Virus genome (UHGV): UHGV-2025275
Strand: one strand, 5' to 3'
DNA from: a virus
Length of the DNA: 64,000 nt
Within the stretch, counting starts at the first letter, position 1. Each line of letters starts with the position of its first letter. Both the position numbers and the translations under genes were made by a program. The notes under the pieces are model-generated. The model worked only from the letters and a program-made list of their open reading frames with translations. It searched no databases and was not told where the DNA came from. Positions 1 to 64,000 of this stretch are shown here, one piece after another.

Positions 1-660
1 CCCTCCAAGGTCATTACGTATTCTACTAATGCTTCAATCTCGGCCTCAGCCTTTTTGTCGCGTTCGGCTCCGGTCATCTCAAAGATTGAACGGCCCGCCT
101 CTTCGGCATCGTCATAGACGTTGCGGTTGTAAAGGTTCACCGGTGCCGCCTCGATACCGAAGGTTTCGACAATTTCTTTTGCAGCGATAATGCGCGCCGC
201 CTGTGAAGGCAGAGACGGGCATTGGTTCATTACAGCACGGATTTTGATTTTGTCATTCACGCTGCTAACGCTGTCGACAATGGGGTCGATGTCACGCAAG
301 GATTTCAGATCGCGACGTTTCGGGCGAAGCGGGATAAGTATCACGTCAGCCATCAGCATAGCGTGGCGCTGAATTTCGGAGTCGAAACCACCAGCGTCGA
401 CTACGACGTAATCGTAACGGCCACGAAGCGAAGTGATGTGTTTGATGATGTCATCCTGGACGTAGGCGAACGGGATCAGCTCCAACTCTTCATTATGCCG
501 GCGGTCTTCACACCATCCTGTCGTGGTGCGCTGGATGTCGATATCAGTGATCTGGACTTTCTTTTTCTTTTTGATTTTCAGACAGGCTGCAATTTGCTGA
601 GCAACAGTCGATTTGCCTGGGCCACCCTTGGTGCCGCCCACCACAATGATCTGAGTCATT
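1..660 (-). CDS. parA: ParA-like partition ATPase, type Ib (no N-terminal HTH). The C-terminal part runs off the window start.
   Basis: Hand translation of the minus strand from an ATG at 660 gives MTQIIVVGGTKGGPGKSTVAQQ..., with the deviant Walker A KGGxGKS(T). The frame is open to position 1, and an AGGGA-like RBS lies upstream. The + ORF 222..665 in the track is its antisense. Confidence 0.75.
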
Positions 661-694
661 CGTGATATCCCTACGTGTGATTTATCGTCGTATG

Positions 695-726
695 AAACAA
701 CTTGTTTTCTTATATGCGATATAGCC
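695..726 (-). promoter_or_regulatory. Copy of the conserved early-gene upstream element (AAACAACTTGTTTTCTT...GCGATAT on +). It sits just upstream of the parA start.
   Basis: Same motif family as the ten copies at 43496-53778. On the minus strand it reads ...TGCGATAA..., which is extended -10-like, followed by the AAACAAnTTGTTT dyad. Confidence 0.45.
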
Positions 727-856
727 TAAATGCCTACGGCTACGGTGTAAAGGTGAAATGATAGGCAATGCAGGGCGTTAGCTCACAGAGCAAACTAACA
801 GTTGAATGTTTAGCCTATTAGACTTATATTGATTGTACGGAAAAATGCCGTACACA

Positions 857-1010
857 AACCTGAAACTTAGAACCTGAAACTTAGAACCTGAAACTTAGAA
901 CCTGAAACTTAGAACCTGAAACCTAGAACCTGAAACCTAGAACCTGAAACCTAGAACCTGAAACCTAGAAACTGAAACCTAGAAACTGAAACCTAGAAAC
1001 TGAAAACTCG
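857..1010. repeat. 14-bp direct tandem repeat array in three unit variants: GAACCTGAAACTTA x4, GAACCTGAAACCTA x4, GAAACTGAAACCTA x2, plus one degenerate copy. Candidate parC-like centromere/iteron array.
   Basis: Eleven consecutive head-to-tail units are read directly in the sequence. They lie 200-350 bp upstream of the parA start and immediately upstream of tacA. Confidence 0.85.
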
Positions 1011-1058
1011 ACTTTAGAGATGCCTCGCGAGCAAAGGCGTGGGGCTAGGAGTACAAGC

Positions 1059-1328
1059 ATGTCAGCACTGAAAAAACAGCGCATCGATCTCAGATTAACC
1101 GACGACGACAAGAGCATGATCGAAGAAGCTGCGGCAATGACCAACCAGACGATTACTCAGTTTATGGTTGCCAGTGCCTCTGAACGTGCTGCGGAAGTGA
1201 TAGAGCAACATCGCCGATTGATTCTTAGCGAAGAGTCCTGGAATCTGGTAATGAATGCTATCAGCAACCCGCCTGCACCGAATGATAGGCTGAAACGAGC
1301 TGCCAAGCGTCTACAAAGCATGGAGTAA
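1059..1328 (+). CDS. tacA: TacA/KacA/AtaR-like RHH antitoxin (DUF1778 type)
   Basis: 89 aa, MSALKKQRIDLRLTDDDKSMIEEAA... An AGGAG RBS lies 8 nt upstream of the ATG at 1059; the track's 1020 start has no RBS and begins inside the repeats. It is immediately followed by the GNAT toxin gene. Confidence 0.7.
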   Translation: MSALKKQRIDLRLTDDDKSMIEEAAAMTNQTITQFMVASASERAAEVIEQHRRLILSEESWNLVMNAISNPPAPNDRLKRAAKRLQSME

Positions 1329-1331
1329 GAC

Positions 1332-1856
1332 GTGGCCGATCTGACCATAGAGATGTTTTCAGCACAAGCCGTTTACGATTTTTCGGGCTTCGACTGCGGC
1401 GAACCATCTCTGAATGATTTCCTGCAAAACCGCCTGGTACAGCAACACAACGGGCGTATATTACGTGGCTACCTGCTTCTTACCAAAGATCCGGTGCCGA
1501 AAGTTAAGGGTTTTTACACGCTATCCGGGAGCTGTTTTGCAAGACAGACGCTACCATCGAACACCCAGAAGCGGAAAATCCCCTACGCAGATGCACCCAG
1601 CGTTACGCTTGGCCGTCTGGCAATAGATATCAGCCTACAGAAACAAGGCTACGGGGAGGTTCTCGTAACGCACGCGTTGAAGGTTGTTTATCAGGCTTCT
1701 CGCGCAGTAGGCATATACGCTTTGTTTGTGGATGCACTAAACCAAAGCGCAATGCAGTTCTATCAGAAGTTTGGATTCATCCCTTTGACGGGGGCGAATG
1801 CCAACTCGCTTTTCTACCCCACGAAAAGCATTGAAGAGCTGTTTGAAGCAGAGTAA
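1332..1856 (+). CDS. tacT: GNAT-family acetyltransferase toxin (TacT/KacT/AtaT-like)
   Basis: 174 aa with a GTG start 4 nt after the tacA stop and a GGAG RBS. Shows the GNAT motif around QKQGYGEVLV. The small RHH-then-GNAT order matches tRNA-acetylating toxin-antitoxin modules. Confidence 0.7.
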   Translation: MADLTIEMFSAQAVYDFSGFDCGEPSLNDFLQNRLVQQHNGRILRGYLLLTKDPVPKVKGFYTLSGSCFARQTLPSNTQKRKIPYADAPSVTLGRLAIDISLQKQGYGEVLVTHALKVVYQASRAVGIYALFVDALNQSAMQFYQKFGFIPLTGANANSLFYPTKSIEELFEAE

Positions 1857-1861
1857 ACGAA

Positions 1862-1887
1862 GCCCCTCAATCGAGGGGCTTTTTTAA
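1862..1887. terminator. Bidirectional rho-independent terminator between the convergent tacT (+) and o-spanin (-) genes
   Basis: GCCCCTC aatc GAGGGGC followed by TTTTTT on +, and A-run/T-run symmetry. The o-spanin stop codon overlaps the T-run. Confidence 0.8.
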
Positions 1888-2120
1888 TTCAAGGCTTGCC
1901 TGTCCTGCCAGTTGCACAATCGCTCCCCCATCGTGTTATGGAAGAGGATCTCGCGTTCCGTCTCTTCGGTCATACAGTCGTCGTTACTGACATAAATAGG
2001 GTTTGCTGCATCGCAAAACAGCACGCCGGAAGTCTGTGTCTTAATCACGCAGCCACTTATCATGCAGCTCGCGATGAACAGCAGAAGCATCTTTCCGCCG
2101 CACCTCATCAAGTGTTTCAT
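1884..2120 (-). CDS. o-spanin (Rz1-like outer-membrane lipoprotein). It is out of frame with, and overlaps, the 3' end of the i-spanin gene.
   Basis: Internal start MKHLMRCGGKMLLLFIASCMISGC. A signal peptide with an I-S-G-C lipobox is followed by a short mature peptide. Gene overlap with Rz is classic. An alternative start at 2090 is possible. Confidence 0.55.
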   Translation of the reverse strand: MKHLMRCGGKMLLLFIASCMISGCVIKTQTSGVLFCDAANPIYVSNDDCMTEETEREILFHNTMGERLCNWQDRQALN

Positions 2121-2292
2121 TTTTGACGTCCACTGTACTTTGAAGCCTCTTTCTGTCTTCCTGTCGGGCCTTCTCTTCGATTGCTTGCCGAGCCGCACGA
2201 CCTCCCATCGTATAAGCACCGACAAGCACGAAAAGAACGGCAGCCAGAGTCATCAGAGCAAACTTCAGCTTTGAAAATAGGCTGCCGGTCAT
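2041..2292 (-). CDS. i-spanin (Rz-like)
   Basis: 84 aa from the internal ATG at 2292: MTGSLFSKLKFALMTLAAVLFVLVGAYTM, an N-terminal TMD, then a charged coiled-coil region (EEKARQEDRKRLQ...). Located directly after the endolysin stop at 2294. Confidence 0.6.
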   Translation of the reverse strand: MTGSLFSKLKFALMTLAAVLFVLVGAYTMGGRAARQAIEEKARQEDRKRLQSTVDVKNETLDEVRRKDASAVHRELHDKWLRD

Positions 2293-2293
2293 A

Positions 2294-2986
2294 TCAGACC
2301 ATCCCGTTCTGGTGTTTTCGCACCTGTGACCAGGCGATAAAGACAGCCACCACAATGGTCGCGATACCGAAGATGATCCGAACCGTATCACCACTGGTGA
2401 TGTGTCCCTGCGCCTTGTCCATTGCCGCAGAGACCTGTGGCATGACGTCGGCCAGCTGTGCCAGACCAATTCCCGCCGTAACGGTCGCACCGGCAGTCTC
2501 TTTGGTTACAGGAACAGCCTTCACGGTTTTCACCGGCTTAACGACACCAGCGCGACGCAGACCTTCCTCAATAACTTCTGCCGCATACCAGGTATTCGGC
2601 GTTTTGAGCGGGCCACGGCCATTTTCATGACGGATAATCGCCTCAACCAGTGGACGCAGAGTGTCGTAGTCGTGCAGATCGATGATCATGTCCTGGGTGA
2701 CGCCAACGGCTTTAGATACCTCGTTCACGTAAGCCACGGTGTTGTTTTCATGCGGCGGCGCCCAACGCTCGATGACTTCGCGGATCGTATCGATGCTGGA
2801 ACCGTCTTTTGCGCGGCGCTTATCATGGTAGGTGATGAGCGTCACAGTCAGTGCCCGAATCCCCCATACGGGGTCTTTGAAGGTGCAGAAACGCGTCTCT
2901 GCAGGGTTGTTTACTAACCCTTGCCACGGCGAACCTTTATCCAGGTTCCCGGGGTTATTGTTACGAATGCCTCTTGGAGTACCCAT
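2294..2986 (-). CDS. Putative endolysin / peptidoglycan hydrolase, assigned by its position in the S-R-Rz-Rz1 order. It has a C-terminal hydrophobic segment.
   Basis: Start taken at MGTPRGIRNNNPGNL, with an AGGAGA RBS 8 nt upstream. It has a conserved-looking NNPGN motif and a C-terminal stretch IIFGIATIVVAVFIAW. I do not recognise the catalytic family. Confidence 0.4.
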   Translation of the reverse strand: MGTPRGIRNNNPGNLDKGSPWQGLVNNPAETRFCTFKDPVWGIRALTVTLITYHDKRRAKDGSSIDTIREVIERWAPPHENNTVAYVNEVSKAVGVTQDMIIDLHDYDTLRPLVEAIIRHENGRGPLKTPNTWYAAEVIEEGLRRAGVVKPVKTVKAVPVTKETAGATVTAGIGLAQLADVMPQVSAAMDKAQGHITSGDTVRIIFGIATIVVAVFIAWSQVRKHQNGMV

Positions 2987-3002
2987 CCTTGTTGTTCTCC
3001 TG

Positions 3003-3326
3003 TTATTGCAGTCCATTTTTCACGCCATAAGCGGCCAAACCCAAAAGCAGTACGGTGATCAGGAACGAGGTAATCTTGGAAATAATGCCCCCAAAGAACC
3101 CGCTTGAAATTGTGTCGAGCCGATTAAGAAGTTTGTCCAGGTTGGAATGCTGAATGCTATGTTGCGCCGGAGTCATATCACCAAAGTAAGTTCGCAGTTG
3201 ATCGTTGACCTCCTGACCAATATCGTCGCGAAGCTCCTTACTTAATTTGCCGACGACTTCTCGCGCAACAATTGCGGCAATGCGCTCAACCTGCTCTGGC
3301 GTCACGCCTGCCATCTCGTTTGACAT
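3003..3326 (-). CDS. Holin-like small membrane protein with a single C-terminal TMD
   Basis: 107 aa from MSNEMAG..., with a GGAGG RBS directly upstream. The track ORF begins 4 codons earlier with M-E-E-D-M, giving two in-frame Met codons 4 codons apart. C-terminal ITSFLITVLLLGLAAYGV. It is the first gene of the lysis cassette. Confidence 0.35.
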   Translation of the reverse strand: MSNEMAGVTPEQVERIAAIVAREVVGKLSKELRDDIGQEVNDQLRTYFGDMTPAQHSIQHSNLDKLLNRLDTISSGFFGGIISKITSFLITVLLLGLAAYGVKNGLQ

Positions 3327-3384
3327 GTCTTCCTCCATGAATAAGTCAAATCGAATGGCGAATTTATATCATAAATTAAAAATT

Positions 3385-3412
3385 AATAGTAGGTAAGTGC
3401 TTACCTACTATT
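3385..3412. repeat. Dispersed palindrome family copy (AATAGTAGGTAAGTGCTTACCTACTATT)
   Basis: Near-perfect 28-bp palindrome between the tail fiber stop and the holin start. Family consensus is ATAGGTAAGTACTTACCTAT. Confidence 0.8.
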
Positions 3413-3425
3413 ATGATTAACTAAA

Positions 3426-4859
3426 TTACTCCTGAATGGCAGTAACCAAATCTGCGTCGAGAGCTGTTTGATTTACCTTAAGGATATCTCCCGCTTCGGA
3501 TGAATGAAGTGTATTCTCCAGTGATTCAACTCGTTGTAGCAGTACCTTAACAGTTGCCAGCATATCCATCATGAGCACGTTATTGTCCAATTGCAGGCGA
3601 TCGTCATTTACTTGCATGCCGTTCTTCATGTACGAAGTGTGCACCTGCTTAACATATTGAGGATCAACTTCCTGTGCCTGTTGAGCGACAATCCCTCTGC
3701 GAACTCTGCTCAGCTCATCATCGTTGTAGATAAACGTCACTAACTCAAGCTGACGAATGCGATCAACAGACAGCTGACCGTCAGTAGGTTCAATGTCATG
3801 CTTTAACCGCGCATCTGACGTCCCTTGAAATTGAACATTCCCATTCTGGCTACTGTAAATCCTGCCGCCAGGTAAGAACTGCCAGTACTGGACATCCTGC
3901 GAATAACCGCGAAGCATGACGACCAGTCGATGGTTGGTTCCGACCTGTTCCTCAAACCAGATACCTCCCGCCCCAGAGTCGCCATTCCCGTCCGCGCCCC
4001 GCGTGTTTAATCTCCACGTGCTCCTCGGGGTGGCGATGATATCTCCCACTGCTGGTGAACCGTCAGATGATAAACGGCATGTAAAGCCGTCGCTATAAGC
4101 TGAGTTGTACAAAGTGCAAGCACCATACATACCAGTACCTCCACGTACACGTAGCCCCGGAGTAATGGATAGCGCCACATCTTCTGTATAGATCCTGTGC
4201 GTATAGTCAGCCGTAGAATTGTTATGATGAAAGTCAATGAATGGCGTAGCAGCAGAAAGCTCAATGCTCCCGGCATCAATAGCAGTGAACTTCGTGGCAC
4301 TATCCTTTCGCAAAATTTGGCCTGAAGCCGTAATGTTGGCACTGAACGTAACGCCCTTACTGAACGTCTGAGTCTGTGTGAACGTGTTTGCGACGCTCGT
4401 TTTCGCCGCTGCGTTCAGCGAGTTGCTGAGAGCCGCAAGATCAGACGCTTTCGCCATTCCTGAAACAGCAGGAACAGTCACAGATGCACCTGTTAGAGGA
4501 TCTGTCATCGTAATATCGCCACTTCCAGTCAGTGCGGTAGACCATCCCTGGACAACGTTACGCCAAAGGGTGAATGCGCTGGCTAGTTGGTTCGCAAAAG
4601 ACGATGTACTGGCTGTTTCTGATGTGATAATTCCATATTTCGCACCAGAAAAAGCTGTTGTGATGTTTCTCGTCAAAGTCAGTTGAGTGTCATTATTAAC
4701 AGATTTGATGGCATACAGATCTGCACTTCCATTGCGATAAATGACAAGAATCGACCCCTCTTGAATACCAAGTGCAGCCTCCGACCACTTGGTGGAAATA
4801 CCAGTAACCTTTGTCTGGTTTGCTGCACCTGTAACGGTGCCAACTTCGTACATTGCCAT
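3426..4859 (-). CDS. Side tail fiber with a C-terminal intramolecular chaperone (peptidase S74-like) domain
   Basis: 477 aa from MAMYEV..., with an AAGGA RBS. The C-terminus contains SDARLKHDIEP, the hallmark of autoproteolytic chaperone domains of tail fibers and endosialidases, and ends in a coiled-coil tail. Confidence 0.7.
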   Translation of the reverse strand: MAMYEVGTVTGAANQTKVTGISTKWSEAALGIQEGSILVIYRNGSADLYAIKSVNNDTQLTLTRNITTAFSGAKYGIITSETASTSSFANQLASAFTLWRNVVQGWSTALTGSGDITMTDPLTGASVTVPAVSGMAKASDLAALSNSLNAAAKTSVANTFTQTQTFSKGVTFSANITASGQILRKDSATKFTAIDAGSIELSAATPFIDFHHNNSTADYTHRIYTEDVALSITPGLRVRGGTGMYGACTLYNSAYSDGFTCRLSSDGSPAVGDIIATPRSTWRLNTRGADGNGDSGAGGIWFEEQVGTNHRLVVMLRGYSQDVQYWQFLPGGRIYSSQNGNVQFQGTSDARLKHDIEPTDGQLSVDRIRQLELVTFIYNDDELSRVRRGIVAQQAQEVDPQYVKQVHTSYMKNGMQVNDDRLQLDNNVLMMDMLATVKVLLQRVESLENTLHSSEAGDILKVNQTALDADLVTAIQE

Positions 4860-4911
4860 AATTACATTCCTTGTTATTTTAATTGGCGGCTCTTGAAGAG
4901 CCGCCTGAAAC

Positions 4912-7900
4912 TTAAGCCAAAGAGATGGAGCCGGTTGTCCTGTACATGGAGATAACCCCTGTAAATCGGAACTGCCCGCTATCGCCACGATTAGGCCACT
5001 GGATCGTGATATTCTGCGTTTGGCCGTAATTTGATGCCGGTATACGAATGGAGAAAATTGAAGTTTCAAAATTTTTACCTTCGTTACCTGAATCAAATGT
5101 CCATACAACTGTTTCATCAACGCGGATTGTTACGTTTTGACGCCAAACCTGCTGAATAATAATAGACCCGTTAAACACCATACGACGCTCAAATGGCATG
5201 CCCTGCACAGTAGCTATAGGATACCGAGTACCTGATGATGTATCGGCTGTAGAAGGCCAGTTTTTAACAACACGGTCGGTCATTGTCACAACATCACCAA
5301 CAATTTTATTAGCTTGCACTGTGCCAAGCACAGTGCAGTTCTCATTAATAGTCACGTTGTTAAGTACGCCAGTATTTGCGTGAACTTCGCCTCTGATATA
5401 TACATTACTGAATCTGGAACGACCATCTTTGTTGATAAACCACGTAGGATATCCATCACTTTCACGACTATCAGAACTAATTTCTTGCGCGATTTTCGCA
5501 TTGGTGATGGAGCCATCCTTAATCACAGCGGCATTCATGTAGGCAACGCCATTTTCCACAACAAATGGTGTGGTAGTGTTTCCGTTAGAGGTATTGATTA
5601 AGCCGAAGCGATCAGCCTGAACCAGAAACTGGCTCTGCAAATTTTTGCCATCGATACCTAAAGCGATACCAGCAGCATACTTTTTACCGTTGCTGTTGGT
5701 TTCCATTTTGACCATCCAGGTGCTATTAACGTTGCCGTTTTCAACAACCGTTTTCTTCAGCTCCTGCAGCTCGGCAGACTGGCCTCCTACCTGGGCCGTT
5801 AAATTCGTTTGCTGCTGAGACAGCGCACTAATCGTTGTGGCCTGAGTCTGCTGAGTTGATTTAATTGCCGCCATCGAAGTGGTGGCGTTATTCAACTCCG
5901 TCTGGTTCTTGATGTTTGCCGATGCCTGCGCATCAATTTGCGACTGCAAGCTGGTATTCAGCGACGACTGCGTTTTCTCGTTGTTGGTGATGGTTTGCGC
6001 CATCTGATCAACCTTCGAAGACGCATCGTTCACCTGGGACGTCAAAGAGGACAGCTGAGACGCCTGGGATGTCACCTGCCCTTCTACATTGGTAACACGT
6101 GAGGTAAGGCTGGTGAGCGCGGATGCGTTCGCATTAGCCGAATCTTTAGCCTCTTTTGCGTCGGTGATATCGGTGACAACAACGTCATCGATATACAGAT
6201 CATACCCCGGTGTACCAGTGCCAGTTGTGCCGCGGGTAGATACCCAAAATGCGCCGCGAGTGTGGCCAGCGGCTACACGGAGCGTACCGGTGAATTTCTT
6301 CCATGCGCCTCTTGCACCCAATGCGGCTTCATTGATAGTGATTGCCGTCGGCCAGTTATTGTTGTTGGCAGCGTTTTGGGTCTGCAAACCAACGAGCGTT
6401 GACCACCCAGAGGATGGCGACTGATCTGCCGGCATCATCGCCCAGAGTTCAATGCGGAATACCGCATTTTCACGCAGAGCAATCCACTTACCGATGGTTT
6501 TATCGCTGTTTCCGCCCTCACCGGCGCCGCGGGAAACACGCAACGACTTCGTTCCGCTTCGTTTCTGAGAGCTGACGACGACCGCACGCGAGCCGCTGAT
6601 CTGCTGGTTTTCGGAGTACGTCTCCAGAGAACCATCAAACCACGGGTTGCTCCCCATCGCCTGAACAGTACTCAAAGAGTTTTTGAACGAAGTTGTCTGG
6701 CTGCTCTGGGTTTCAATTTCTTTCTCGTTCTGCGTGACGCGATTCGTTAATGCCGTTAACGCAGCCGCATCAGCTTTCTTCGAAACATTTGTGTTTGTGG
6801 TAGCAAGGTCATTCTTAAGTTGCGTAACCTGGCTGCCCTGGCTGGTGATGTCATTCTCTGTCTTGGTCACACGACTATCGAGCTTAGTGATCGCGCTCGA
6901 GTTCGCCTGAGTTTCAACAGAGTCGGTCACATCGACGACATAAAAATCATCAAAGTACATCGCGCCGGCTGACAAGAAAGCAGTGAACTGAACGTCAGCA
7001 AGGACATCCTTTGTCGCCTTCCATGTCCAAGACACCTCCTGCCAGTTAGAGGTGAACGGGCCATAAGCCTTACTTGCGATCAGGCCATTACCGTCCGCCA
7101 CACGGAATTTTGTATTGTCGGTCGACTGAATGGTGGTATTAGGGTCCTGCTTTGCCCAAATTCCAATTTTGTACGACCGATCCTTCTTGAAGGAGATCTT
7201 CTGGCCTACGCCTGCAGAACCACCCGCTGCTAGTTTGGCGGCTTTGGTGCCAAGATGTGGAACCTGCAGCGTTGCCACCGTGGCAATACCGCTCCAACCA
7301 GTGTAGCCCTCCGTACCACGCTCAAAAGACGGGTTTACGATCAGGTTACCGGGGATCTGGCTTGCTGCATCCACGCTGGCGTTACTGGACGCAAGGCTGT
7401 TTTCCAGCGCTGTTGTCGAGGAGCTCAGGGAGTCAATATTATCCCCTTGGGTCTTCACTGTATTCTGGAGCGTGGTAATTGCAGATGCGTTCGCATCAGC
7501 CTTCATCATCACACCACCAGCGGCGCCCAGCCCCATCATTACCCCGTTCACAAACTCGACTGAGGTCGAAATGTGGGCGGTGCCGTCGCCACCGGTTGGC
7601 GCACGCAGTTCCAGACCATCGCCCGGCTTCATACCTTTGCGGCCAAGGAGAATGTAGGCGCCACGATACGGCAGAGAGTTAACGACTTCGGAAGTGCCAC
7701 CAAGAGATTCCAGGGCAGACAACACCTTACCTCGGTTGCCAGTTGGCTCATCGAATGTCAGGACGCAAACGTAAGTCCCACTGGCCAGTGCCTCGATATC
7801 AGCCGACATCGTGGCGCCATTATTCGCGCTGCCAAAGACATCGTATGTTTTGGAGGTCGCAATCACCGTTGATCCGTCGCTGTGTTTTGCAAAAGTGACC

Positions 7901-10900
7901 AGCGCCCAGCTGCGACCAGGAGTAAACAGGTTCTTGCCGCTTTCATCAAACACCCCATGGGTAACGCTATTGCCATTACCCCGTGCGGTTACAGTAAACA
8001 CAGTGCGACGGTTCATCGAGGCCTGCAGGCTGGTAATGCTGCTGTTCGCTGCGGTTAAATCGTCACCCTGAGATGTCACCGTGTTCCGGAGATCCTGCAA
8101 TGCTGAAGCATCAGCTTTCTTGGCAATGTTGTTCTGAGCTGTCGACAGCCCGTTTTCCAGCGATGTGGTGCGATTACCGATAGAGCTTATGGAAGTGCCC
8201 TGCTGATTCACTGTCGTTGTCAACAAGTCCACAGCCGACGCGCTGGCGCTATCAGCCGGAGAGTCGTTCCAGTCGGAAACAACGTTACCTACCTCAAACT
8301 TCGGGCTGTTGATGTACACCGTCTGGTCTTTGGAGGTATTGCTCTCGATACGGCACAGAATCAGGCGCTTGGTGCCCGTGGTAGGTGTCTGTTTCCACTT
8401 AACCCAGTAGCGGGCCCATGAAGTGGTCAGCGTGAACTGCGCACGGCCATCACTGTTGTTACCCTTCGCACCCTGGCTGGTCTCGATAGACGTTGTAGTG
8501 TTCGGATTGTAGAAGAACGCCGTCATAATCTGGCCAGCAACACCGCCTTTCGCATAGAAGCTGTAAACGTACTCACCTGCATCGACCGGCGACTCAAGCG
8601 TGATTTCCCGCAAATCCCTGTAACCGGAGCCGGCTTTTACAGTTGCGCCAATTACCGCGTTACCACGATACGTGTCGCTGGTAACGTTCAACCAGCCGGT
8701 CATATCGCCAGAGTTCTTAATCAGGTTTGTACCGCCAACAGAAATGGCATCAACCTTGTTGTTCAGATTCGTGACAGAAGAACTCGTTGAGTTAATGTCT
8801 TTTTCGGTCTGGGTAACACGGTTGGTCAGTGCCGTCAGAGCATTGGCGTCCGCTTTTTGAGCAACGTTTGCATTTGTTGTTCTCAAATTATTCTCAAGAT
8901 TGGTAGTACGTGTACCAATGCTGGAGATATTCTCCCCCTGCTGATTTACCGTAGAGGTCAGCGAATCAACCGCTTTCGCCGTAGCATCGAGAGAATCCTG
9001 AACTTTGGAGGAGTCGGTTACGTTCCGCAGATGCCAGTCGGTCACATACCAGACGGTGCCGAACGGGCTGGACTGGTTGATTTGCAGGAATGGACGGAAG
9101 AAACCGCGATCGACAATTCCCTGATTAATTTTGAAACGCCAGGTTACTCGCTGCCATGTGGCCGACGCCTTGCGGTTGCCGCCAGATGACAGAGGCGCGC
9201 CCACGCTGCCGCTTGGCCGTGTTGCGGTTCCGAGATACAGGTTGAAATCAGCGGAGCCGGTGCCACACGCGACGAGAGCAGACATTTCATAGACATCCCC
9301 CAATGTCGCCGGAATAGCAGCAAAATTTGGGTGATGGTCGCGAGCCGCAATGCGTGCAACATAAGCGTATGGGCAATTGGCTGGCACGCCCTCAGACGAG
9401 CTGGAAACCACAGTGAAGCCCATCTGACTAAACTCTGGGTCAAATGTCGGGTTGCTAATCAAATCGCCACTTGTCGCATTCCCTGCGCGTACAGATGAAT
9501 TAAGCGCAGTGATACTGCTATTCGCGGAGGATAAGCCCGACTCTGTTTGATCGACGCGCCCGGACAACACGCTTAAAGCGCTCTGATCCGCTTTTTTACT
9601 GACGTTGTTATTGGTCGTTGCCAGGTCATTTGTCAGTTTGGTGATGCTGTTACCCTGACTGGTGATCTGGTCACCCTGTTGGGAGACGGTCGAGTCCAGT
9701 GTCGAAATCGCATTGGCGTTAGCATCTGCTGTACTTTGCGCATTGTAGGCATCAGTTACTTCGGTAATGACCAGGTCATCAATAAGGAATGAGTTTCCCG
9801 CCTTAACGCTGCTAACGTTAGGAATAGAAATCCTCACCATTGCCTGCTTAATACCGCTCTTCGTTGATTTCAGGTAACCAGAAACCTTCGTCCATTGAGC
9901 TGTAGACAGATCTTTCGCCGCTTTGGTTACTGCTGGCCACTGCCAGGAGTTGTCCTGATACTGGAGCGACAAGCCAATGGAGATCTGCGCATTCTCGGCC
10001 ATAGCGGTGCTCTTGGCATCCAGCTTAACCCAGCATTCCATATAGAAGACTGCGTTATCGCGAACCTGGAACCCGCTGAAAATGTGATTATCGCTGTTAT
10101 CAGTTGCGTTAGCGTTGTAATCATTCGGACGCGTCACACGGATGCACTTACTACCGCCATGCGAGTCATCAGTGGTCACGATAACGCGATTATTTGATAG
10201 ATTATGGCCAACCGCGTAGCTTTCAAAAGTGCCATCAGGAAGCAGATTGGCGCCGCGTTTGGATTGCTGGTTCAGAGAGCTGCTGAGCGACGTAATGTTG
10301 CTGTTCGCCGCCGTCAGACCGGACTCCGTCTTCTCTACCCGACCTGTCAGCGTAGTGACTGCCGACTGATCGGCCTTTTTCGCGATGTTTGCGTCAGCGA
10401 CTTCGAGGTCATTGGTCAACTTAGTGATGCTGTTGCCCTGACTGGTGATCTTGTCACCCTGCTGCGTCACCGTGCTCGACAACGTAGACAGCGCATCGCT
10501 ATTAGCCTTGATCTTCACCTCATCCGTGATATCAAAGACCTTAAAGGTATCAACCCAGATTTCGGCATTAGCCGGGTGCGCGTAAAGCTTAAAGTTCTGA
10601 CCATCAGCGTTAGAGGCAGTAAGCCCAGTCTCCCAGGTAATGGTCTGCCACTCACTGGTGAGTGTGACGTTTTTATCTTCATAATTGCTGTCGGTCTGGC
10701 CGATTTTATTCTGGCGCCGGATCAACATGTTCATCGCCCCGGACACGCCCTTGGCTTTAACCACAACACGATATTTGCGCTGACCATTAAGCGGCAGCGG
10801 CTTGTTGTTGTTGGAGAAGATGCCTGGGCTGGTCGTGGTCGTCCGGTTCAGCTTAACCCCAGCCTTACCATCACCGAAGTTGCCGAAAGCGACGCCCGCC

Positions 10901-13900
10901 GGATACTGGATATCCCAAGCAGTTGCACCCTGCAGGAAATCGTAGTTCGGGATCAGGTTGTCACCGGCGTTTCTGGCAGCGGTCAGGGTATTATTCAGGT
11001 TCGTGATGCTGTTACCCTGGCTGGAAATCGTATCCCCCTGCTTGGAGACCGTATTTTGCAGCGTAGACAGCGCCTGTGCATCTGCCTTATTCGCCAGATT
11101 AGCGTTGGTCTGTTCGAGGCTGTTTCGCAGATCAGTAACGCTCTGCGAGGTGCTCGTGACGCGATCACCTACGGTGCTGACGTTTGAGGTGACGGCGCTA
11201 ATGGCATTCGAAAGCGCGTTCATCCCAAGAGCAGAATTCAGCTGGGCTACTTTCTCGGACAGTTTAAAACCGAGGTTAATGTAAGCCTGACCAGTCCATT
11301 GGTTCACCAGGAACTCAACCGTGCTCCAGCCAGCTTTCAGATCAAAGCTAACCGTATTCCAGCTCGCATTACCAAAGGCAGCCCTAACACCGTTCACGTA
11401 CACGGCGCCCGTATCATCAAAAACACGAGCCCCTGGTGCCATAGTGATGGTGGTATCAGCATTGACCTTCACGAAGGCTTTGTAATGCGCGATCACGTAA
11501 CTGCCGGCGCTCGCAAAGTCCAGTTTTGCAGCGTCAGGAACCTCCTCGATCGAGGTTGGCGCCTTACCGTTGATATCGCTAAAGGTCGGCTCAATAGTGC
11601 TGTTTGCCAGTTGTACGTTGTATACGCTACGCACCCACATGTTCTGGCGGCCGTTAACTATCTGGTTTGACAGCGAAGTGATGCTGTTGGAGTTAGACGT
11701 AATGTCTTTTCCCTGCTGGGTCACGGTACTGTTGAGGGTTGATAACGCATTGGACGTCGCATCAATCGCCTTCTCATTGCTCACGTCAACGCAGAAGACG
11801 TCATCGAGATACATATAGCCGGAAGCGACACTTGCGCGCAGAGACACAACCACGCTCGCGGTTTTGGCTGGCGTATACTCGCCGCTAATAAGCGCCCAGT
11901 TAGTCGACAGCCCGGCGCCAGTGATCGGGATATCCTTTATCGGCGTCAGATCTGCGTTTCGAAGGCTAATTTTGTTGTTGCCGGCATTATTGATCGCGAA
12001 GTCAGCGGATTTGCGAACCCATGCGCCGATACGATAAGTCTTGCCGGCCTGCAGCTCGACCGTTTGGTTGCAGCCCGAGTCACCGCCAGAGGCCAGTTTG
12101 CCCGCCTGGATGATGTATTTACCCGATTTGGGGTTCTGGGCCTCCAACAGAGTCCAGCCGACATACTCCCAACCTTCGAAACCACGTTCAAAAGAGTTGT
12201 TTTTGAGCATGTTGCCGATGATCGCTTTCGAGGCATCCGCATCAGCATTGGCGTTATCCAGCGAGTTTGACAGGCTGGTGATGCTCTGGGACTGGCTGGA
12301 GATCTGATTTTCGGCAGCAGTTACGCGGTTTGTCAGATTAGTCACAGCTGAGGCGTCAGCTTTGTTCTTGATGCTGTTCTGCATCGAAGTGATCTGCTGC
12401 CCCTGGCTGGTGATGGTGCCCTCAACAGACGATACCCGAGAGGTCAAAGCATTGGTGGCACTGGCGTTCGCCTCAATCGCCAGAGCATCAGTGACGTCAA
12501 CAAAACCAACATCATCGAAGTACTGAGAACCGGTTTTGAGAGAAGACATGATCGATACGTCAACTTTACCGGTCAGCGTCGCCTTCCAGGTATCAGAGAC
12601 CTCCTTCCATGTTTCATCTTTGGGCAGATTCTCCGGACGGATCGGAATCTCTTTGAGCAACGTGGCCGCGCCAATACGCAGTTTGTTGTTGCCAGGGCTG
12701 CTGATCACCGCATCAGTGGTACACCGCACAAAAGAGGACAGCTTGTATGTCCGCCCTTCGACGACGCTTACAGATTGCGTGATTTGCACCGTGCCGGCGG
12801 CGCAAACAAGAATTTTGCTACCAGAATGGGGCGCACTCGCCTTGATAACACTGGATACGCTGTTCCCTGCAGACCACCCTGCCAGGTCACGCTCAAAGGA
12901 GGCGTTAACCAGCAAATTGCTCGGGTTGCTTTTGGCAGTATCGGTATCGCTCTGGATATCGCTCAGCGAGTTATTCAGGGTGGTGATGCTTTCACTCTGG
13001 CTGCTAAGGGTTTTATCCTGCTGGGTTACGGTCGACTGCAGACCCGTGATCGCCTTGCTATTCGCAGATACACCAGACTCAACACTTCCTACGCGATTGT
13101 CCAGCGTAGACAATGCCGCACCTTGTGATTTAAGGGTGTTGCCCTGCTCTTCAACCTTCTGGGAAATTGTCTGTACTGCACTGGCATCGGCCTTCTGGCC
13201 AAGGCTTGTTTGCAACCCGGTAATCTTGCTTGCCTGGGAAGCTTGTTCAGTGGACAGCGTATGCAGCTCTTCTGCAACAGAGGCTTTGTTTCTGTTGAAT
13301 TCAGTCTGCAGGGATTCACGCGCACTCGCTTCCGCAGCATCGGCAGTGATACGAGCATTTTTCTCCTGATAGATCAGACCGGAGCGAATGTCGTCCAGAT
13401 TTCCGCTTTCAGATGAACCGCGGATTTGTGCAGCCAATGTGCTGCGCGCCTGCGCTTCGGCGGTATCTGCATTCGCACGAGCCTGCTGCTCTTCCTGTAA
13501 CGCGGCCATGCCTGCGCCCGGCGTCGGTCGACCAACGGCGATCCAGTCGAATAACAGGTAATTGTCCGCATCCTGACCCGAAGTGAAATCGAAGCGGAAA
13601 CGACGAATCGTTGTCGAATCCCGCCACTCAATGTCGTGCAGGGTCAGAATCGCAATACCCTTGTCGTCGTATTCCGGCTCATTGATAACCACGGAGCGAC
13701 CAGCATTCCAGCCAGTTTCATCAGCGCCGATCCAGAACATTCTGGCGTTCCAGGTTGGGTTGCCAACCTTTTTAACGCGCATCTTAATGAAACGATAAGC
13801 ATGGGCATCGATCGTCAATCCGTTAGGGGAACGACAGGTTGAGGTCGGATTGTTCGCTTTCAGCCAGCCATCGCTGGTGACGCTCATTGGCGTGTAGCCA

Positions 13901-16900
13901 TTATCATCTTCCGTCCAGCCTTCGGCGTCCTGGTCGAAATACCAGATTTTCAGAGAGTCAAACTGTTCCCCTGTGCCAGCGGCAATCTGCGAGATCTGTC
14001 GCGCGAGGTTTTCGTCACCGGAGGTCACAACCTCAGACAAGCTATCGATAGAGGTTTTCAGCTCATTCTTCGCGCTCAGCAGTTGGTCGGCCGCTTGCTT
14101 GGCTGCATCATTAACATCTGCAATACGGTCATTCGTCTCTTTCTGAATGGCCGCAGTCAGATCTTTGCTGGTCTGGGACAGCGACGTTGTCAGTGATGAC
14201 TGCGCATTCTTAATCTCCTGCGACAGAGCAGCGTCGCCGTCTTTAATCGACTGTTTTGCAGCTTCAATTTGGCTGTTTACGTTGGAGATGTTGGTATTGA
14301 TCGTCTGGTTGACCGTATCGATATTGTCGACAATTGTCTGATTGACGGTATCAATGTCCTCTTTCAGCGACTGATTGACAGAGTCAACCTGCGCCTTAAT
14401 TTCGGAGGAGGTTTGCGCAAGGTCGTTTTCAACTTGCTGAATAGACTCGTTGACTGAGTTCTGAACCTCGCCAATGGCGTTGTCTACCGCCTCCTGAGTG
14501 GCTTTGCTGTCGATTTCGTCGAGCAGCTCTTTGCCGAGTTCAGAAGATGTGATCTTGTCTTTCAGGAAAGACAATACGTCGCGAGTGGTGGCCTCTGTAC
14601 CGAGGTTCGAGTTCGGCTGGCCTACCATCCCACGTTTGTTTACCGCACGAATCCAGTAATACCAGGTCTCGTTGTCACCCAGCCCAGCGTGAGTGAAAGT
14701 CGTTGTGGCGGCCTGAGCAATGAGTGTCGCGGTGTCCAGCTTATTTGTTTTGGACGCATACACGTTGATCTGCGCGAGGTCGACTGAATCAGGGTTAACC
14801 CAATTCAATACCACGTTACGATAATCCCCCACCGCGGTCAGTGATGTGGGCGCCCCTGGCGGCGTCATCGTGCCTTTTACCTGATAGACAGCAGTAATAA
14901 TCTCGGATTTTTTGCCGCCGAAGGAAACGGAATACAGCTGGAAGTCATATCGCCCATTTTCGGCAACATTGACGATTTCATATTGTTCTTCCGTGGCGCG
15001 GGCAGATTGCCAGTTGGAGACGTTGCCCTCGTCGGAGCGGCGCCAGCTGACCCAGTATTCTGGTGATTTACCTTCCCAGGCAAGCATCAGCTTCACGGAC
15101 AAGTTGCCCGGACTGGACAGATAGGTGCCTTCTGAGATGACCAGATTGCTCGGTTTGGAATATGTGGGATCAAGAACCGTCGTATTTTCTGGAACGAGCG
15201 CGGCCCCGTTATCAATCGCCTGGTACTTAGATGCATTGTTCTGCACCACCGTGATATCAAACGACCCCGGGGTTTCACCTTGCGCGATAGCGACAACGCG
15301 CGCCCGCATTGGAACCAGGTCTGGTTCGGTGATCGTCCAGACGCCATTCGCTACTGGTTGATCGGCTGTGGCCAACGCCGTCTTGAAGGTAACTTTAGTG
15401 ATGTTGTCGCCGGTCTCGTTGATGTCTCGCTCAACGATTTTGCCTTCCTGATTGATGATACGGATGAAGCTACCGCTCTTTTTCAGAGAGACAGGTGCAT
15501 CGAGGGTGATGCTGTTTTTGGTGAAAGAGACAATGCGACCGGAATTGCGTTTGCCGGCACGATATTTGTTCTGGATCAGAACGGTTTCGCCCGGCATCAG
15601 GAACGAGGCGTCTAGGCCCGCGGTAAAGGTGATCATGTCTGACTCCATACGCGCGGTATAGAGCAGCCACAAACCTACACGATGAGCCTGACCACGGCTG
15701 GTGCATCCGAACGCAACGGCCTCGGTCTTGCGCTCCCCGTATCGGGCCATCGCTTCCTGATCTTCAACATACTCAACGTTCTGCTTATAGCCGTCTTGTT
15801 TGTTGTTATAAGTGATCAGCGCTACGGACGGCCGGTCTTTTCGAGCAGAGCCTTTATAGGTAAACAGGCCATCTTTTACGTTTGCGTTGGTAAACAGCAT
15901 GACAGGATCAGACGGGCTGTCCTGCATGATATTCACCATGCCACCAGCCCAGAAAACCATGCCACGGAAAGCACCGGCAATATCCTGAATCAGACGATAA
16001 GCGTCCTGACGACTGGTGATCTGGGTGTTGATTGCAAAGCGTTTTTCTTTGCCGCCAAAGCCATCATCAACCTCTTCGTCGCAGTAGCGACCGATCTGAT
16101 AAAGCTGGCCAAGGTCAATCATTGACTCCGAAACAAATTTGCCGAGGCCATAACGAGCATTGGTCAGCAGATCGAACAGAATCCAGGCAGGGTTGGAAGA
16201 CGACAGAAGTTTAAAGGTTCCATCCCAAACGCCGTTATAAGTGTTCGTGTTTTCATCATAATTCGAAGGCACACGGATTTTGAGGCCACGGATAAGATAC
16301 GAACGTGACGGCATAGAGCTACCAAACTGCTCAGAGTTAACCTTAAGGCCAACCAGAACGGAGTTCGGGTAGTTCATTGGGGTGTCAACGATCTCACCGA
16401 TAGAGTCGACCCAGGTATCGTTAAAGAGATACTGATCGTTGCTGTCGGCGGAGAGACGAAGCACGCGCACTTTATAGGCACGCCCAGGCTTTGGAAGCTG
16501 GATTTCGTAACTGCGGTAGTAGACACCAGTCTTTTTCGCAGTCAGCGTCACGTCAGAGCTGCTCTCACCTGCAGCAATCACGTCATAGAAAGAGCCATTG
16601 CCGTTGGCCAGCTGGAACTTAAACTGGACCGAAGTACCGTTTGTGTCCCCTGTTTTCTTGTCAATGTTCCGCAGCGACGGGAACTTCATGATCACTCGGA
16701 CACGATCAGCGTCGTCGTTATCGATGGCGACCGTAACCGCATTTGTGGTTTTCAGCTGTGTGTTAACGGCCTTTGGCGTTTCGACAAAATCGAAACCAGG
16801 CATCGGGCTTTGGTCTTGCGAACCATCCCGGAAATCCCAAGTTACACCGGAACGGTTGAATGAACCGTCTTCGTTCTGTAGCGCCACACCATCGACGAAG

Positions 16901-17091
16901 ATAGATTTAGCACCGTCAATCAACCCACCAACAACACCTTCCCCGAGCAGATCGAGGATAGACGCCATGGTGCGAGAATTAACGGTATCATCCGCTTCAA
17001 CTGGTGTACGGCTTGAGCCTGAGCTCTTTTTGCCGCCCGCTCCCGCAATCAGGAGGGGCAATCTCTTTTTCTTGAACTGATCCATGTTCAA
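4912..17091 (-). CDS. J: Giant central tail fiber / host-specificity protein, lambda gpJ homolog, 4059 aa
   Basis: Roughly the first 1000 aa and last 270 aa align convincingly to lambda J from memory (e.g. SVLVGLKVNSEQFGS, YNGVWDGTFK, CTSRGQAHRVGLWLL, and the C-terminal ANKIVGDVV... block). The middle roughly 2700 aa consists of about 9 tandem modules of a coiled-coil stalk (TLxSTVTQQGDxITSQGNSITxLxNxL) plus a roughly 150-aa beta-sandwich domain with N-x-x-F-E-x-G-W ... YxDDVxVxDVTD signatures. Confidence 0.9.
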   Translation of the reverse strand: MNMDQFKKKRLPLLIAGAGGKKSSGSSRTPVEADDTVNSRTMASILDLLGEGVVGGLIDGAKSIFVDGVALQNEDGSFNRSGVTWDFRDGSQDQSPMPGFDFVETPKAVNTQLKTTNAVTVAIDNDDADRVRVIMKFPSLRNIDKKTGDTNGTSVQFKFQLANGNGSFYDVIAAGESSSDVTLTAKKTGVYYRSYEIQLPKPGRAYKVRVLRLSADSNDQYLFNDTWVDSIGEIVDTPMNYPNSVLVGLKVNSEQFGSSMPSRSYLIRGLKIRVPSNYDENTNTYNGVWDGTFKLLSSSNPAWILFDLLTNARYGLGKFVSESMIDLGQLYQIGRYCDEEVDDGFGGKEKRFAINTQITSRQDAYRLIQDIAGAFRGMVFWAGGMVNIMQDSPSDPVMLFTNANVKDGLFTYKGSARKDRPSVALITYNNKQDGYKQNVEYVEDQEAMARYGERKTEAVAFGCTSRGQAHRVGLWLLYTARMESDMITFTAGLDASFLMPGETVLIQNKYRAGKRNSGRIVSFTKNSITLDAPVSLKKSGSFIRIINQEGKIVERDINETGDNITKVTFKTALATADQPVANGVWTITEPDLVPMRARVVAIAQGETPGSFDITVVQNNASKYQAIDNGAALVPENTTVLDPTYSKPSNLVISEGTYLSSPGNLSVKLMLAWEGKSPEYWVSWRRSDEGNVSNWQSARATEEQYEIVNVAENGRYDFQLYSVSFGGKKSEIITAVYQVKGTMTPPGAPTSLTAVGDYRNVVLNWVNPDSVDLAQINVYASKTNKLDTATLIAQAATTTFTHAGLGDNETWYYWIRAVNKRGMVGQPNSNLGTEATTRDVLSFLKDKITSSELGKELLDEIDSKATQEAVDNAIGEVQNSVNESIQQVENDLAQTSSEIKAQVDSVNQSLKEDIDTVNQTIVDNIDTVNQTINTNISNVNSQIEAAKQSIKDGDAALSQEIKNAQSSLTTSLSQTSKDLTAAIQKETNDRIADVNDAAKQAADQLLSAKNELKTSIDSLSEVVTSGDENLARQISQIAAGTGEQFDSLKIWYFDQDAEGWTEDDNGYTPMSVTSDGWLKANNPTSTCRSPNGLTIDAHAYRFIKMRVKKVGNPTWNARMFWIGADETGWNAGRSVVINEPEYDDKGIAILTLHDIEWRDSTTIRRFRFDFTSGQDADNYLLFDWIAVGRPTPGAGMAALQEEQQARANADTAEAQARSTLAAQIRGSSESGNLDDIRSGLIYQEKNARITADAAEASARESLQTEFNRNKASVAEELHTLSTEQASQASKITGLQTSLGQKADASAVQTISQKVEEQGNTLKSQGAALSTLDNRVGSVESGVSANSKAITGLQSTVTQQDKTLSSQSESITTLNNSLSDIQSDTDTAKSNPSNLLVNASFERDLAGWSAGNSVSSVIKASAPHSGSKILVCAAGTVQITQSVSVVEGRTYKLSSFVRCTTDAVISSPGNNKLRIGAATLLKEIPIRPENLPKDETWKEVSDTWKATLTGKVDVSIMSSLKTGSQYFDDVGFVDVTDALAIEANASATNALTSRVSSVEGTITSQGQQITSMQNSIKNKADASAVTNLTNRVTAAENQISSQSQSITSLSNSLDNANADADASKAIIGNMLKNNSFERGFEGWEYVGWTLLEAQNPKSGKYIIQAGKLASGGDSGCNQTVELQAGKTYRIGAWVRKSADFAINNAGNNKISLRNADLTPIKDIPITGAGLSTNWALISGEYTPAKTASVVVSLRASVASGYMYLDDVFCVDVSNEKAIDATSNALSTLNSTVTQQGKDITSNSNSITSLSNQIVNGRQNMWVRSVYNVQLANSTIEPTFSDINGKAPTSIEEVPDAAKLDFASAGSYVIAHYKAFVKVNADTTITMAPGARVFDDTGAVYVNGVRAAFGNASWNTVSFDLKAGWSTVEFLVNQWTGQAYINLGFKLSEKVAQLNSALGMNALSNAISAVTSNVSTVGDRVTSTSQSVTDLRNSLEQTNANLANKADAQALSTLQNTVSKQGDTISSQGNSITNLNNTLTAARNAGDNLIPNYDFLQGATAWDIQYPAGVAFGNFGDGKAGVKLNRTTTTSPGIFSNNNKPLPLNGQRKYRVVVKAKGVSGAMNMLIRRQNKIGQTDSNYEDKNVTLTSEWQTITWETGLTASNADGQNFKLYAHPANAEIWVDTFKVFDITDEVKIKANSDALSTLSSTVTQQGDKITSQGNSITKLTNDLEVADANIAKKADQSAVTTLTGRVEKTESGLTAANSNITSLSSSLNQQSKRGANLLPDGTFESYAVGHNLSNNRVIVTTDDSHGGSKCIRVTRPNDYNANATDNSDNHIFSGFQVRDNAVFYMECWVKLDAKSTAMAENAQISIGLSLQYQDNSWQWPAVTKAAKDLSTAQWTKVSGYLKSTKSGIKQAMVRISIPNVSSVKAGNSFLIDDLVITEVTDAYNAQSTADANANAISTLDSTVSQQGDQITSQGNSITKLTNDLATTNNNVSKKADQSALSVLSGRVDQTESGLSSANSSITALNSSVRAGNATSGDLISNPTFDPEFSQMGFTVVSSSSEGVPANCPYAYVARIAARDHHPNFAAIPATLGDVYEMSALVACGTGSADFNLYLGTATRPSGSVGAPLSSGGNRKASATWQRVTWRFKINQGIVDRGFFRPFLQINQSSPFGTVWYVTDWHLRNVTDSSKVQDSLDATAKAVDSLTSTVNQQGENISSIGTRTTNLENNLRTTNANVAQKADANALTALTNRVTQTEKDINSTSSSVTNLNNKVDAISVGGTNLIKNSGDMTGWLNVTSDTYRGNAVIGATVKAGSGYRDLREITLESPVDAGEYVYSFYAKGGVAGQIMTAFFYNPNTTTSIETSQGAKGNNSDGRAQFTLTTSWARYWVKWKQTPTTGTKRLILCRIESNTSKDQTVYINSPKFEVGNVVSDWNDSPADSASASAVDLLTTTVNQQGTSISSIGNRTTSLENGLSTAQNNIAKKADASALQDLRNTVTSQGDDLTAANSSITSLQASMNRRTVFTVTARGNGNSVTHGVFDESGKNLFTPGRSWALVTFAKHSDGSTVIATSKTYDVFGSANNGATMSADIEALASGTYVCVLTFDEPTGNRGKVLSALESLGGTSEVVNSLPYRGAYILLGRKGMKPGDGLELRAPTGGDGTAHISTSVEFVNGVMMGLGAAGGVMMKADANASAITTLQNTVKTQGDNIDSLSSSTTALENSLASSNASVDAASQIPGNLIVNPSFERGTEGYTGWSGIATVATLQVPHLGTKAAKLAAGGSAGVGQKISFKKDRSYKIGIWAKQDPNTTIQSTDNTKFRVADGNGLIASKAYGPFTSNWQEVSWTWKATKDVLADVQFTAFLSAGAMYFDDFYVVDVTDSVETQANSSAITKLDSRVTKTENDITSQGSQVTQLKNDLATTNTNVSKKADAAALTALTNRVTQNEKEIETQSSQTTSFKNSLSTVQAMGSNPWFDGSLETYSENQQISGSRAVVVSSQKRSGTKSLRVSRGAGEGGNSDKTIGKWIALRENAVFRIELWAMMPADQSPSSGWSTLVGLQTQNAANNNNWPTAITINEAALGARGAWKKFTGTLRVAAGHTRGAFWVSTRGTTGTGTPGYDLYIDDVVVTDITDAKEAKDSANANASALTSLTSRVTNVEGQVTSQASQLSSLTSQVNDASSKVDQMAQTITNNEKTQSSLNTSLQSQIDAQASANIKNQTELNNATTSMAAIKSTQQTQATTISALSQQQTNLTAQVGGQSAELQELKKTVVENGNVNSTWMVKMETNSNGKKYAAGIALGIDGKNLQSQFLVQADRFGLINTSNGNTTTPFVVENGVAYMNAAVIKDGSITNAKIAQEISSDSRESDGYPTWFINKDGRSRFSNVYIRGEVHANTGVLNNVTINENCTVLGTVQANKIVGDVVTMTDRVVKNWPSTADTSSGTRYPIATVQGMPFERRMVFNGSIIIQQVWRQNVTIRVDETVVWTFDSGNEGKNFETSIFSIRIPASNYGQTQNITIQWPNRGDSGQFRFTGVISMYRTTGSISLA

Positions 17092-17101
17092 AAAACTTCC
17101 C

Positions 17102-17713
17102 TTACAGTTGGTCTATGGTGATTGAAGAACTCACAATCTGTGAGCCAACTAAAATTTCCTCGCCGTAATTAAGCTGAACCGGGTTTCCCTGGTTGCTGGT
17201 GTTTTGAGGCCCATCGAAGTAAAACGAATCCGTGTTATCCGCCTGTCTGACAGACGCATTTGATGCCTGCGGCGAAATCAGCATGGACACACCGCCCATC
17301 ATCAATGACATCCCTCCCATCACCAGCGCGGAAGACGCACCAAAAGTCAGCCCTGAGGCCAGAGCGCCGACAGCGATCATCGCGGCGCCCACGAAAGTAT
17401 GGAACCACCCAAACGCCTTACCACCGCTGCCACGTGGTACGGGAGTAATGCGGATTTTTGCGATATTTTCCGACTCGCCCATCATCTGGTATTCGGTGTC
17501 GTCCATTGACCACTTGTGGCCCTGCTTATTTGTGACCTGGATGTGGTACTTATCGAAGTGGTTACGGTTACGCTTAATCCAGGCTTTAAAGCCCGGGCGA
17601 TTCGCCTCAATCAAATCGATGGCTTGTTTGGTGTTGCGCACCTTCAATTTCCAGTGGCGGCCAAAGTTCTTTGCCATCGCACCGCCGAGCTGAACATGAA
17701 CTAATTCAGACAC
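17102..17713 (-). CDS. I: Tail assembly protein I (lambda gpI-like)
   Basis: 203 aa located between K and J. Shows the lambda gpI-like layout of a ubiquitin-like N-terminal region followed by a C-terminal glycine-rich hydrophobic segment (GAAMIAVGALASGLTF). Confidence 0.7.
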   Translation of the reverse strand: MSELVHVQLGGAMAKNFGRHWKLKVRNTKQAIDLIEANRPGFKAWIKRNRNHFDKYHIQVTNKQGHKWSMDDTEYQMMGESENIAKIRITPVPRGSGGKAFGWFHTFVGAAMIAVGALASGLTFGASSALVMGGMSLMMGGVSMLISPQASNASVRQADNTDSFYFDGPQNTSNQGNPVQLNYGEEILVGSQIVSSSITIDQL

Positions 17714-18498
17714 GTCTCGTCTCCCTTGAGTAAATCCCTGTGACGCAGGTGATGCGTCGTGTGCTTCTGATACATCCCACCGTAATAAGCCCGACAGCTG
17801 AGACGGTCGATCTGGTGATGCATGATCATGCCGTCGCCGATGTATACCGCGCAGTGATCTGGCATTTTCCCGTACTGGATGAAGAAGATGTCGCCGCGCT
17901 GGGGTTCCGTCCCCGGCGCCATGCGGACAAGTCCTTCATTTCGATAGTTCTGGTCGAGGATGTCGTTGTCCCCCGTGTACCAGGAAGGAATATGCAGGTG
18001 GGGGTTTGCATTCAGCTCAACGTCAAATTCACGCTTTAGGTAATCGCGGCACAGCATCCAGCAATCAAACACACCGAATACGTATGGGCGCCCCAGGTAG
18101 GGCATCTCAAAACCACACGGATAAATGACGTTCATTTCGCTAAAGTGGAATGGCATATCGCTTTCCACATTTTTGCGAATTGCCAGAATCATCCACGGTA
18201 ATTCCGTCGCCTCGCACCCGGAGCGATCCGGGTCTGACGCCTCTGCGCTGCGCTCAACGTGAGAGTGCCAAATGGCGATCACTTCCCCAGCATCTTCGGC
18301 CGCAATAATGTCACTGGCACGCATGACAAAATCCTCACGTGGCGTTTCAGAGACATTCATCGCTTCCATAAAGCGATATTTCTCACCCTGTGTGCGCACC
18401 AGAAAGCCACACGCTTCATTCGGGTAACGTTGGATAGCGCAGCGATAGATATCCTGCATGACTTCTGAGCCCAGCTCAGGTAACGTCTGGTTACTCAT
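17701..18498 (-). CDS. K: Tail tip protein K (MPN/JAB plus NlpC/P60 domains, lambda gpK-like)
   Basis: Start taken at MSNQTLPELG..., overlapping the L stop by 8 nt. NEACGFLVRTQGEKYRF and GVFDCWMLCRDY align to lambda K's ESCGFVVSTPEGERYF and GVTDCYTLFRDAY. The longer track ORF (to 18654) begins inside L. Confidence 0.8.
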   Translation of the reverse strand: MSNQTLPELGSEVMQDIYRCAIQRYPNEACGFLVRTQGEKYRFMEAMNVSETPREDFVMRASDIIAAEDAGEVIAIWHSHVERSAEASDPDRSGCEATELPWMILAIRKNVESDMPFHFSEMNVIYPCGFEMPYLGRPYVFGVFDCWMLCRDYLKREFDVELNANPHLHIPSWYTGDNDILDQNYRNEGLVRMAPGTEPQRGDIFFIQYGKMPDHCAVYIGDGMIMHHQIDRLSCRAYYGGMYQKHTTHHLRHRDLLKGDETCLN

Positions 18499-19192
18499 AT
18501 CGTGTCGCCCCAATAAATCCGCCAAAATGAATAACGCCATTCGCGAAGTAGTTGCGACGAGCATTACAGGCGTCGTAACGCTTGGTGCAGTAGTCGGCGC
18601 CGGCCAAAGAGGTTTGCTGGTTGTTTTTGTCGAAATATGGGCCGGTGTAGCCACACTCTGTTCCGCGATATTTCCACGGGCAGCTGTTTTTGATGATCTG
18701 ACGATACGGCAGTTGAACGCCCATCAGATCTAAGACGCTGGACAGCTCGAATTCGACATACTGGTGCGTCTCCAGGGTCTTCTGTTCGACGAACCACATT
18801 TCATCAGCAAAATGCTGACTTGGGTCTGCGGTCGGGTTTCCATCCGGAAAGTTCACCGCGTCCAGAAAACGTGCCAGCGTCATCTTGCGAATGATTTTGC
18901 AGCCAATCAGATCGTCATTGGCCTGCAGCTCGGCAGAAATTACACCGTCGTAGTTGGAAACCTGAATCTTTGGACGAGGAAGTGTTCCCTGACCGCTTTT
19001 ATCAAAGCCAGACGCTTTAATTGGCCACGGCTCATAGGAAACTCCCTGCCAGACAATTGGCTGGCTAAGCCCGTTGGTGCCGGCATGGAAATACAACTTG
19101 CCGCCGGAGGTTGTCACCGACATATCCAGCTCGAACAACTCAATGAGCGCAGAAGGCGATAAACTCTGAATATCAGCTCTAATACCCATCAC
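18491..19192 (-). CDS. L: Minor tail protein L (lambda gpL-like)
   Basis: 233 aa; VWQGVSYEPWPIKASGF, ARFLDAVNF and CPWKYRGTECGY match lambda L, including the cysteine cluster. Confidence 0.85.
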   Translation of the reverse strand: MMGIRADIQSLSPSALIELFELDMSVTTSGGKLYFHAGTNGLSQPIVWQGVSYEPWPIKASGFDKSGQGTLPRPKIQVSNYDGVISAELQANDDLIGCKIIRKMTLARFLDAVNFPDGNPTADPSQHFADEMWFVEQKTLETHQYVEFELSSVLDLMGVQLPYRQIIKNSCPWKYRGTECGYTGPYFDKNNQQTSLAGADYCTKRYDACNARRNYFANGVIHFGGFIGATRYE

Positions 19193-19210
19193 TTCATCCT
19201 TGAAAAACTC

Positions 19211-19231
19211 AACGTCACATCCTGTGACGTT
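19211..19231. repeat. Perfect inverted repeat AACGTCACA tcc TGTGACGTT in the M-L intergenic region
   Basis: Read directly: 9-bp arms with a 3-bp spacer. It is adjacent to palindrome-family copy 19244-19265. Confidence 0.7.
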
Positions 19232-19243
19232 GATATATGATAC

Positions 19244-19265
19244 TAGATAAGTAATTACTTATCTA
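19244..19265. repeat. Dispersed palindrome family copy (TAGATAAGTAATTACTTATCTA), a perfect 22-bp palindrome
   Basis: Read directly. Confidence 0.85.
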
Positions 19266-19275
19266 TAGTCGCAAG

Positions 19276-19611
19276 TTAAGACTCAAAAACCTGTCTAAAT
19301 GTTGCCGTAAGCACTTGATAACCGGGGTAACGCTTTACCGTATGGCTGTCACAAACCACGATAATTGCTTTGCCTCTTGGGTTAGTCCAAATAAATGACT
19401 CCACCCCAGCGCGGGCAGTCAAAAAGTCATCAACGTCGTTTACCACGTCATGGCTACGGGTGAACGTGAGAGACCACTCTTCTTTAATCCGATTGAGCCC
19501 CTGCGACTGGCGCTGCTCGTAATCGTCGCCGTAGTTCAGCACGGTCACGTTAGGCTTTACGGTTTTCTCAGACTCATAATCTGGATACCAATTAAATACT
19601 TTCCTCGACAT
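19276..19611 (-). CDS. M: Minor tail protein M (lambda gpM-like)
   Basis: 112 aa from the ATG at 19611 (MSRKVFNWYPDY...), with an AAGGAAG RBS. Size and position match lambda M (109 aa). The longer track ORF overlaps H. Confidence 0.75.
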   Translation of the reverse strand: MSRKVFNWYPDYESEKTVKPNVTVLNYGDDYEQRQSQGLNRIKEEWSLTFTRSHDVVNDVDDFLTARAGVESFIWTNPRGKAIIVVCDSHTVKRYPGYQVLTATFRQVFES

Positions 19612-19654
19612 ATCACTTCCTTGTGATGGCCGCCCGCTAAGGCGGCCGGCTTTA

Positions 19655-22600
19655 CTACCCTCTGGTGGTATGCGGATTAAGTGAACCACCAGAACGTTTC
19701 TCTTCGGCAATCGTCTCAAGCACAATCGACTTGATTTGCCGTGCTGCGCCGTTCCAGAGACTGCTCTCGCTTCCACTGCTGCTCTCGCTGGTTCGGCCAT
19801 CCTTGGTTACATTGATCTGAATCGAGACAGGTGACACCGCATTACCCGTACTCTTTCCACCTGACTCTGCAGAAAGTGTGACTGGAATGGTTCGACCATC
19901 TGGCAGCGGTACGTAAGCCTCATTCATTGAGCCCTCGCCAAACATCGCCAACTGCGGTGAGGTGGCGATTCCGCCTTTCTGATAGGCTCTCAGAGGTACA
20001 ACCCCTTCCTTGCCAAAGATGCCGCCATTGGCGTGTTTCTTCACATTAGGCTTTGGCTCAGATGAAGACGATGAAGCTGACCCAGCCCAGGCGGATACTG
20101 CGGTACTGGCCAGTGACAGACCGAAATTCAGCCAACGGCTGGACGAACTCGACGACGAAGCACCTACCATGGCGAATGTAGCTGCCAGCGCCCCAGCCGC
20201 GGTAGACAGATTCCCCATACTGAGGATGCTGCTGTTAACCGCTTTGGTTTGATCTTTCGTAGCGTCAGTACCGGTGAACAATGACTTAGTCCAGTCCCAG
20301 ACGCCATTCACCGCCTGACTTAAACCACTGGCCGCATTCTGAGACGCTTGCCCCATAGAGTTCACGCCGGAGGCTGTCTCCTTAGTGGCCTCGCCGACAG
20401 ATTTATCCCCATTGGCCACCGACACACCAGAATTACCTAGCTGAACCCCTTGATTAGCGATCGCAGACGCTACGCCATTCATGAGATTTCCACTTTGTGC
20501 ATTGCCAGCGTTTGTCGTTCCCATTCCCAACATATTCATGAGAGGCAAAGTGATCTGAGTCTTCACGACCATGTTAGTGATGTCTTTAAGGAACGATGTG
20601 GCCAGACTGGAGATGCTCATCTTCCCGTTAACAACAAAGTCAGTAAGCGTGTCAGTTAAACCGCTAAACAGATCTGTCCAGGTACCTTCGATCTGGTCAG
20701 CCAGGTTTTCATATTCCAGAGCCAACTGCTGGGTCGCTGTGCCTGTTTGCTTAATCAGCGCATTATTGCCAGCGGCCACCAGCTGATTAAGCTGCTTGTT
20801 GTAAAGCGAGATGATTTTCGGGTCAGTCGCCTTATCACGCAGCTCGATCAGCGCCTTAAGATTGCGGTTGTAGGTATCCGAAAACTCGGCAGCCTTCTCC
20901 TCATGGCTTTGCATCAAGCCTGCGCTGATAATCGAATCCGATTCCGGCGCCCAAGCGCTGATCATTTGCTCGACGTTGCGGCGATTAAACATTTCACGGT
21001 ATTCGGGGGTAGCGTTCCTCAAATCCGCGAGACGTTTTTTAGCCTGGTCAACCATCTCCTGCGAGATAAACTCGTTAGGCGTGGCGTTTGCAAGATCGGT
21101 TAGTGACTTAGTGACATCACGCAGCGACTGATCAAACGACACGGTGGCCTTTGAACTTTCGCCCATTTGCCCCATGAGCTGATCAGCTTTATCCAGAGCC
21201 TTCTGGAAGCCGGCAGCCAGCTTCTGTTGCGCACTTTCCTCCCTCTTCGCGGCGCGTTCAGAGGCATTCGCGGTACGCTTCCCCGCCCTCTCGGCGGCAG
21301 CAGCATCCTGTTCACGAGCTTTGGTTAGTGCGGCTATGGCGGCTGCACGCTCCTTCTCGCTCATCTTTTCCAGAGACGATGCAGTGGAGGCTTTCTGCAG
21401 GTTAAGCTGGGTTTTAAGCTGCTTCGGCCCAATGATAGGTTTTCCTTCAAAATCCATCATTGGTGTGCCATCAGGCAGCGTGCGCTGGTAAACCGCAGAG
21501 TCCATCTGGTTGCGCATGTACTGCGCGAGCGCTTTATCAGCGCCTTTGTCGCTGGTGCCCAACCCAAGCACTGTTCCCTGGTTGGTCTTCACGCCCTTCC
21601 CGGTTTTCGCCGCGTTATCGCGTTCAAACTCAGCCCGTGTCAGTTCCTGAGCAATCGTCTCCAGGTGTTCCTGATAGCCGCGAATACTGCCCTGCAGCTT
21701 CTGTACCTGTTCTGTGTTTCCTTCTTTTTTCGCCTTTTCCAGCAAATCGCTAAAATGTGCGATCTGCTTTTCAGTTGCGGTCTTGCGCGATGATAAAGAG
21801 TCGACAAGTTTCTGGGCCGGCTGCAGATAAGATTTGTTTACTGTCTCTCGCAGCGGCGCAAGCAGCTTGTTCTTCTCATCATCGGACAGTGTTTTGTCGT
21901 CATTGATCTTCTGGATTTTGTCCAGTGCCTCCTGACGCGCTTTAACAAACGTAGCTGAGAAGAGCTGATTGTCCGCCCGGATTTTCTCGATCTGGGATTC
22001 AGCAGCCTCTTTCGCCAGACGTTTGGATACAGCGCCATCCCCCAGCGCGATGGTGTCAGTGGTTCTCTTGTACTCTTCCTGATTTTTCTTCAGTCGAGCC
22101 TCAACAACCTCTTTAGACTCCTTAACGGCGACAGGGCCGGCGACTGTGGAAATGTAGTTCACACTTTCGCCAGATTTAAGCGCTTGCTGGTCCCGCTGAA
22201 TTTGCTTCTCTAGCTGCGATGCGCGCTCCGCCATTTGTGCGCGCTTGGCCGCCGTCATCGCTTCGGGGATTTTGCGAATCTCCTCAACAACTTTGGACGT
22301 TTCGTTGCGAAGCATGGTCATGTAGGTGATCAGCCCGGCAACAGCCACTGTTGCAACGGTAAACGCAGCACCAATCGGGTTTGCTGCGATAAACGCAGTC
22401 AGCCCAGCGAATGCCCCTTTCAGCCCCGTAATCGCGCCACGAATGGCAAAAATGAGCGATGGGATTGGTGCCAGTCCCATGCGTGCAGCACGATTGAAAC
22501 GAGTGACCGCCGTCGCTCCCAGCGTGAATGGTGTCTGGATTACAGTGGACATCTTCATGAAGGTGGAAAGCATCTGGCCGCCGGCGCCGACAACACCTAA

Positions 22601-24193
22601 AATGCCCGCTCTGAGCATTTTAAATGCCACCATTCCGGCGACAATTTTGCCCAGCGTAATAACCAACTCCTGATTCTTAGCCAACCATTGCGCCAGCTCG
22701 CGCAGGCCATCAATCGCGGTGGTAAGCCCCTCGCCCAATGAATTAGCGAACGAAATGCCTTCTGCGCTGTTCATTACGGCCGCCAGCTCTTTCATCCCCT
22801 TGGTCAGAGAATCAAGATATCCAGCCTGCCCTACTCGATCGGCAAACAGAGTGAAAGAGGTTTGCAGCTGCGCCAACGCACCGGTGTAGGTTTGCATCAT
22901 ATCTTTGGCGGCATTTTCGTTTTCCGCACGCAAACCAACAAACATCAATGAAAGAGCCTGTTTCGCTTCAACGGTCCCACTGGAGACGGCTTTGGTTAGC
23001 TCCCCCATCGTGATACCAGCCGCATCTGCCATAGCCTTCATCGCATTTGGAACCGCTTCACCCAATTGCTGGCGGAGCTCTTCCATCGACACAACGCCTT
23101 TACCAGACATCTGTTGGACGGCCACCGCCGCTCGCTTAAGCAACTCACTATCGCCACCAAAACGTGCGACTGAGTCCACCAGTGCCTTTAACGAGCCATC
23201 AGTAGGATCGAGCCCAGCAGAACGGAACTTCACAAATGAGTCGGTTAAAGCCTGCATCGCAAATGGGGCATTTTTAGCCATGTCCACGATGTACTGCATG
23301 TCTTGGGCGGCAGCTTCTCCAGGATTGACCTTATCCTTGTTCAACCCACGCAACATGACACGCATACGCTGCATCTCGGCCGCAGCCTCTACGATCGGCT
23401 TCTGCCAACCAAACAGGATGTCAGTGACCGTTCTGGCCGCATCCCCAATTTCCCCCAGAAGGAAAATATTGCCGCGTAATCCAGAGAAGACGCCATTTTC
23501 ACGACCACCACCGCGATGGGACGCAGCGGTAAATCGATCAGCGCCACCTCCGCTGCCTCCCCCGACCGTTGTGGTTGTTCTAACCCTGACCGGACGGCTG
23601 ATCAGCTGCTGGCTTCGAATAACGCCATCCATCTGATCTTTGACTTTTTTTAACCCCTCGGCCGCCTGGCTTGTCGTTGTTCCCCAATTACTCAGACGCT
23701 TGCTGGTCGCATTTAGTCTGGTGTTCATTCCACCAAGAGAAGTAGTGGCACCCTTGATCTCAGTGTTGAATTTACCGGCATGGTCTCCTGCGTATTTAAC
23801 CCAATCAGAAAACTCATTGAGTTCCGACTGAACCTTCCGCAATGATGCCAGGAACTTGTGCGTAGACGATGTGGCTGAATCAACGCGATCGGTGAATGTC
23901 CGCAAATCAGTGCTGATAGCGGACAGTTCACGTTGTGCCTTTCTAGAGGTGTTGGAAACGAGCTCAAAACCGGCAGCTACGTCCTGTAGTTTGTCTGCCG
24001 TAGAATTGAGTCTGGTTTCAAGAGCGCCAAGAATGCTGGAGACCGAACCCAGAGAGCGCTCGAGGTTTTTAATTTTTTGAGCCGGTTTGGTAGCCCGCTC
24101 GCCAAATTTGGTAAGTAATTTACCCGCCCGGTCGATTGACGCCGTAAACTGTTTGTCTTCCAGCGACAGGATAAACTCTACGTTTTGTGACAT
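19655..24193 (-). CDS. H: Tape measure protein (lambda gpH-like), about 1513 aa
   Basis: Huge alpha-helical, Ala/Gly/Gln-rich protein between G/GT and M. The C-terminus has a glycine-rich segment. Start taken at MSQNVEF...; the track start 7 codons upstream is a TTG. Confidence 0.85.
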   Translation of the reverse strand: MSQNVEFILSLEDKQFTASIDRAGKLLTKFGERATKPAQKIKNLERSLGSVSSILGALETRLNSTADKLQDVAAGFELVSNTSRKAQRELSAISTDLRTFTDRVDSATSSTHKFLASLRKVQSELNEFSDWVKYAGDHAGKFNTEIKGATTSLGGMNTRLNATSKRLSNWGTTTSQAAEGLKKVKDQMDGVIRSQQLISRPVRVRTTTTVGGGSGGGADRFTAASHRGGGRENGVFSGLRGNIFLLGEIGDAARTVTDILFGWQKPIVEAAAEMQRMRVMLRGLNKDKVNPGEAAAQDMQYIVDMAKNAPFAMQALTDSFVKFRSAGLDPTDGSLKALVDSVARFGGDSELLKRAAVAVQQMSGKGVVSMEELRQQLGEAVPNAMKAMADAAGITMGELTKAVSSGTVEAKQALSLMFVGLRAENENAAKDMMQTYTGALAQLQTSFTLFADRVGQAGYLDSLTKGMKELAAVMNSAEGISFANSLGEGLTTAIDGLRELAQWLAKNQELVITLGKIVAGMVAFKMLRAGILGVVGAGGQMLSTFMKMSTVIQTPFTLGATAVTRFNRAARMGLAPIPSLIFAIRGAITGLKGAFAGLTAFIAANPIGAAFTVATVAVAGLITYMTMLRNETSKVVEEIRKIPEAMTAAKRAQMAERASQLEKQIQRDQQALKSGESVNYISTVAGPVAVKESKEVVEARLKKNQEEYKRTTDTIALGDGAVSKRLAKEAAESQIEKIRADNQLFSATFVKARQEALDKIQKINDDKTLSDDEKNKLLAPLRETVNKSYLQPAQKLVDSLSSRKTATEKQIAHFSDLLEKAKKEGNTEQVQKLQGSIRGYQEHLETIAQELTRAEFERDNAAKTGKGVKTNQGTVLGLGTSDKGADKALAQYMRNQMDSAVYQRTLPDGTPMMDFEGKPIIGPKQLKTQLNLQKASTASSLEKMSEKERAAAIAALTKAREQDAAAAERAGKRTANASERAAKREESAQQKLAAGFQKALDKADQLMGQMGESSKATVSFDQSLRDVTKSLTDLANATPNEFISQEMVDQAKKRLADLRNATPEYREMFNRRNVEQMISAWAPESDSIISAGLMQSHEEKAAEFSDTYNRNLKALIELRDKATDPKIISLYNKQLNQLVAAGNNALIKQTGTATQQLALEYENLADQIEGTWTDLFSGLTDTLTDFVVNGKMSISSLATSFLKDITNMVVKTQITLPLMNMLGMGTTNAGNAQSGNLMNGVASAIANQGVQLGNSGVSVANGDKSVGEATKETASGVNSMGQASQNAASGLSQAVNGVWDWTKSLFTGTDATKDQTKAVNSSILSMGNLSTAAGALAATFAMVGASSSSSSSRWLNFGLSLASTAVSAWAGSASSSSSEPKPNVKKHANGGIFGKEGVVPLRAYQKGGIATSPQLAMFGEGSMNEAYVPLPDGRTIPVTLSAESGGKSTGNAVSPVSIQINVTKDGRTSESSSGSESSLWNGAARQIKSIVLETIAEEKRSGGSLNPHTTRG

Positions 24194-24200
24194 TCCCTTG

Positions 24201-24868
24201 TCATCCTCTGCCAAAAATTTGCATCAGCTGCTCTTTGGCGTCGGGGTCTGCCTTATCCATATGCGGACGGTAGACTTTATCAGTAACGACTGGCCTTCCA
24301 ATCCTGAGTTGCAAACCCTCCATGAACGCCTTAACGCCATCGCCATCCGCTTGGGCGACGCGGGCGACCTGCAGATTGCGGACATCCTCTTCCGCTCGCA
24401 GACGATCGATATTGCGGCTGAGCATCCAGAACATGGTCAATGGGACACTCAGTAGCTCTGTTGGCGATACGGCGTAGTGAGCAACTACACGACTGAAATA
24501 GAATCCGAGATCTATCGAAACGGTCTTTACCCCGGATTCATCGCGGGATATTACTTTGCCCCTTCGCCAGCCGCTTTTTCGTTCTCTTCATCAATCACTT
24601 CCATGGCGAAGGTGAAGATCTGCTGGAGTTGCTGGACAGTCAGTTTTTCCAGAACGGAGTCAGGTACTGACGGAATGACTTTGCGTACCAGTTCTGCGTA
24701 GGCAGTTACCTGGTCGACGGGAGACATATTCATGAGGTCTTTGTCTTCCATCTGCTTGATAGAAACAAAGAGGCCGACGGTCATTTCAACGATGGGATAT
24801 TCTTTGCCACCAAATTTGATGCTTTTTTTCGGCGGCAGAATGGAGTCGAGATCGAGTAATTTGGTCAT
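24201..24868 (-). CDS. GT: Tail assembly chaperone GT fusion made by a predicted -1 frameshift; the T part is 24201-24578 in the -1 frame
   Basis: I translated the -1 frame by hand. It is open from 24587 down to 24201 and overlaps the G 3' end. The putative slip site is GAA-AAA-G (5 A's, + coordinates 24574-24580) about 8 codons before the G stop. The product would read ...EENEK-SGWRRGKVISRDESGVKTV.... The heptamer is non-canonical. Confidence 0.5.
24551..24868 (-). CDS. G: Tail assembly chaperone G
   Basis: 105 aa, acidic C-terminus, located between V and H as in lambda. Confidence 0.65.
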   Translation of the reverse strand: MTKLLDLDSILPPKKSIKFGGKEYPIVEMTVGLFVSIKQMEDKDLMNMSPVDQVTAYAELVRKVIPSVPDSVLEKLTVQQLQQIFTFAMEVIDEENEKAAGEGAK

Positions 24869-24929
24869 GGTTTAAATCCTTTTAAACTCATACAGAGGCC
24901 CATCCATGGGCCTCTTGGGTTATCACAAT

Positions 24930-25676
24930 TTAGCTTGCGGCAGTTACAGAGACGGCTTTGGTCGCCTTCTTGGCACCGTCATTAGTTGTGAAGGTGATAT
25001 TGGCTGAACCGACAGCTTTACCAGTTACCAGTCCGTTCTGATCTACGGTCGCTTTATCAGTCGCATCAGAGCTCCACACGCCAGTCTTATTGGTTGCATC
25101 GGCCGGGGTGAAGGTTGCGCTCAATTGAACTTTAGCGCCCACTTTTACGGTCGGTGAAGACGGGGTCAGCGTGACGCTCTCAACCGGCTTTGGGAGGCTC
25201 ATTTTCCCCAACACGCCAGCGTCGTCCGGGTAAGCGGAAAACTCAACTGAGAACACGCGAACGTCGTCAGACTGGTAGGTCATGGTGAAGTTACCCGCGG
25301 TTGCTGCTTTAGGGATGGTCAGAACATAATCCGTCGCATCCTGCGGGGTCAGCACCAACTCTTTCGCAACGTCGATCAGGTTCACTCCCTGCGCAGACGT
25401 GATGGTTACGGTATCTTCGCCAGAACTCAGCGTGGAACCTGGCATCAGATCGACCATGTTTTTCAACACGGATTCAGCCAGCGGCGCAGTAATGGTGATG
25501 TTGCGGCCCTGGATCAGCTCGGAGATCGTGGTCTGGCCCAGCTGGTCTACGGTCACTTTCAGCGTTTCGGTTGCGATTTCAACCTGAACACCGCCTTTGG
25601 TGTAACCCAGATCCACGCCACCAAACGACACCTTGCAGGCGCCAAGCTTGATGTTTTTAACATGGGTATTGGACAT
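24930..25676 (-). CDS. V: Major tail tube protein (gpV-like) with a C-terminal Ig-like (Big_2) domain
   Basis: 248 aa. The C-terminal roughly 90 aa (VTLTPSSPTVKVGAKVQLSATFTPADATNKTGVWSSD...) is a typical Big_2 Ig-like domain, as on lambda V. Confidence 0.8.
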   Translation of the reverse strand: MSNTHVKNIKLGACKVSFGGVDLGYTKGGVQVEIATETLKVTVDQLGQTTISELIQGRNITITAPLAESVLKNMVDLMPGSTLSSGEDTVTITSAQGVNLIDVAKELVLTPQDATDYVLTIPKAATAGNFTMTYQSDDVRVFSVEFSAYPDDAGVLGKMSLPKPVESVTLTPSSPTVKVGAKVQLSATFTPADATNKTGVWSSDATDKATVDQNGLVTGKAVGSANITFTTNDGAKKATKAVSVTAAS

Positions 25677-25723
25677 TATTGGAAAACTCCTTTTTCCGTT
25701 AAAACAGTGTCATTCCGACACAC

Positions 25724-25748
25724 AATAGTAAGTATATACTTACTTATT
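25724..25748. repeat. Dispersed palindrome family copy (AATAGTAAGTATATACTTACTTATT)
   Basis: Near-palindrome in the intergenic region between V and the upstream gene. Confidence 0.75.
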
Positions 25749-26223
25749 TATTCAGTTCAATAAAGTACCCGGCAAATTCAAGTGGAATCCCCGTTTCAAT
25801 AAGCGATCCGTCATTTATTGGGTACGTTATTGGCATCGCCATCGGCCTAACCATTTTGAAGAATACCCCGTCAGACTCTACGTTGCTAACAGGAAGGATA
25901 TCCATGATTTTGTTTGCCATTTCAACAGATTTTGTAATACTCGCATTGCGAACTACTATCGTGAATGAGTCGAAGTAAAAACCCTGCAAATCCGGATCGA
26001 TGGTTATGCCTGTATTGGGATTAATCAGCAAGATGCCAGACTTAACTTTTGCTGGCATATAGTGACAGAAAATGTCTGTCCCTACTTTTCCAAGCCCATT
26101 TTTCTGTATCAATTTTGCGAATGCTTCTACAAACACATCAACCTCGCGTAAATCCTGCTTTTCTGGCGGCTTCCATGATCGTCTGCGAAAATTGCTTTTC
26201 GCTGATCTGAGTCGCTCGCTCAA
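25744..26223 (-). CDS. Putative tail terminator / tail completion protein (by position); the start is uncertain
   Basis: 159-aa ORF immediately upstream of V. Its 5' end overlaps the preceding gene by about 85 nt, so the true start may be internal. Confidence 0.4.
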   Translation of the reverse strand: MSERLRSAKSNFRRRSWKPPEKQDLREVDVFVEAFAKLIQKNGLGKVGTDIFCHYMPAKVKSGILLINPNTGITIDPDLQGFYFDSFTIVVRNASITKSVEMANKIMDILPVSNVESDGVFFKMVRPMAMPITYPINDGSLIETGIPLEFAGYFIELNK

Positions 26224-26611
26224 GGAAATATGGGCCCACTTTAGGCTTCACGCCGGCGACAGGAGGGTTGGTAACATTCTTCATACGAGACAAATAACCA
26301 AGACGGTACTTACCAAGCTCCATGTATTTGGCATAGTCCCCCACCTCAACGCCTGGATGCCCTTCGCGCTGCTTTGCGCCTGATACGGAAAGCTCAATAC
26401 GAAGTCCCGCGTATCCTTCTTTTACAACCCGCGCAAAAATGGCGCTCTCCAGCGATCCGGTTTCAAGCGGGGCCATGGCTCGTGCCAGTCGTTCAACCAG
26501 ACGCGCCAGCTTTTCCATGTCCCTGATTAGGTATCGCTTGAACGCTTTCTGGCTGTTATTAAGTCTGGCGCCGGCACGCTTAAACTGGTGTGCGTCATAT
26601 TTCAAACCCAT
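26138..26611 (-). CDS. Head-tail connector / neck protein (by position)
   Basis: 157-aa ORF in the head-to-tail joining block; family not recognised with confidence. Confidence 0.4.
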   Translation of the reverse strand: MGLKYDAHQFKRAGARLNNSQKAFKRYLIRDMEKLARLVERLARAMAPLETGSLESAIFARVVKEGYAGLRIELSVSGAKQREGHPGVEVGDYAKYMELGKYRLGYLSRMKNVTNPPVAGVKPKVGPYFLERATQISEKQFSQTIMEAARKAGFTRG

Positions 26612-27060
26612 ATATTCGCCCCCAGCTCAAGATGCCCAGGGCGGCCACGTAGTCCCCATCGCCGATGTACGCTTGAGACCTTCAGCTTCTGTCCCTCCAG
26701 CACAAGAACGTCATCGAGTTGAACAGCGGCTTCAAGTGGAACAATAAGTACTGCGTCAAACAACTCCAGCGCCGCCTTTCCGCGACTTCCAGAGCTATCT
26801 GCCCTGACGGACGATTTTTCATTGCTCTGTTCAAATTTAACGATGCCTACTTTCGTCTTCCTGACGAACTGCAATTGCGCTTCACCGTAGACGTTTTTGG
26901 AACCAAACCGGTAGATCGACAATTCGGCTTGCCACGAAATATTCATCCACTCTCCTTCTGTGAAGTCGTCGCACTCATTACCAGGCGGAGGCGCGGTTTC
27001 CCGTCTTTGGCCTGTCGACCAGAAGTAAAGAGCACGACGTGTGTTACGCACGACGAACAA
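26602..27060 (-). CDS. Head-tail connector protein (by position)
   Basis: 152-aa ORF; the start may be the internal MNISWQ.... Confidence 0.35.
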   Translation of the reverse strand: MFVVRNTRRALYFWSTGQRRETAPPPGNECDDFTEGEWMNISWQAELSIYRFGSKNVYGEAQLQFVRKTKVGIVKFEQSNEKSSVRADSSGSRGKAALELFDAVLIVPLEAAVQLDDVLVLEGQKLKVSSVHRRWGLRGRPGHLELGANIWV

Positions 27061-27880
27061 TCATCCGATTGTTGATGTAACTAATAAGCAATCGCCAAGT
27101 GCTGCGAGCCACACGGACATTCGCCACTTTGCTTGTGCGGTACATATTGGTTGTTTCACCGATAGATTCAGACAAAATGCCGTCTTCACGCGCACTCGCA
27201 ATATCGTTGCCATTGGCGATCTCGCATGCCTCATTAACGGTGGCCAGAAGCAGCGCCTCTTTAAAGTAGTCTGGCAACTCCGCAAACTGCTCCGAAGTGA
27301 TCCGTTCCCAGTCCACCAAATCCTGCCGATACACGCCGTCAGCCCCCCAGGGAATGTCATAGACATTCAGCATGTTTTGGGGACGGTCATACCGGTCGAA
27401 ATCGATGCGCAAGATCCTCCGGATAGAGAAAGGTAATGTTTTGATTCGCCGTGTCGCTTCGATTAACCGCTTGCGCATCAAACCCTCTCCATCAGCCAGC
27501 AATGTATCTCCATTGATCATATCAATGGCCTGCATTTGAGCATCGGCTACGGTGGCAAACGACTGACCCGGGACGGATAGTACAAAGCTATTAAGCAGCA
27601 CATACATCTGCCGCTCTTCGTGGGTTAACCCACCCGCTGTGGCCTTCACGATGACGTAGCGCAGATCACGCTCTTTTTCGACCAGCTGGTTATGCTCTGC
27701 TGAGACCACAACCGGTATAGACATTTGGCCTTCTGCAATATCGAGAGGCTCTTCGTCCACAAGAGTGGTGCCTGCACTATCTCGCACGGTGTAAGAGGCG
27801 GAATCGATATCCAGTACGTTAAAGGCGAAGGTCAGAGACACGATGTCTCCGCTACGAAACGTGTCGATCAGAGCCATCAC
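27044..27880 (-). CDS. Structural protein of the head-tail joining block, function unknown
   Basis: 278-aa ORF with small overlaps to its neighbours (translational coupling). Confidence 0.4.
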   Translation of the reverse strand: MMALIDTFRSGDIVSLTFAFNVLDIDSASYTVRDSAGTTLVDEEPLDIAEGQMSIPVVVSAEHNQLVEKERDLRYVIVKATAGGLTHEERQMYVLLNSFVLSVPGQSFATVADAQMQAIDMINGDTLLADGEGLMRKRLIEATRRIKTLPFSIRRILRIDFDRYDRPQNMLNVYDIPWGADGVYRQDLVDWERITSEQFAELPDYFKEALLLATVNEACEIANGNDIASAREDGILSESIGETTNMYRTSKVANVRVARSTWRLLISYINNRMIVRRA

Positions 27881-28311
27881 TCACCGCCTTGTGCTTTCAG
27901 GATGCCCTCAATCATTTCAACAATGCCCTTCGCTTTCACGCCAAGCGTGTTGCCGATCTGGCGCAGGCCGGCGATACCTTCACAGTCAGCAATGGACTCC
28001 AGCTCTTCTCGGGTGAAGCGCTGCACATCTTTTGTCTCCTCCTTCGCGACGCCACGTTTCATAGGGACAATATCAGGGGCCGTAGGCTCCACAATCTGAT
28101 CGGCCACCAGCTCGTTACGATTGCTGAAGGCAGCTGATGGAGAGACATTTTTTCCATCAATGGTTTCGGCACGCATTGAGGCGCAGATCCGCTGTTGATC
28201 GAGAAATGGCAGCTCTGCTACGGAAATGCCGTCTTTAAAATAAACGCCGCACAGGATGCCCGTGTATCCAAGGAACTGAGGTTCCAGAAGATGAATTTTT
28301 GCTGGTTTCAT
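27877..28311 (-). CDS. Head-tail adaptor-like protein (by position)
   Basis: Start taken at the ATG at 28311 (MKPAKIHLLEPQF) with an AGAGGAA RBS; the track start at 28344 is a GTG. Confidence 0.4.
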   Translation of the reverse strand: MKPAKIHLLEPQFLGYTGILCGVYFKDGISVAELPFLDQQRICASMRAETIDGKNVSPSAAFSNRNELVADQIVEPTAPDIVPMKRGVAKEETKDVQRFTREELESIADCEGIAGLRQIGNTLGVKAKGIVEMIEGILKAQGGE

Positions 28312-28358
28312 GAGTTTTCCTCTGAACAGGGTGGCCAGAGCCACCCCTTGTTACTGAA

Positions 28359-28787
28359 TCAGGCTGCAGCTGCTGTAACTTGAATAGTTGCGGTTGCTTT
28401 ATGGCTGCCGTCTGCGGTCGTGACTTCAATCGTCGCAGTCCCTTCTGCAACGCCGGTCACGAGACCAGTAGCCGCGTCAACCGTTGCAAATTCTGCATTT
28501 TTCGACGCCCAGGTAACTTTCTTGTTGGTAGCACCAGCAGGCGCCACGGTAGCCGTGAGTTGAACCGTTTTTTTCACCTCCACCGATGTCGACTTAGGAC
28601 TTACCGAGACACCAGTAACAGCGACAGTGGGCTCCAACGGAGCCGCTCGCATAGCTGCGGAGATACGGCTCTGCATGAGCTCGTTTACTGGGTGATCGGA
28701 CACCGATTTAGTGAACGAGGTACGGAACATCACCCCTGTAAAGTCGGTGAAGGCCTTTTCAGTGATCTTCATTTTTTTTTCTGACAT
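28359..28787 (-). CDS. Ig-like (Big_2) capsid decoration protein
   Basis: 142 aa; VTGVSVSPKSTSVEVKKTVQLTATVAPAGATNKKVTWASKN...TATIEVTTADGSHKATATIQVT is a Big_2 fold signature. It is immediately downstream of the capsid gene, with an AGGAG RBS. Confidence 0.7.
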   Translation of the reverse strand: MSEKKMKITEKAFTDFTGVMFRTSFTKSVSDHPVNELMQSRISAAMRAAPLEPTVAVTGVSVSPKSTSVEVKKTVQLTATVAPAGATNKKVTWASKNAEFATVDAATGLVTGVAEGTATIEVTTADGSHKATATIQVTAAAA

Positions 28788-28800
28788 TTATCGCTCCTAT

Positions 28801-28826
28801 AAAAAGGGTGGGCGTATAGCCCACCC
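28801..28826 (-). terminator. Rho-independent terminator (minus strand) between the capsid and decoration genes
   Basis: On the minus strand: GGGTGGGC uauac GCCCACCC UUUUU. It probably acts as a partial terminator setting capsid to decoration stoichiometry. Confidence 0.7.
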
Positions 28827-28836
28827 ATTCAAAATC

Positions 28837-28858
28837 AATAGGTAAGTACCTACCTATT
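28837..28858. repeat. Dispersed palindrome family copy (AATAGGTAAGTACCTACCTATT)
   Basis: Read directly; it lies between the capsid stop and the terminator. Confidence 0.8.
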
Positions 28859-28865
28859 GTTAGGA

Positions 28866-29744
28866 TTAAATTTTGACGTTAGTCAGCGCCGCGATAGCTT
28901 TATCGTGCTTATTGGCCAGAGAGCAGTACCACTTCACACGAGTACGTACTGCGTCTTTGTTCTGAACAGTACCGATGTTTTCCACAACGATACCGGCGTT
29001 TTCGCCGCCGTACAGACCAGTTACACCGTTTTCTTCAGAAAGGTGCAGACAGTAGATATCCGCTTTGGTGGAGTCCGCAACCGGAATGAAGTCGTTTACG
29101 ATAAACGGAACGCCGTTATGGCACAGCATTGGTCGACCGAAGTTTTCCATCATGATTTCGGACGGGCCTACGTTTACAGTACGCAGCAACGCACGATATG
29201 CACGAAGATGCTCAGAACGCATCATGATGCAGTCTGCGCCCAGATCTTTAACTGCGTCGACCAGTTCGTCGAACATGGAGAAAGTCATGGAAGCGCCGGA
29301 GATGTCGATTTTCTGATCGTCATGCATCAGCTTCGGAATACCGTCGAAGGCTTTGTTGTTGGTGGTGGAGTCGCCAACAATCAGATTGCGACGGAAGGCA
29401 CGAGCCAGGCCTTTGACTTTCTGACGAACCTGGATAGCCAGCTGGTTGTTAGTATCAGCCATAGTGGTAGCCAGGAACTTATCGACGTCAACGTCGCCAG
29501 CCAGAATGCGCAGCTTCGCAACTTTCTCTTCGAAGGTTGCTGCACCTTCGGTGATGGTGTCGTTCACATCAATGAAAGTAGCTTCGCTCAGGGTTTTTTC
29601 GCGGTTATACAGATATGCCTTCGAATTGATCTTCATGAAAGGCAGGACGGCGAACAGGTCGTCACGATCGATAATGGTCTCGATCACGCCCTGTTCAAGC
29701 TCGTTATTAGACAGCTTTTCAGCTTCTTCACGCAGTAATGGCAT
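28866..29744 (-). CDS. Major capsid protein (by position and size)
   Basis: 292 aa, between the scaffold and decoration genes; family not firmly recognised. A 293-aa antisense ORF (28857..29738) on + is an artefact. Confidence 0.6.
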   Translation of the reverse strand: MPLLREEAEKLSNNELEQGVIETIIDRDDLFAVLPFMKINSKAYLYNREKTLSEATFIDVNDTITEGAATFEEKVAKLRILAGDVDVDKFLATTMADTNNQLAIQVRQKVKGLARAFRRNLIVGDSTTNNKAFDGIPKLMHDDQKIDISGASMTFSMFDELVDAVKDLGADCIMMRSEHLRAYRALLRTVNVGPSEIMMENFGRPMLCHNGVPFIVNDFIPVADSTKADIYCLHLSEENGVTGLYGGENAGIVVENIGTVQNKDAVRTRVKWYCSLANKHDKAIAALTNVKI

Positions 29745-29770
29745 CTTTCATTTCCCTATGATTTAAGATG

Positions 29771-30670
29771 TTACTTGATTCCGATTTTCCCTAAACCGGC
29801 AGTCAACTTATCCATTGTCGACTTGTTCTTCGGCTGGGTTACTTTGTGGGTCGGTTTACTAATTGAACCAGCACCCTGCTTAGCTTCGCTGCGCAATAAA
29901 GCGTCAGCTTCCGGATCTGCACGTAAAATACGCTCAATCGCGGATTCGAACGGTAACGGCTTACCTTCACCGTCAACCAGAACAGCACGCTCTTTCTGAC
30001 CTGCCGGCTTGTCATAGCCAACGACGTTACCGTCTTCACCCACTTCGAAATGAGAGCCGTAGATAACGCGGGCCTTAGCCGGAGTCATCAGAACTTTTTC
30101 ACGCAGGAAGTTGGAGCCAGAAAAGGAAGCGCCAACGGTCATTTCAACCAGTTGGGCTTTCAGTGCGGCGTTTTCGCTCTCCAGAGCAGAAAAACGTTCG
30201 TCACGTTGAGCCATCTCTGCCTGGTGAGCTTCAATCATTTGCTTTTTCACAGCATCGAATTCACCGCGGCGTTCCAGTTCAGCTTGCTCCGCCTCACGAC
30301 GTGCGTTTTCTGCGGCTTGCTCCGCTTCAAGAAGCTGGCGTGCTCGTGTCGGATCGATATCACCGTACTGAGCCAGCTGATCGGCCATGGCACGCTCTTT
30401 TTCCTTGCGTTTCATGTTCTCTTTCAGCAGGTCAGCACCGGCTTTCTTGGATTTACGCAATTCAGCGAGCAACTCTTCCTGAGTCATCCCTCCGAATTCA
30501 TCGTCTTCGATTTTCGGCTGATCCTTCTGCTCGCCGTTCTGCTTACCAGATTCCTGGCTGCCCTGCTCTTCTGCACCAGCAGGAGTACCAGCGCCTGCGC
30601 CACCACGTTCATGTGACTCGGCGACATCCATGAGGCCACGACGGGCCATTAGCATTTGCCACAGATTCAT
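29771..30670 (-). CDS. Scaffolding protein
   Basis: 299 aa, highly charged and Ala/Glu/Gln-rich, with a coiled-coil centre (EAEQAAENARREAEQAELERR...), between portal and capsid. Confidence 0.65.
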   Translation of the reverse strand: MNLWQMLMARRGLMDVAESHERGGAGAGTPAGAEEQGSQESGKQNGEQKDQPKIEDDEFGGMTQEELLAELRKSKKAGADLLKENMKRKEKERAMADQLAQYGDIDPTRARQLLEAEQAAENARREAEQAELERRGEFDAVKKQMIEAHQAEMAQRDERFSALESENAALKAQLVEMTVGASFSGSNFLREKVLMTPAKARVIYGSHFEVGEDGNVVGYDKPAGQKERAVLVDGEGKPLPFESAIERILRADPEADALLRSEAKQGAGSISKPTHKVTQPKNKSTMDKLTAGLGKIGIK

Positions 30671-30692
30671 AAAAATTCCTTTTAATTACTTA

Positions 30693-32267
30693 TCACTCGG
30701 TTGCTTGAGTTGATGAGTTCCCATTCCCTTGGGATAGATCTTGTCCGCTCTCTTGGACTGTACCACGATGATAAGTAAGTACTGACTTATTTTCAAGGGT
30801 GTTAAGAGCATTTTTTGGCGGAAAATTCAAGAGATCTTTCTCAAATTCTTTCTGCATCGCGGCCGAAATATTCGGGAAGATTTTCTCAATGAGCATTTCC
30901 ATCTGATATCGACGCACAGAGTCCGGTGCTTCCAGCAGCCCAAGTTTCTCGGCAACGGCAAATTCATCCGTCAGACCGCGGATATCAAAGCTCTCAGGAT
31001 AGGCAATCAGCGAATGCTCCTCATCGAGATCGACCCCCATCCACTTCGCCACCAAAAACATCATCTGGCGTTCAGCCCGCTCAAGACGCTCGGCTTTAGT
31101 AATAAGCAAACTATTAACCCGCTGGAAGTCATATAACTTGGCGGCCCCGGATGAATTATCGATCCCCTTAGCGTTATCCTGCTTTGTTCGCTCACCAGCG
31201 ACCCCAACGGAGTGGTAGATCTCATTAATCACTGTCTGGATAGTGGTGATGATCATCTGAGCTTGCTTAGGGTCTGGCGACAAATAGAAAGGCTGGTTGC
31301 CACTTTCCGAGTCATAGGTGAAGACGCGTTTTGTCCCCATTTCCATTACCTTTGTATGGTTCTCATCACCTGGCAGGAGAGACTGAACAGGAATGGCCAG
31401 TTGGCTGAACGTCTGATCCTGAATAATGGCGTCAAGGTTCGACAGATAGTTGGCCACCGCACGGTCAAGGTAGGCGATATCATCAATAAGCGACGGGCTA
31501 AAATACGGCGATTCGCTCTCCCCTATGCAATCAACAGGAAACACAGGTACAACGCCAAGCTTGTGTTCGCCTTTATCTTCAAGCACAACTTTTGCGGTCC
31601 GACGGCCGGCACTCCCGGCGCCTTTCTTAACCTCTTCCCGGAAGAGAAACCACTCGTTACGTGTCCAGAGACGATAACGCTGAAACTCCTGGCCAGATGA
31701 GGTGAAAGGATCTTCATCATCGCGCGCCACTTCGACAATTAGCGCCCAGATCAAATTGCCGTCATCGTCCCACGCCATATCCAACATCTGCTGCGGAGAA
31801 ATCCAGTAGGCATAGGCACGAACATCCTTCTTCTTCTCGTCAGCGACGGATTCTGCGTCACTATCCATCGTGCTATCGACCACCACCCAGACACGGCCAT
31901 AGATGGAGGACTGGAGGTCAAGCGCTGACATAAAGCCATCGATGGAAACATTCTGTCGTGTCGCGCGTTTCCAGAATTTCTGAATTGGCTCAGGCGCTTC
32001 CTCAACATTCCGATGGATATCCTCTTTGAAGAGATATTTATTAATCAGGTTCACCACTTCCCTGGTGTGATTGAAGCGGTAGGCGCGTTCCAGGCGCTCC
32101 TTGAACTCCTGATCACCTTCTTTGAAGTATCGGAAAATGTTGTCATCGAACCAGGCACGCCCGCCAGCGTATGTGCTGGCGAGGAAATCCCAGTGCTCTT
32201 TTTTCTTTTTATATTCGGGGTGGCGTCTTGCCACAAGATCCTTAATTTGCTTATCAGTCAATTCCAT
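30693..32267 (-). CDS. Portal protein
   Basis: 524 aa, immediately downstream of TerL and upstream of the scaffold; acidic C-terminal tail. Confidence 0.65.
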   Translation of the reverse strand: MELTDKQIKDLVARRHPEYKKKKEHWDFLASTYAGGRAWFDDNIFRYFKEGDQEFKERLERAYRFNHTREVVNLINKYLFKEDIHRNVEEAPEPIQKFWKRATRQNVSIDGFMSALDLQSSIYGRVWVVVDSTMDSDAESVADEKKKDVRAYAYWISPQQMLDMAWDDDGNLIWALIVEVARDDEDPFTSSGQEFQRYRLWTRNEWFLFREEVKKGAGSAGRRTAKVVLEDKGEHKLGVVPVFPVDCIGESESPYFSPSLIDDIAYLDRAVANYLSNLDAIIQDQTFSQLAIPVQSLLPGDENHTKVMEMGTKRVFTYDSESGNQPFYLSPDPKQAQMIITTIQTVINEIYHSVGVAGERTKQDNAKGIDNSSGAAKLYDFQRVNSLLITKAERLERAERQMMFLVAKWMGVDLDEEHSLIAYPESFDIRGLTDEFAVAEKLGLLEAPDSVRRYQMEMLIEKIFPNISAAMQKEFEKDLLNFPPKNALNTLENKSVLTYHRGTVQESGQDLSQGNGNSSTQATE

Positions 32268-32283
32268 TTGCTTTTCTTCCTTG

Positions 32284-32304
32284 ATAGGTAAGTACTTACT
32301 TATC
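32284..32304. repeat. Dispersed palindrome family copy (GATAGGTAAGTACTTACTTATC)
   Basis: In the TerL-portal intergenic region. Confidence 0.8.
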
Positions 32305-33556
32305 TTGAGCCACCAAGAATAACACGATTTTTCACGGGATACCTACGATGAACCGGGTAGCCCAGGGCATCCGCACTGTGCTCAATCCCCCCGCTCTTAT
32401 CCATATCGCGAGAGCCTGGTTTGTAGATAACTTTCTCCAGTGAATCGATGAGATGTTTGCACTTAGGGTCGATATACAAACGAGTTTCGCCAGAGGCGCT
32501 CATCAACATGCGGTTCACTGAGTTCACACGATCAGCAATCGGTGGGTGCTTTTTCGGATAATCAACACGCAGAAAGCCCTTCTCCTTGAAGATGTCGATG
32601 TCCGATTCCCCACGAGCGTGCTGACGATAGGCGCCGGCCGGGTCTGGGAAAATAGTGACTTGCGATTTCCACCGCCAGAAGCGACGCTCCAGCTCATCGC
32701 ACACTTCTGCCGTATTCGACGAAAACAAGACAAGCTCATCCACTGCCCACAGCTCCCCATTCGGTTGTGGCTGCAGGATGACCGACGACATTGGATCAAT
32801 GTTGAAGTCCTGGCCTACCCACACCGGTAATTTAGGATTGAACTGCAGCGGCTTAACGTGAACGCTACGATCGAACGGGTAATATACGCGCCCAGACATG
32901 TTTTCGAAGCTGGCTAGGTACTCCTGTGCGAACGACTTAGGGTCCATATCGTTCTTGGCTGCCTCGATTTCTGCCGTCGGAACGAATGGTGAATCAGCGG
33001 TTACAAACTGCCAGCTTTTCCACTGACCTTTACGTTGCAGCTCTTTGTTCTGCCCGATAGTCCATAGTTTGTGGAATTCGGAGAACCCTTTCGGCGTACC
33101 GATGATCAGCGCGCCCCCGCGGGTGGATGACAATGTCGGACGGAGAACCTTGTACCAGGTGTCTGGCTTCATATCCTGGAACTCGTCGAGCACAACGAAA
33201 TGCAGCGCAACACCACGAAGCGTATCCGGTTTATCTGCGCCTTTAAGCGCGATCTCCGAACCGTTTTTCAACACGATGGTCATCGTGGTGTCGTTCTTCT
33301 TCCGAATCCACTTACGCGGCAGAACTTCCTGCAGATCATCCCACAAAATCTGGCGCGCCATTTGATAGGTCGGCGCGACGTACCAAACTCGTTGTTTTCT
33401 TTCCTTAGCGGCAGCGCGAATGATGGTTGAGATCGACAGCCTCGATTTACCCCAACGTCGTCCGGCGCACACCACTTTGAAACGATGTGGCGACTGGAAG
33501 ACTTGCATCTGCCCGGAGTGCAGTTGTACGAGACTTAGAGACGACGGGATGGACAT
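32300..33556 (-). CDS. terL: Terminase large subunit
   Basis: 418 aa with Walker A (VVCAGRRWGKS) and Walker B (FVVLDEFQD) motifs, and an acidic C-terminal nuclease region (DPMSSV, DEL). Confidence 0.8.
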   Translation of the reverse strand: MSIPSSLSLVQLHSGQMQVFQSPHRFKVVCAGRRWGKSRLSISTIIRAAAKERKQRVWYVAPTYQMARQILWDDLQEVLPRKWIRKKNDTTMTIVLKNGSEIALKGADKPDTLRGVALHFVVLDEFQDMKPDTWYKVLRPTLSSTRGGALIIGTPKGFSEFHKLWTIGQNKELQRKGQWKSWQFVTADSPFVPTAEIEAAKNDMDPKSFAQEYLASFENMSGRVYYPFDRSVHVKPLQFNPKLPVWVGQDFNIDPMSSVILQPQPNGELWAVDELVLFSSNTAEVCDELERRFWRWKSQVTIFPDPAGAYRQHARGESDIDIFKEKGFLRVDYPKKHPPIADRVNSVNRMLMSASGETRLYIDPKCKHLIDSLEKVIYKPGSRDMDKSGGIEHSADALGYPVHRRYPVKNRVILGGSR

Positions 33557-33558
33557 GG

Positions 33559-34200
33559 TTATGCATCTCCATCATCGTCTTCGCCCGATGCGTCAAAATC
33601 GCTCTCAGCTTCGCTCAGCGCTTCTTCTTCGAGTGATTCCAACAGATCGTCATCAATCACTTCGGGCTCATCATCTTCCTTGCGCAGCTGGGCCACCTGT
33701 GACGGCGTTAGCTCGCCAAAGACAAGGTTCGGAATATCTTCTTCACCGCCTTCTTCTTTCTCCATGCCCAAGGCCTTGGAGGAAATTTCGAAGCACTTAG
33801 CCAGCGTGCCGCTGGCGCGCTGCAGGCTTTTAAGATCGTCCTCAATCGAGGCCAGTGGCTTACCTTCGCGCTTTGCTGTAGTGACCTCGACCATCACCAT
33901 CTGACCAAGGGCATACGCCCAGCCGTCATAGCGTGTCCGGCGGTCTTCTATCTTTTCGGCACGGGCTTTAGCGCGCAGTTCTGCATCGGACTTGAGAGAC
34001 TCGCGCACCATCTTCCCAACAGAGTCGGCGCCTTTCTCTAATCCACGCTTTTTGAAGTGTCTGGAAAGCGTTTCACGACGGATGCCGTACTCTTCTTCCA
34101 GTTTTGAGAGCGTATACTCGCCCGAAGTCCATTTCGCTTCGGCTTCCGCCCATTCAGCCGGAGTCAGGCGAGTTTTGCTCTCGTCTTTTTCGACAGTCAT
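33559..34200 (-). CDS. terS: Terminase small subunit (N-terminal HTH, acidic C-terminus)
   Basis: Start at MTVEKDESK...; it has an HTH-like segment (TLSKLEEEYGIRRETLSRHFKKRG) and is directly upstream of terL. Confidence 0.6.
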   Translation of the reverse strand: MTVEKDESKTRLTPAEWAEAEAKWTSGEYTLSKLEEEYGIRRETLSRHFKKRGLEKGADSVGKMVRESLKSDAELRAKARAEKIEDRRTRYDGWAYALGQMVMVEVTTAKREGKPLASIEDDLKSLQRASGTLAKCFEISSKALGMEKEEGGEEDIPNLVFGELTPSQVAQLRKEDDEPEVIDDDLLESLEEEALSEAESDFDASGEDDDGDA

Positions 34201-34272
34201 AGATCCCTCTAAAACACACACAGAGCGCTTCCTTGCGCTCTTAAACAATTTGTTTTCTGGTTGTATTAATTA

Positions 34273-34372
34273 GGTCTGGGGAATCTGTTTGAGAGCCTGC
34301 TTCCGTATATATTTAATAAGTGACTTATTAGTTATATATACAGACGCAGGCTGTTAATCTGACTCCCAGACC
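34273..34372. repeat. Roughly 100-bp quasi-palindromic element A (GGTCTGGG...GCCTGCTTCCGTATATAT-TAATAAGTgACTTATTA-ATATATACAGACGCAGGC...CCCAGACC), immediately upstream of terS
   Basis: Read directly. A near-identical element in inverted orientation is at 57860-57953. Confidence 0.8.
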
Positions 34373-34375
34373 AAC

Positions 34376-34642
34376 TTACATCACCAGTAACTTGGCTCTG
34401 GCTCGACCTAATGTTGTCAGTCCCAAAGTTCGACGCTGGTAGCCAGAATCCTCTCGCGGCCGGCAGTCGTGCTTTTCGACCAAACCTTTCTTGATCAGTG
34501 CGCGCAGGGAGAATTGCATAGACTGCTTTGTCGTCCGGTAAGGCAGCACTTCCAGCAGCTCGTCCAGATCGAGCAAATGGCCACGTTCATGGCCTAAGTT
34601 GATGGTCTTAATGATGTCTTTCTGTTTATCAGTCAGTGTCAT
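34376..34642 (-). CDS. Small winged-helix DNA-binding protein
   Basis: 88 aa; helix-rich, with a basic C-terminus (RTLGLTTLGRARAKLLVM). Confidence 0.4.
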   Translation of the reverse strand: MTLTDKQKDIIKTINLGHERGHLLDLDELLEVLPYRTTKQSMQFSLRALIKKGLVEKHDCRPREDSGYQRRTLGLTTLGRARAKLLVM

Positions 34643-34651
34643 GGCAAATCC

Positions 34652-35551
34652 TTATGCCGGTAACGCAATATCCAGTGGTGCATTCAGCGGTTGTTTATCA
34701 AAAGCCAGCAGTGGCAGTGTGTCAGGCAGCTGGCGACCAAAATCAGGGTTGCGATAAACCCCATAGAGCGGTGAAGTGAAGCTCAGATTGTGAATATCCT
34801 TGAGCAGTTTCACGATGCTGGCCTCATCCACCAGGCTATCCGCGATATCCTGAATGGTAGTGCCACGGTTGCGGCCTGCTTTTGCCAGAGAACTATTCTT
34901 GTGGTAGTCCGCCACCAGATCTCGCAGTGCGCGGCGCCGGCGTGAATCAGTCATCGCAAACAGCTCCTTCACAATCGCTTCGTTGTCGCCGGGATCAGAA
35001 CGAAAATGGCGCTGAAAGACGCGAAGTGCGCTTTCGTAGCTCTTCGGACGTTCAGGACGTATGAAGCAAAACCCTGCTTTCATAGCAAACGGGTTATATT
35101 TGCTCATCGACGACTGGATCTCGATGATTGGCCGGTCATGCATCCTGCTAACCAGATTAATCATGCGATACGATACCCCGACGCCACGATACTGGGTGTC
35201 CACTACAGAGCGGCTGATCACAGCGAAGTTGTTGTTTACGTAACGTCCCCAGTACTGATTTGCCACAGTGGTGTTGGTTGTGGGTTTCAGCTTTGGAAAC
35301 ATGCGATGCCGCGGCGCCAGCAGCAGTTTAGGGAAGGCCATAACTACAACGCCTACCAACCGACCATCTAGCTCACAACGGTAGTAGGTAGGGGCGAACG
35401 GCTTCCCATCTGTCTTGTAGTGAAGCGACTTAAGCGCGTGCCAGTCTTCTACCGTCCCCCTGGTGACGGTCATGCGCTCAAGAAAGTCCAGATGGCGCGG
35501 GAACTCCTCCGGGCGATACCGTTTGATGATGATGTCTGTCATGCCGATCAC
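34652..35551 (-). CDS. GNAT-fold-like protein, 299 aa, function unknown
   Basis: The segment NFAVISRSVVDTQYRGVGVSYRMINLV fits GNAT motif A (Q/R-x-x-G-x-G/A). The C-terminal roughly 150 aa are unassigned. Confidence 0.35.
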   Translation of the reverse strand: MIGMTDIIIKRYRPEEFPRHLDFLERMTVTRGTVEDWHALKSLHYKTDGKPFAPTYYRCELDGRLVGVVVMAFPKLLLAPRHRMFPKLKPTTNTTVANQYWGRYVNNNFAVISRSVVDTQYRGVGVSYRMINLVSRMHDRPIIEIQSSMSKYNPFAMKAGFCFIRPERPKSYESALRVFQRHFRSDPGDNEAIVKELFAMTDSRRRRALRDLVADYHKNSSLAKAGRNRGTTIQDIADSLVDEASIVKLLKDIHNLSFTSPLYGVYRNPDFGRQLPDTLPLLAFDKQPLNAPLDIALPA

Positions 35552-35802
35552 CTGCGCTCGATATTGGCATTGATGAAGTCCAGGCGAAGCGATTCTATCG
35601 CCCCAACCATGACGTATGGGCGCCCACCGTTATGCCAGCAATCCAGAACACTCTCGTCGTTATTGATCATCAGCAGCGCCAGGCTCTGGCTTTTGCCTTC
35701 TCTGGCGTACTGGAGTGCATCTTCCAGCAGGCGGATGACTTCAACGTTATTGTTGTCAGTCTCTTTCGATGGCTTCAGCTCTACGATCTTCAAATCAGGC
35801 AT
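35548..35802 (-). CDS. Hypothetical protein
   Basis: 84-aa ORF, translationally coupled to both neighbours. Confidence 0.4.
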   Translation of the reverse strand: MPDLKIVELKPSKETDNNNVEVIRLLEDALQYAREGKSQSLALLMINNDESVLDCWHNGGRPYVMVGAIESLRLDFINANIERR

Positions 35803-36433
35803 ATTCCACCTTCACGCGTTCTTTGTAGTGCTTGGTGATCTGCATATCCGGGCGCAGCGCGTTCTTCAGGTCTTCGTGGGTCGTCGCCACCATTACCGTC
35901 GCACCTACCTTTCGCGCGGCACGCTGGAGGTTCGACGCCACAACCTGGGCGGTAACACGATCAAGAACTGCGCCAAATTCATCCGCAGCCCATACCTTTG
36001 CGCCCGACTCAATAAGCTTGGCGATCTTGAGCCGGTATTTCTGGCCATCCGACATTTCAGAAGGTTTGCGCACAAAGAGATAGGCATCATTCAAGCCAGC
36101 CATCGAAAGCAGCCCTAACGCTTCGCTGGTGGTTTTACCCAGCTGGTCGATGACATTGACGTCGTTGTCAAAGGTAAAGTCATCAATGGAGGCGACTGAA
36201 AGCCCTTCCTCTTTCATCTGGCGTTGTAGCTCACGCAGCACGACAGATTTTCCGGAACCTGACTGGCCAGTGATGTAAACCACATCACCCTGCTCAACTT
36301 CCAGCTCAAGATTGTCGTAAAGTGTCCAGTCTTTTTCATCCAGGCCAAGCCCAAACGATTCGGCGATCTCAAGCGTGCGAGTAGTCTTGTTGACACGGGT
36401 CTGGAACGATACGTTGATGGTATATGTGCTCAT
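35795..36433 (-). CDS. Small stand-alone ABC-type ATPase
   Basis: Walker A GQSGSGKS, signature-like MSDGQKYR, Walker B VWAADEFGAVLD, H-loop ATTHE; 212 aa. Confidence 0.65.
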   Translation of the reverse strand: MSTYTINVSFQTRVNKTTRTLEIAESFGLGLDEKDWTLYDNLELEVEQGDVVYITGQSGSGKSVVLRELQRQMKEEGLSVASIDDFTFDNDVNVIDQLGKTTSEALGLLSMAGLNDAYLFVRKPSEMSDGQKYRLKIAKLIESGAKVWAADEFGAVLDRVTAQVVASNLQRAARKVGATVMVATTHEDLKNALRPDMQITKHYKERVKVEYA

Positions 36434-37107
36434 GCTTCGACTCCCCCGGAGGAAACTTTCTGCGCATAAGCAACGAACGCGTCTACCCCGCTCTCTCCCG
36501 TGATTTCTTCCATATGGGCAAGCAAATCCCCCACGACAATCGCAGAGCCAGCAGGGAGCGTTTTAAAGCCCAGAACATCGACCACTCGAACCTCTTCGGC
36601 GGCGACTTCGCGACTGATTTCGGTGTGCTCTTCTTTCTGGCGCTCGGTTTCCTCCCCCAGATCCATAACCAGTGCGCCAGTATCCATTTCTTCGGTCATG
36701 CTACCGACCAGCACGTTCAGCTCACGCTCGTCAAAGCCGAAGACTTCAACGTCACCAAGTACCAGAGACTCCAGCTCTTTCTGTAACTTGATGGCATCGT
36801 AATCAATGCTGGCCAGCCGGTTATCCTCCAGACGCTTCGCCTTCACTTCTTCATCGGACAGATCGTCGCGAACGATCACCGGCACACTTTTCAGCCCCGC
36901 TAAAAGCGCAGCTTCGCGGCGGCCGTGGCCAGTAATGATGACATCGTCTTTATCGACAGTGATCGGCTGGTCAAAACCACGCTTTTTTATGGCTGCGGCC
37001 AGGTCACGGATCTGCTGCTCGTCATGCTTTTTGGCGTTCATTTCATAGGGAATGAGCTCTGCCGGGTCTCGGTAGACGATTTCGAACGTTTTGGTCATTA
37101 AATACAC
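36430..37107 (-). CDS. ParB/Srx-like nuclease domain protein
   Basis: ITVDKDDVIITGHGRREAALLAGLKSVPVIVR is a ParB N-terminal domain signature. Acidic C-terminal half. Confidence 0.6.
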   Translation of the reverse strand: MYLMTKTFEIVYRDPAELIPYEMNAKKHDEQQIRDLAAAIKKRGFDQPITVDKDDVIITGHGRREAALLAGLKSVPVIVRDDLSDEEVKAKRLEDNRLASIDYDAIKLQKELESLVLGDVEVFGFDERELNVLVGSMTEEMDTGALVMDLGEETERQKEEHTEISREVAAEEVRVVDVLGFKTLPAGSAIVVGDLLAHMEEITGESGVDAFVAYAQKVSSGGVEA

Positions 37108-37802
37108 TCCTTGTAGTTATCGACCAGCCATACCAGAGCTTCACCAGCATTTTCCATGTCGTTGCCGGTGTTGATCGCCTGCTCTTTGATGATGGATTTG
37201 ATGGTTTCGGTAACGCGATCAGAAGCGTCAAACGTCACTTTGAAGCGCATGGTCTGGTGTTCCGCACCAACACGCTCAGCTTTTTCACGAGAGTCCTTCT
37301 CAACGGGCTCTTCGTCACCACGCGACAACGCCTCAAGCATTTCCAGGTCGATTGCCGACTCACGAGCCAGTGTGGCCGCCAGTTCGTCGTCGTAAGGGGC
37401 AATTTCCGACAGCTGATAATCGAGTTCGGACTGAATTTCCTCGATCAGACGCTGTAATGCGACCTGATCGTCTTCACCGTATCGCTCGTTATCGACCAGA
37501 GACATTTGTTTCGCGACCAGATCGCTTATTTTGCCCACCGATATAACGGGAACCGTGGAAATACCCTGTTCCATAGCGGCTCGCCAGCGATGTTCGCCAC
37601 CGAGGATCTCAAATAAGCCCCCGTCCAGCTCACGCGCGAGAATTGGCTTGAAAAAACCCAGTTTTTCGATGGAGCCTTTCAGTTTTTCGAAGTTTTGAGC
37701 ACCAACCGAGTTGGTGTTCCAGGGATTTGGCCGGAGTCTGGCCACTTCTACCTGCAGAATGGTAATTTTTACGCCCATACTTTTTGATACAATCCATTGC
37801 AT
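37098..37802 (-). CDS. Second ParB/Srx-like nuclease domain protein
   Basis: RLRPNPWNTN...FEILGGEHRWRAAMEQG. The start may be the internal MGVKITIL at 37778. Confidence 0.55.
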   Translation of the reverse strand: MQWIVSKSMGVKITILQVEVARLRPNPWNTNSVGAQNFEKLKGSIEKLGFFKPILARELDGGLFEILGGEHRWRAAMEQGISTVPVISVGKISDLVAKQMSLVDNERYGEDDQVALQRLIEEIQSELDYQLSEIAPYDDELAATLARESAIDLEMLEALSRGDEEPVEKDSREKAERVGAEHQTMRFKVTFDASDRVTETIKSIIKEQAINTGNDMENAGEALVWLVDNYKECI

Positions 37803-37828
37803 AAGTACTTACTTACTTACTTACTATT
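37801..37828. repeat. Dispersed palindrome family copy plus an ACTT-ACTT-ACTT microrepeat (ATAAGTACTTACTTACTTACTTACTATT)
   Basis: Read directly; it lies in the divergent region before the + strand helicase. Confidence 0.7.
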
Positions 37829-37869
37829 CTAGCCAATTAACATATAAAAGGCACGAAGGAAAGATATTT

Positions 37870-39429
37870 ATGACTGTTAGGATTGTTTCGAACGCGGTCA
37901 ACGCTATGGTCTCCGGCGCTGATGACAACGTGAAGCGACTCGTCCAGGAAATGCTGAGTTACGAAGTCGAAGCCGGCGACTGGAAAGGCACCAGTACTAT
38001 GTTCAACTGGAGCAAAAATGCCTTCCCCGCGGGTTTTGCCAAATCGGTAGCAGCCAATCTGGTGAAGGCTGGCATCAAATGCGTCCATATTCGCAAAGAC
38101 AAGGTTCCGGCGCTGGGCAAACCAAACCCGGCAGTTAACCCCTTCCCCTATAATCCGGACTATGCGTATCAAGATCAGGCTGTAGAGACACTGGTTCGCG
38201 AAGGAATGATGATTGCGCAGATCGCCACTGGCGGGGGAAAGTCTAACGTGGCTTGCAAAGCCGCGGCGCGTATTGGGCGCATGACGCTGTTTTTAACCAC
38301 CCGCTCTGTACTTATGTTCCAAATGGCAGATAACTTCCAGAAGTCGATAGACTATCGAGCTGAGAATGGCGAACAGTGGCTCAAAGGTCAGAAGGTTGGC
38401 ATCATTGGTTCTGGTGAGTTTCAGGTATCTCGCCATATCAATGTCGCAACAGTGCAAACCCTGGCGAGTTTTCTTGAAGAGCCTCCACGCGATATGCCGG
38501 CGGACAAAAAGGCTTATCATCTTAAGCGCCGGGAGCTGGTTAAGCGTTTCCTCTCAAGTGTCTCACTGCTAATCCTTGAAGAAGCACACGAATCCTCCGG
38601 TTCAAACTTTTATGACATCGCCAGGCTGTGCATTAACGCAGACTATCGTCTGGCGCTGACCGCTACCCCGTTTATGAAAGCTTCAACTGAGGCCAATATG
38701 CGTCTGATGGCTGTTGCTGGACGCATCGAGATAAAGGTCACTGAAAAATATCTGATCGAGCGAGGTATTTTGGCCAAACCCTACTTCGTATACCATAAAA
38801 TCGCGTACACTCCGGATGAGGCTCGTATACGAGCGGAGCTCGCTTTCAAGCATCTGAACTTCAGAGTTGGGATGAGCACGCCGTATCAGAAAGCTTATCA
38901 GCTCGGTATCGTTTACAATATTGGACGTAACGAGGCCGTCGTTCGCGACGCGCTGATGTACCGTGATCATGGACTGAACTGTATGACTCTGGTGAGGATC
39001 AAACGCCACGGTCAGATACTGATGGAAATGATGAAAGAGAGCGGCTTACGGGTAGATTTTATTTACGGTGAATCCAACCAAAGTACCAGACAGGCTAAGC
39101 TCAACAGCCTGGCTGCAGGGAAAATTGATGTGCTGATCGGCTCTACGATACTGGATGTCGGTGTCGATGTGCCAAGTGTTGGCGCCGTAATTCTTGCCGG
39201 AGGAGGCAAGGCCGAAGTCGAAATGCGTCAACGTGTTGGTCGCGGCCTTCGAGCCAAGAAAAATCAGGCAAATGTGTGTTTTATTTCGGATTTTATCGAT
39301 ATAAGCAACAAACACCTGATGTCACACTCATACGAACGAAAACACATTATTGACACCACTCCCGGGTTTGCGGAAGGCGTGTTGCCTGTCGGGAGCAGTT
39401 TTGACTTTGGTGTATTACAAAGAGATTAA
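37870..39429 (+). CDS. SF2 (DEAD/DEAH-type) DNA helicase
   Basis: Start at ATG 37870 (MTVRIV...) with an AAGGAAAG RBS. Motifs: I IATGGGKS; II LILEEAHE; III LTATPF; V-VI VLIGSTILDVGVDVP, RQRVGRGLR. Confidence 0.8.
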   Translation: MTVRIVSNAVNAMVSGADDNVKRLVQEMLSYEVEAGDWKGTSTMFNWSKNAFPAGFAKSVAANLVKAGIKCVHIRKDKVPALGKPNPAVNPFPYNPDYAYQDQAVETLVREGMMIAQIATGGGKSNVACKAAARIGRMTLFLTTRSVLMFQMADNFQKSIDYRAENGEQWLKGQKVGIIGSGEFQVSRHINVATVQTLASFLEEPPRDMPADKKAYHLKRRELVKRFLSSVSLLILEEAHESSGSNFYDIARLCINADYRLALTATPFMKASTEANMRLMAVAGRIEIKVTEKYLIERGILAKPYFVYHKIAYTPDEARIRAELAFKHLNFRVGMSTPYQKAYQLGIVYNIGRNEAVVRDALMYRDHGLNCMTLVRIKRHGQILMEMMKESGLRVDFIYGESNQSTRQAKLNSLAAGKIDVLIGSTILDVGVDVPSVGAVILAGGGKAEVEMRQRVGRGLRAKKNQANVCFISDFIDISNKHLMSHSYERKHIIDTTPGFAEGVLPVGSSFDFGVLQRD

Positions 39430-39431
39430 TT

Positions 39432-39707
39432 ATGACCGAAAATCGCTCAATTTCATGTCAGGTGAAGCTCACCGAAAAAGCCAACGAAAAGCTTGGTTCG
39501 TTCAAAACGCGCCTGAAAGAGCGCAACATCAAAATGTCTAAGTCAGACATCATTAACCTTGTTCTGACCAAGATGAGCACAGCAGAGTTTGAGAAGATCG
39601 CGACCTCGATGGCAGCGGCTGAGAACGCTAGACAGAAAGTGTTGCAGATCTACGAGAACTCCGGGATGACCAAGGAAGACTTGGAAGATATCCTCAAACG
39701 TCTCTAA
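39432..39707 (+). CDS. Small putative RHH/Arc-like regulator
   Basis: 91 aa; its start overlaps the helicase stop. Confidence 0.35.
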   Translation: MTENRSISCQVKLTEKANEKLGSFKTRLKERNIKMSKSDIINLVLTKMSTAEFEKIATSMAAAENARQKVLQIYENSGMTKEDLEDILKRL

Positions 39708-39757
39708 CGCGTACTTACGGAGGGCGTGGGTAAAAAGCTCTCGCCCTCCTCTACCAT

Positions 39758-40195
39758 TTATTTATAGGCTGTTTTCATGATGAACAGCTCTGCCGACACC
39801 GTCACCCCGATCCGATATTCGTCTTGCTTATCTTTTGACACCATGATTTCTCTTTCGGTGTTCATCTTGCCGCACATAATAGACATACCCTGCAGATCTA
39901 CAGACAGAATATGCTCGCCATAAGGCAGGTTTAACTCAACCTTCTCAGATGTTTTGATATCAGCAACTGGCTCACCATCAACAGAAAGCCGGCTGGTACA
40001 AAGCGCACCCTTACTGCCAGAGTCTCGTTTCACGATGATTTTTTGCGTATTCTCTGACGGCGTATTGTATTTGGTCGACAGTATTCTCGACGCTGGGACT
40101 GGGTCGGCAGCACTCGTCCTGACCGCCTGGGTTGAACATCCGGCCACCAGTAAACTGGAGGTTAGCAAAGCTATTAATGCGCACTTGTTCATCAT
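39758..40195 (-). CDS. Lipoprotein (moron-like; candidate superinfection-exclusion or surface protein)
   Basis: MMNKCALIALLTSSLLVAGCSTQ carries a signal peptide with an LVAGC lipobox. It is in opposite orientation to its neighbours. Confidence 0.55.
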   Translation of the reverse strand: MMNKCALIALLTSSLLVAGCSTQAVRTSAADPVPASRILSTKYNTPSENTQKIIVKRDSGSKGALCTSRLSVDGEPVADIKTSEKVELNLPYGEHILSVDLQGMSIMCGKMNTEREIMVSKDKQDEYRIGVTVSAELFIMKTAYK

Positions 40196-40350
40196 TCTTC
40201 ACCATATAGAAACTTGCCTGCAAACTATAACAATTCTAAGTATTTGCAACAAGGTAACGCTTTTTCGCCTGTCAAAACTAAGGAAATAGAAGATAATGGT
40301 GACTCGTACCTTCTGGTAATTTTTATCGCATAACATGAGGCGTTTAAAAT

Positions 40351-40881
40351 ATGCCCAATACCATTACCGATATCACCTACGGGATACCTGCTGAGGTCTG
40401 GCCGCGCGATTACTCAAAAGTAGAGGCGTCGTTGATGTTCTGGCGCAAGGAGCAAATTCCCGTCAAGGTCACGATGGAAGATGGCCAGGTGTTCTGCATG
40501 TACGTTCAGGGGACGATGTCCTCCCGTAACAAGGTAGATCTATGCCCGGCGCCGTTCGACAAAGACAATCGTGTAAGGTTGCCACTTGAGCGAATCAGCA
40601 CTATCGAGTCAGGTGTAAATGACGCTGTCACCCATGATTTCGTTGGTCGCGTAACCGTACATCCAGACTATGTTGATAACCGGCCATCCCGCCGTGATTT
40701 CTTTAAAATTTGCCGCCAGGCCCACGAGAACCAGAAATCAGTAAGGGTCTACATGGCGGACGGCCGCGAAATTGAAGGTGTGTCACTTGGCGTCGACGCT
40801 TGTCAGGTCACACTTGCCGTTGGGAACGGGCGAAAAATGATCGTCCTGTTTGATTGGGTTGAACGAATTCTGCCGTTTTAG
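40351..40881 (+). CDS. Hypothetical protein, possibly made of two similar halves
   Basis: 176 aa; the halves around VKVTMEDGQVFCMYVQG and VRVYMADGREIEGVSLG look similar. Confidence 0.4.
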   Translation: MPNTITDITYGIPAEVWPRDYSKVEASLMFWRKEQIPVKVTMEDGQVFCMYVQGTMSSRNKVDLCPAPFDKDNRVRLPLERISTIESGVNDAVTHDFVGRVTVHPDYVDNRPSRRDFFKICRQAHENQKSVRVYMADGREIEGVSLGVDACQVTLAVGNGRKMIVLFDWVERILPF

Positions 40882-40890
40882 GATATTGAT

Positions 40891-41190
40891 GTGAAAACTG
40901 TAGCAGCATTAACATTCTTAACTTTCATTTTTAGCTCTTCCGCATTTTCTCAAGAAAATAGCATTGAACGAGCTCAACGTGTCACTACAAAGGTGTGTTC
41001 AAAGGCGGAAGACTACGATTTGTGCATGTTAGAGCTAAGCATGGCTTTAGGCGCTGCATATCAAGATGGACTGATCGTTTCGGGATGCAAGTTGGGGCTT
41101 GATGAGCCTTCGAAAGACAAATGCGAAAACTCGGAACGTTTTGGGGAGTATATAATAAAAGAAATCAGGAACTATGCAAAAAAGATGTAA
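40891..41190 (+). CDS. Small secreted Cys-containing protein (moron-like, AT-rich codon usage)
   Basis: Signal peptide MKTVAALTFLTFIFSSSAFSQ and 5 Cys. Followed by a terminator at 41204-41236 (AATAACCGG ctatgt CCGGTTATT TATTTAT). Confidence 0.5.
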   Translation: MKTVAALTFLTFIFSSSAFSQENSIERAQRVTTKVCSKAEDYDLCMLELSMALGAAYQDGLIVSGCKLGLDEPSKDKCENSERFGEYIIKEIRNYAKKM

Positions 41191-41513
41191 ATTCCTATAA
41201 GGGTAATAACCGGCTATGTCCGGTTATTATTTATGGGTCATTTCCCGATAAATTAAATCACCATAAGTATGGTCAGAGCTAAATATATAAGGGTAATACA
41301 CCGAGTACGGAATTTATTTAGGCAACACCTTCGAGAAAACGCTATTTATTTCTAAGACTTTGATTTATTTGTGAAATAAATTTTTTATCACCCCTTTCGA
41401 AAAACGCTTGATTTTATTTTTTGTATGTCGATAATTACTTACATCGAAAGCAAACATGCTGACGATAGACGAAAAACAAAATAAGTTTTCAATATTACAT
41501 AAGGATTAAAATC

Positions 41514-42164
41514 ATGTCTAACGTAACCATTTCTAAAAAATCCATCATTGATGCTGCTGTAGTTATCACTGACGAATTACAATTAAAAGCAGATCAAGCT
41601 ACACAGACTTACAACGAACATTATCAGAATGGCACGCACACCAAAGCAGATAAAGCTAACATGCTTGCAGCGTCTACTAAACTTGCATACTTTGTGAATA
41701 ACGTTGTAAACGCAGTAAACGACGATAAGCTGTCTGGTGTTTTCTACTACGCGATTAAAGCAAGCAAGCAAACGCCAGAAGTGTTTTTCCGCGAAGCGAT
41801 GACAAATAGCTACTCTCTCGAAAAGCTGGTTTATCTGGTTAAATCTATCAAGTCTGGTAAATGTGTGTATTCAGTCGCTGATATGTCCGGATCTCGCGTA
41901 TTCGCTTTAATCGATATGATTAACGATGAGATCGACACGTTCACAAATGGTGCTGTTTTCGATTTGATGAATGAAGCAAAACAAGCAAATGAAATTAAGT
42001 TAGATGCAGGATATACGCAAGCCAACCAGCTGATTAATCTGTGTGAACGTCTGGGACTGGTCGAGAAGATTAAAGGAATGGGCGCTGCCAAAAACGGATC
42101 GCAGCAATATCGCTTTATCAAAAATGATTTTTATAACTATCTGGCTGACGCTTTCAAAGCATAA
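41514..42164 (+). CDS. Hypothetical protein in the AT-rich accessory island
   Basis: 216 aa, preceded by a 320-bp AT-rich region with direct repeats, and followed by a terminator (AGCGCCCA cta TGGGCGCT) at 42177-42201. Confidence 0.45.
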   Translation: MSNVTISKKSIIDAAVVITDELQLKADQATQTYNEHYQNGTHTKADKANMLAASTKLAYFVNNVVNAVNDDKLSGVFYYAIKASKQTPEVFFREAMTNSYSLEKLVYLVKSIKSGKCVYSVADMSGSRVFALIDMINDEIDTFTNGAVFDLMNEAKQANEIKLDAGYTQANQLINLCERLGLVEKIKGMGAAKNGSQQYRFIKNDFYNYLADAFKA

Positions 42165-42214
42165 GTAGACGGATTCAGCGCCCACTATGGGCGCTAGTTT
42201 TAAGGATAAAAATC

Positions 42215-42418
42215 ATGATTAGCTATGACCAGATCCGCGCGGAGTATCGCGCTAAATATCGCGCTTATAAACTTGAACTCATCGACGAATTAAGCGCCCA
42301 GCGTGACGCGCTAAACTTTACGTTCTCTGATTTGCTTAACAGCAAGCGAGACTGTAAACGGAAAAGAGAATATTTGCGCTTGTCTGAAATGATCGGAAAG
42401 TTGCAAAACAGCATTTAG
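42215..42418 (+). CDS. Small hypothetical protein
   Basis: 67 aa, followed by a second copy of the AGCGCCCA cta TGGGCGCT TTTT terminator (42424-42447). Confidence 0.4.
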   Translation: MISYDQIRAEYRAKYRAYKLELIDELSAQRDALNFTFSDLLNSKRDCKRKREYLRLSEMIGKLQNSI

Positions 42419-42840
42419 CCACCAGCGCCCACTATGGGCGCTTTTTCCGTTTCAGGATCTCCACCATAACGCGCCAACAATGGCGCGTTTTCTTTTATCT
42501 GGCGTTCACTCATTCACACCAAAAATAAGCGCCATAAACGCGCCAATTTAACGCTTTTTTACGTGTGGTAGTACATACCCATTACACACAGTAAAAAACA
42601 CGTTATAGCGCGTTTAAAAGCGTTTTAGCGCGTGGCTTATTTTGTCGTGTCGTGGGCGTGATCGTCTGGTGACGCGATCCGCGCTATCCTTCGGGGCGTG
42701 TCGGCAATATTGGCGCGATCCGTGGGCGCTCACGTATCATTAGCACGTTGGCGCAACGTGTACGCGCTAACAATGCAGCGCTGGACGTATGGCGCAAAAA
42801 TAGCTTATGTCCACCAGCTGGCGACGATTCTGGCGTCTCC

Positions 42841-42995
42841 CTCTATACAAATTTTTCCCATGAGGCGACCCCCGCCGTTTCCCGAAAATTTTCTGGCCGT
42901 TTCCCGTCGGTTGCCCGGATGGCTTTCTGCCCGTTCCTGAATTTCCCTGCGGGAGCTGGTGGACGGAAAGAAAGGGGCATTTCCAGCCCCCTCCC
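42841..42995. repeat. Roughly 150-bp direct-repeat region R1, containing GCCGTTTCCCGAAAA-type sub-repeats
   Basis: CTCTATAC...CCATGAGG...GCCGTTTCCCGAAAA...GCCGTTTCCCGTCGG...CCCGTTCCTGAA...TTCCCTGCGGGAG...GAAAGGGGC...CCCCCTCCCCTCT. A paralogous copy is at 45841-46075. Confidence 0.7.
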
Positions 42996-42998
42996 CTC

Positions 42999-43481
42999 TT
43001 ACTTGCCAGCCAGTATGTGAATCCGATTACTGGCTGGCATCTCTTTCACGAACTCCCCGCAAGTGACCTTCCAGGAGTCGATACCGGCTTCGTAAATGAC
43101 GTTTTTGCACTTAAGAGCATTGTCAGCGATCCGCACACCCTGAGCGGTTGCTTCCTGGTCTGTAAAGTCGAACCCTGACTCTGTTTTGATCCACACAGCA
43201 ATCTGTGTTGCGAGCTCGATGAGTTTTGACTGACAGAACCGCCCGCTTCGAACCGGGAAGATAAACACCCCGAATCCTGAGGTGGTGACATAAGCTTTTT
43301 CGAAGACACGCGTGAATCGACGGTTGCAAATGATGTCGTTGGCGATCTGCTGCTTCTCTTTCCCGGACAGCTGGATGGTCTCTTCTTCGCGCCAGGCGCC
43401 CAGGATGTTCTTTTCAATATCGGAGTATGTGACAGAGATGGTGCCATGCGCGGGAGTGTTTACAGTGGCGATATAGTTCAT
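42999..43481 (-). CDS. Early hypothetical protein
   Basis: 160 aa; its own copy of the early promoter-like element (43496-43531) sits directly upstream. Confidence 0.5.
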   Translation of the reverse strand: MNYIATVNTPAHGTISVTYSDIEKNILGAWREEETIQLSGKEKQQIANDIICNRRFTRVFEKAYVTTSGFGVFIFPVRSGRFCQSKLIELATQIAVWIKTESGFDFTDQEATAQGVRIADNALKCKNVIYEAGIDSWKVTCGEFVKEMPASNRIHILAGK

Positions 43482-43495
43482 TGTGATAATCCTTT

Positions 43496-43531
43496 AAACA
43501 ACTTGTTTTCTCGTTGGTTTAATTATCGCAA
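43496..43531 (-). promoter_or_regulatory. Early-gene upstream element copy
   Basis: TAAACAACTTGTTTTCTCGTTGGTTTAATTATCGCAA on +. On the minus strand this reads TTGCGATAAT (an extended -10-like TGn-GATAAT) followed by the AAACAAGTTGTTTA dyad. Confidence 0.5.
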
Positions 43532-43686
43532 TGGGTGTGAGGCGTCCAAGCGTTCTGTTTCGGCAGCTGGTGGCCGTCGGGAAGTCGGTGGGTGTTTCGG
43601 TAGCCTGGCGGTAAGAGGTGGGTGTTTTTAGCCTGCGGGAAAGCAGGTGGTAATTGAGGGCCACCAGCATCGGTGGCCCTCCCCTC

Positions 43687-43968
43687 TCAATGAAGTAATC
43701 CGATGTCGATGGTGTCGCCTGAATCTGTCACGCGGATCATCAGCATAGCGAAGGCATTCAGTGGATAGCCGGCGTGCCATTCCGGGAAGCGGTCATCGCG
43801 CATGAAATCGGCAATGTCATAAACGCTATCCTGATAATGGAAGAAGCGGGAGCTGGTTTGTTCGTCCGGTTCGACGTGATCCATTTCTTTCTGCTCGGCC
43901 GGCGACAGGTCAAGCCAGGATTCCAGCCATACGTTTTCTGCTTTCGGGGAGATGGTGAAATCGGTCAT
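43687..43968 (-). CDS. Early hypothetical protein
   Basis: 93 aa with a GAGGAAA RBS. Promoter element copy at 43989-44023 plus a partial second copy at 44037-44060. Confidence 0.5.
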   Translation of the reverse strand: MTDFTISPKAENVWLESWLDLSPAEQKEMDHVEPDEQTSSRFFHYQDSVYDIADFMRDDRFPEWHAGYPLNAFAMLMIRVTDSGDTIDIGLLH

Positions 43969-44094
43969 GTTCGTTTCCTCACTGCGTTAATAACTTGTTT
44001 TCTTGTTGGTGTTATTATCGCAACGCAGGAGAGGCATAAAACAACTTGTTTACGGGTTGGGGAAAATGGCGCGGGTTACGCGCCATTGGCTGGT

Positions 44095-44502
44095 TTACTG
44101 GACGTTGTAGACGGACTCAGGCAGATACTCTTCCAGAGAGCCGCCAGACACAATGGTAATGCCGTATGAACCAACCCAGGTATTGTTGGCGCCCAGGTTG
44201 CCCTCGATCATATCCTGAACCTGTGCCATCAGGTTTTCGAAAATGGTCTTCGGGTCTGTTCGATAATAGGCTTCAATGGCGGCCAGCAGAGTGTCCGAAC
44301 CATTTTTCACTGACTGCTCGCCGACGGCATAAACCTTCGAGCGATCTCGCTTAAGAGTTGTGCGGGCCAGCTGGGTGGTCACATGCGGAACAGCCGATGC
44401 ATCACGGAACTGAACGGTCAGCTGGGCCAGTTTATTGCCTTCTTCGTCAGTGCTGGATGCGTAGTAAAGGTCAAATACTAAATCTTCTTTGGTCAAACTC
44501 AT
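44095..44502 (-). CDS. Early hypothetical protein
   Basis: Start at MSLTKEDL (ATG 44502) with a GGAGG RBS. The first 20 codons of the track ORF are the translated palindrome 44540-44560. Confidence 0.5.
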   Translation of the reverse strand: MSLTKEDLVFDLYYASSTDEEGNKLAQLTVQFRDASAVPHVTTQLARTTLKRDRSKVYAVGEQSVKNGSDTLLAAIEAYYRTDPKTIFENLMAQVQDMIEGNLGANNTWVGSYGITIVSGGSLEEYLPESVYNVQ

Positions 44503-44560
44503 TTTTACCTCCATGTAAATGCGTCGTAATACTATCGCCGTAGGTAAGTACTTACAATAC

Positions 44561-44592
44561 AAAAAAGCCCCGAAGGATCGACGGGGCTGTCG
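44561..44592 (-). terminator. Rho-independent terminator (minus strand) after gene 44622-44933
   Basis: On the minus strand: GCCCCGUCGAUCCUUCGGGGC UUUUUUG. Confidence 0.7.
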
Positions 44593-44621
44593 TAAATTCG
44601 ACTAATCTGTGTTGCACATGA

Positions 44622-44933
44622 CTATGCAATGGCGAGGGTTGTTGCGCGTTGAATTTCCTGCTGGGCGACCTTGTTAACTTCCAGTAAAGCCAACTCCAGA
44701 TCTGACTCAGGCCAGATAACTTGTTTAGCTACCCACCCTTTCCCACTATGGCGCCGGACGTTCATTACGATGCGCTTGCGAGAAGTTTCGCCGAAGACGA
44801 CAACGGTTTCTTTGAAAAGTCGGATGGCTGTGCCGTTGGCCACTATGTCCACTAAAGTGATCGAACCGAGTACTGCAGGTTTGTCTTTGCGAGGCTGGAG
44901 TTTATCCAGTTTCAAAATCATCTCGGTATTCAT
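44622..44933 (-). CDS. Early hypothetical protein
   Basis: 104 aa from MNTEMILKL.... Promoter element copy 44946-44980 directly upstream. Confidence 0.5.
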   Translation of the reverse strand: MNTEMILKLDKLQPRKDKPAVLGSITLVDIVANGTAIRLFKETVVVFGETSRKRIVMNVRRHSGKGWVAKQVIWPESDLELALLEVNKVAQQEIQRATTLAIA

Positions 44934-45069
44934 TACACACTCCGTAAACAACTTGTTTTCTTGTTGGTGTAAATAATACCAGTGTGAAAACGGCCACCAA
45001 GCGAAGCGTTCCGGCATTCCGCTGGCCGCAGGCTACATTCATTAAAAAGCCACCTGCTGGTGGCCATCG

Positions 45070-45282
45070 TTAATCTTCGTCAGGGAACTCCTCTTTCACT
45101 GCGGCCACCAGCTCCCGCTTCTCTTCATCAGTCAGCAGGTGCCAAACATCCTTCCCTTTGGGTGACTCTCCCTTAGCTGGTACAAACGACCATAATTTAC
45201 GGGTTAGTGCTGGCCCTACGCCATCAAGACACTCAGCCAGCGAGTCCACGCTCCATACTTCCACAATCACAGGCATATCCAT
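45070..45282 (-). CDS. Small acidic early protein
   Basis: 70-aa ORF. Confidence 0.4.
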   Translation of the reverse strand: MDMPVIVEVWSVDSLAECLDGVGPALTRKLWSFVPAKGESPKGKDVWHLLTDEEKRELVAAVKEEFPDED

Positions 45283-45294
45283 TGTCTCTCTCCT

Positions 45295-45513
45295 TTATCT
45301 GGACTCTGACGTGGTGCAGTTCCACGCGACGGACATTGCGTTGTCCTCGATATGAAAATCAAACGTGCCCTCGCGATACCCTTCGCCAATCAGCGTACCA
45401 ATGCGCCCAGCGACATCCGCAGAGCGGATAACGTCATCCAGAGAGATCTGGAGTTCGTCAGTAAATGTCTCTTCTCCGCAAAGGGTGATGCTGATGTTCA
45501 AATGCTTGTACAT
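45295..45513 (-). CDS. Small early protein
   Basis: 72 aa; promoter element copy 45531-45566 directly upstream. Confidence 0.45.
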   Translation of the reverse strand: MYKHLNISITLCGEETFTDELQISLDDVIRSADVAGRIGTLIGEGYREGTFDFHIEDNAMSVAWNCTTSESR

Positions 45514-45840
45514 GTTTTTCTCCTTTGTCTAAACACGTTGTTTTCTTGTTGGTGTTATTATCGCAATAAGACATAGGCGAAAAAGCATTTTGTATCGGGG
45601 AGAACTGGAAAACAGTGAGTATCCGGGAGCGTATCGGGAGCGCTTTTTACATTATTCTTCTCAACGCGCACCGCAGGGCTGGTGGGCAGTATTTTCCTCT
45701 TCCCGAAAACCTACTGAAACAGCTTGTGACCCTCGAACGCTCTGGCAGAATACGTATCAGCAGCTGCGCGCAGCGGGAAGAAAGCCACCCGCGCACCAAA
45801 GGGTGTACCGCCAGAGAATCAGCCGTCCCCGCGGCATTTT

Positions 45841-46075
45841 GTCTCTATACCGGCACACACCCTTTCCATGACGGGAACCCAGCCGTTTCCCGAAAAACCT
45901 CCAACCGTTTCCACTCAGGGAGCCCGCCTTTCCCCTGCGGGGACGCTCCCGATAGATTTTCGCGGTGGCCCTTTCACTCGTTCGACCGCAGGGATGTTAC
46001 GGGGGATAAAATCAGGACTTGAATAAATACGGGAAAGGGAGCGATCCCCCTCCATCCTCTCTCTCTTATATCTGT
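45841..46075. repeat. Direct-repeat region R2 (paralog of R1)
   Basis: GTCTCTATAC...CCATGACGGGAACCCAGCCGTTTCCCGAAAAACC...CCGTTTCCACTC...TTCCCCTGCGGGG...GGGAAAGGGAGCGATCCCCCTCCATCCTCTCTCTC. Confidence 0.7.
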
Positions 46076-47090
46076 GTTCTTTCCTGACTCGAATAACCTC
46101 TCTTATGGGGACTCGTATCTCTCTTATTAGCGCTCTATACGGTGACCATTCGTATGGGAGAAAAGGCGACTTTCTTCTCTCTGCCGGTAAGTGGTTTTGC
46201 AGATGTTGTAGAGGTGGTTGTCTTGTGGTTTTCCTCTGGTCTGTATTCTTCGTTTTGGGGATAGTTCTTCTCTGTGTATGGAGTGATGGCGTGTGCGCTT
46301 TTCCTTTCGTTTACCTTGAGAGGTGGAAGTGTGGGTGATGTGGTTTCTGGTCTGTTGTCGTTCTCCGCATGTGAAGTAATGGCGTTCTCTGCTTATCAGG
46401 AATTTGCGTTATCTTTCGGGGTAAGAGTGGGTAAACGAGATGGCGCCGGGTACTGTTCTGGCCTGGTCTTGTCTGGAGTTTCTTCCCGGGTATTCTCTTC
46501 CGTGTATTGGGGAATGGCGTTCAGAGAAATTGCCTTTCTCTCGTCGCTATTCAGTGGTGGTCGAGGTTTGTTTCATGGGGTCGGTAGCCTGGGGCAAAGA
46601 GGTTGGTCTTTTCGGTAGCCTGGCTGGAAGAGGTGGGTATTGCCTGGGTGTGGGGTAATGGCAGTTCCTTTTCTTCGTTATCTTGTTTTGTTGTTTTCTT
46701 ATTTCCTAAAACAATTTGTTTATATGCTCATTAAACGCAACGAGAGCCATTCTGAGCGTGTCTGTTTTGTGGTGCTATCAGGAGTCGTTTTTGGCGTTTT
46801 CGTCGCAGGGTGTTGGTCTCTGGTACGCTTCTTAACGGATATAAGAAGTGGCATGGCAAAACGTCAACTTTCGAGACCAAATCAGGGTAAAGCGTTGACT
46901 TTTCATTGATGTGTTATTTATTTGTTTTCTTGTGGGTGTTATGTGCGTAAAAGCCTTGCCGCGCCTGGAGTGTATGAGGTTGGAGGGTAGGGAAGAAGGG
47001 CGATCAACGAGTTCTTATAGAAATCCTCAATTAGTGACCGCCAATGTCAACGTGTTGCAGGCTATGGCTGCGCGTTAACTATCCGCCAGG

Positions 47091-47495
47091 CTATCGCATA
47101 GAGCTGCTCTCTAACTTCCGTATCCATCCCCACTCATTGGCCAGTGCCTTTAACTCAGCTGGTATGTTGTCAAATACGGTGGCTATAAGGAGATGATCAG
47201 GTAGCTTACCCAGCTCGGCATCACGATCAACAGGAACCACGTCGTAAGCGGCATCCAGTATCATCTTGATATTGGCGATCGCCGCTTCGAAGATGTTGAA
47301 TGTACGCAGTTCATCTGCCCAGCTATTGTCACGCATTCCGGCACGAACAATCCAATCATATTCTGTGCCGTGTGCCCAGTTCAGTCCGCGATCGGTGATT
47401 GGGTCAAAACAGGCAATTGGCAGTTGTTCAAAGTCTTCCGCGGTAACGTGCGCAGTGCTGATAATAGCTGTCTTGTAGGCTTCAGTAATTTTCAA
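47091..47495 (-). CDS. Early hypothetical protein
   Basis: 134 aa; promoter element copy 47513-47551 directly upstream. Confidence 0.5.
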   Translation of the reverse strand: MKITEAYKTAIISTAHVTAEDFEQLPIACFDPITDRGLNWAHGTEYDWIVRAGMRDNSWADELRTFNIFEAAIANIKMILDAAYDVVPVDRDAELGKLPDHLLIATVFDNIPAELKALANEWGWIRKLESSSMR

Positions 47496-48061
47496 TATTA
47501 CTTAAATCTCTTAACTAGTTGTTTTCTTATTTTAGTTATTATCAGAGATAAGAATAGGTAGAAAACATTTTGTTTGAAGCAGTGCGGCTGCCTCGATACT
47601 GTCATAGCGATAATCAGGCGCATAGTGTCAAAGCTAAGTTCAGATGTTAGGGGCAGGGCAAAGTTGAAATGTCCACTTCGTGCCAGGAGCGGAAGTTGCT
47701 AAGTTTGGTCTGCATTAATTTGAAGGGAGCAGAACACATGAGCCAAGAACGAATTTCTGCGAAATTTTTTTCGTGCACCGCGGAGGTGAAAGGTCATAAA
47801 TGGTACGCCAGCACCGACTTTACCTAGCTTTTTTTAAGTTCAGCAGCAAAACCTGCCTTGCAGGTTTCCTGCGTCGGGATAATCGATACTGAACCTTGTG
47901 CATACCGTTCTCATCAGTTAAATTAAAGATTCCACACTCTTTACCGATATCACCTTGGTTCTTGCTTGTGATGCGTTCAGTGTTCAGCGCTGTTTGCTGT
48001 AGCCCTCCAGACTGATTACAGACTGCCTCTTAAAAGCCAATCCTTACTCTAAAGGGAACTT

Positions 48062-49003
48062 ATGAGATTAAAATACTCAGCACTCTTACTCGCCGTTGCC
48101 ATTACAGGCTGTGATAACAAAAAAGACGTGATCGGTTGTTCCTCTGAAATGACCCAGTCAGCTCTCATGGATTTAATAAAAAAATCTGCTTATGAAGGTC
48201 TCTCTGAACAGGTCGACAAATACCCTGACGTCACTAATCAGACCAAACGAAGCGCTTTGGACAAGATTAAACTGACCATCTCTGAAATCTCCACAACTTC
48301 AAGTGACACGGGCAGCACAATGAAAACTTGTGAAGGGACCGTGACGATGACCCTACCTGCGAACGAGTACGCACAGCTTTCTGATGCTTACAGAAAGAAC
48401 TTTAACCGTAATCTCGACAAGCAAATGGAAAGCCTGTCTTTGGATAACAACGCAAACGCCTTTTCAAAACGCATCTCCTACACCGCACAGGCAACCGACG
48501 ATCAGAAAAACGTTTTTGTGAAAGCTACTTCTAACAACCCAATATCAGTGGGTGCCGCTGCACTGACATCGCTTTCCATCATCAACCCGATCGTTGAGCA
48601 GCAAAAAATCCAGCAGGCTAAGGATGCCCAGCGAAGTCAAATTGAAGCGGAACAACAAGCACAACTCAGGGCGCAGCAACAGGATAAATATGAGGCGGAG
48701 CAGCAGGTTCAGCAAACCATTCAACAACAATCCTACCAGCAGCCTCAGCAACAAAAAGCTGACAACCTTGATCAGTCCCGAATGGCTTTTGCGAATGCTG
48801 ACTCTGATTTGAATACCGCTTGGAGCACATTAACACCAGAGAAGAAAAAAGAGTTGCTGCCTTCTCAGCGCCAGTGGATCAAAACTAAGGACGCTATGTG
48901 CGGCAAAGTTTCAATGCAGGGAACAGATGCTGAAGTCAAGAAAATGGTCGACTGCCAGACGCAAATGACCCTTTCAAGGACCGCGTTCTTCAGAAATCAA
49001 TAG
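48062..49003 (+). CDS. Lipoprotein with a Gln-rich linker and a C-terminal DUF1311 (LprI/lysozyme-inhibitor-like) domain
   Basis: MRLKYSALLLAVAITGCDNKKD has an LAITGC-type lipobox. QQKIQQAKDAQRSQIEAEQQAQLRAQQQ is the linker. The C-terminal LNTAWSTLTPEKKKELLPSQRQWIKTKDAMCG is the DUF1311 signature. Confidence 0.6.
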   Translation: MRLKYSALLLAVAITGCDNKKDVIGCSSEMTQSALMDLIKKSAYEGLSEQVDKYPDVTNQTKRSALDKIKLTISEISTTSSDTGSTMKTCEGTVTMTLPANEYAQLSDAYRKNFNRNLDKQMESLSLDNNANAFSKRISYTAQATDDQKNVFVKATSNNPISVGAAALTSLSIINPIVEQQKIQQAKDAQRSQIEAEQQAQLRAQQQDKYEAEQQVQQTIQQQSYQQPQQQKADNLDQSRMAFANADSDLNTAWSTLTPEKKKELLPSQRQWIKTKDAMCGKVSMQGTDAEVKKMVDCQTQMTLSRTAFFRNQ

Positions 49004-49550
49004 CGGAAACTCCCTTCAATCTGGTGGCCAAGGCTAAGCTGGCGCCAGCGTAATGCGGGATAATTTCAGCCGTTGTTCCATGATGCCCCACGCCGGATAT
49101 TTTACTCGCGGTTAGAACGGGATTTTGGGACGTAAATATTTCATTAAAGGCGATGACCATCATAGTCATCGACTACATGAATTTTCTGTTAAAGATATGC
49201 AAGTATTAAGACATCTTACTTTCCGTGATTACCAATGATGTTAATCGTTGCAGGCACTCAAAACCGTCCACATGAGTCTTGCCCAACCAATAGCCGCCAC
49301 CATACTCTCTCTCGCTGGAAAAAGACGCACTGGCCAGGTTTGAATGTTTAAGTGTCTCGCCTCTGTAGACGATCTGATAACTGGTGTCTTTTCCGCCCAT
49401 TTTATCATCCCAAAATACTGTATATTTAAACAGTTACTCTTTGATGAAATGCAGTCAAGTTTGACAGCGGGGATAATAACTTGTTGGTGAAAACAAATTA
49501 TTTAAGGCTATATCAATAGCCTTAAATTGGTGAAACCAGTTACGACCTCA

Positions 49551-50279
49551 TCATGATTCGGTGGCGTGTGGGTTTTGCCGCTGCAGTGTCTTGACCTGTT
49601 CTTCAAGCTCACGCACATACTCAACGAGAGATCCGCCTGGCGGTATTTGGCACTCTTCCATGAGTTGATAGTAAACGTCGGCTGCCGCGCGAATGTTTGA
49701 GCCTTTGGTTAACTGATCACTGAGCAGTTCGTCACGCTCTTTCATAAGCCGCACGCATTCCCCATTGCGTTGGTCGACTACAGCCTCAAGCTCTGCGATG
49801 CGCTCGCCTGGCGTTTTGCCATCCTTACGTTGAGTCGTAACCGTGAAACATCCAAGTTCAGGAACGTCGTAGTTCAATTCCAGATAGTTTTTTGCACCGT
49901 GTCGAACAAATTCGCCGGCGAACATGGTGGCGAACATGGCAGAGGCCAGCTCTCCGTTAAACAACGACTCCAGATCTACAGGAGTGCCAGCAGCAAGAGC
50001 GGCGCGCGCAGCCTCTATGACATGCATAAACTCATCATAATGTCTGGCGCGCTTCTCCAGCTCTGCCCACTGCTGACTGTTTCGACGCACCAGGTACTCA
50101 ATAAAAATCAGCGCTGATTCGTCGGCGTCGCCTTCAAATGAGACCTTACCCTTATCGACAATAATCGTGCCCACAGCGGTTGGGTTGTTGCCCTGAAGGC
50201 AAAATCTGAAAGGAGTCCCCGTGTTCATCGGTGATACAGCCTGTATATCCATAGAAGTGGCTTTATTCCTGCTTTCCAT
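49551..50279 (-). CDS. Hypothetical protein
   Basis: 242 aa; a hairpin (AAGGCTAT atca ATAGCCTT) at 49500-49530 downstream is terminator-like. Confidence 0.45.
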   Translation of the reverse strand: MESRNKATSMDIQAVSPMNTGTPFRFCLQGNNPTAVGTIIVDKGKVSFEGDADESALIFIEYLVRRNSQQWAELEKRARHYDEFMHVIEAARAALAAGTPVDLESLFNGELASAMFATMFAGEFVRHGAKNYLELNYDVPELGCFTVTTQRKDGKTPGERIAELEAVVDQRNGECVRLMKERDELLSDQLTKGSNIRAAADVYYQLMEECQIPPGGSLVEYVRELEEQVKTLQRQNPHATES

Positions 50280-50340
50280 GTGTTTTTCCCTCTAAGTATC
50301 GCGTCATTATTCTTACATAAAATAAGTATGTGGTTACCTA

Positions 50341-52044
50341 TTATTTTATGCGTTTGAAGACATACACACTGACAGTTATCCCCGTGTCATCAAACTCGCC
50401 TGTGAACGACTTACCTTTGGCGTAGACGAAATTCTCCAGCATCATCCAGTTCAGGGTTGGTGAGTCCCCCGGCAAAACAGCAACAAGGCGCCCGCCGACT
50501 TTAAGATGCTCCAGCGCGGCCAGCGTATGCTCTCTGTGACGGCCAAGAGAGTAGGGCGGGTTCATGACGATTTTGTCGAACTGATAGCCTGCGTTGTCCT
50601 CAGACCACTTCATGAAGTCACAGCAGACCGTATTTGTGTACCCCTTGCCAAGCAGGATATCAGCGAAGAGAGGTGCGACTTCTATGCAGGTAACGTCTTC
50701 CGGATTGGCGTCGATGCAGGCCAACAGATCTCCGCGCCCGGCTTCAGGCTCCAGCAGCTTCTCACCTGGCTTCAGCTCGATGGCTCTGGCAACGTACTCC
50801 GCTATCAAACGTGGGGTAGGGTAGAACTGGTGTGATTTTGTATCCGGTATTAAGCCGGTGGCCACAATCGTATTGAGCGTATGGCCGATCTCATACGGGA
50901 ACTGCCAGTGCTTTTTCTCCTGCACGCCGCCAATGAAGTTCAGTGTGCGCTCAAGCTCTTCCACCTGTGACTTCTGTAGGTTGGAATCAGAGAAGTACCA
51001 GACGCCTTTGTCTTTGCTGAATCGCCCGTCGCGCAGCGCGGTACGAACCGGCTCGGAGATCGTCTTCTGGATTAACCCGAACTCTTTTGGTGCCCGTATT
51101 TTGGGTGCAGTACGGCATGGCGCCGGGATTGCTGCAGGCATACTGTAAGCCAGCACCTCATTCAGCTTCCAGGCCACGTCAGGATGTATTTCAAAGTGAA
51201 CGTTGCCGTTCTTGAACATCTTCACGCGCATCAGGTTTCCGTCGACATTCATCCAGTCACCGGTCTGGCAGTCGTTTGCCCGGTACGCAGCTGATAGCAT
51301 CTCAGTTGTGCGGTTGATGGTGATGAACTCTTTGTGTGCGAAGAAATGAAGCATGACGCGCAGGTCGTCGATGTAGTCCTCTTTCCGGTAGTTCACGCTG
51401 ACGCTGTCCCGCCAGAACTCTGAAATGCAGCTGGCGATGATCAGCCGCTCGCTAAAGCCGTTCGTTTTATTGGTCTTGTGCGCAGGGCTTAGCGCCTTAA
51501 ACAAACCGTACACGCGCTCAGAGAGATATTTATGCCTGTCATTCAGCAGATTGACCATCGTGGGGATGACCGTCTCTGCTTTGAACTCAGGTACGCCAAC
51601 GAACTCCTTAACCTTCATCTGGTAGCCGGTTCTGTCAGTCTTGATGGTTTCCTGCTTGCCTTCTATGAACTGTTCGCGCCACTCATCTCGGCGGGAAGCT
51701 GGCATGATCAGCAGAACGTTTGTCATATCTGTGACCTTCTTCCAGTATTCGGCCCAGATATTCTGCTTCACCCACTCAAGATCGACCTTATCCAGCCAGG
51801 CTCTGTTGAAGCGTGTGCGTTCGTCATCCGGCCGGTGGTTGAGTCGAAGCAGGCGGTTAATCATGTTGTGACGCTCATCGCCATAAACGAAGTCGTGAAC
51901 CTGATGCATGAATGCGATCTCTTTCTCGCACTCGGCCACAATTTCGTGGATGACGTTCATTTCCTGCCGGTAGTCGATATCAGTGTTTGGGGTGATAGCG
52001 TCAATGATGGAAAGGGCTGTATTCATGATTGCACCATTAAACAA
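50341..52044 (-). CDS. Gamma-class N6-adenine DNA methyltransferase with a large (about 400 aa) N-terminal domain of unknown function
   Basis: The C-terminal third has motifs in gamma order: FYPTP, then motif I LEPEAGRGDL, then motif IV NPPYS. No restriction endonuclease partner is visible. The start may be M7 (52026). Confidence 0.7.
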   Translation of the reverse strand: MFNGAIMNTALSIIDAITPNTDIDYRQEMNVIHEIVAECEKEIAFMHQVHDFVYGDERHNMINRLLRLNHRPDDERTRFNRAWLDKVDLEWVKQNIWAEYWKKVTDMTNVLLIMPASRRDEWREQFIEGKQETIKTDRTGYQMKVKEFVGVPEFKAETVIPTMVNLLNDRHKYLSERVYGLFKALSPAHKTNKTNGFSERLIIASCISEFWRDSVSVNYRKEDYIDDLRVMLHFFAHKEFITINRTTEMLSAAYRANDCQTGDWMNVDGNLMRVKMFKNGNVHFEIHPDVAWKLNEVLAYSMPAAIPAPCRTAPKIRAPKEFGLIQKTISEPVRTALRDGRFSKDKGVWYFSDSNLQKSQVEELERTLNFIGGVQEKKHWQFPYEIGHTLNTIVATGLIPDTKSHQFYPTPRLIAEYVARAIELKPGEKLLEPEAGRGDLLACIDANPEDVTCIEVAPLFADILLGKGYTNTVCCDFMKWSEDNAGYQFDKIVMNPPYSLGRHREHTLAALEHLKVGGRLVAVLPGDSPTLNWMMLENFVYAKGKSFTGEFDDTGITVSVYVFKRIK

Positions 52045-52075
52045 ATTGTTTTCTTGTTGGTGTTATTTTCCCAAA
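52039..52075 (-). promoter_or_regulatory. Early-gene upstream element copy (upstream of the methyltransferase)
   Basis: AAACAAATTGTTTTCTTGTTGGTGTTATTTTCCCAA. Confidence 0.5.
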
Positions 52076-52167
52076 GTTGAAAAGGCGTAAAAGCAGCATT
52101 CACAGGCGTTGCAGCTGATTTAAGGCGTAAAAAAGGGGGCTTTCGCCCCCTGTCGGCAGGTGAGAAA

Positions 52168-52767
52168 TTAGTGGTGTACGTGCTGCGTTTTGTGCGGCTG
52201 TTTGTTCAGGTCGTGGCGATGGGTCAGCTCGCGCATCATGTCTTCAAGACGGCTCTTGGTGTCGTCAAGCTGGTCGGCCATTGCCCCCAGCAGCTGGCGA
52301 ACGGCCATCGGATCGTCGCTGTTCAGATCAGGCATTTTGAACCCAGCCTGGGAAGACATCAGTTTGAAGGCGGCCAGCAACATCGCCAGAGAAGACTTCA
52401 GTCCGGCGATTTCGCGATCTTTGCTGGCGTTGGTTTCATCTGCCTTGACTGAATCCGGTGAGCACTTCGGCTTGCTTACCATTTCCAGAGTTGCCTGAAG
52501 TTTGTCGGCGCGTTCTTTCTCTTCCAGATACGCTTCGCCGAAATGACGCGCCAGCATCACAATTTCAATCGGATCATCAATCATGCTTGAGAACTTGAGA
52601 ACGCTGAAAAGGCGGTCGATAGGGGAGGCGTCGTCTTCGTGACCAACCACAAGACCCATGATCTCAACCAGTTCGGCCGCACCAACTTTTTTAATCACGC
52701 TTTCAACTTTGGCATTAGTTTTTTTGCATTTTTCGCACATGTGTTTTTTCCTTATGTTTTTAAACAA
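52168..52767 (-). CDS. Hypothetical protein
   Basis: 199 aa; promoter element copy 52762-52796 upstream, so the start is probably the internal M (MCEKCKK, 52740). Confidence 0.45.
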   Translation of the reverse strand: MFKNIRKKHMCEKCKKTNAKVESVIKKVGAAELVEIMGLVVGHEDDASPIDRLFSVLKFSSMIDDPIEIVMLARHFGEAYLEEKERADKLQATLEMVSKPKCSPDSVKADETNASKDREIAGLKSSLAMLLAAFKLMSSQAGFKMPDLNSDDPMAVRQLLGAMADQLDDTKSRLEDMMRELTHRHDLNKQPHKTQHVHH

Positions 52768-52848
52768 GTTGTTTTCTCGATGGCGTTATTGTGGCGTGAC
52801 TGAAAAGGTGGGCAAACGCTACGTAAAGGCGGACGCCCACACTGACGG

Positions 52849-53691
52849 TTAATGAAGACGTTTGGATTCCTCCATTTCACGTTCGACATGCTCACGACAC
52901 GGCTCATACTCAATGGCGCTGGCGGTAATTTTCCCGGCAGCAATTAGCTTCACGGCAGCAAAGCAAAGTCCTTTAAAGGTGAACTTGGCCTGGTTGCGTC
53001 CGTTTCCGATGACAACGTTTTTGCCATATCCGCGGTCAATGAAGATCTTGAGGAACTGGCGGTTAACAGTGGTGTATTTGCGCTTAACGTACACATCACC
53101 CAGCGAGTCCATCAGCGCACCCAGAACAGCCCCGGACGTTCCGAGAATGCGACCAGCTTCATTCAGCCCATAAAGCTCATCAGCAGTGCCGCAAATGGTG
53201 TCCATGAGAATGGCTTTTGGCCTTGCCACCGACAGCTTGCGCTCAAGATCAGCACGCTGTTCTTCAAGATCGGCTGCCAGTCGAAGTGCTTCTGAAAAGG
53301 TTTCCGGGATGCTGGGGTAGGCACCGTAAAGCGCCCCGCTTGAAACACTCATTTCCAGCTCATGCCAGCGCTCAATGACAGCAGCGCGGTACTTCAACGA
53401 GTAGCCGGTAATGAGAACATCGGTATGCTTTCGGTCGAGCATGTACTCGCCTTCCATTCCCCGGTAATCGATGTTGACAACAATGCCTTCAACAATTGTA
53501 AGCAACTGATTTTTCTCATAACGCAATTTTGCGTTATGGTAATCGTCGGCATACAGCTCATTCAGCACGCTACGGATGTCGCGAAGAATGTCGCTGTGTC
53601 GTTTACCGGTCAGCTTTGAGATTTCTTTTGAGGACATCAATGGTCTGTCCGGGAGCACACCGGGAATCGATAAAGTAGTCATCTCAAACAT
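52849..53691 (-). CDS. Rha-family phage regulatory protein / antirepressor
   Basis: The N-terminal segment SSKEISKLTGKRHSDILRDIRSVL is typical of phage Rha (pRha) proteins. The C-terminal half is antirepressor-like. Promoter element copy at 53751-53778. Confidence 0.6.
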   Translation of the reverse strand: MFEMTTLSIPGVLPDRPLMSSKEISKLTGKRHSDILRDIRSVLNELYADDYHNAKLRYEKNQLLTIVEGIVVNIDYRGMEGEYMLDRKHTDVLITGYSLKYRAAVIERWHELEMSVSSGALYGAYPSIPETFSEALRLAADLEEQRADLERKLSVARPKAILMDTICGTADELYGLNEAGRILGTSGAVLGALMDSLGDVYVKRKYTTVNRQFLKIFIDRGYGKNVVIGNGRNQAKFTFKGLCFAAVKLIAAGKITASAIEYEPCREHVEREMEESKRLH

Positions 53692-53799
53692 ACATTCTCC
53701 ATTCAGTGTAAAAAGGGCCGTCAGTGGCCCTTGTTGTTAACTCTCATTGGTTAATTGGCTAAACAATTTGTTTTAACAGTGCCGAAAATGGATTCGGCA

Positions 53800-53988
53800 T
53801 CAAAAGAACCCGAGAATGCTGCCCACCGGAACAACGAAAATTCCCACGACACGCGCAAGTGTCATTCCGGCATCAAACTGAAGATCACCACCGTTCACGA
53901 GTTTCACTAGATTCATGATCCAGCCACCAAGTAGAAAAATGGCGAGGCCAACAATCATCGCGGTGACTTTCCGGAAGGTCCATTTCAT
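53800..53988 (-). CDS. Small two-TMD membrane protein
   Basis: 62 aa: MIVGLAIFLLGGWIM ... VVGIFVVPVGSILGFF. Confidence 0.45.
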   Translation of the reverse strand: MKWTFRKVTAMIVGLAIFLLGGWIMNLVKLVNGGDLQFDAGMTLARVVGIFVVPVGSILGFF

Positions 53989-53997
53989 GCAATAGCC

Positions 53998-54492
53998 TCA
54001 GTCACAGCAGAAGGAAGATCCGGAGTTGCAGGTCGAGTTGGAATCGTGTCCAACAGCATCCCATCCAGAGAGACAGGAGGTCGTTCTGGCAGGGGTGTCG
54101 TCTGCAAGGTTGTGGTGGAAGTAGTTGTGTCCGGTATCAACAGACTCTGACCGGCTGGTACGGCTACCGCTGCCAGGGTTGCTAAAATTACTCCGTAGGC
54201 CATTGGCTTCAGTCGATTTCGTTGAAAATTTTCCATGAGAACTGTCCTTGTGCGTCTGGGATTCACGCAACACACGAGAGGCGACGGAATCACGCACCTT
54301 CTCCATGCCTACTGTCGCACCCAGATTTGCTATGGCGGTAGCTTGCGCATCAATGCGCTTCTCCAGCTCAAACACTCGTTCTTCCAGTTCCGCAAGGCGT
54401 GCAGAAACACGACCGCTAAACAGCTCGGTCAGAACCAGGCGAATTGAACGGGGACGTTTATTGAAAGAAGTGAAAGGCGTTTGACGTGCCAT
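53998..54492 (-). CDS. Hypothetical protein with an N-terminal coiled coil. It extensively overlaps the other-frame ORF 53985-54293, which has a signal-peptide-like start, so its extent is uncertain.
   Basis: The N-terminal 80 aa look genuine (RLAELEERVFELEKRIDAQATAIANLGATV). The C-terminal half is Ser-rich and low-complexity, while the alternative frame encodes MAYGVILATLAAVAVPAGQ.... A frameshift or two overlapping genes are both possible. Confidence 0.35.
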   Translation of the reverse strand: MARQTPFTSFNKRPRSIRLVLTELFSGRVSARLAELEERVFELEKRIDAQATAIANLGATVGMEKVRDSVASRVLRESQTHKDSSHGKFSTKSTEANGLRSNFSNPGSGSRTSRSESVDTGHNYFHHNLADDTPARTTSCLSGWDAVGHDSNSTCNSGSSFCCD

Positions 54493-54616
54493 TTGGATTC
54501 CATTCAGTGTCAGAAAGAGTTGCGGCTGGCCAAGCCAGCCGCCTTTTGGCGTTCCATCCTGGAACAGTACCTAACCGGTACTTCGTCATCCTGACGAACG
54601 GTAAGATACCTGATTT

Positions 54617-54648
54617 AAAATGATAGGTAAATACTTACCTATCATTTT
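54617..54648. repeat. Dispersed palindrome family copy, 32 bp (AAAATGATAGGTAAATACTTACCTATCATTTT)
   Basis: Near-perfect palindrome. Confidence 0.85.
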
Positions 54649-54848
54649 GTGACAAAAATCCAATATCACGCTTGTGAGGCATATCAGCTGCGGAGTAGAC
54701 GGCGATCTTCGACAGGCGGTCACACATTAAGTCGGCTTTGAGCGAGGAGCGGACGTTGACTTAGCCGGATCGCTTAGGGCTTTTAATATTACTGGCGCGG
54801 ATTTCTGGGATACTTTCAAGCTCTTTCCTCAACTAAAACGGAAAATTT

Positions 54849-54886
54849 CGGCGGACTTTCTACTAGATAGTCCGCCATTATAGTTG
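54849..54886 (-). terminator. Terminator-like hairpin after the DUF262 gene
   Basis: On the minus strand: GGCGGACU aucuaguagaa AGUCCGCC GAAAUUUUCC. Confidence 0.5.
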
Positions 54887-54900
54887 CTTTTATATAGTTA

Positions 54901-56583
54901 TTAATCAACCTTCCAAACGTTGACAGCTTGCTTTGACATCCATTTCTGAAAATCATTGACAGTTTCTAAATTCCACTCTGCATATTCAGTGACTTTTGAA
55001 GCCAGAAAATATCCAGATTTTGTATATTCTTTTTTCTTATCTTCAAATGATGAGCGCTTTAAGTTATCTTTATCCATTAAAATCATGTTTCCAAGCCTAT
55101 CTTTTACATCATTAATTCCTTCACCAAAAGAATCGCACCATTCTTTTTCGGGGTGATAAGGACAAATATGTTCTAATGTGGTTTTTTCATAATCACATTG
55201 ATTACCTAAATGCCCCTCAATCTCAGAAAGTAAAAACCGTATTTTTTTTGCCGTTTGCCTACTTGGCATCCTATGAAACTCAAAAGCATTAAAGAATGAA
55301 TTATCATCAGGATACAAGCGTTTAAATTCTTCACTATTTTTTACATGACTAGCTCTTAAAAACTCTCGATTATAAACTTTGTTAGCAATTTGATTGTAAA
55401 TATTCTCTTGCTCGCTGGGCGATAAGTGGCAAATAACGTTATAACGAATAGATAATACGTATAAATATCTTACGAGTTTAACAAACTCTTCAGGAGAAAA
55501 GTTACCGAAGGCAGCAAGGAATATCGTAAGTGGTTGCTTGATATTGAATAACCTTATTCCATTAAGATAATGCAAAACATTTCTGTATTTCTCATCTTGA
55601 TCTCCCCACCATGCATCATTAGGGTTAATCAATGATGCATAGATAGGTGAGTAGTCAATTAATGATTTTAAATACTGATACGCTTCTTCCGGTTTCGTTA
55701 ATATCTTTCTCATAGAGGAAAACAGGTTGTTCTTAGTGACCATTTTTCTCTGCGAGTTATAGTGATATCTAATGTAATCAGAAACATTGCTTTCGCCAAG
55801 TTGGACGATCATTTCTGACCATTGCTCGTCCAAATCATTGAGTTCATCTTCTCCGATTTGATCATCTTTTGTCACAATTGAGAATAAATAGTTCTTAAGT
55901 AGATCTGGGGTGGAAAGTTGAACACCTCTCGCATTCAAAGTTTCAAAAACTTTATAAGCATTAAGATCATCTTGCACTATTATCTTTGTGAAAACCATGC
56001 TCGAAGAAAAATCTGCAATGAACTGAGCAATATCAGCACCTGTTCTACCAAAATCTTTCTTAGTAAAAAAATCAAAACATTTTCTTATCAATTTATTAGT
56101 CGATGTTATACCTCGAGGATTTTGAGTCTCTAAATGCGATGACATTCTTTGAAAATAACTTTTATTGTTTCTATTTAGTTCTAATTTATTAATCACTTTG
56201 AGCGTAACGAAGTTCTTACTTCCTACAAAGTTTTGAGTTATACCATTGAGTCGCTCAGTGTTTCCCTCTACATCCTCTCCATTATCAATTAAGGTTTTGA
56301 TAGCTTTCATTGCAGCCAGAACTATAATCGATAACGTAACTAAACGTTGTTGCCCATCGATAATTTCATGTTGATACTGTTCTTTTTGCTGAAGGACAAT
56401 GTAGCCCATATAATGGAACCCTTCATCATCAAGTGCATTTATATCCCCCCACAAGTCCTCCCATTGCCCCACATCCCATGCGTAGTCTCGCTGGAACCTG
56501 GGTACAATATATTTGTTTGGACCACCAATTAATTCATTAAAATTCTCATTTTTTGGTTCCATCAACATAAATTGCTTTGCCAT
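54901..56583 (-). CDS. DUF262 (ParB-like NTPase) plus DUF1524 (HNH-like nuclease) protein of the GmrSD/BrxU/SspE-like family, carried in an AT-rich island
   Basis: 560 aa. The N-terminus PRFQRDYAWDVGQWEDLWGDI carries the DUF262 (D/E)GQQR-type motif (HEIIDGQQRLVTLSII). The C-terminal region has the His-containing DUF1524-like segment TLEHICPYHPEKEW. The nucleotide composition is visibly more AT-rich than the flanking phage genes. Confidence 0.65.
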   Translation of the reverse strand: MAKQFMLMEPKNENFNELIGGPNKYIVPRFQRDYAWDVGQWEDLWGDINALDDEGFHYMGYIVLQQKEQYQHEIIDGQQRLVTLSIIVLAAMKAIKTLIDNGEDVEGNTERLNGITQNFVGSKNFVTLKVINKLELNRNNKSYFQRMSSHLETQNPRGITSTNKLIRKCFDFFTKKDFGRTGADIAQFIADFSSSMVFTKIIVQDDLNAYKVFETLNARGVQLSTPDLLKNYLFSIVTKDDQIGEDELNDLDEQWSEMIVQLGESNVSDYIRYHYNSQRKMVTKNNLFSSMRKILTKPEEAYQYLKSLIDYSPIYASLINPNDAWWGDQDEKYRNVLHYLNGIRLFNIKQPLTIFLAAFGNFSPEEFVKLVRYLYVLSIRYNVICHLSPSEQENIYNQIANKVYNREFLRASHVKNSEEFKRLYPDDNSFFNAFEFHRMPSRQTAKKIRFLLSEIEGHLGNQCDYEKTTLEHICPYHPEKEWCDSFGEGINDVKDRLGNMILMDKDNLKRSSFEDKKKEYTKSGYFLASKVTEYAEWNLETVNDFQKWMSKQAVNVWKVD

Positions 56584-57517
56584 TTAATCAATTCCCGTTA
56601 TTTTAAAATGACGTCATCATAAGGCTGCTAATTATTAACAAGGAAATATGACGAAAGTTTGCATAATTTTGATGTACTATGAACAATTCAAGCATTAAAA
56701 GGGACTCTTGACGCTCGACTTCATAAAAGATAATCATCTAGGCAGCCTTGAGCAAGCTATAGAGTTGTTAAAAGTCATCCTATATATCTAAACCACTGTC
56801 TGGAGCAACTGTAACTTAGAGCGCGAACACTCAAGAATCCCCGCTGGTAGTGGCAACTTTTGACAATTCGCTCCCATCGCCGGTTGACTGGCCTGTCCTC
56901 AGTTGATTAACACATTTTGAGGTCAGCTATGTCCGCTTATGGCACATTGAAGACATTGCGATGGGCGATTTTTTTCTCTCGCGCGCGTGCGTGTAAATAT
57001 TAAAAATGTTTAGAAAATAAAAACTTACTTCCCAGAACAGGTTTTAATAAAACCTGAACTGAACGAACGAAGTGAGTGAAGTTCACCTCGAACGAAGTGA
57101 GAGGTTGTCTTTTCAGGTAATACTCTCCCAGGGAGGTGAGTACAAAATCTCCTCACCAACCTGGTCGTTACATAACCTGAAAAGTTATGACCTAAGTCTA
57201 CTGCCAGCTTAGGCTTGGGAAGTTATGGATGACAGCACCCCAGAACCGAGATCTTCCCACACTTTATGAAGGGGAGTACTGGATTCAACCTCTCGAAACA
57301 CTCCAGACTCGACAATCATAAAGTGACCCTTCTCTCCGCTCACTTTGGTTCCCCCTTCCCCAACCCCTAAGCGGTGCCGGTTCTACGCTGGTAGTGAGCT
57401 TTTTTAAACCTGACGCCAGTGACGCTATCCCCCACCCATCAGGTCGAGCTGCCGGAATCAATCCGGAAAGCGAGTGGATTTTATCACTGGCGATCTGCGT
57501 TTTAAATGGTAAGTACT

Positions 57518-57531
57518 TACCGATTATTTCG
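57518..57531. repeat. Dispersed palindrome family core (GGTAAGTACTTACC)
   Basis: Perfect 14-bp palindrome overlapping the stop of gene 57524-57754. Confidence 0.75.
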
Positions 57532-57754
57532 ATTGATTATTTTCTCGACCATGAAGCTGGACGTTCAGGGCAAACACCTCATTGATGAGTTCCCCTAACA
57601 GCTGCTCCACCAGCTCTTTGTGCTCGCCTGAATGAAGACATTTGAGCGACCATTCGTAGAGACTGAAAGCCTTATCGCGATCTTTCATCATGTCGCGCAC
57701 TTTGGCCAGAAAATCGCTCTCAACGAGCGCTACGACGTTCGTCGGGTATACCAT
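57524..57754 (-). CDS. Small hypothetical protein
   Basis: 76-aa ORF downstream of element B. Confidence 0.4.
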   Translation of the reverse strand: MVYPTNVVALVESDFLAKVRDMMKDRDKAFSLYEWSLKCLHSGEHKELVEQLLGELINEVFALNVQLHGRENNQSK

Positions 57755-57859
57755 GATAGTTTTCCTTACTGTGGTTCATAAAATCGATTCTAGAGCGTCT
57801 GAAGAGGGGTTCCAGTGGGTTCTGGAGGTGTAAAACGGTCTGGGAGTTGTTTGGAAATC

Positions 57860-57953
57860 ACGTCTTAAAAAGCCTGCGTCTGTATATATTAATAATTAGT
57901 ACTTAGTTATTTATATATATACGGAAGCAGGTTCTCAAACTAACTCCCAGACT
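57860..57953. repeat. Quasi-palindromic element B, the inverted copy of element A at 34273-34372
   Basis: AGCCTGCGTCTGTATATAT-TAATAATTAGTACTTAGTTATT-TATATATATACGGAAGCAGG...CTCCCAGAC. Its reverse complement aligns to element A along its whole length. Confidence 0.8.
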
Positions 57954-57958
57954 GGTGT

Positions 57959-58576
57959 TTACGCTGCCTTTTTACGTGGTCTCTTCTTCCTGACAACATT
58001 GGCAGGATCATAACCACCCAGCTTTTTCATCACCGCCAGCGGTATCTTGCTGATGGTGTGCCCAGCTTCCTGACAGTAGCCACGGAAGATAAGCAACATG
58101 CTACCACCAGGGTTGATGTTCACCTCCACCAGCCCAAGTTCAACATCCGGCTCAACGAACGCCACGCGGCCGCCAGACAAGATGACGGTTTCGTTGGCGC
58201 ATTCAGCCGCACGCTCGTACCACTGCGTATCGAGGGATTGTGGTATCAACATGACTGTCGTCACTCCACGCGCCTGCTCGCGAATGGCTGCGTCTATCCA
58301 GGGGGTGATTTTGGAGTAGGGCGGGTTAAGGAACGCCACAGTGCCAGGTTCTCCCCAGCTGCACTTGAGCGCATCACGCTCAACACCGATAAAGTTCGGC
58401 AGGAGGGCATTATCTTTGTTGCAGGCGACGTCCACATCGAACTTTACGCCTATGTAACGTTGGATGGCGACAAACAACCACTGCGGTGTGCGCCAAAGGT
58501 CGCGAAGAGAGGCATCACGCTCTCGCTTTTTGATTTTTTCGGCTGCGATCATTACTTTGCTTTGATAGGTAAACAC
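57959..58576 (-). CDS. dam: Phage-type Dam N6-adenine methyltransferase
   Basis: LWRTPQWLF near the N-terminus and FLNPPYS. 205 aa. The track start is a GTG overlapping palindrome 58565-58584; the ATG at 58552 is an alternative. Confidence 0.75.
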   Translation of the reverse strand: MFTYQSKVMIAAEKIKKRERDASLRDLWRTPQWLFVAIQRYIGVKFDVDVACNKDNALLPNFIGVERDALKCSWGEPGTVAFLNPPYSKITPWIDAAIREQARGVTTVMLIPQSLDTQWYERAAECANETVILSGGRVAFVEPDVELGLVEVNINPGGSMLLIFRGYCQEAGHTISKIPLAVMKKLGGYDPANVVRKKRPRKKAA

Positions 58577-58584
58577 TTACCTAT
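58565..58584. repeat. Dispersed palindrome family copy (ATAGGTAAACACTTACCTAT)
   Basis: Followed by TTTTTTC; it overlaps the annotated dam start. Confidence 0.8.
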
Positions 58585-58736
58585 TTTTTCATTTAATCCA
58601 ACGGATAGCAAACAAAGAAGAACGCGCCAGATCCGCAAACGGGAAGCTCTCTGGCGCGTTTATCGATGCTGGGTATGCGATTGGCTTACCCAGCGTCCTA
58701 AAGCTCTCAGGGGGCTTTAGATCGGGTAGGGGAACA

Positions 58737-59579
58737 TCATCCAATGGAATACTCCGCTATGAATTTTTTGACGATCGGCGACTCTTTATTAAGGGTTAGA
58801 TTTCCACCTTCCCTGGTGGCAATGCCAGTAGCTGGAAACACAGCCATCATCTGGCCAGCCTGAGTCGAAGCGGTGTTGAGCGGATATGGTTTTTCCGGGT
58901 TGCTCATTAGCGCCAGTTTAATGCTATTGCTGGTCGCCGTGTTCGCGTCAAGGATATGGCGCATTGCGATTACCGTGTAGACGCTGATTTCCGGCCCACC
59001 ACTAAACCAGTTCAAAAGGTTTAAGATCTTGTCTTTCGCTTTGACTGGCGCCCCTTCGAATGCGGCAGTAAAGCTCTCACTTTCCAGACCGGCTGTCGCA
59101 TAGAACGATTCGTCCTTACCTTCCAGCGTGAAGCGAGGTTTGGCCGGTGTACGCTCTGATTTTGCCTTCTGGCGTTTTGGCTGCTCTTCTTCAGGTTTAG
59201 GCTCTGACGCCACTGAAGGTAAAGGGGTTGGATCTGTACCGGTAGTCTCAGTACTTCGAGCGTCAAGTTCAGGCGCTGTCTCGTTCACTATCTCCGCAAC
59301 AAGGTCACGCTCTGGTTCCTCGACCTTCACCGATTCGTGCTCAATCTCAAGCTCTTCCAGAACGCTACTCAGATCGCCGGTAGAGCTGGCATTCATGACT
59401 TCATCCGCCACCGCCTCGACTGGTTTTGCGATTGCATCATCCAGACCAGAGAGAAGATTGTCGATCTCGTCGACACCGCTCATTTTCGCAGCTTTCTGCA
59501 CTGGTTCGTCGAGAGATTGCAACATTGCAGTCAGTTCGTCCAGGTCATCGTTTTTAACAGTGTTTGTAACTGCGCTCAT
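58737..59579 (-). CDS. Acidic hypothetical protein
   Basis: 281 aa from MSAVTNTV (ATG 59579) with a strong AAGGAG RBS. Acidic N-terminal half, Pro/Glu-rich middle. Confidence 0.5.
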   Translation of the reverse strand: MSAVTNTVKNDDLDELTAMLQSLDEPVQKAAKMSGVDEIDNLLSGLDDAIAKPVEAVADEVMNASSTGDLSSVLEELEIEHESVKVEEPERDLVAEIVNETAPELDARSTETTGTDPTPLPSVASEPKPEEEQPKRQKAKSERTPAKPRFTLEGKDESFYATAGLESESFTAAFEGAPVKAKDKILNLLNWFSGGPEISVYTVIAMRHILDANTATSNSIKLALMSNPEKPYPLNTASTQAGQMMAVFPATGIATREGGNLTLNKESPIVKKFIAEYSIG

Positions 59580-59707
59580 TTTTAACTCCTTATGTTTTCG
59601 TTGGTGCGTTTCCGCGTTTTGGTTGAGCGTATTCTGGCAAAACCTATCAGGCGGAAAAGTCATAATTACAGGCAGTTAGAAGAACTGAAGGCAAAGAAAA
59701 AGCGCCA

Positions 59708-60265
59708 TCAGGCGCTTTCGAATGGGAGTTCGAAGAAGCCGTATTTCTCTCGGGCTTTGAAGAAACACTGCATCATCAGGTCAGTATCGTAGAGAGCGCT
59801 GTGGGCCTTCTCACGGTCGTAAGTGAACCCAAGTGAGAACGCCAGCTCTTCCAGGCGTGGGCGCTTCCCATCCTCGGTAGCCCACAAGCCATCCAGCATG
59901 GAGTCAACCAGAGGGATATCTGGCAATTTCACCCCATAGCTACCGAACTCGTGGCGAATGAACGGAAGGTCAAAAGCCTCTCCGTTATGGGCGACTAACG
60001 CGCTACATGCGCCCATGTACGCAGCAATCTTGCCTGCGTGGTCAGCCAGTAGCGGTTCCGTCGCCAGATCTTCCAGTGAAATGCCATGCACTGCCTGCGC
60101 CTTCGGATCGATACTGCGACGCGGGTTGAAGCGCATCTCAAGGCTGTCGATGTGCTTCTGGGTTTCCAGTTCATAACGGGTTATCGCGATTTCGATAATT
60201 TTGTGGCCGGATGTGAAGTCCAGCCCTGTGGACTCAATATCGACGCCACCGACAATCGTGGTCAT
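59708..60265 (-). CDS. DnaQ-like (DEDDh) 3'-5' exonuclease
   Basis: Exo I VDIESTGLD, exo II VAHNGEAFDLPFI, exo III HSALYDTDL. Confidence 0.75.
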   Translation of the reverse strand: MTTIVGGVDIESTGLDFTSGHKIIEIAITRYELETQKHIDSLEMRFNPRRSIDPKAQAVHGISLEDLATEPLLADHAGKIAAYMGACSALVAHNGEAFDLPFIRHEFGSYGVKLPDIPLVDSMLDGLWATEDGKRPRLEELAFSLGFTYDREKAHSALYDTDLMMQCFFKAREKYGFFELPFESA

Positions 60266-60274
60266 TGGTACTCC

Positions 60275-60694
60275 TTACAGCTTCTTCGCGCCTTTCAGCA
60301 GTGCGCCACGCACAAACTGAGCAGCCTTTTTCAGTGCGTCCTCGCCACTTTCGCAGACGACCGGCTCGCGCCATTCGCCCGTTGATGTGTTGAGGATCTG
60401 GATTTGGTTGGTCTCCAGGCAGACGGACACGTACAAAACCGTACCGCCTGAGAGTTTGAGGTGCATAGGAAACAGAGGGCGCTTGGTGCCGCCATTGAAC
60501 TGCGACATCGCCACATTGATGGCTTCGCCAACCTCTTCCCCAACAAGCCCTTGAACGGACTCAAACACTGCGCGGATAGCCAGACGTGCTTCACGTTCAC
60601 TCATCAAAGAGCGGGATTGTTCGTCAGCAATGCGGATCAGTGCTTCAATCGCTTTACGATCTAATTCATCCGAGAGGGGAAGTTCATCTATCAT
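60275..60694 (-). CDS. Hypothetical protein
   Basis: 139-aa ORF, tightly packed with its neighbours. Confidence 0.45.
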   Translation of the reverse strand: MIDELPLSDELDRKAIEALIRIADEQSRSLMSEREARLAIRAVFESVQGLVGEEVGEAINVAMSQFNGGTKRPLFPMHLKLSGGTVLYVSVCLETNQIQILNTSTGEWREPVVCESGEDALKKAAQFVRGALLKGAKKL

Positions 60695-60757
60695 TCTGTT
60701 TTTCCTCGATTCATTTCGCGTGTCTTATTGTCACACTGCCCAACAGGGGAGCAATAT

Positions 60758-61402
60758 TCAGTGGAAGGTCACTCGTCCTGTTATACGGCGCTCGATGTTT
60801 TCAGCGGCTCTGTCCAGCACTCGCAATACCGATCTGGCTCGCGCTTCAACCGTGCGGCACTTTTCAGAGATAACGAACACCTGCAGATCGCCGGTTTGGG
60901 GAAGCGTGTTGATTTTCGTCAGCTCACCGCACATAAGTGCATCGATGCGAGCAACATAGAGACGGTCAAGCGATCCTCGCTGGGGACGCGCGAGATCTTT
61001 GCTGGAAAGCTCAACGCCCGGGCGAAGACCCGCGATAGCATTGAAGTTGGAAATGGCCGCTTTGTGGCAAAACTGCTCAATGTCGAGAGCCAGCTCGATG
61101 CAGCGGTCTTCGTTGGTCTGGCCGACCAGGTCAAGCGTATAAGCCATGACATCGGCTGGCGTGCGGTCGATAACAAAACCTTCAACGCCGCGGGTGATCA
61201 TCTCGATATGTCTGGCAATCTCCATCTGAACCTGAAGACGTTCGTAAAGGGGCAAACGCTCGCCAACCTTCACCCCCAGACTGCTCATCAGCTTGCCAAC
61301 GCCGGCATCCACATACGGAATGCCATAATGCGCATCGATGTATTTTGCCAGGGTTGTTTTTCCACTGCCCTGTGCGCCAGTGATTCCAATCCGGTAATCC
61401 AT
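60758..61402 (-). CDS. P-loop nucleotide/nucleoside kinase (dNMP-kinase-like)
   Basis: GITGAQGSGKTTLAKYI Walker A at the N-terminus; 214 aa; lies in the nucleotide-metabolism block. Confidence 0.55.
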   Translation of the reverse strand: MDYRIGITGAQGSGKTTLAKYIDAHYGIPYVDAGVGKLMSSLGVKVGERLPLYERLQVQMEIARHIEMITRGVEGFVIDRTPADVMAYTLDLVGQTNEDRCIELALDIEQFCHKAAISNFNAIAGLRPGVELSSKDLARPQRGSLDRLYVARIDALMCGELTKINTLPQTGDLQVFVISEKCRTVEARARSVLRVLDRAAENIERRITGRVTFH

Positions 61403-61878
61403 TACGACCTTCTGTATACGATCTGCAAAAAGCCAGGCTCATCCTCATTTGCACGTTGGGTATAAGCCGTTTCGACTGGTACGAACCCTAAAGAACGCAT
61501 CATTGGCGCCGGGAAGAACGCATCCGCGCCCGGCACATCCACGCCAATATGCGACAGCCAGATCTCTTCTACGTGTGGCATAAAGAGCGAGTAAATCTGC
61601 CCGCCACCAATCACCCAGACCGGATCTGGTAGTCTCAAAACGTCATCGATGCCAGCGGGGTAGAACCCATTGGGGATATAGCCACGAGAGCGCGTCAAAA
61701 CGAGGTTATGGCGCTCTGGCAGCGGGCGCTTGAGACTTTCCATCGTCTTACGTCCCATCACGACAGTGGCGTTTTTGGTGAGTTGTTTGAACAGTTTCAG
61801 ATCGGTCGGGCAACGCCAGGGAAGTTCGTTGCCAATGCCGATTTCATAGTTGCGGCCGACACCTGCAATCATCTTCAT
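61402..61878 (-). CDS. folA: Dihydrofolate reductase
   Basis: IGIGNELPW and VVMGRKTMESL motifs; 158 aa. Confidence 0.8.
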   Translation of the reverse strand: MKMIAGVGRNYEIGIGNELPWRCPTDLKLFKQLTKNATVVMGRKTMESLKRPLPERHNLVLTRSRGYIPNGFYPAGIDDVLRLPDPVWVIGGGQIYSLFMPHVEEIWLSHIGVDVPGADAFFPAPMMRSLGFVPVETAYTQRANEDEPGFLQIVYRRS

Positions 61879-62288
61879 TGGCTTACCTCATAGATGGTTG
61901 GTCGCTGGTGAGAATCTGCCAGCGCAGAACGCAGACGCGGATCATGAACCAGTGCGGCGATAAGTAAGTCGCCTTTGTGCTCTGCCAGCGTGCGCTTGAT
62001 ATGGGTTTCAAAACTGACACCGCGCGGAACTAGGTGGAGCCAGTCATAATCAATGCCGAAGTCCTTCAGCCAGCGTTTGGTTGGGCCTTCGAGCGCTTCC
62101 GGACGACTACTGATAAGCACCACTTCAGCACCGGAGCGAGCAAAACCACGCAACATGCGGCTGGTGGGAAAGATGAGTTCATCACCGGCAATGAGAGCGC
62201 CTGCATCCGCATCAGGCACTGCTTTGCGATGGCTGGCTCTCGCCAGCACACCCTCAATTTCACACAACACATACATCCCTCTGGCCAT
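61875..62288 (-). CDS. Hypothetical protein between thyA and folA
   Basis: 137 aa from MARGMYV..., whose ATG is 1 nt after the thyA stop; the longer track ORF overlaps thyA. Confidence 0.4.
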   Translation of the reverse strand: MARGMYVLCEIEGVLARASHRKAVPDADAGALIAGDELIFPTSRMLRGFARSGAEVVLISSRPEALEGPTKRWLKDFGIDYDWLHLVPRGVSFETHIKRTLAEHKGDLLIAALVHDPRLRSALADSHQRPTIYEVSQ

Positions 62289-62289
62289 A

Positions 62290-63405
62290 TCACACCGCCA
62301 CTGGAACCTTGATCCACGGAAGAGGGCTGTAGCCGCACACCTGCACGCCTTCCCATTTGAAGTCGTCCAGTTCGGCCCATTCATGCGGGAAGATGACAAC
62401 CGGGTCGGACTCTTTGGGCGGCTCGCGCTTCATCAGTTCCTCAACGCCTTCCATGTGGTTGTCGTAGAGATGAACGTCAAAGCCAAAATGCACGAATGCG
62501 CCAGCCATATGGCCGGTGATCTTCGCGAGGAAGTGGGTGAGAATGCCGTAACCGGCGATGTTGAACGGCATACCAACAAAGGTATCGACGCTGCGTTGAA
62601 CCAGGCATGAGTTCAGAATGCGTTTCGGGATGCCCAGCTCGTCCAGCATGTTCTCAGTAATGCCACCATCTCTTTCCAGAAGACACAGCATCTGGGTGTA
62701 AATGGACTCGTGGCCGTGGCGGTTGTGCTGGATGCCAATGTCGGTGGCCATAGTCAGTCGGGTCTCAAAGTCCAGCTCGCGACTCCACAGTGAAAACACG
62801 AAATGGCATGGCGGCAGCTTCATATCTTCCAGTTCGCCAACATTCCAGGCATTCAGCAGGATGCGACGATCTGTCGGGTTGGTGCGAAGCGTGTGAACGA
62901 TACGCTGTAGCTGGTCGATTTCACGGGACAACACAACGCGATCTTCACTTACGCCCAGATACCCCTCGACCTTGTACCCGCGCTCACGGAACGTGTCGAT
63001 TTTGCTCAAATACTCGCTATGGCTCACGATGCGGGTATCTTCCCACCGACGCCATTGTTTGCCATAGACCGGGCCTAAATCGCCATTTTCATCAGCCCAG
63101 GCATCCCAGATTTTGACGCCATTGTCTTTCAGGAACTGGATGTTGCCCGTTCCTTTGAGATACCACTCCAGCTCAATCAGTAACGACTTCAGGTTGACGG
63201 CTTTTCCGGAGATAAGTGGAACAGAGCCGCCCGTCAGCATGTAGTAGGAAGGGACATATGAAACGCTTTTTGTGCCGGTTCCGGTGCGATCACCCGCGTG
63301 AACGCCAGTGTTGAGCACCGTTTCAACCACTTTGGCATACGAACCACTGGCAAACTGACCGTTCGTAAAGTCTCGATTCAGTAGGGTAGACAAAATCAAC
63401 CTCAC
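62290..63405 (-). CDS. thyA: Thymidylate synthase (ThyA fold) with two insertions, 371 aa
   Basis: Aligns to E. coli ThyA from memory: DRTGTGT, IWDAWADENGDLGPVYGKQWR, RRILLNAWNVGELEDMKLPPCH (catalytic Cys), MPFNIAGYGILTHFLA, HLYDNHM. It carries roughly 30-aa and roughly 60-aa insertions relative to the 264-aa host enzyme. Confidence 0.85.
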   Translation of the reverse strand: MRLILSTLLNRDFTNGQFASGSYAKVVETVLNTGVHAGDRTGTGTKSVSYVPSYYMLTGGSVPLISGKAVNLKSLLIELEWYLKGTGNIQFLKDNGVKIWDAWADENGDLGPVYGKQWRRWEDTRIVSHSEYLSKIDTFRERGYKVEGYLGVSEDRVVLSREIDQLQRIVHTLRTNPTDRRILLNAWNVGELEDMKLPPCHFVFSLWSRELDFETRLTMATDIGIQHNRHGHESIYTQMLCLLERDGGITENMLDELGIPKRILNSCLVQRSVDTFVGMPFNIAGYGILTHFLAKITGHMAGAFVHFGFDVHLYDNHMEGVEELMKREPPKESDPVVIFPHEWAELDDFKWEGVQVCGYSPLPWIKVPVAV

Positions 63406-63582
63406 ACAAGATAAGTAAGTACATACATATTATTTTATACAAGTTTATCTGTCAGAAGTGTGTAAGGCTAGGAGGGGAGTAAAAAAAATGGTGGCTCTTA
63501 GGCCACCATTGCAATGAGCAATTAAGAACTTGGACAATAAAACACGCCCAGGCAATATATAATGATAAGTAGATACTTACAA

Positions 63583-63990
63583 TTATTTTTTTACCATCTC
63601 GTAAAGAGATGAGGCTTTCGCCTTCTCAACAAAGCGAGTCAGATCCACATCGCTGTAGGTTGGGGATTTGAGGATCTTGCCATCAGAAACTCTGAAGCCA
63701 ATCATCATGTCAGTCCCTTCAGCGTGGCGGAAGCCCAGATCTTCCTTGTCGTATTTGCAATTCTCTACCGCCACACGACGCTCTTCGGCGTCAGCCGGCC
63801 ACAGCTTGGTCATGTTGGAACGATGGATTTCTGCCACCAGCTCAACAATATCGATACCGAGAAAATCAGCCAGGCGGTAGGTCATCATGCAGGCAACGTA
63901 GATTTTATTCATCACGCGGCGCAGCTCCTGCACCAATTCGGAATCGCTAATCGGCTTCGCTTCGAGTTTGTCAGCCAGCGCATTCAGCAT
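63583..63990 (-). CDS. Putative MazG-like all-alpha NTP pyrophosphohydrolase
   Basis: 135 aa, helical, EEL-rich; placed in the nucleotide-metabolism block. The family call is tentative. Confidence 0.35.
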   Translation of the reverse strand: MLNALADKLEAKPISDSELVQELRRVMNKIYVACMMTYRLADFLGIDIVELVAEIHRSNMTKLWPADAEERRVAVENCKYDKEDLGFRHAEGTDMMIGFRVSDGKILKSPTYSDVDLTRFVEKAKASSLYEMVKK

Positions 63991-64000
63991 TAATGCAGCT

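Follow-up and report, generated by a model that had tools for sequence, protein, structure and literature searches.

The closest described relative of the gene studied here is HEC-06 (Hma-embedded candidate 06; WP_096851903.1 of E. coli MOD1-EC1687), a solitary GmrSD-like protein for which protection of E. coli was supported with plaque and mutant data by Payne et al. (bioRxiv 10.1101/2024.01.29.577857). In that study, the substitutions Q79A, R80A, E471A and H472A each abolished HEC-06 defence, which needs the DGQQR motif of DUF262 plus the E-H pair of the DUF1524 His-Me motif, and an S46A mutant remained active. HEC-06 was moreover found to share 23.7% identity with BrxU (HEC-05) over 11% of the length, with a different predicted quaternary arrangement (bioRxiv 10.1101/2024.01.29.577857). 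It has been reported to block T4, it showed no toxicity in unmodified E. coli K-12 deltaRM, and a 22%-identical HEC-06-like homologue of Bacteroides protects against T-even phages and spares the unmodified T4-GT7. The occurrence of HEC-06 on Salmonella SSU5-like phage-plasmids has also been reported already. Among the other described systems, the type IV enzymes GmrSD and Eco94GmrSD combine a DUF262 NTPase and, C-terminal to it, a DUF1524 His-Me nuclease in one chain, with DGQQR and (D/E)H motifs and, as for HEC-06, a reported anti-T-even role of the family, while BrxU and SspE have a GmrSD-like architecture with an NTPase-gated nuclease acting in phage defence. DndI from Salmonella Cerro 87 (PDB 9JFL; NAR 2024, PMC11662687), having a DUF262 domain with DGQQR and a C-terminal HNH-type nickase, works with dndBCDE and cuts unmodified DNA, with phosphorothioate (PT) releasing it from self DNA.

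We found a gene of this type in a 64,000-nucleotide stretch of the viral genome UHGV-2025275 (the window, analyzed here as a whole). The open reading frame (54901–56583, minus strand, with an ATG start and a TAA stop) encodes 560 amino acids in the order of an N-terminal DUF262 NTPase domain, a helical linker and a C-terminal DUF1524 His-Me nuclease domain. A DUF262/DUF1524 protein was also what the initial annotation had proposed from the letters of the DNA, and the profile searches agreed well with this, as PF03235 (GmrSD_N; residues 16–234, E 9.6e-36, 124 bits against a cut-off of 33.2) and PF07510 (GmrSD_C; residues 424–551, E 2.9e-15, 56.8 bits against 23) were both found above the Pfam gathering thresholds in the one polypeptide. 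The DGQQR motif for NTP hydrolysis (56344–56358, minus strand; residues 76–80) and the EHICP His-Me/HNH nuclease motif (55159–55173, minus strand; residues 471–475) were intact, with GNMILMD located 3′ of the latter in the same frame (55072–55092, minus strand). The strongest evidence for the family came from the PADLOC HEC-06 profile PDLC04154, which was matched at E 2.1e-215 and 714.7 bits by residues 1–560 on profile positions 1–567 of 569. Comparison with the first 399 residues of the tested HEC-06, likewise of 560 amino acids, gave 322 identities (81%) and 92% positives with no gaps; its Q79, R80, E471 and H472 are all kept under the same residue numbers, and its S46 is a glycine (G46) in the window protein. 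The frame is furthermore intact, as over 80 homologues of 560 amino acids were aligned with it at 100% coverage. A search of NCBIfam with the protein gave no match, and PHROGs returned only the unnamed family phrog_21165.

Based on these comparisons, the window gene is a GmrSD-like member of the HEC-06 family, and neither BrxU, SspE nor GmrSD proper. Its resemblance to GmrSD and Eco94GmrSD is at the domain level only, the best PADLOC type IV model scoring E 6e-13 as compared with 2e-215 for HEC-06. BrxU and SspE chains were not found with the window protein (phmmer, E≤1), the RLFDS motif of BrxU is absent from it, and there are no BREX or ssp genes near the window gene. With the HEC-06 of Payne et al., in contrast, it shares domain order, motif positions and length and would also share single-gene action, a function known from the E. 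coli homologue. The two differ in context, as the tested gene is embedded in a chromosomal Hma system whereas the window copy forms a free-standing cassette on a phage-plasmid.

That the host element is a phage-plasmid had been recognized at the outset, and it could be specified as SSU5/pHCM2-like, with flanks 97.3% identical to SSU5 and 98.1% to pHCM2. BLAST breakpoints against these two elements, together with the junction sequences, defined a replaced segment of 2,240 bp (54729–56968), correcting the island limits of 54660 and 56640 initially assigned. This segment stands for 545 bp of pHCM2 backbone, comprising most of rnhA and 30 bp upstream of it (pHCM2 breakpoints L002 5420/5966). A remnant of the RNase HI gene, its last 31 codons and the stop (54635–54728, minus strand), is left beside the segment, collinear with pHCM2 rnhA (L002 5327–5420) and ending in ...CDRLSKIAVYSAADMPHKRDIGFLSQNDR before the stop; the intact pHCM2 counterpart protein is a PF00075 RNase_H member (E 6.7e-46). 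The low GC noted earlier was also evident, at 0.342 in the open reading frame and 0.36 in the replaced segment as compared with 0.505 elsewhere in the window, the frame being the lowest-GC 1,683-bp stretch of the window at about 4.4 standard deviations under the mean (0.500, SD 0.037). Of about 686 related plasmids, 3 have the cassette. Nearly all the rest have rnhA in the slot, and in pGYB02-1 we found JukA/JukB in the same place. In this SSU5/pHCM2-type lineage the HEC-06 cassette has replaced the RNase HI gene, in a slot that takes other cargo in relatives, such as JukAB.

The non-coding surroundings of the gene could be divided between cassette and backbone. An 800-bp AT-rich leader had been proposed; the DNA is indeed non-coding, but it measures 940 nt (56584–57523) with a GC of 0.44, and over half of it is backbone. 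Of these, 385 nt (56584–56968, GC 0.405) came with the gene, and the remaining 555 nt (GC 0.463) are intergenic DNA kept in SSU5-type plasmids that lack it. Of the two hairpins taken to bracket the island, one is a genuine part of it, namely an intrinsic-terminator-like hairpin 25 nt past the stop codon (54850–54876, minus strand) with 13-nt arms (54850–54862 and 54864–54876) that are 92% complementary, a fold energy of −20 kcal/mol (z = −4.15) and a subsequent U-rich tract, GAAAUUUUCCGUUUU on the minus strand. This hairpin lies within the homology shared with prophage and satellite copies and is kept with the gene in other contexts. The other one (54522–54542), with 9 bp of which eight are GC pairs, exists but is a GC-rich terminator-like hairpin outside the cassette, in backbone that is 98.7% shared with the cassette-free pHCM2; it represents the former rnhA terminator, situated downstream of that gene, and no bracket of the island. 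Upstream of the gene, a 264-nt leader (56584–56847, minus strand) was conserved with every HEC-06 copy examined, at 89% mean column identity in an alignment of five contexts, and homology with the satellite copies begins at 56847. The HEC-06 promoter presumably lies in this leader. A minus-strand sigma-70 promoter with at least 9 of 12 matching positions was found neither there nor in the conserved element described below.

That element, a non-coding stretch of about 155 nt (56799–56954, minus strand), lies at the upstream edge of the cassette; an alignment of seven unrelated contexts gave 68% mean identity with a 10-nt indel, and an nhmmer match scored 158 bits. We considered several functions for it. 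It is not coding, because of the 10-nt indel, and structured RNA was rejected for it (z = −0.9 and −0.1 on its two strands) as well as for the A and B sites described below (z = −1.5 and −0.7); an Rfam search of 54400–57800 at E≤1 gave nothing. A role as the HEC-06 promoter was rejected with regard to the sigma-70 search, and also since cargo genes may point towards or away from the A site. The invariant TTGTCA of the seven-context alignment lacks a −10 at constant spacing, the indel being located after it, and the TGGCAC on the other strand was not followed by TTGC. The element was also rejected as a MITE or high-copy E. coli repeat, as 106 of 5,426 genomes had any match, with one copy each, most of these being matches to a 36-nt stretch only.

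The cassette ends in two short imperfect palindromes. The A site (56931–56954, minus strand), with which the conserved element starts, reads GTCTTCA-ATGTGCCATA-AGCGGAC and has three mismatches to the consensus GTCCGCT-nnGTGCCAnn-AGCGGAC, all in its degenerate outer arm. The B site (54731–54754, plus strand), reading GTCGGCT-TTGAGCGAGG-AGCGGAC, marks the downstream boundary of the cassette, is inverted relative to A, has one mismatch, and belongs to a consensus with the spacer nnGAGCGAnn. Relatives have no resident A or B site in the rnhA slot. The gene itself is solitary, with different neighbours in each context (SSU5 backbone, P4-like satellite and two prophage positions). The same unit occurs in Klebsiella lambdoid prophages, at 95% nucleotide identity over 2,215 bp, with homology to one such copy (L012) running from 56945, within the A spacer, to 54731, at the outer edge of B; it also occurs in P4-like satellites, there lacking the A site. 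Arrival would then have been as a unit of about 2.2 kb consisting of A site, 155-nt element, leader, open reading frame, terminator and B site. As judged from these sequence comparisons, the island is in all probability an intact, horizontally acquired, single-gene HEC-06 anti-phage system of GmrSD-like type, brought as such a unit into the rnhA slot of an SSU5/pHCM2-type phage-plasmid. The earlier reading of the locus as a defence moron was supported; the gene has a terminator of its own that is conserved with it, and a promoter of its own is presumed.

Palindromes of this kind, 24 bp with the form GTCCGCT-N10-AGCGGAC, were found to delimit at least 75 other prophage cassettes, with mostly defence cargo. 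They bound cassettes in the P2 G/FI hotspot, in lambdoid replication/nin regions and in F-type plasmids, in units of 0.5–6 kb, with adjacent cassettes joined by 66-bp B/A doublets. The fun(Z) gene of phage P2 has the same A site (15335–15358) and a degenerate B site (about 17445) on its flanks. The Z/fun locus and the P2/P4 hotspots are similar to the window locus in that a temperate element exchanges low-GC defence cargo in one fixed slot; they differ in that the recipient here is an SSU5-type phage-plasmid and the slot its rnhA gene. In the accessible literature on P2/P4 hotspots, including Rousset et al. 2022 (PMC9122126), there is no mention of the boundary palindromes, and a text search of the literature for the site sequence returned unrelated papers only. 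Eight of 20 representative cargo proteins, as sampled, had no PADLOC match.

How such cassettes are exchanged can be read in two ways. The first, which we hold to be a serious possibility without quite favouring it, is that the A and B palindromes are conserved junctions related to REP-type repeats or insulators, with the cargo being swapped in relaxed homologous recombination by Rad52-like phage recombinases, and with no dedicated recombinase. No recombinase gene is consistently linked to the cassettes, neighbours differing in every context examined, and a small tyrosine recombinase (PF00589) in cassette c50 was rejected as a general partner because only two copies of the protein were found. 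The sites could also supply the homology, up to 66 bp of it: 20 of their 24 positions are near-invariant, and an 18-nt linker is common to the B/A doublets. In Xanthobacteraceae genomes, palindromes that have these arms behave as dispersed, clustered repeats, a family to which the A and B sites are related. In the window, finally, the SSU5 backbone begins 2 nt beyond the B site and 14 nt beyond the A site, with CGA-T7 microhomology at the right junction. Against such recombination speaks the precision of the boundaries. In other cassette families, copies of a cassette stop being homologous 0–1 nt from the outer site edges, and bases specific to the context give way to bases specific to the cargo over a 6-nt stretch of the site spacer. 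Precision of this type is more typical of site-specific exchange. The IS110-family element of the S. Tennessee plasmids, which also speaks against it, lies exactly at the border of spacer and inner arm in the B site (54747/54748).

The second reading, which we put forward tentatively and consider possible rather than probable, is that a widespread and perhaps largely undescribed system serves to exchange accessory, mostly defence genes, with the HEC-06 gene as one of its cargoes and with the exchange taking place within the site spacers. The cassettes, which we take to be comparable with integron cassettes (attC) and the Acinetobacter pdif modules, share with these a promoter-poor cargo of 0.5–6 kb, short, imperfect inverted sites in which a spacer separates two 7-bp arms, and junction doublets. 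IS110-family elements target defined repeated sequences, and the targeting of the sites by an IS110/IS1111-type element would presumably be one more likeness to attC and pdif modules. An identity with attC was however rejected, as the arms are GTCCGCT/AGCGGAC and the GTTRRRY/RYYYAAC core is missing, and dif/pdif sites differ from the A and B sites in both arms and spacers. The two possible orientations of the cargo are a further difference. An integron integrase or attI was not linked in window, prophage or plasmid contexts. A search of IMG/VR for unoccupied insertion sites, in which the two most frequent flank pairs were allowed a gap of 0–30 nt, gave no exact match. If a dedicated enzyme acts on the sites, be it a recombinase of host or phage or a RAYT-like HUH enzyme, the mechanism would be integron-like with no linked integrase, and could explain the refilling of defence hotspots. 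The boundary palindromes could matter more than the gene they enclose, as a sequence handle on how defence genes hop among P2-like and lambdoid prophages, plasmids and phage-plasmids, a question that the accessible hotspot literature does not answer, and the two short patterns may serve as a simple search key for new defence cargo.

With regard to function, GmrSD, BrxU, SspE and DndI suggest that the N-terminal ParB-like NTPase domain would sense a feature of incoming DNA, and that NTP hydrolysis would license the C-terminal nuclease, whereby the incoming DNA would be nicked or cut. The likeliest feature to be sensed would be the hypermodified cytosine of T-even-type phages. The phage-plasmid should itself be spared, as its genes of this kind are adenine methyltransferases and ordinary dTMP-synthesis genes only, and in a lysogen the HEC-06 gene should exclude competing lytic phages. 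Dependence on hmC or glucosyl-hmC, as originally proposed, may be inferred by analogy for the window protein, extrapolating from other GmrSD-like enzymes as well as the 22%-identical homologue; the deazaguanine targets suggested at the same time are pure speculation. A functional HEC-06 nuclease might instead be triggered by another property of the incoming DNA or of the infection, its spectrum then reaching beyond phages with hmC or glucosyl-hmC. HEC-06 differs structurally from GmrSD, BrxU and SspE and has a phage spectrum unlike that of BrxU (Payne et al., bioRxiv 10.1101/2024.01.29.577857), DndI as the nearest solved relative cuts unmodified DNA, and in the accessible literature we found no report in which the enterobacterial HEC-06 subfamily was challenged with unmodified T4. 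We nonetheless consider this unlikely in view of the reported block of T4 and the sparing of T4-GT7 by the Bacteroides protein, and the lack of toxicity in K-12 deltaRM argues against a nuclease attacking ordinary DNA.

It would be still less probable that the cassette is silent or decaying cargo, recombined by chance into the rnhA slot with no benefit to the element. Its rarity could suggest this, as all three carriers are of one 109,917-bp S. enterica plasmid type, as could the outcome of the promoter search and the degenerate outer arm of the A site. However, the open reading frame is full-length with all catalytic residues, its 264-nt leader and its terminator have been kept along with it, and the cassette is 99.8% identical in plasmids from sources as different as peanut butter, peppercorn and a patient in 2006. 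An effector of DndI/SspE type, dependent on or restrained by host dnd/ssp phosphorothioate marks and useless or toxic in their absence, is very improbable: the sequence search found DndI as the sole solved structure (phmmer, E 1.7e-18, in two stretches spanning both domains), its PT-sensing patch P23/Y25/Q26 aligns with P28/F30/Q31 of the window protein with P and Q conserved, and PADLOC SspE models match weakly (E 1e-11 to 4e-7), but the similarity to DndI is remote (about 70 bits versus 715 for HEC-06), the PT-sensing tyrosine is the phenylalanine F30, dnd/ssp genes adjoin neither in the window, with its SSU5 backbone flanks, nor in the other contexts examined, and the 81%-identical HEC-06 defends alone in E. 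coli K-12 with no PT system.

As HEC-06 has already been reported on Salmonella SSU5-like phage-plasmids, its presence here is known biology, and the gene itself adds little, since it is a well-conserved representative of a validated single-gene defence family whose occurrence on this type of phage-plasmid is on record. There is still value for annotation, as three plasmids in RefSeq/GenBank list a 'DUF262 domain-containing protein' that may now be taken as HEC-06, and plasmids of the rnhA type and the HEC-06 type constitute a clean natural pair for experiments, because they are otherwise about 98% identical. The two adenine methyltransferase genes of the window (50341–52044, DUF4942-type, and 57959–58576, PF05869 Dam), whose coexistence with the nuclease had been singled out in the initial annotation, are backbone genes unrelated to the cassette; they belong to the SSU5/pHCM2 core with or without it, and the coexistence is thus incidental.

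The sole long open reading frame (ORF) of the region, situated at 54901-56583 on the minus strand with an ATG start and a TAA stop, encodes a protein of 560 amino acids. The initial annotation had described this as a DUF262/DUF1524 protein, which was upheld: searches with Pfam and PADLOC profiles matched DUF262, DUF1524 and also HEC-06 (Hma-embedded candidate 06, a GmrSD-like single-protein anti-phage family). GmrSD_N (DUF262) covered residues 16-234 (E 9.6e-36) and GmrSD_C (DUF1524) residues 424-551 (E 2.9e-15), both well over the Pfam gathering score; residues 76-80 read DGQQR, and residues 471-475 form the His-Me motif EHICP, after which comes GNMILMD. The lower GC content than in neighbouring genes was likewise borne out by windowed analysis, with a GC of 0.342 in the ORF versus 0.505 in the remainder of the window; every other stretch of 1,683 bp lay higher (mean 0.500, sd 0.037). 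The domain matches and the extreme GC content therefore showed that the central observation was correct, far past chance.

The HEC-06 profile of PADLOC aligned end to end with the ORF (714.7 bits, E 2e-215), which in PHROGs fell in an unnamed family only and gave no match in NCBIfam. Payne et al. tested two GmrSD-like 'Hma-embedded candidates', of which HEC-06 by itself cut plaquing in E. coli K-12 deltaRM, with protection being lost in the Q79A, R80A, E471A and H472A variants and kept in S46A (bioRxiv 10.1101/2024.01.29.577857). That tested protein, WP_096851903.1, also has 560 residues and was 81% identical to the ORF, gapless, across the 399 residues that the supplement provides. All four essential residues were kept in the ORF with the same numbering, and position 46 was Gly. 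Because of the profile match, the 81% identity and these four residues, the ORF can on sequence grounds be firmly assigned to the HEC-06 family. A combined nuclease/NTPase mechanism would then be predicted, resting on the mutants of this close homologue. The nearest solved structure by sequence was DndI (9JFL), a phosphorothioate-sensing relative (E 1.7e-18), and chains of BrxU and SspE were not recovered at E<=1 in the same search of solved structures. A later preprint reported that T4 was stopped by HEC-06, and that a Bacteroides homologue (22% identical) defends against T-even phages, not against unmodified T4-GT7; we infer that modified cytosine may be the trigger of the nuclease. The initial annotation was thus real in its finding and right in outline in its interpretation. 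The protein belongs to a known, experimentally validated family, found here in a setting previously reported, and the most interesting result is instead the way it is packaged: palindromes bound its cassette, as they do those of phage P2 fun(Z) and many other prophage defence genes.

Several surrounding features had also been pointed out, with a more mixed outcome. Of two hairpins said to bracket the gene, the one directly after the stop codon (54850-54876, deltaG -20 kcal/mol, z -4.15, with a U-rich tail) is strong and moves together with the HEC-06 gene, whereas that at 54522-54542 is backbone, being found in pHCM2 as well. The supposed 800-bp AT-rich leader is indeed non-coding, but spans 940 nt at a GC of 0.44, with only 385 nt derived from the cassette and the remainder being conserved SSU5 intergenic sequence. 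Both genes for adenine methyltransferases, one of DUF4942 type (50341-52044) and one of Dam type (PF05869, 57959-58576), belong to the core of SSU5, pHCM2 and relatives irrespective of HEC-06, and we saw no hint of functional pairing with the cassette. The C-terminal methyltransferase part of the 50341-52044 protein (residues 400-539) also gave a partial PADLOC 'mad2' match (E 6.5e-16), which is probably generic methyltransferase similarity; type II methyltransferase models of PADLOC matched this protein too.

Identity of the flanks in the window with Salmonella phage SSU5 and with S. Typhi pHCM2 was 97-98%, which places the host element in the SSU5 group of phage-plasmids. Homology with pHCM2 and SSU5 ended at 54728 and restarted at 56969, and 545 bp of backbone has therefore been exchanged for 2,240 bp. 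The backbone lost comprised 30 bp 5' of rnhA, the RNase HI gene (PF00075), and all of that gene but its last 31 codons, which remain at 54635-54728. The left junction was abrupt (...CACATT / AA GTCGGCT...) and the right one displayed CGA-T7 microhomology. Among the matches listed for about 686 PLSDB plasmids matching the flanks, rnhA filled the slot in nearly all and the cassette was present in only three, at 99.8% identity; these three are S. enterica plasmids of 109,917 bp, the one examined being from serovar Tennessee. Cassette DNA was absent from the phage records and the complete E. coli genomes searched. The same slot held JukA/JukB in K. pneumoniae pGYB02-1 (locus L009, 1621-3233) and a betT/DUF2254/IS3 insertion in Citrobacter pRHBSTW-00127_3 (locus L011, 6907-12065), with the right-hand breakpoints of these two and the HEC-06 insertion all falling within 42 bp. 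The rnhA slot of SSU5-like plasmids is hence a minor hotspot. In a 2025 preprint, HEC-06 was listed among defence systems confined to S. enterica SSU5-like phage-plasmids (bioRxiv 10.1101/2025.09.12.675607).

Homologues 93-98% identical to the protein were common in Klebsiella, Enterobacter and Citrobacter. In P4-like satellites (integrase-AlpA-D5 primase islands), one common allele of 95% amino acid identity occupies the final cargo position, and its DNA was 87.5% identical to the window across 56847-54851. The nearest alleles (96-98% amino acid identity) were solitary genes in Klebsiella lambdoid prophages, adjoining replication/nin genes or tail-fibre genes. One such prophage copy (L012) matched the window over 2,215 bp at 95.1% identity (56945-54731), almost exactly the segment foreign to the SSU5 backbone. 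The unit of transfer is therefore about 2.2 kb long and runs from a conserved upstream element and leader through the ORF and terminator to a short tail.

The upstream element is a conserved non-coding sequence of about 155 nt (56799-56954 in the window; L010 3999-4158, L016 3499-3660, L017 3499-3661, L018 3506-3664 and L020 5000-5140), with no Rfam match and no significant fold. It preceded HEC-06 in all contexts, with satellites keeping just its 3' two-thirds. Copies of 70-74% identity also stood next to or in front of unrelated genes in F-type plasmids, other plasmids and prophages, and several of these genes matched defence models (Hp1-Hp3, a NucC-like nuclease and PDC-S39). The 5' end of the element is a 24-bp palindrome, the A site, GTCCGCT-nnGTGCCAnn-AGCGGAC (56931-56954, minus strand), whose outer arm is degenerate in the window. 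The far end of the cassette carries the B site (54731-54754), which is separated from the backbone junction by 2 nt, has A-type arms around the spacer nnGAGCGAnn and lies on the strand opposite to A. The corresponding sites in the Klebsiella prophage copy L012 were at 5630-5653 and 7872-7895. In phage P2 (L261), fun(Z) likewise lies between one A site (15335-15358) and one B site of degenerate sequence (about 17445-17468). The title of Nilsson et al. 2004 (Mol Biol Evol 21:1-13) proposes site-specific recombination at P2 variable loci, and the P2 palindromes may already have been described there. In two modern papers on hotspots, among them Rousset et al. 2022 (PMC9122126), the boundary palindromes are not mentioned.

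Scanning of IMG/VR contigs and genome contigs for the exact 20-base A pattern gave matches in at least 120 of each, against a chance estimate of less than one match. The viral loci (L021-L140) contained at least 75 units of 0.5-5.8 kb having A and B sites in facing orientation, and such units were found in prophages, plasmids and the phage-plasmid of the window. About 20 adjacent B/A doublets were also seen in the viral loci, with offsets of 39-51 nt (most commonly 42) and a conserved 18-nt linker. Recurrent insertion points included a P2-type slot with the tail-fibre assembly gene on one side and the sheath gene on the other, as well as a lambdoid DUF977...DUF968 region. PADLOC models matched 12 of 20 representative cargo proteins, including PD-T7-1, DarT/DarG, TIR, NsnA, PDC-S33 and HNH effectors, and part of the cargo looked metabolic by eye. 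When copies of one cassette in differing contexts were compared, homology was lost 0-1 nt from the outer edges of the sites, and the first two bases of the A spacer tracked context while the last two tracked cargo. No unoccupied site was found in IMG/VR using exact patterns of the two commonest flank pairs, and no recombinase linked to the cassettes was found; exchange at the junctions might be either site-specific or by relaxed homologous recombination.

All three cassette-bearing plasmids carried, just 3' of HEC-06, an IS110-family element (PF01548 and PF02371; 4499-5985 of L001, NZ_CP014995.1) that is absent in the window. Since it was placed in the S. Tennessee plasmids exactly at the boundary of B spacer and inner arm (window 54747/54748), the B site is suggested to be a specific IS target. 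Palindromes sharing the 7-bp arms of A and B, with varied spacers, also occurred in Xanthobacteraceae genomes, as doublets and triplets in dense clusters with a period of about 45 nt, up to 20 copies per 8 kb among the genome contigs (L141-L260), as exemplified by L176, L169 and L194 (Xanthobacteraceae, Pseudolabrys and Methyloceanibacter MAGs). These look like a REP/BIME-like repeat family, kin of the enterobacterial A and B sites.

Some further features of the window were noted. The backbone contains a further A-like site at 47671-47694 (GTCCACT-TCGTGCCAGG-AGCGGAA), followed by a 313-residue ORF with an LprI (lysozyme-inhibitor) domain (48062-49003), in a region with a GC of 0.41-0.47; it had no B partner, and the region gave no PADLOC match. 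Across the rnhA stop codon is a perfect 14-nt inverted repeat (AAAATGATAGGTAA / TTACCTATCATTTT, 54617-54648), of which a 26-nt copy was found at 1016-1041 of both L001 and L003, beside the gene for the DUF4942 methyltransferase. This repeat is perhaps a backbone motif of the operator type. The 555-nt non-coding backbone at 56969-57523, with no Rfam match, is kept throughout SSU5-like plasmids, being 98% identical to pHCM2 and about 80% to a Klebsiella relative. Within it, the 13-nt sequence CGAACGAAGTGAG occurs twice as an exact direct repeat, at positions 57064 and 57089. Another variable spot is the Rha-family regulator gene (PF09669, 52849-53691), which is missing in the S. Tennessee plasmids and has a different, Ant-like gene in its place in SSU5.
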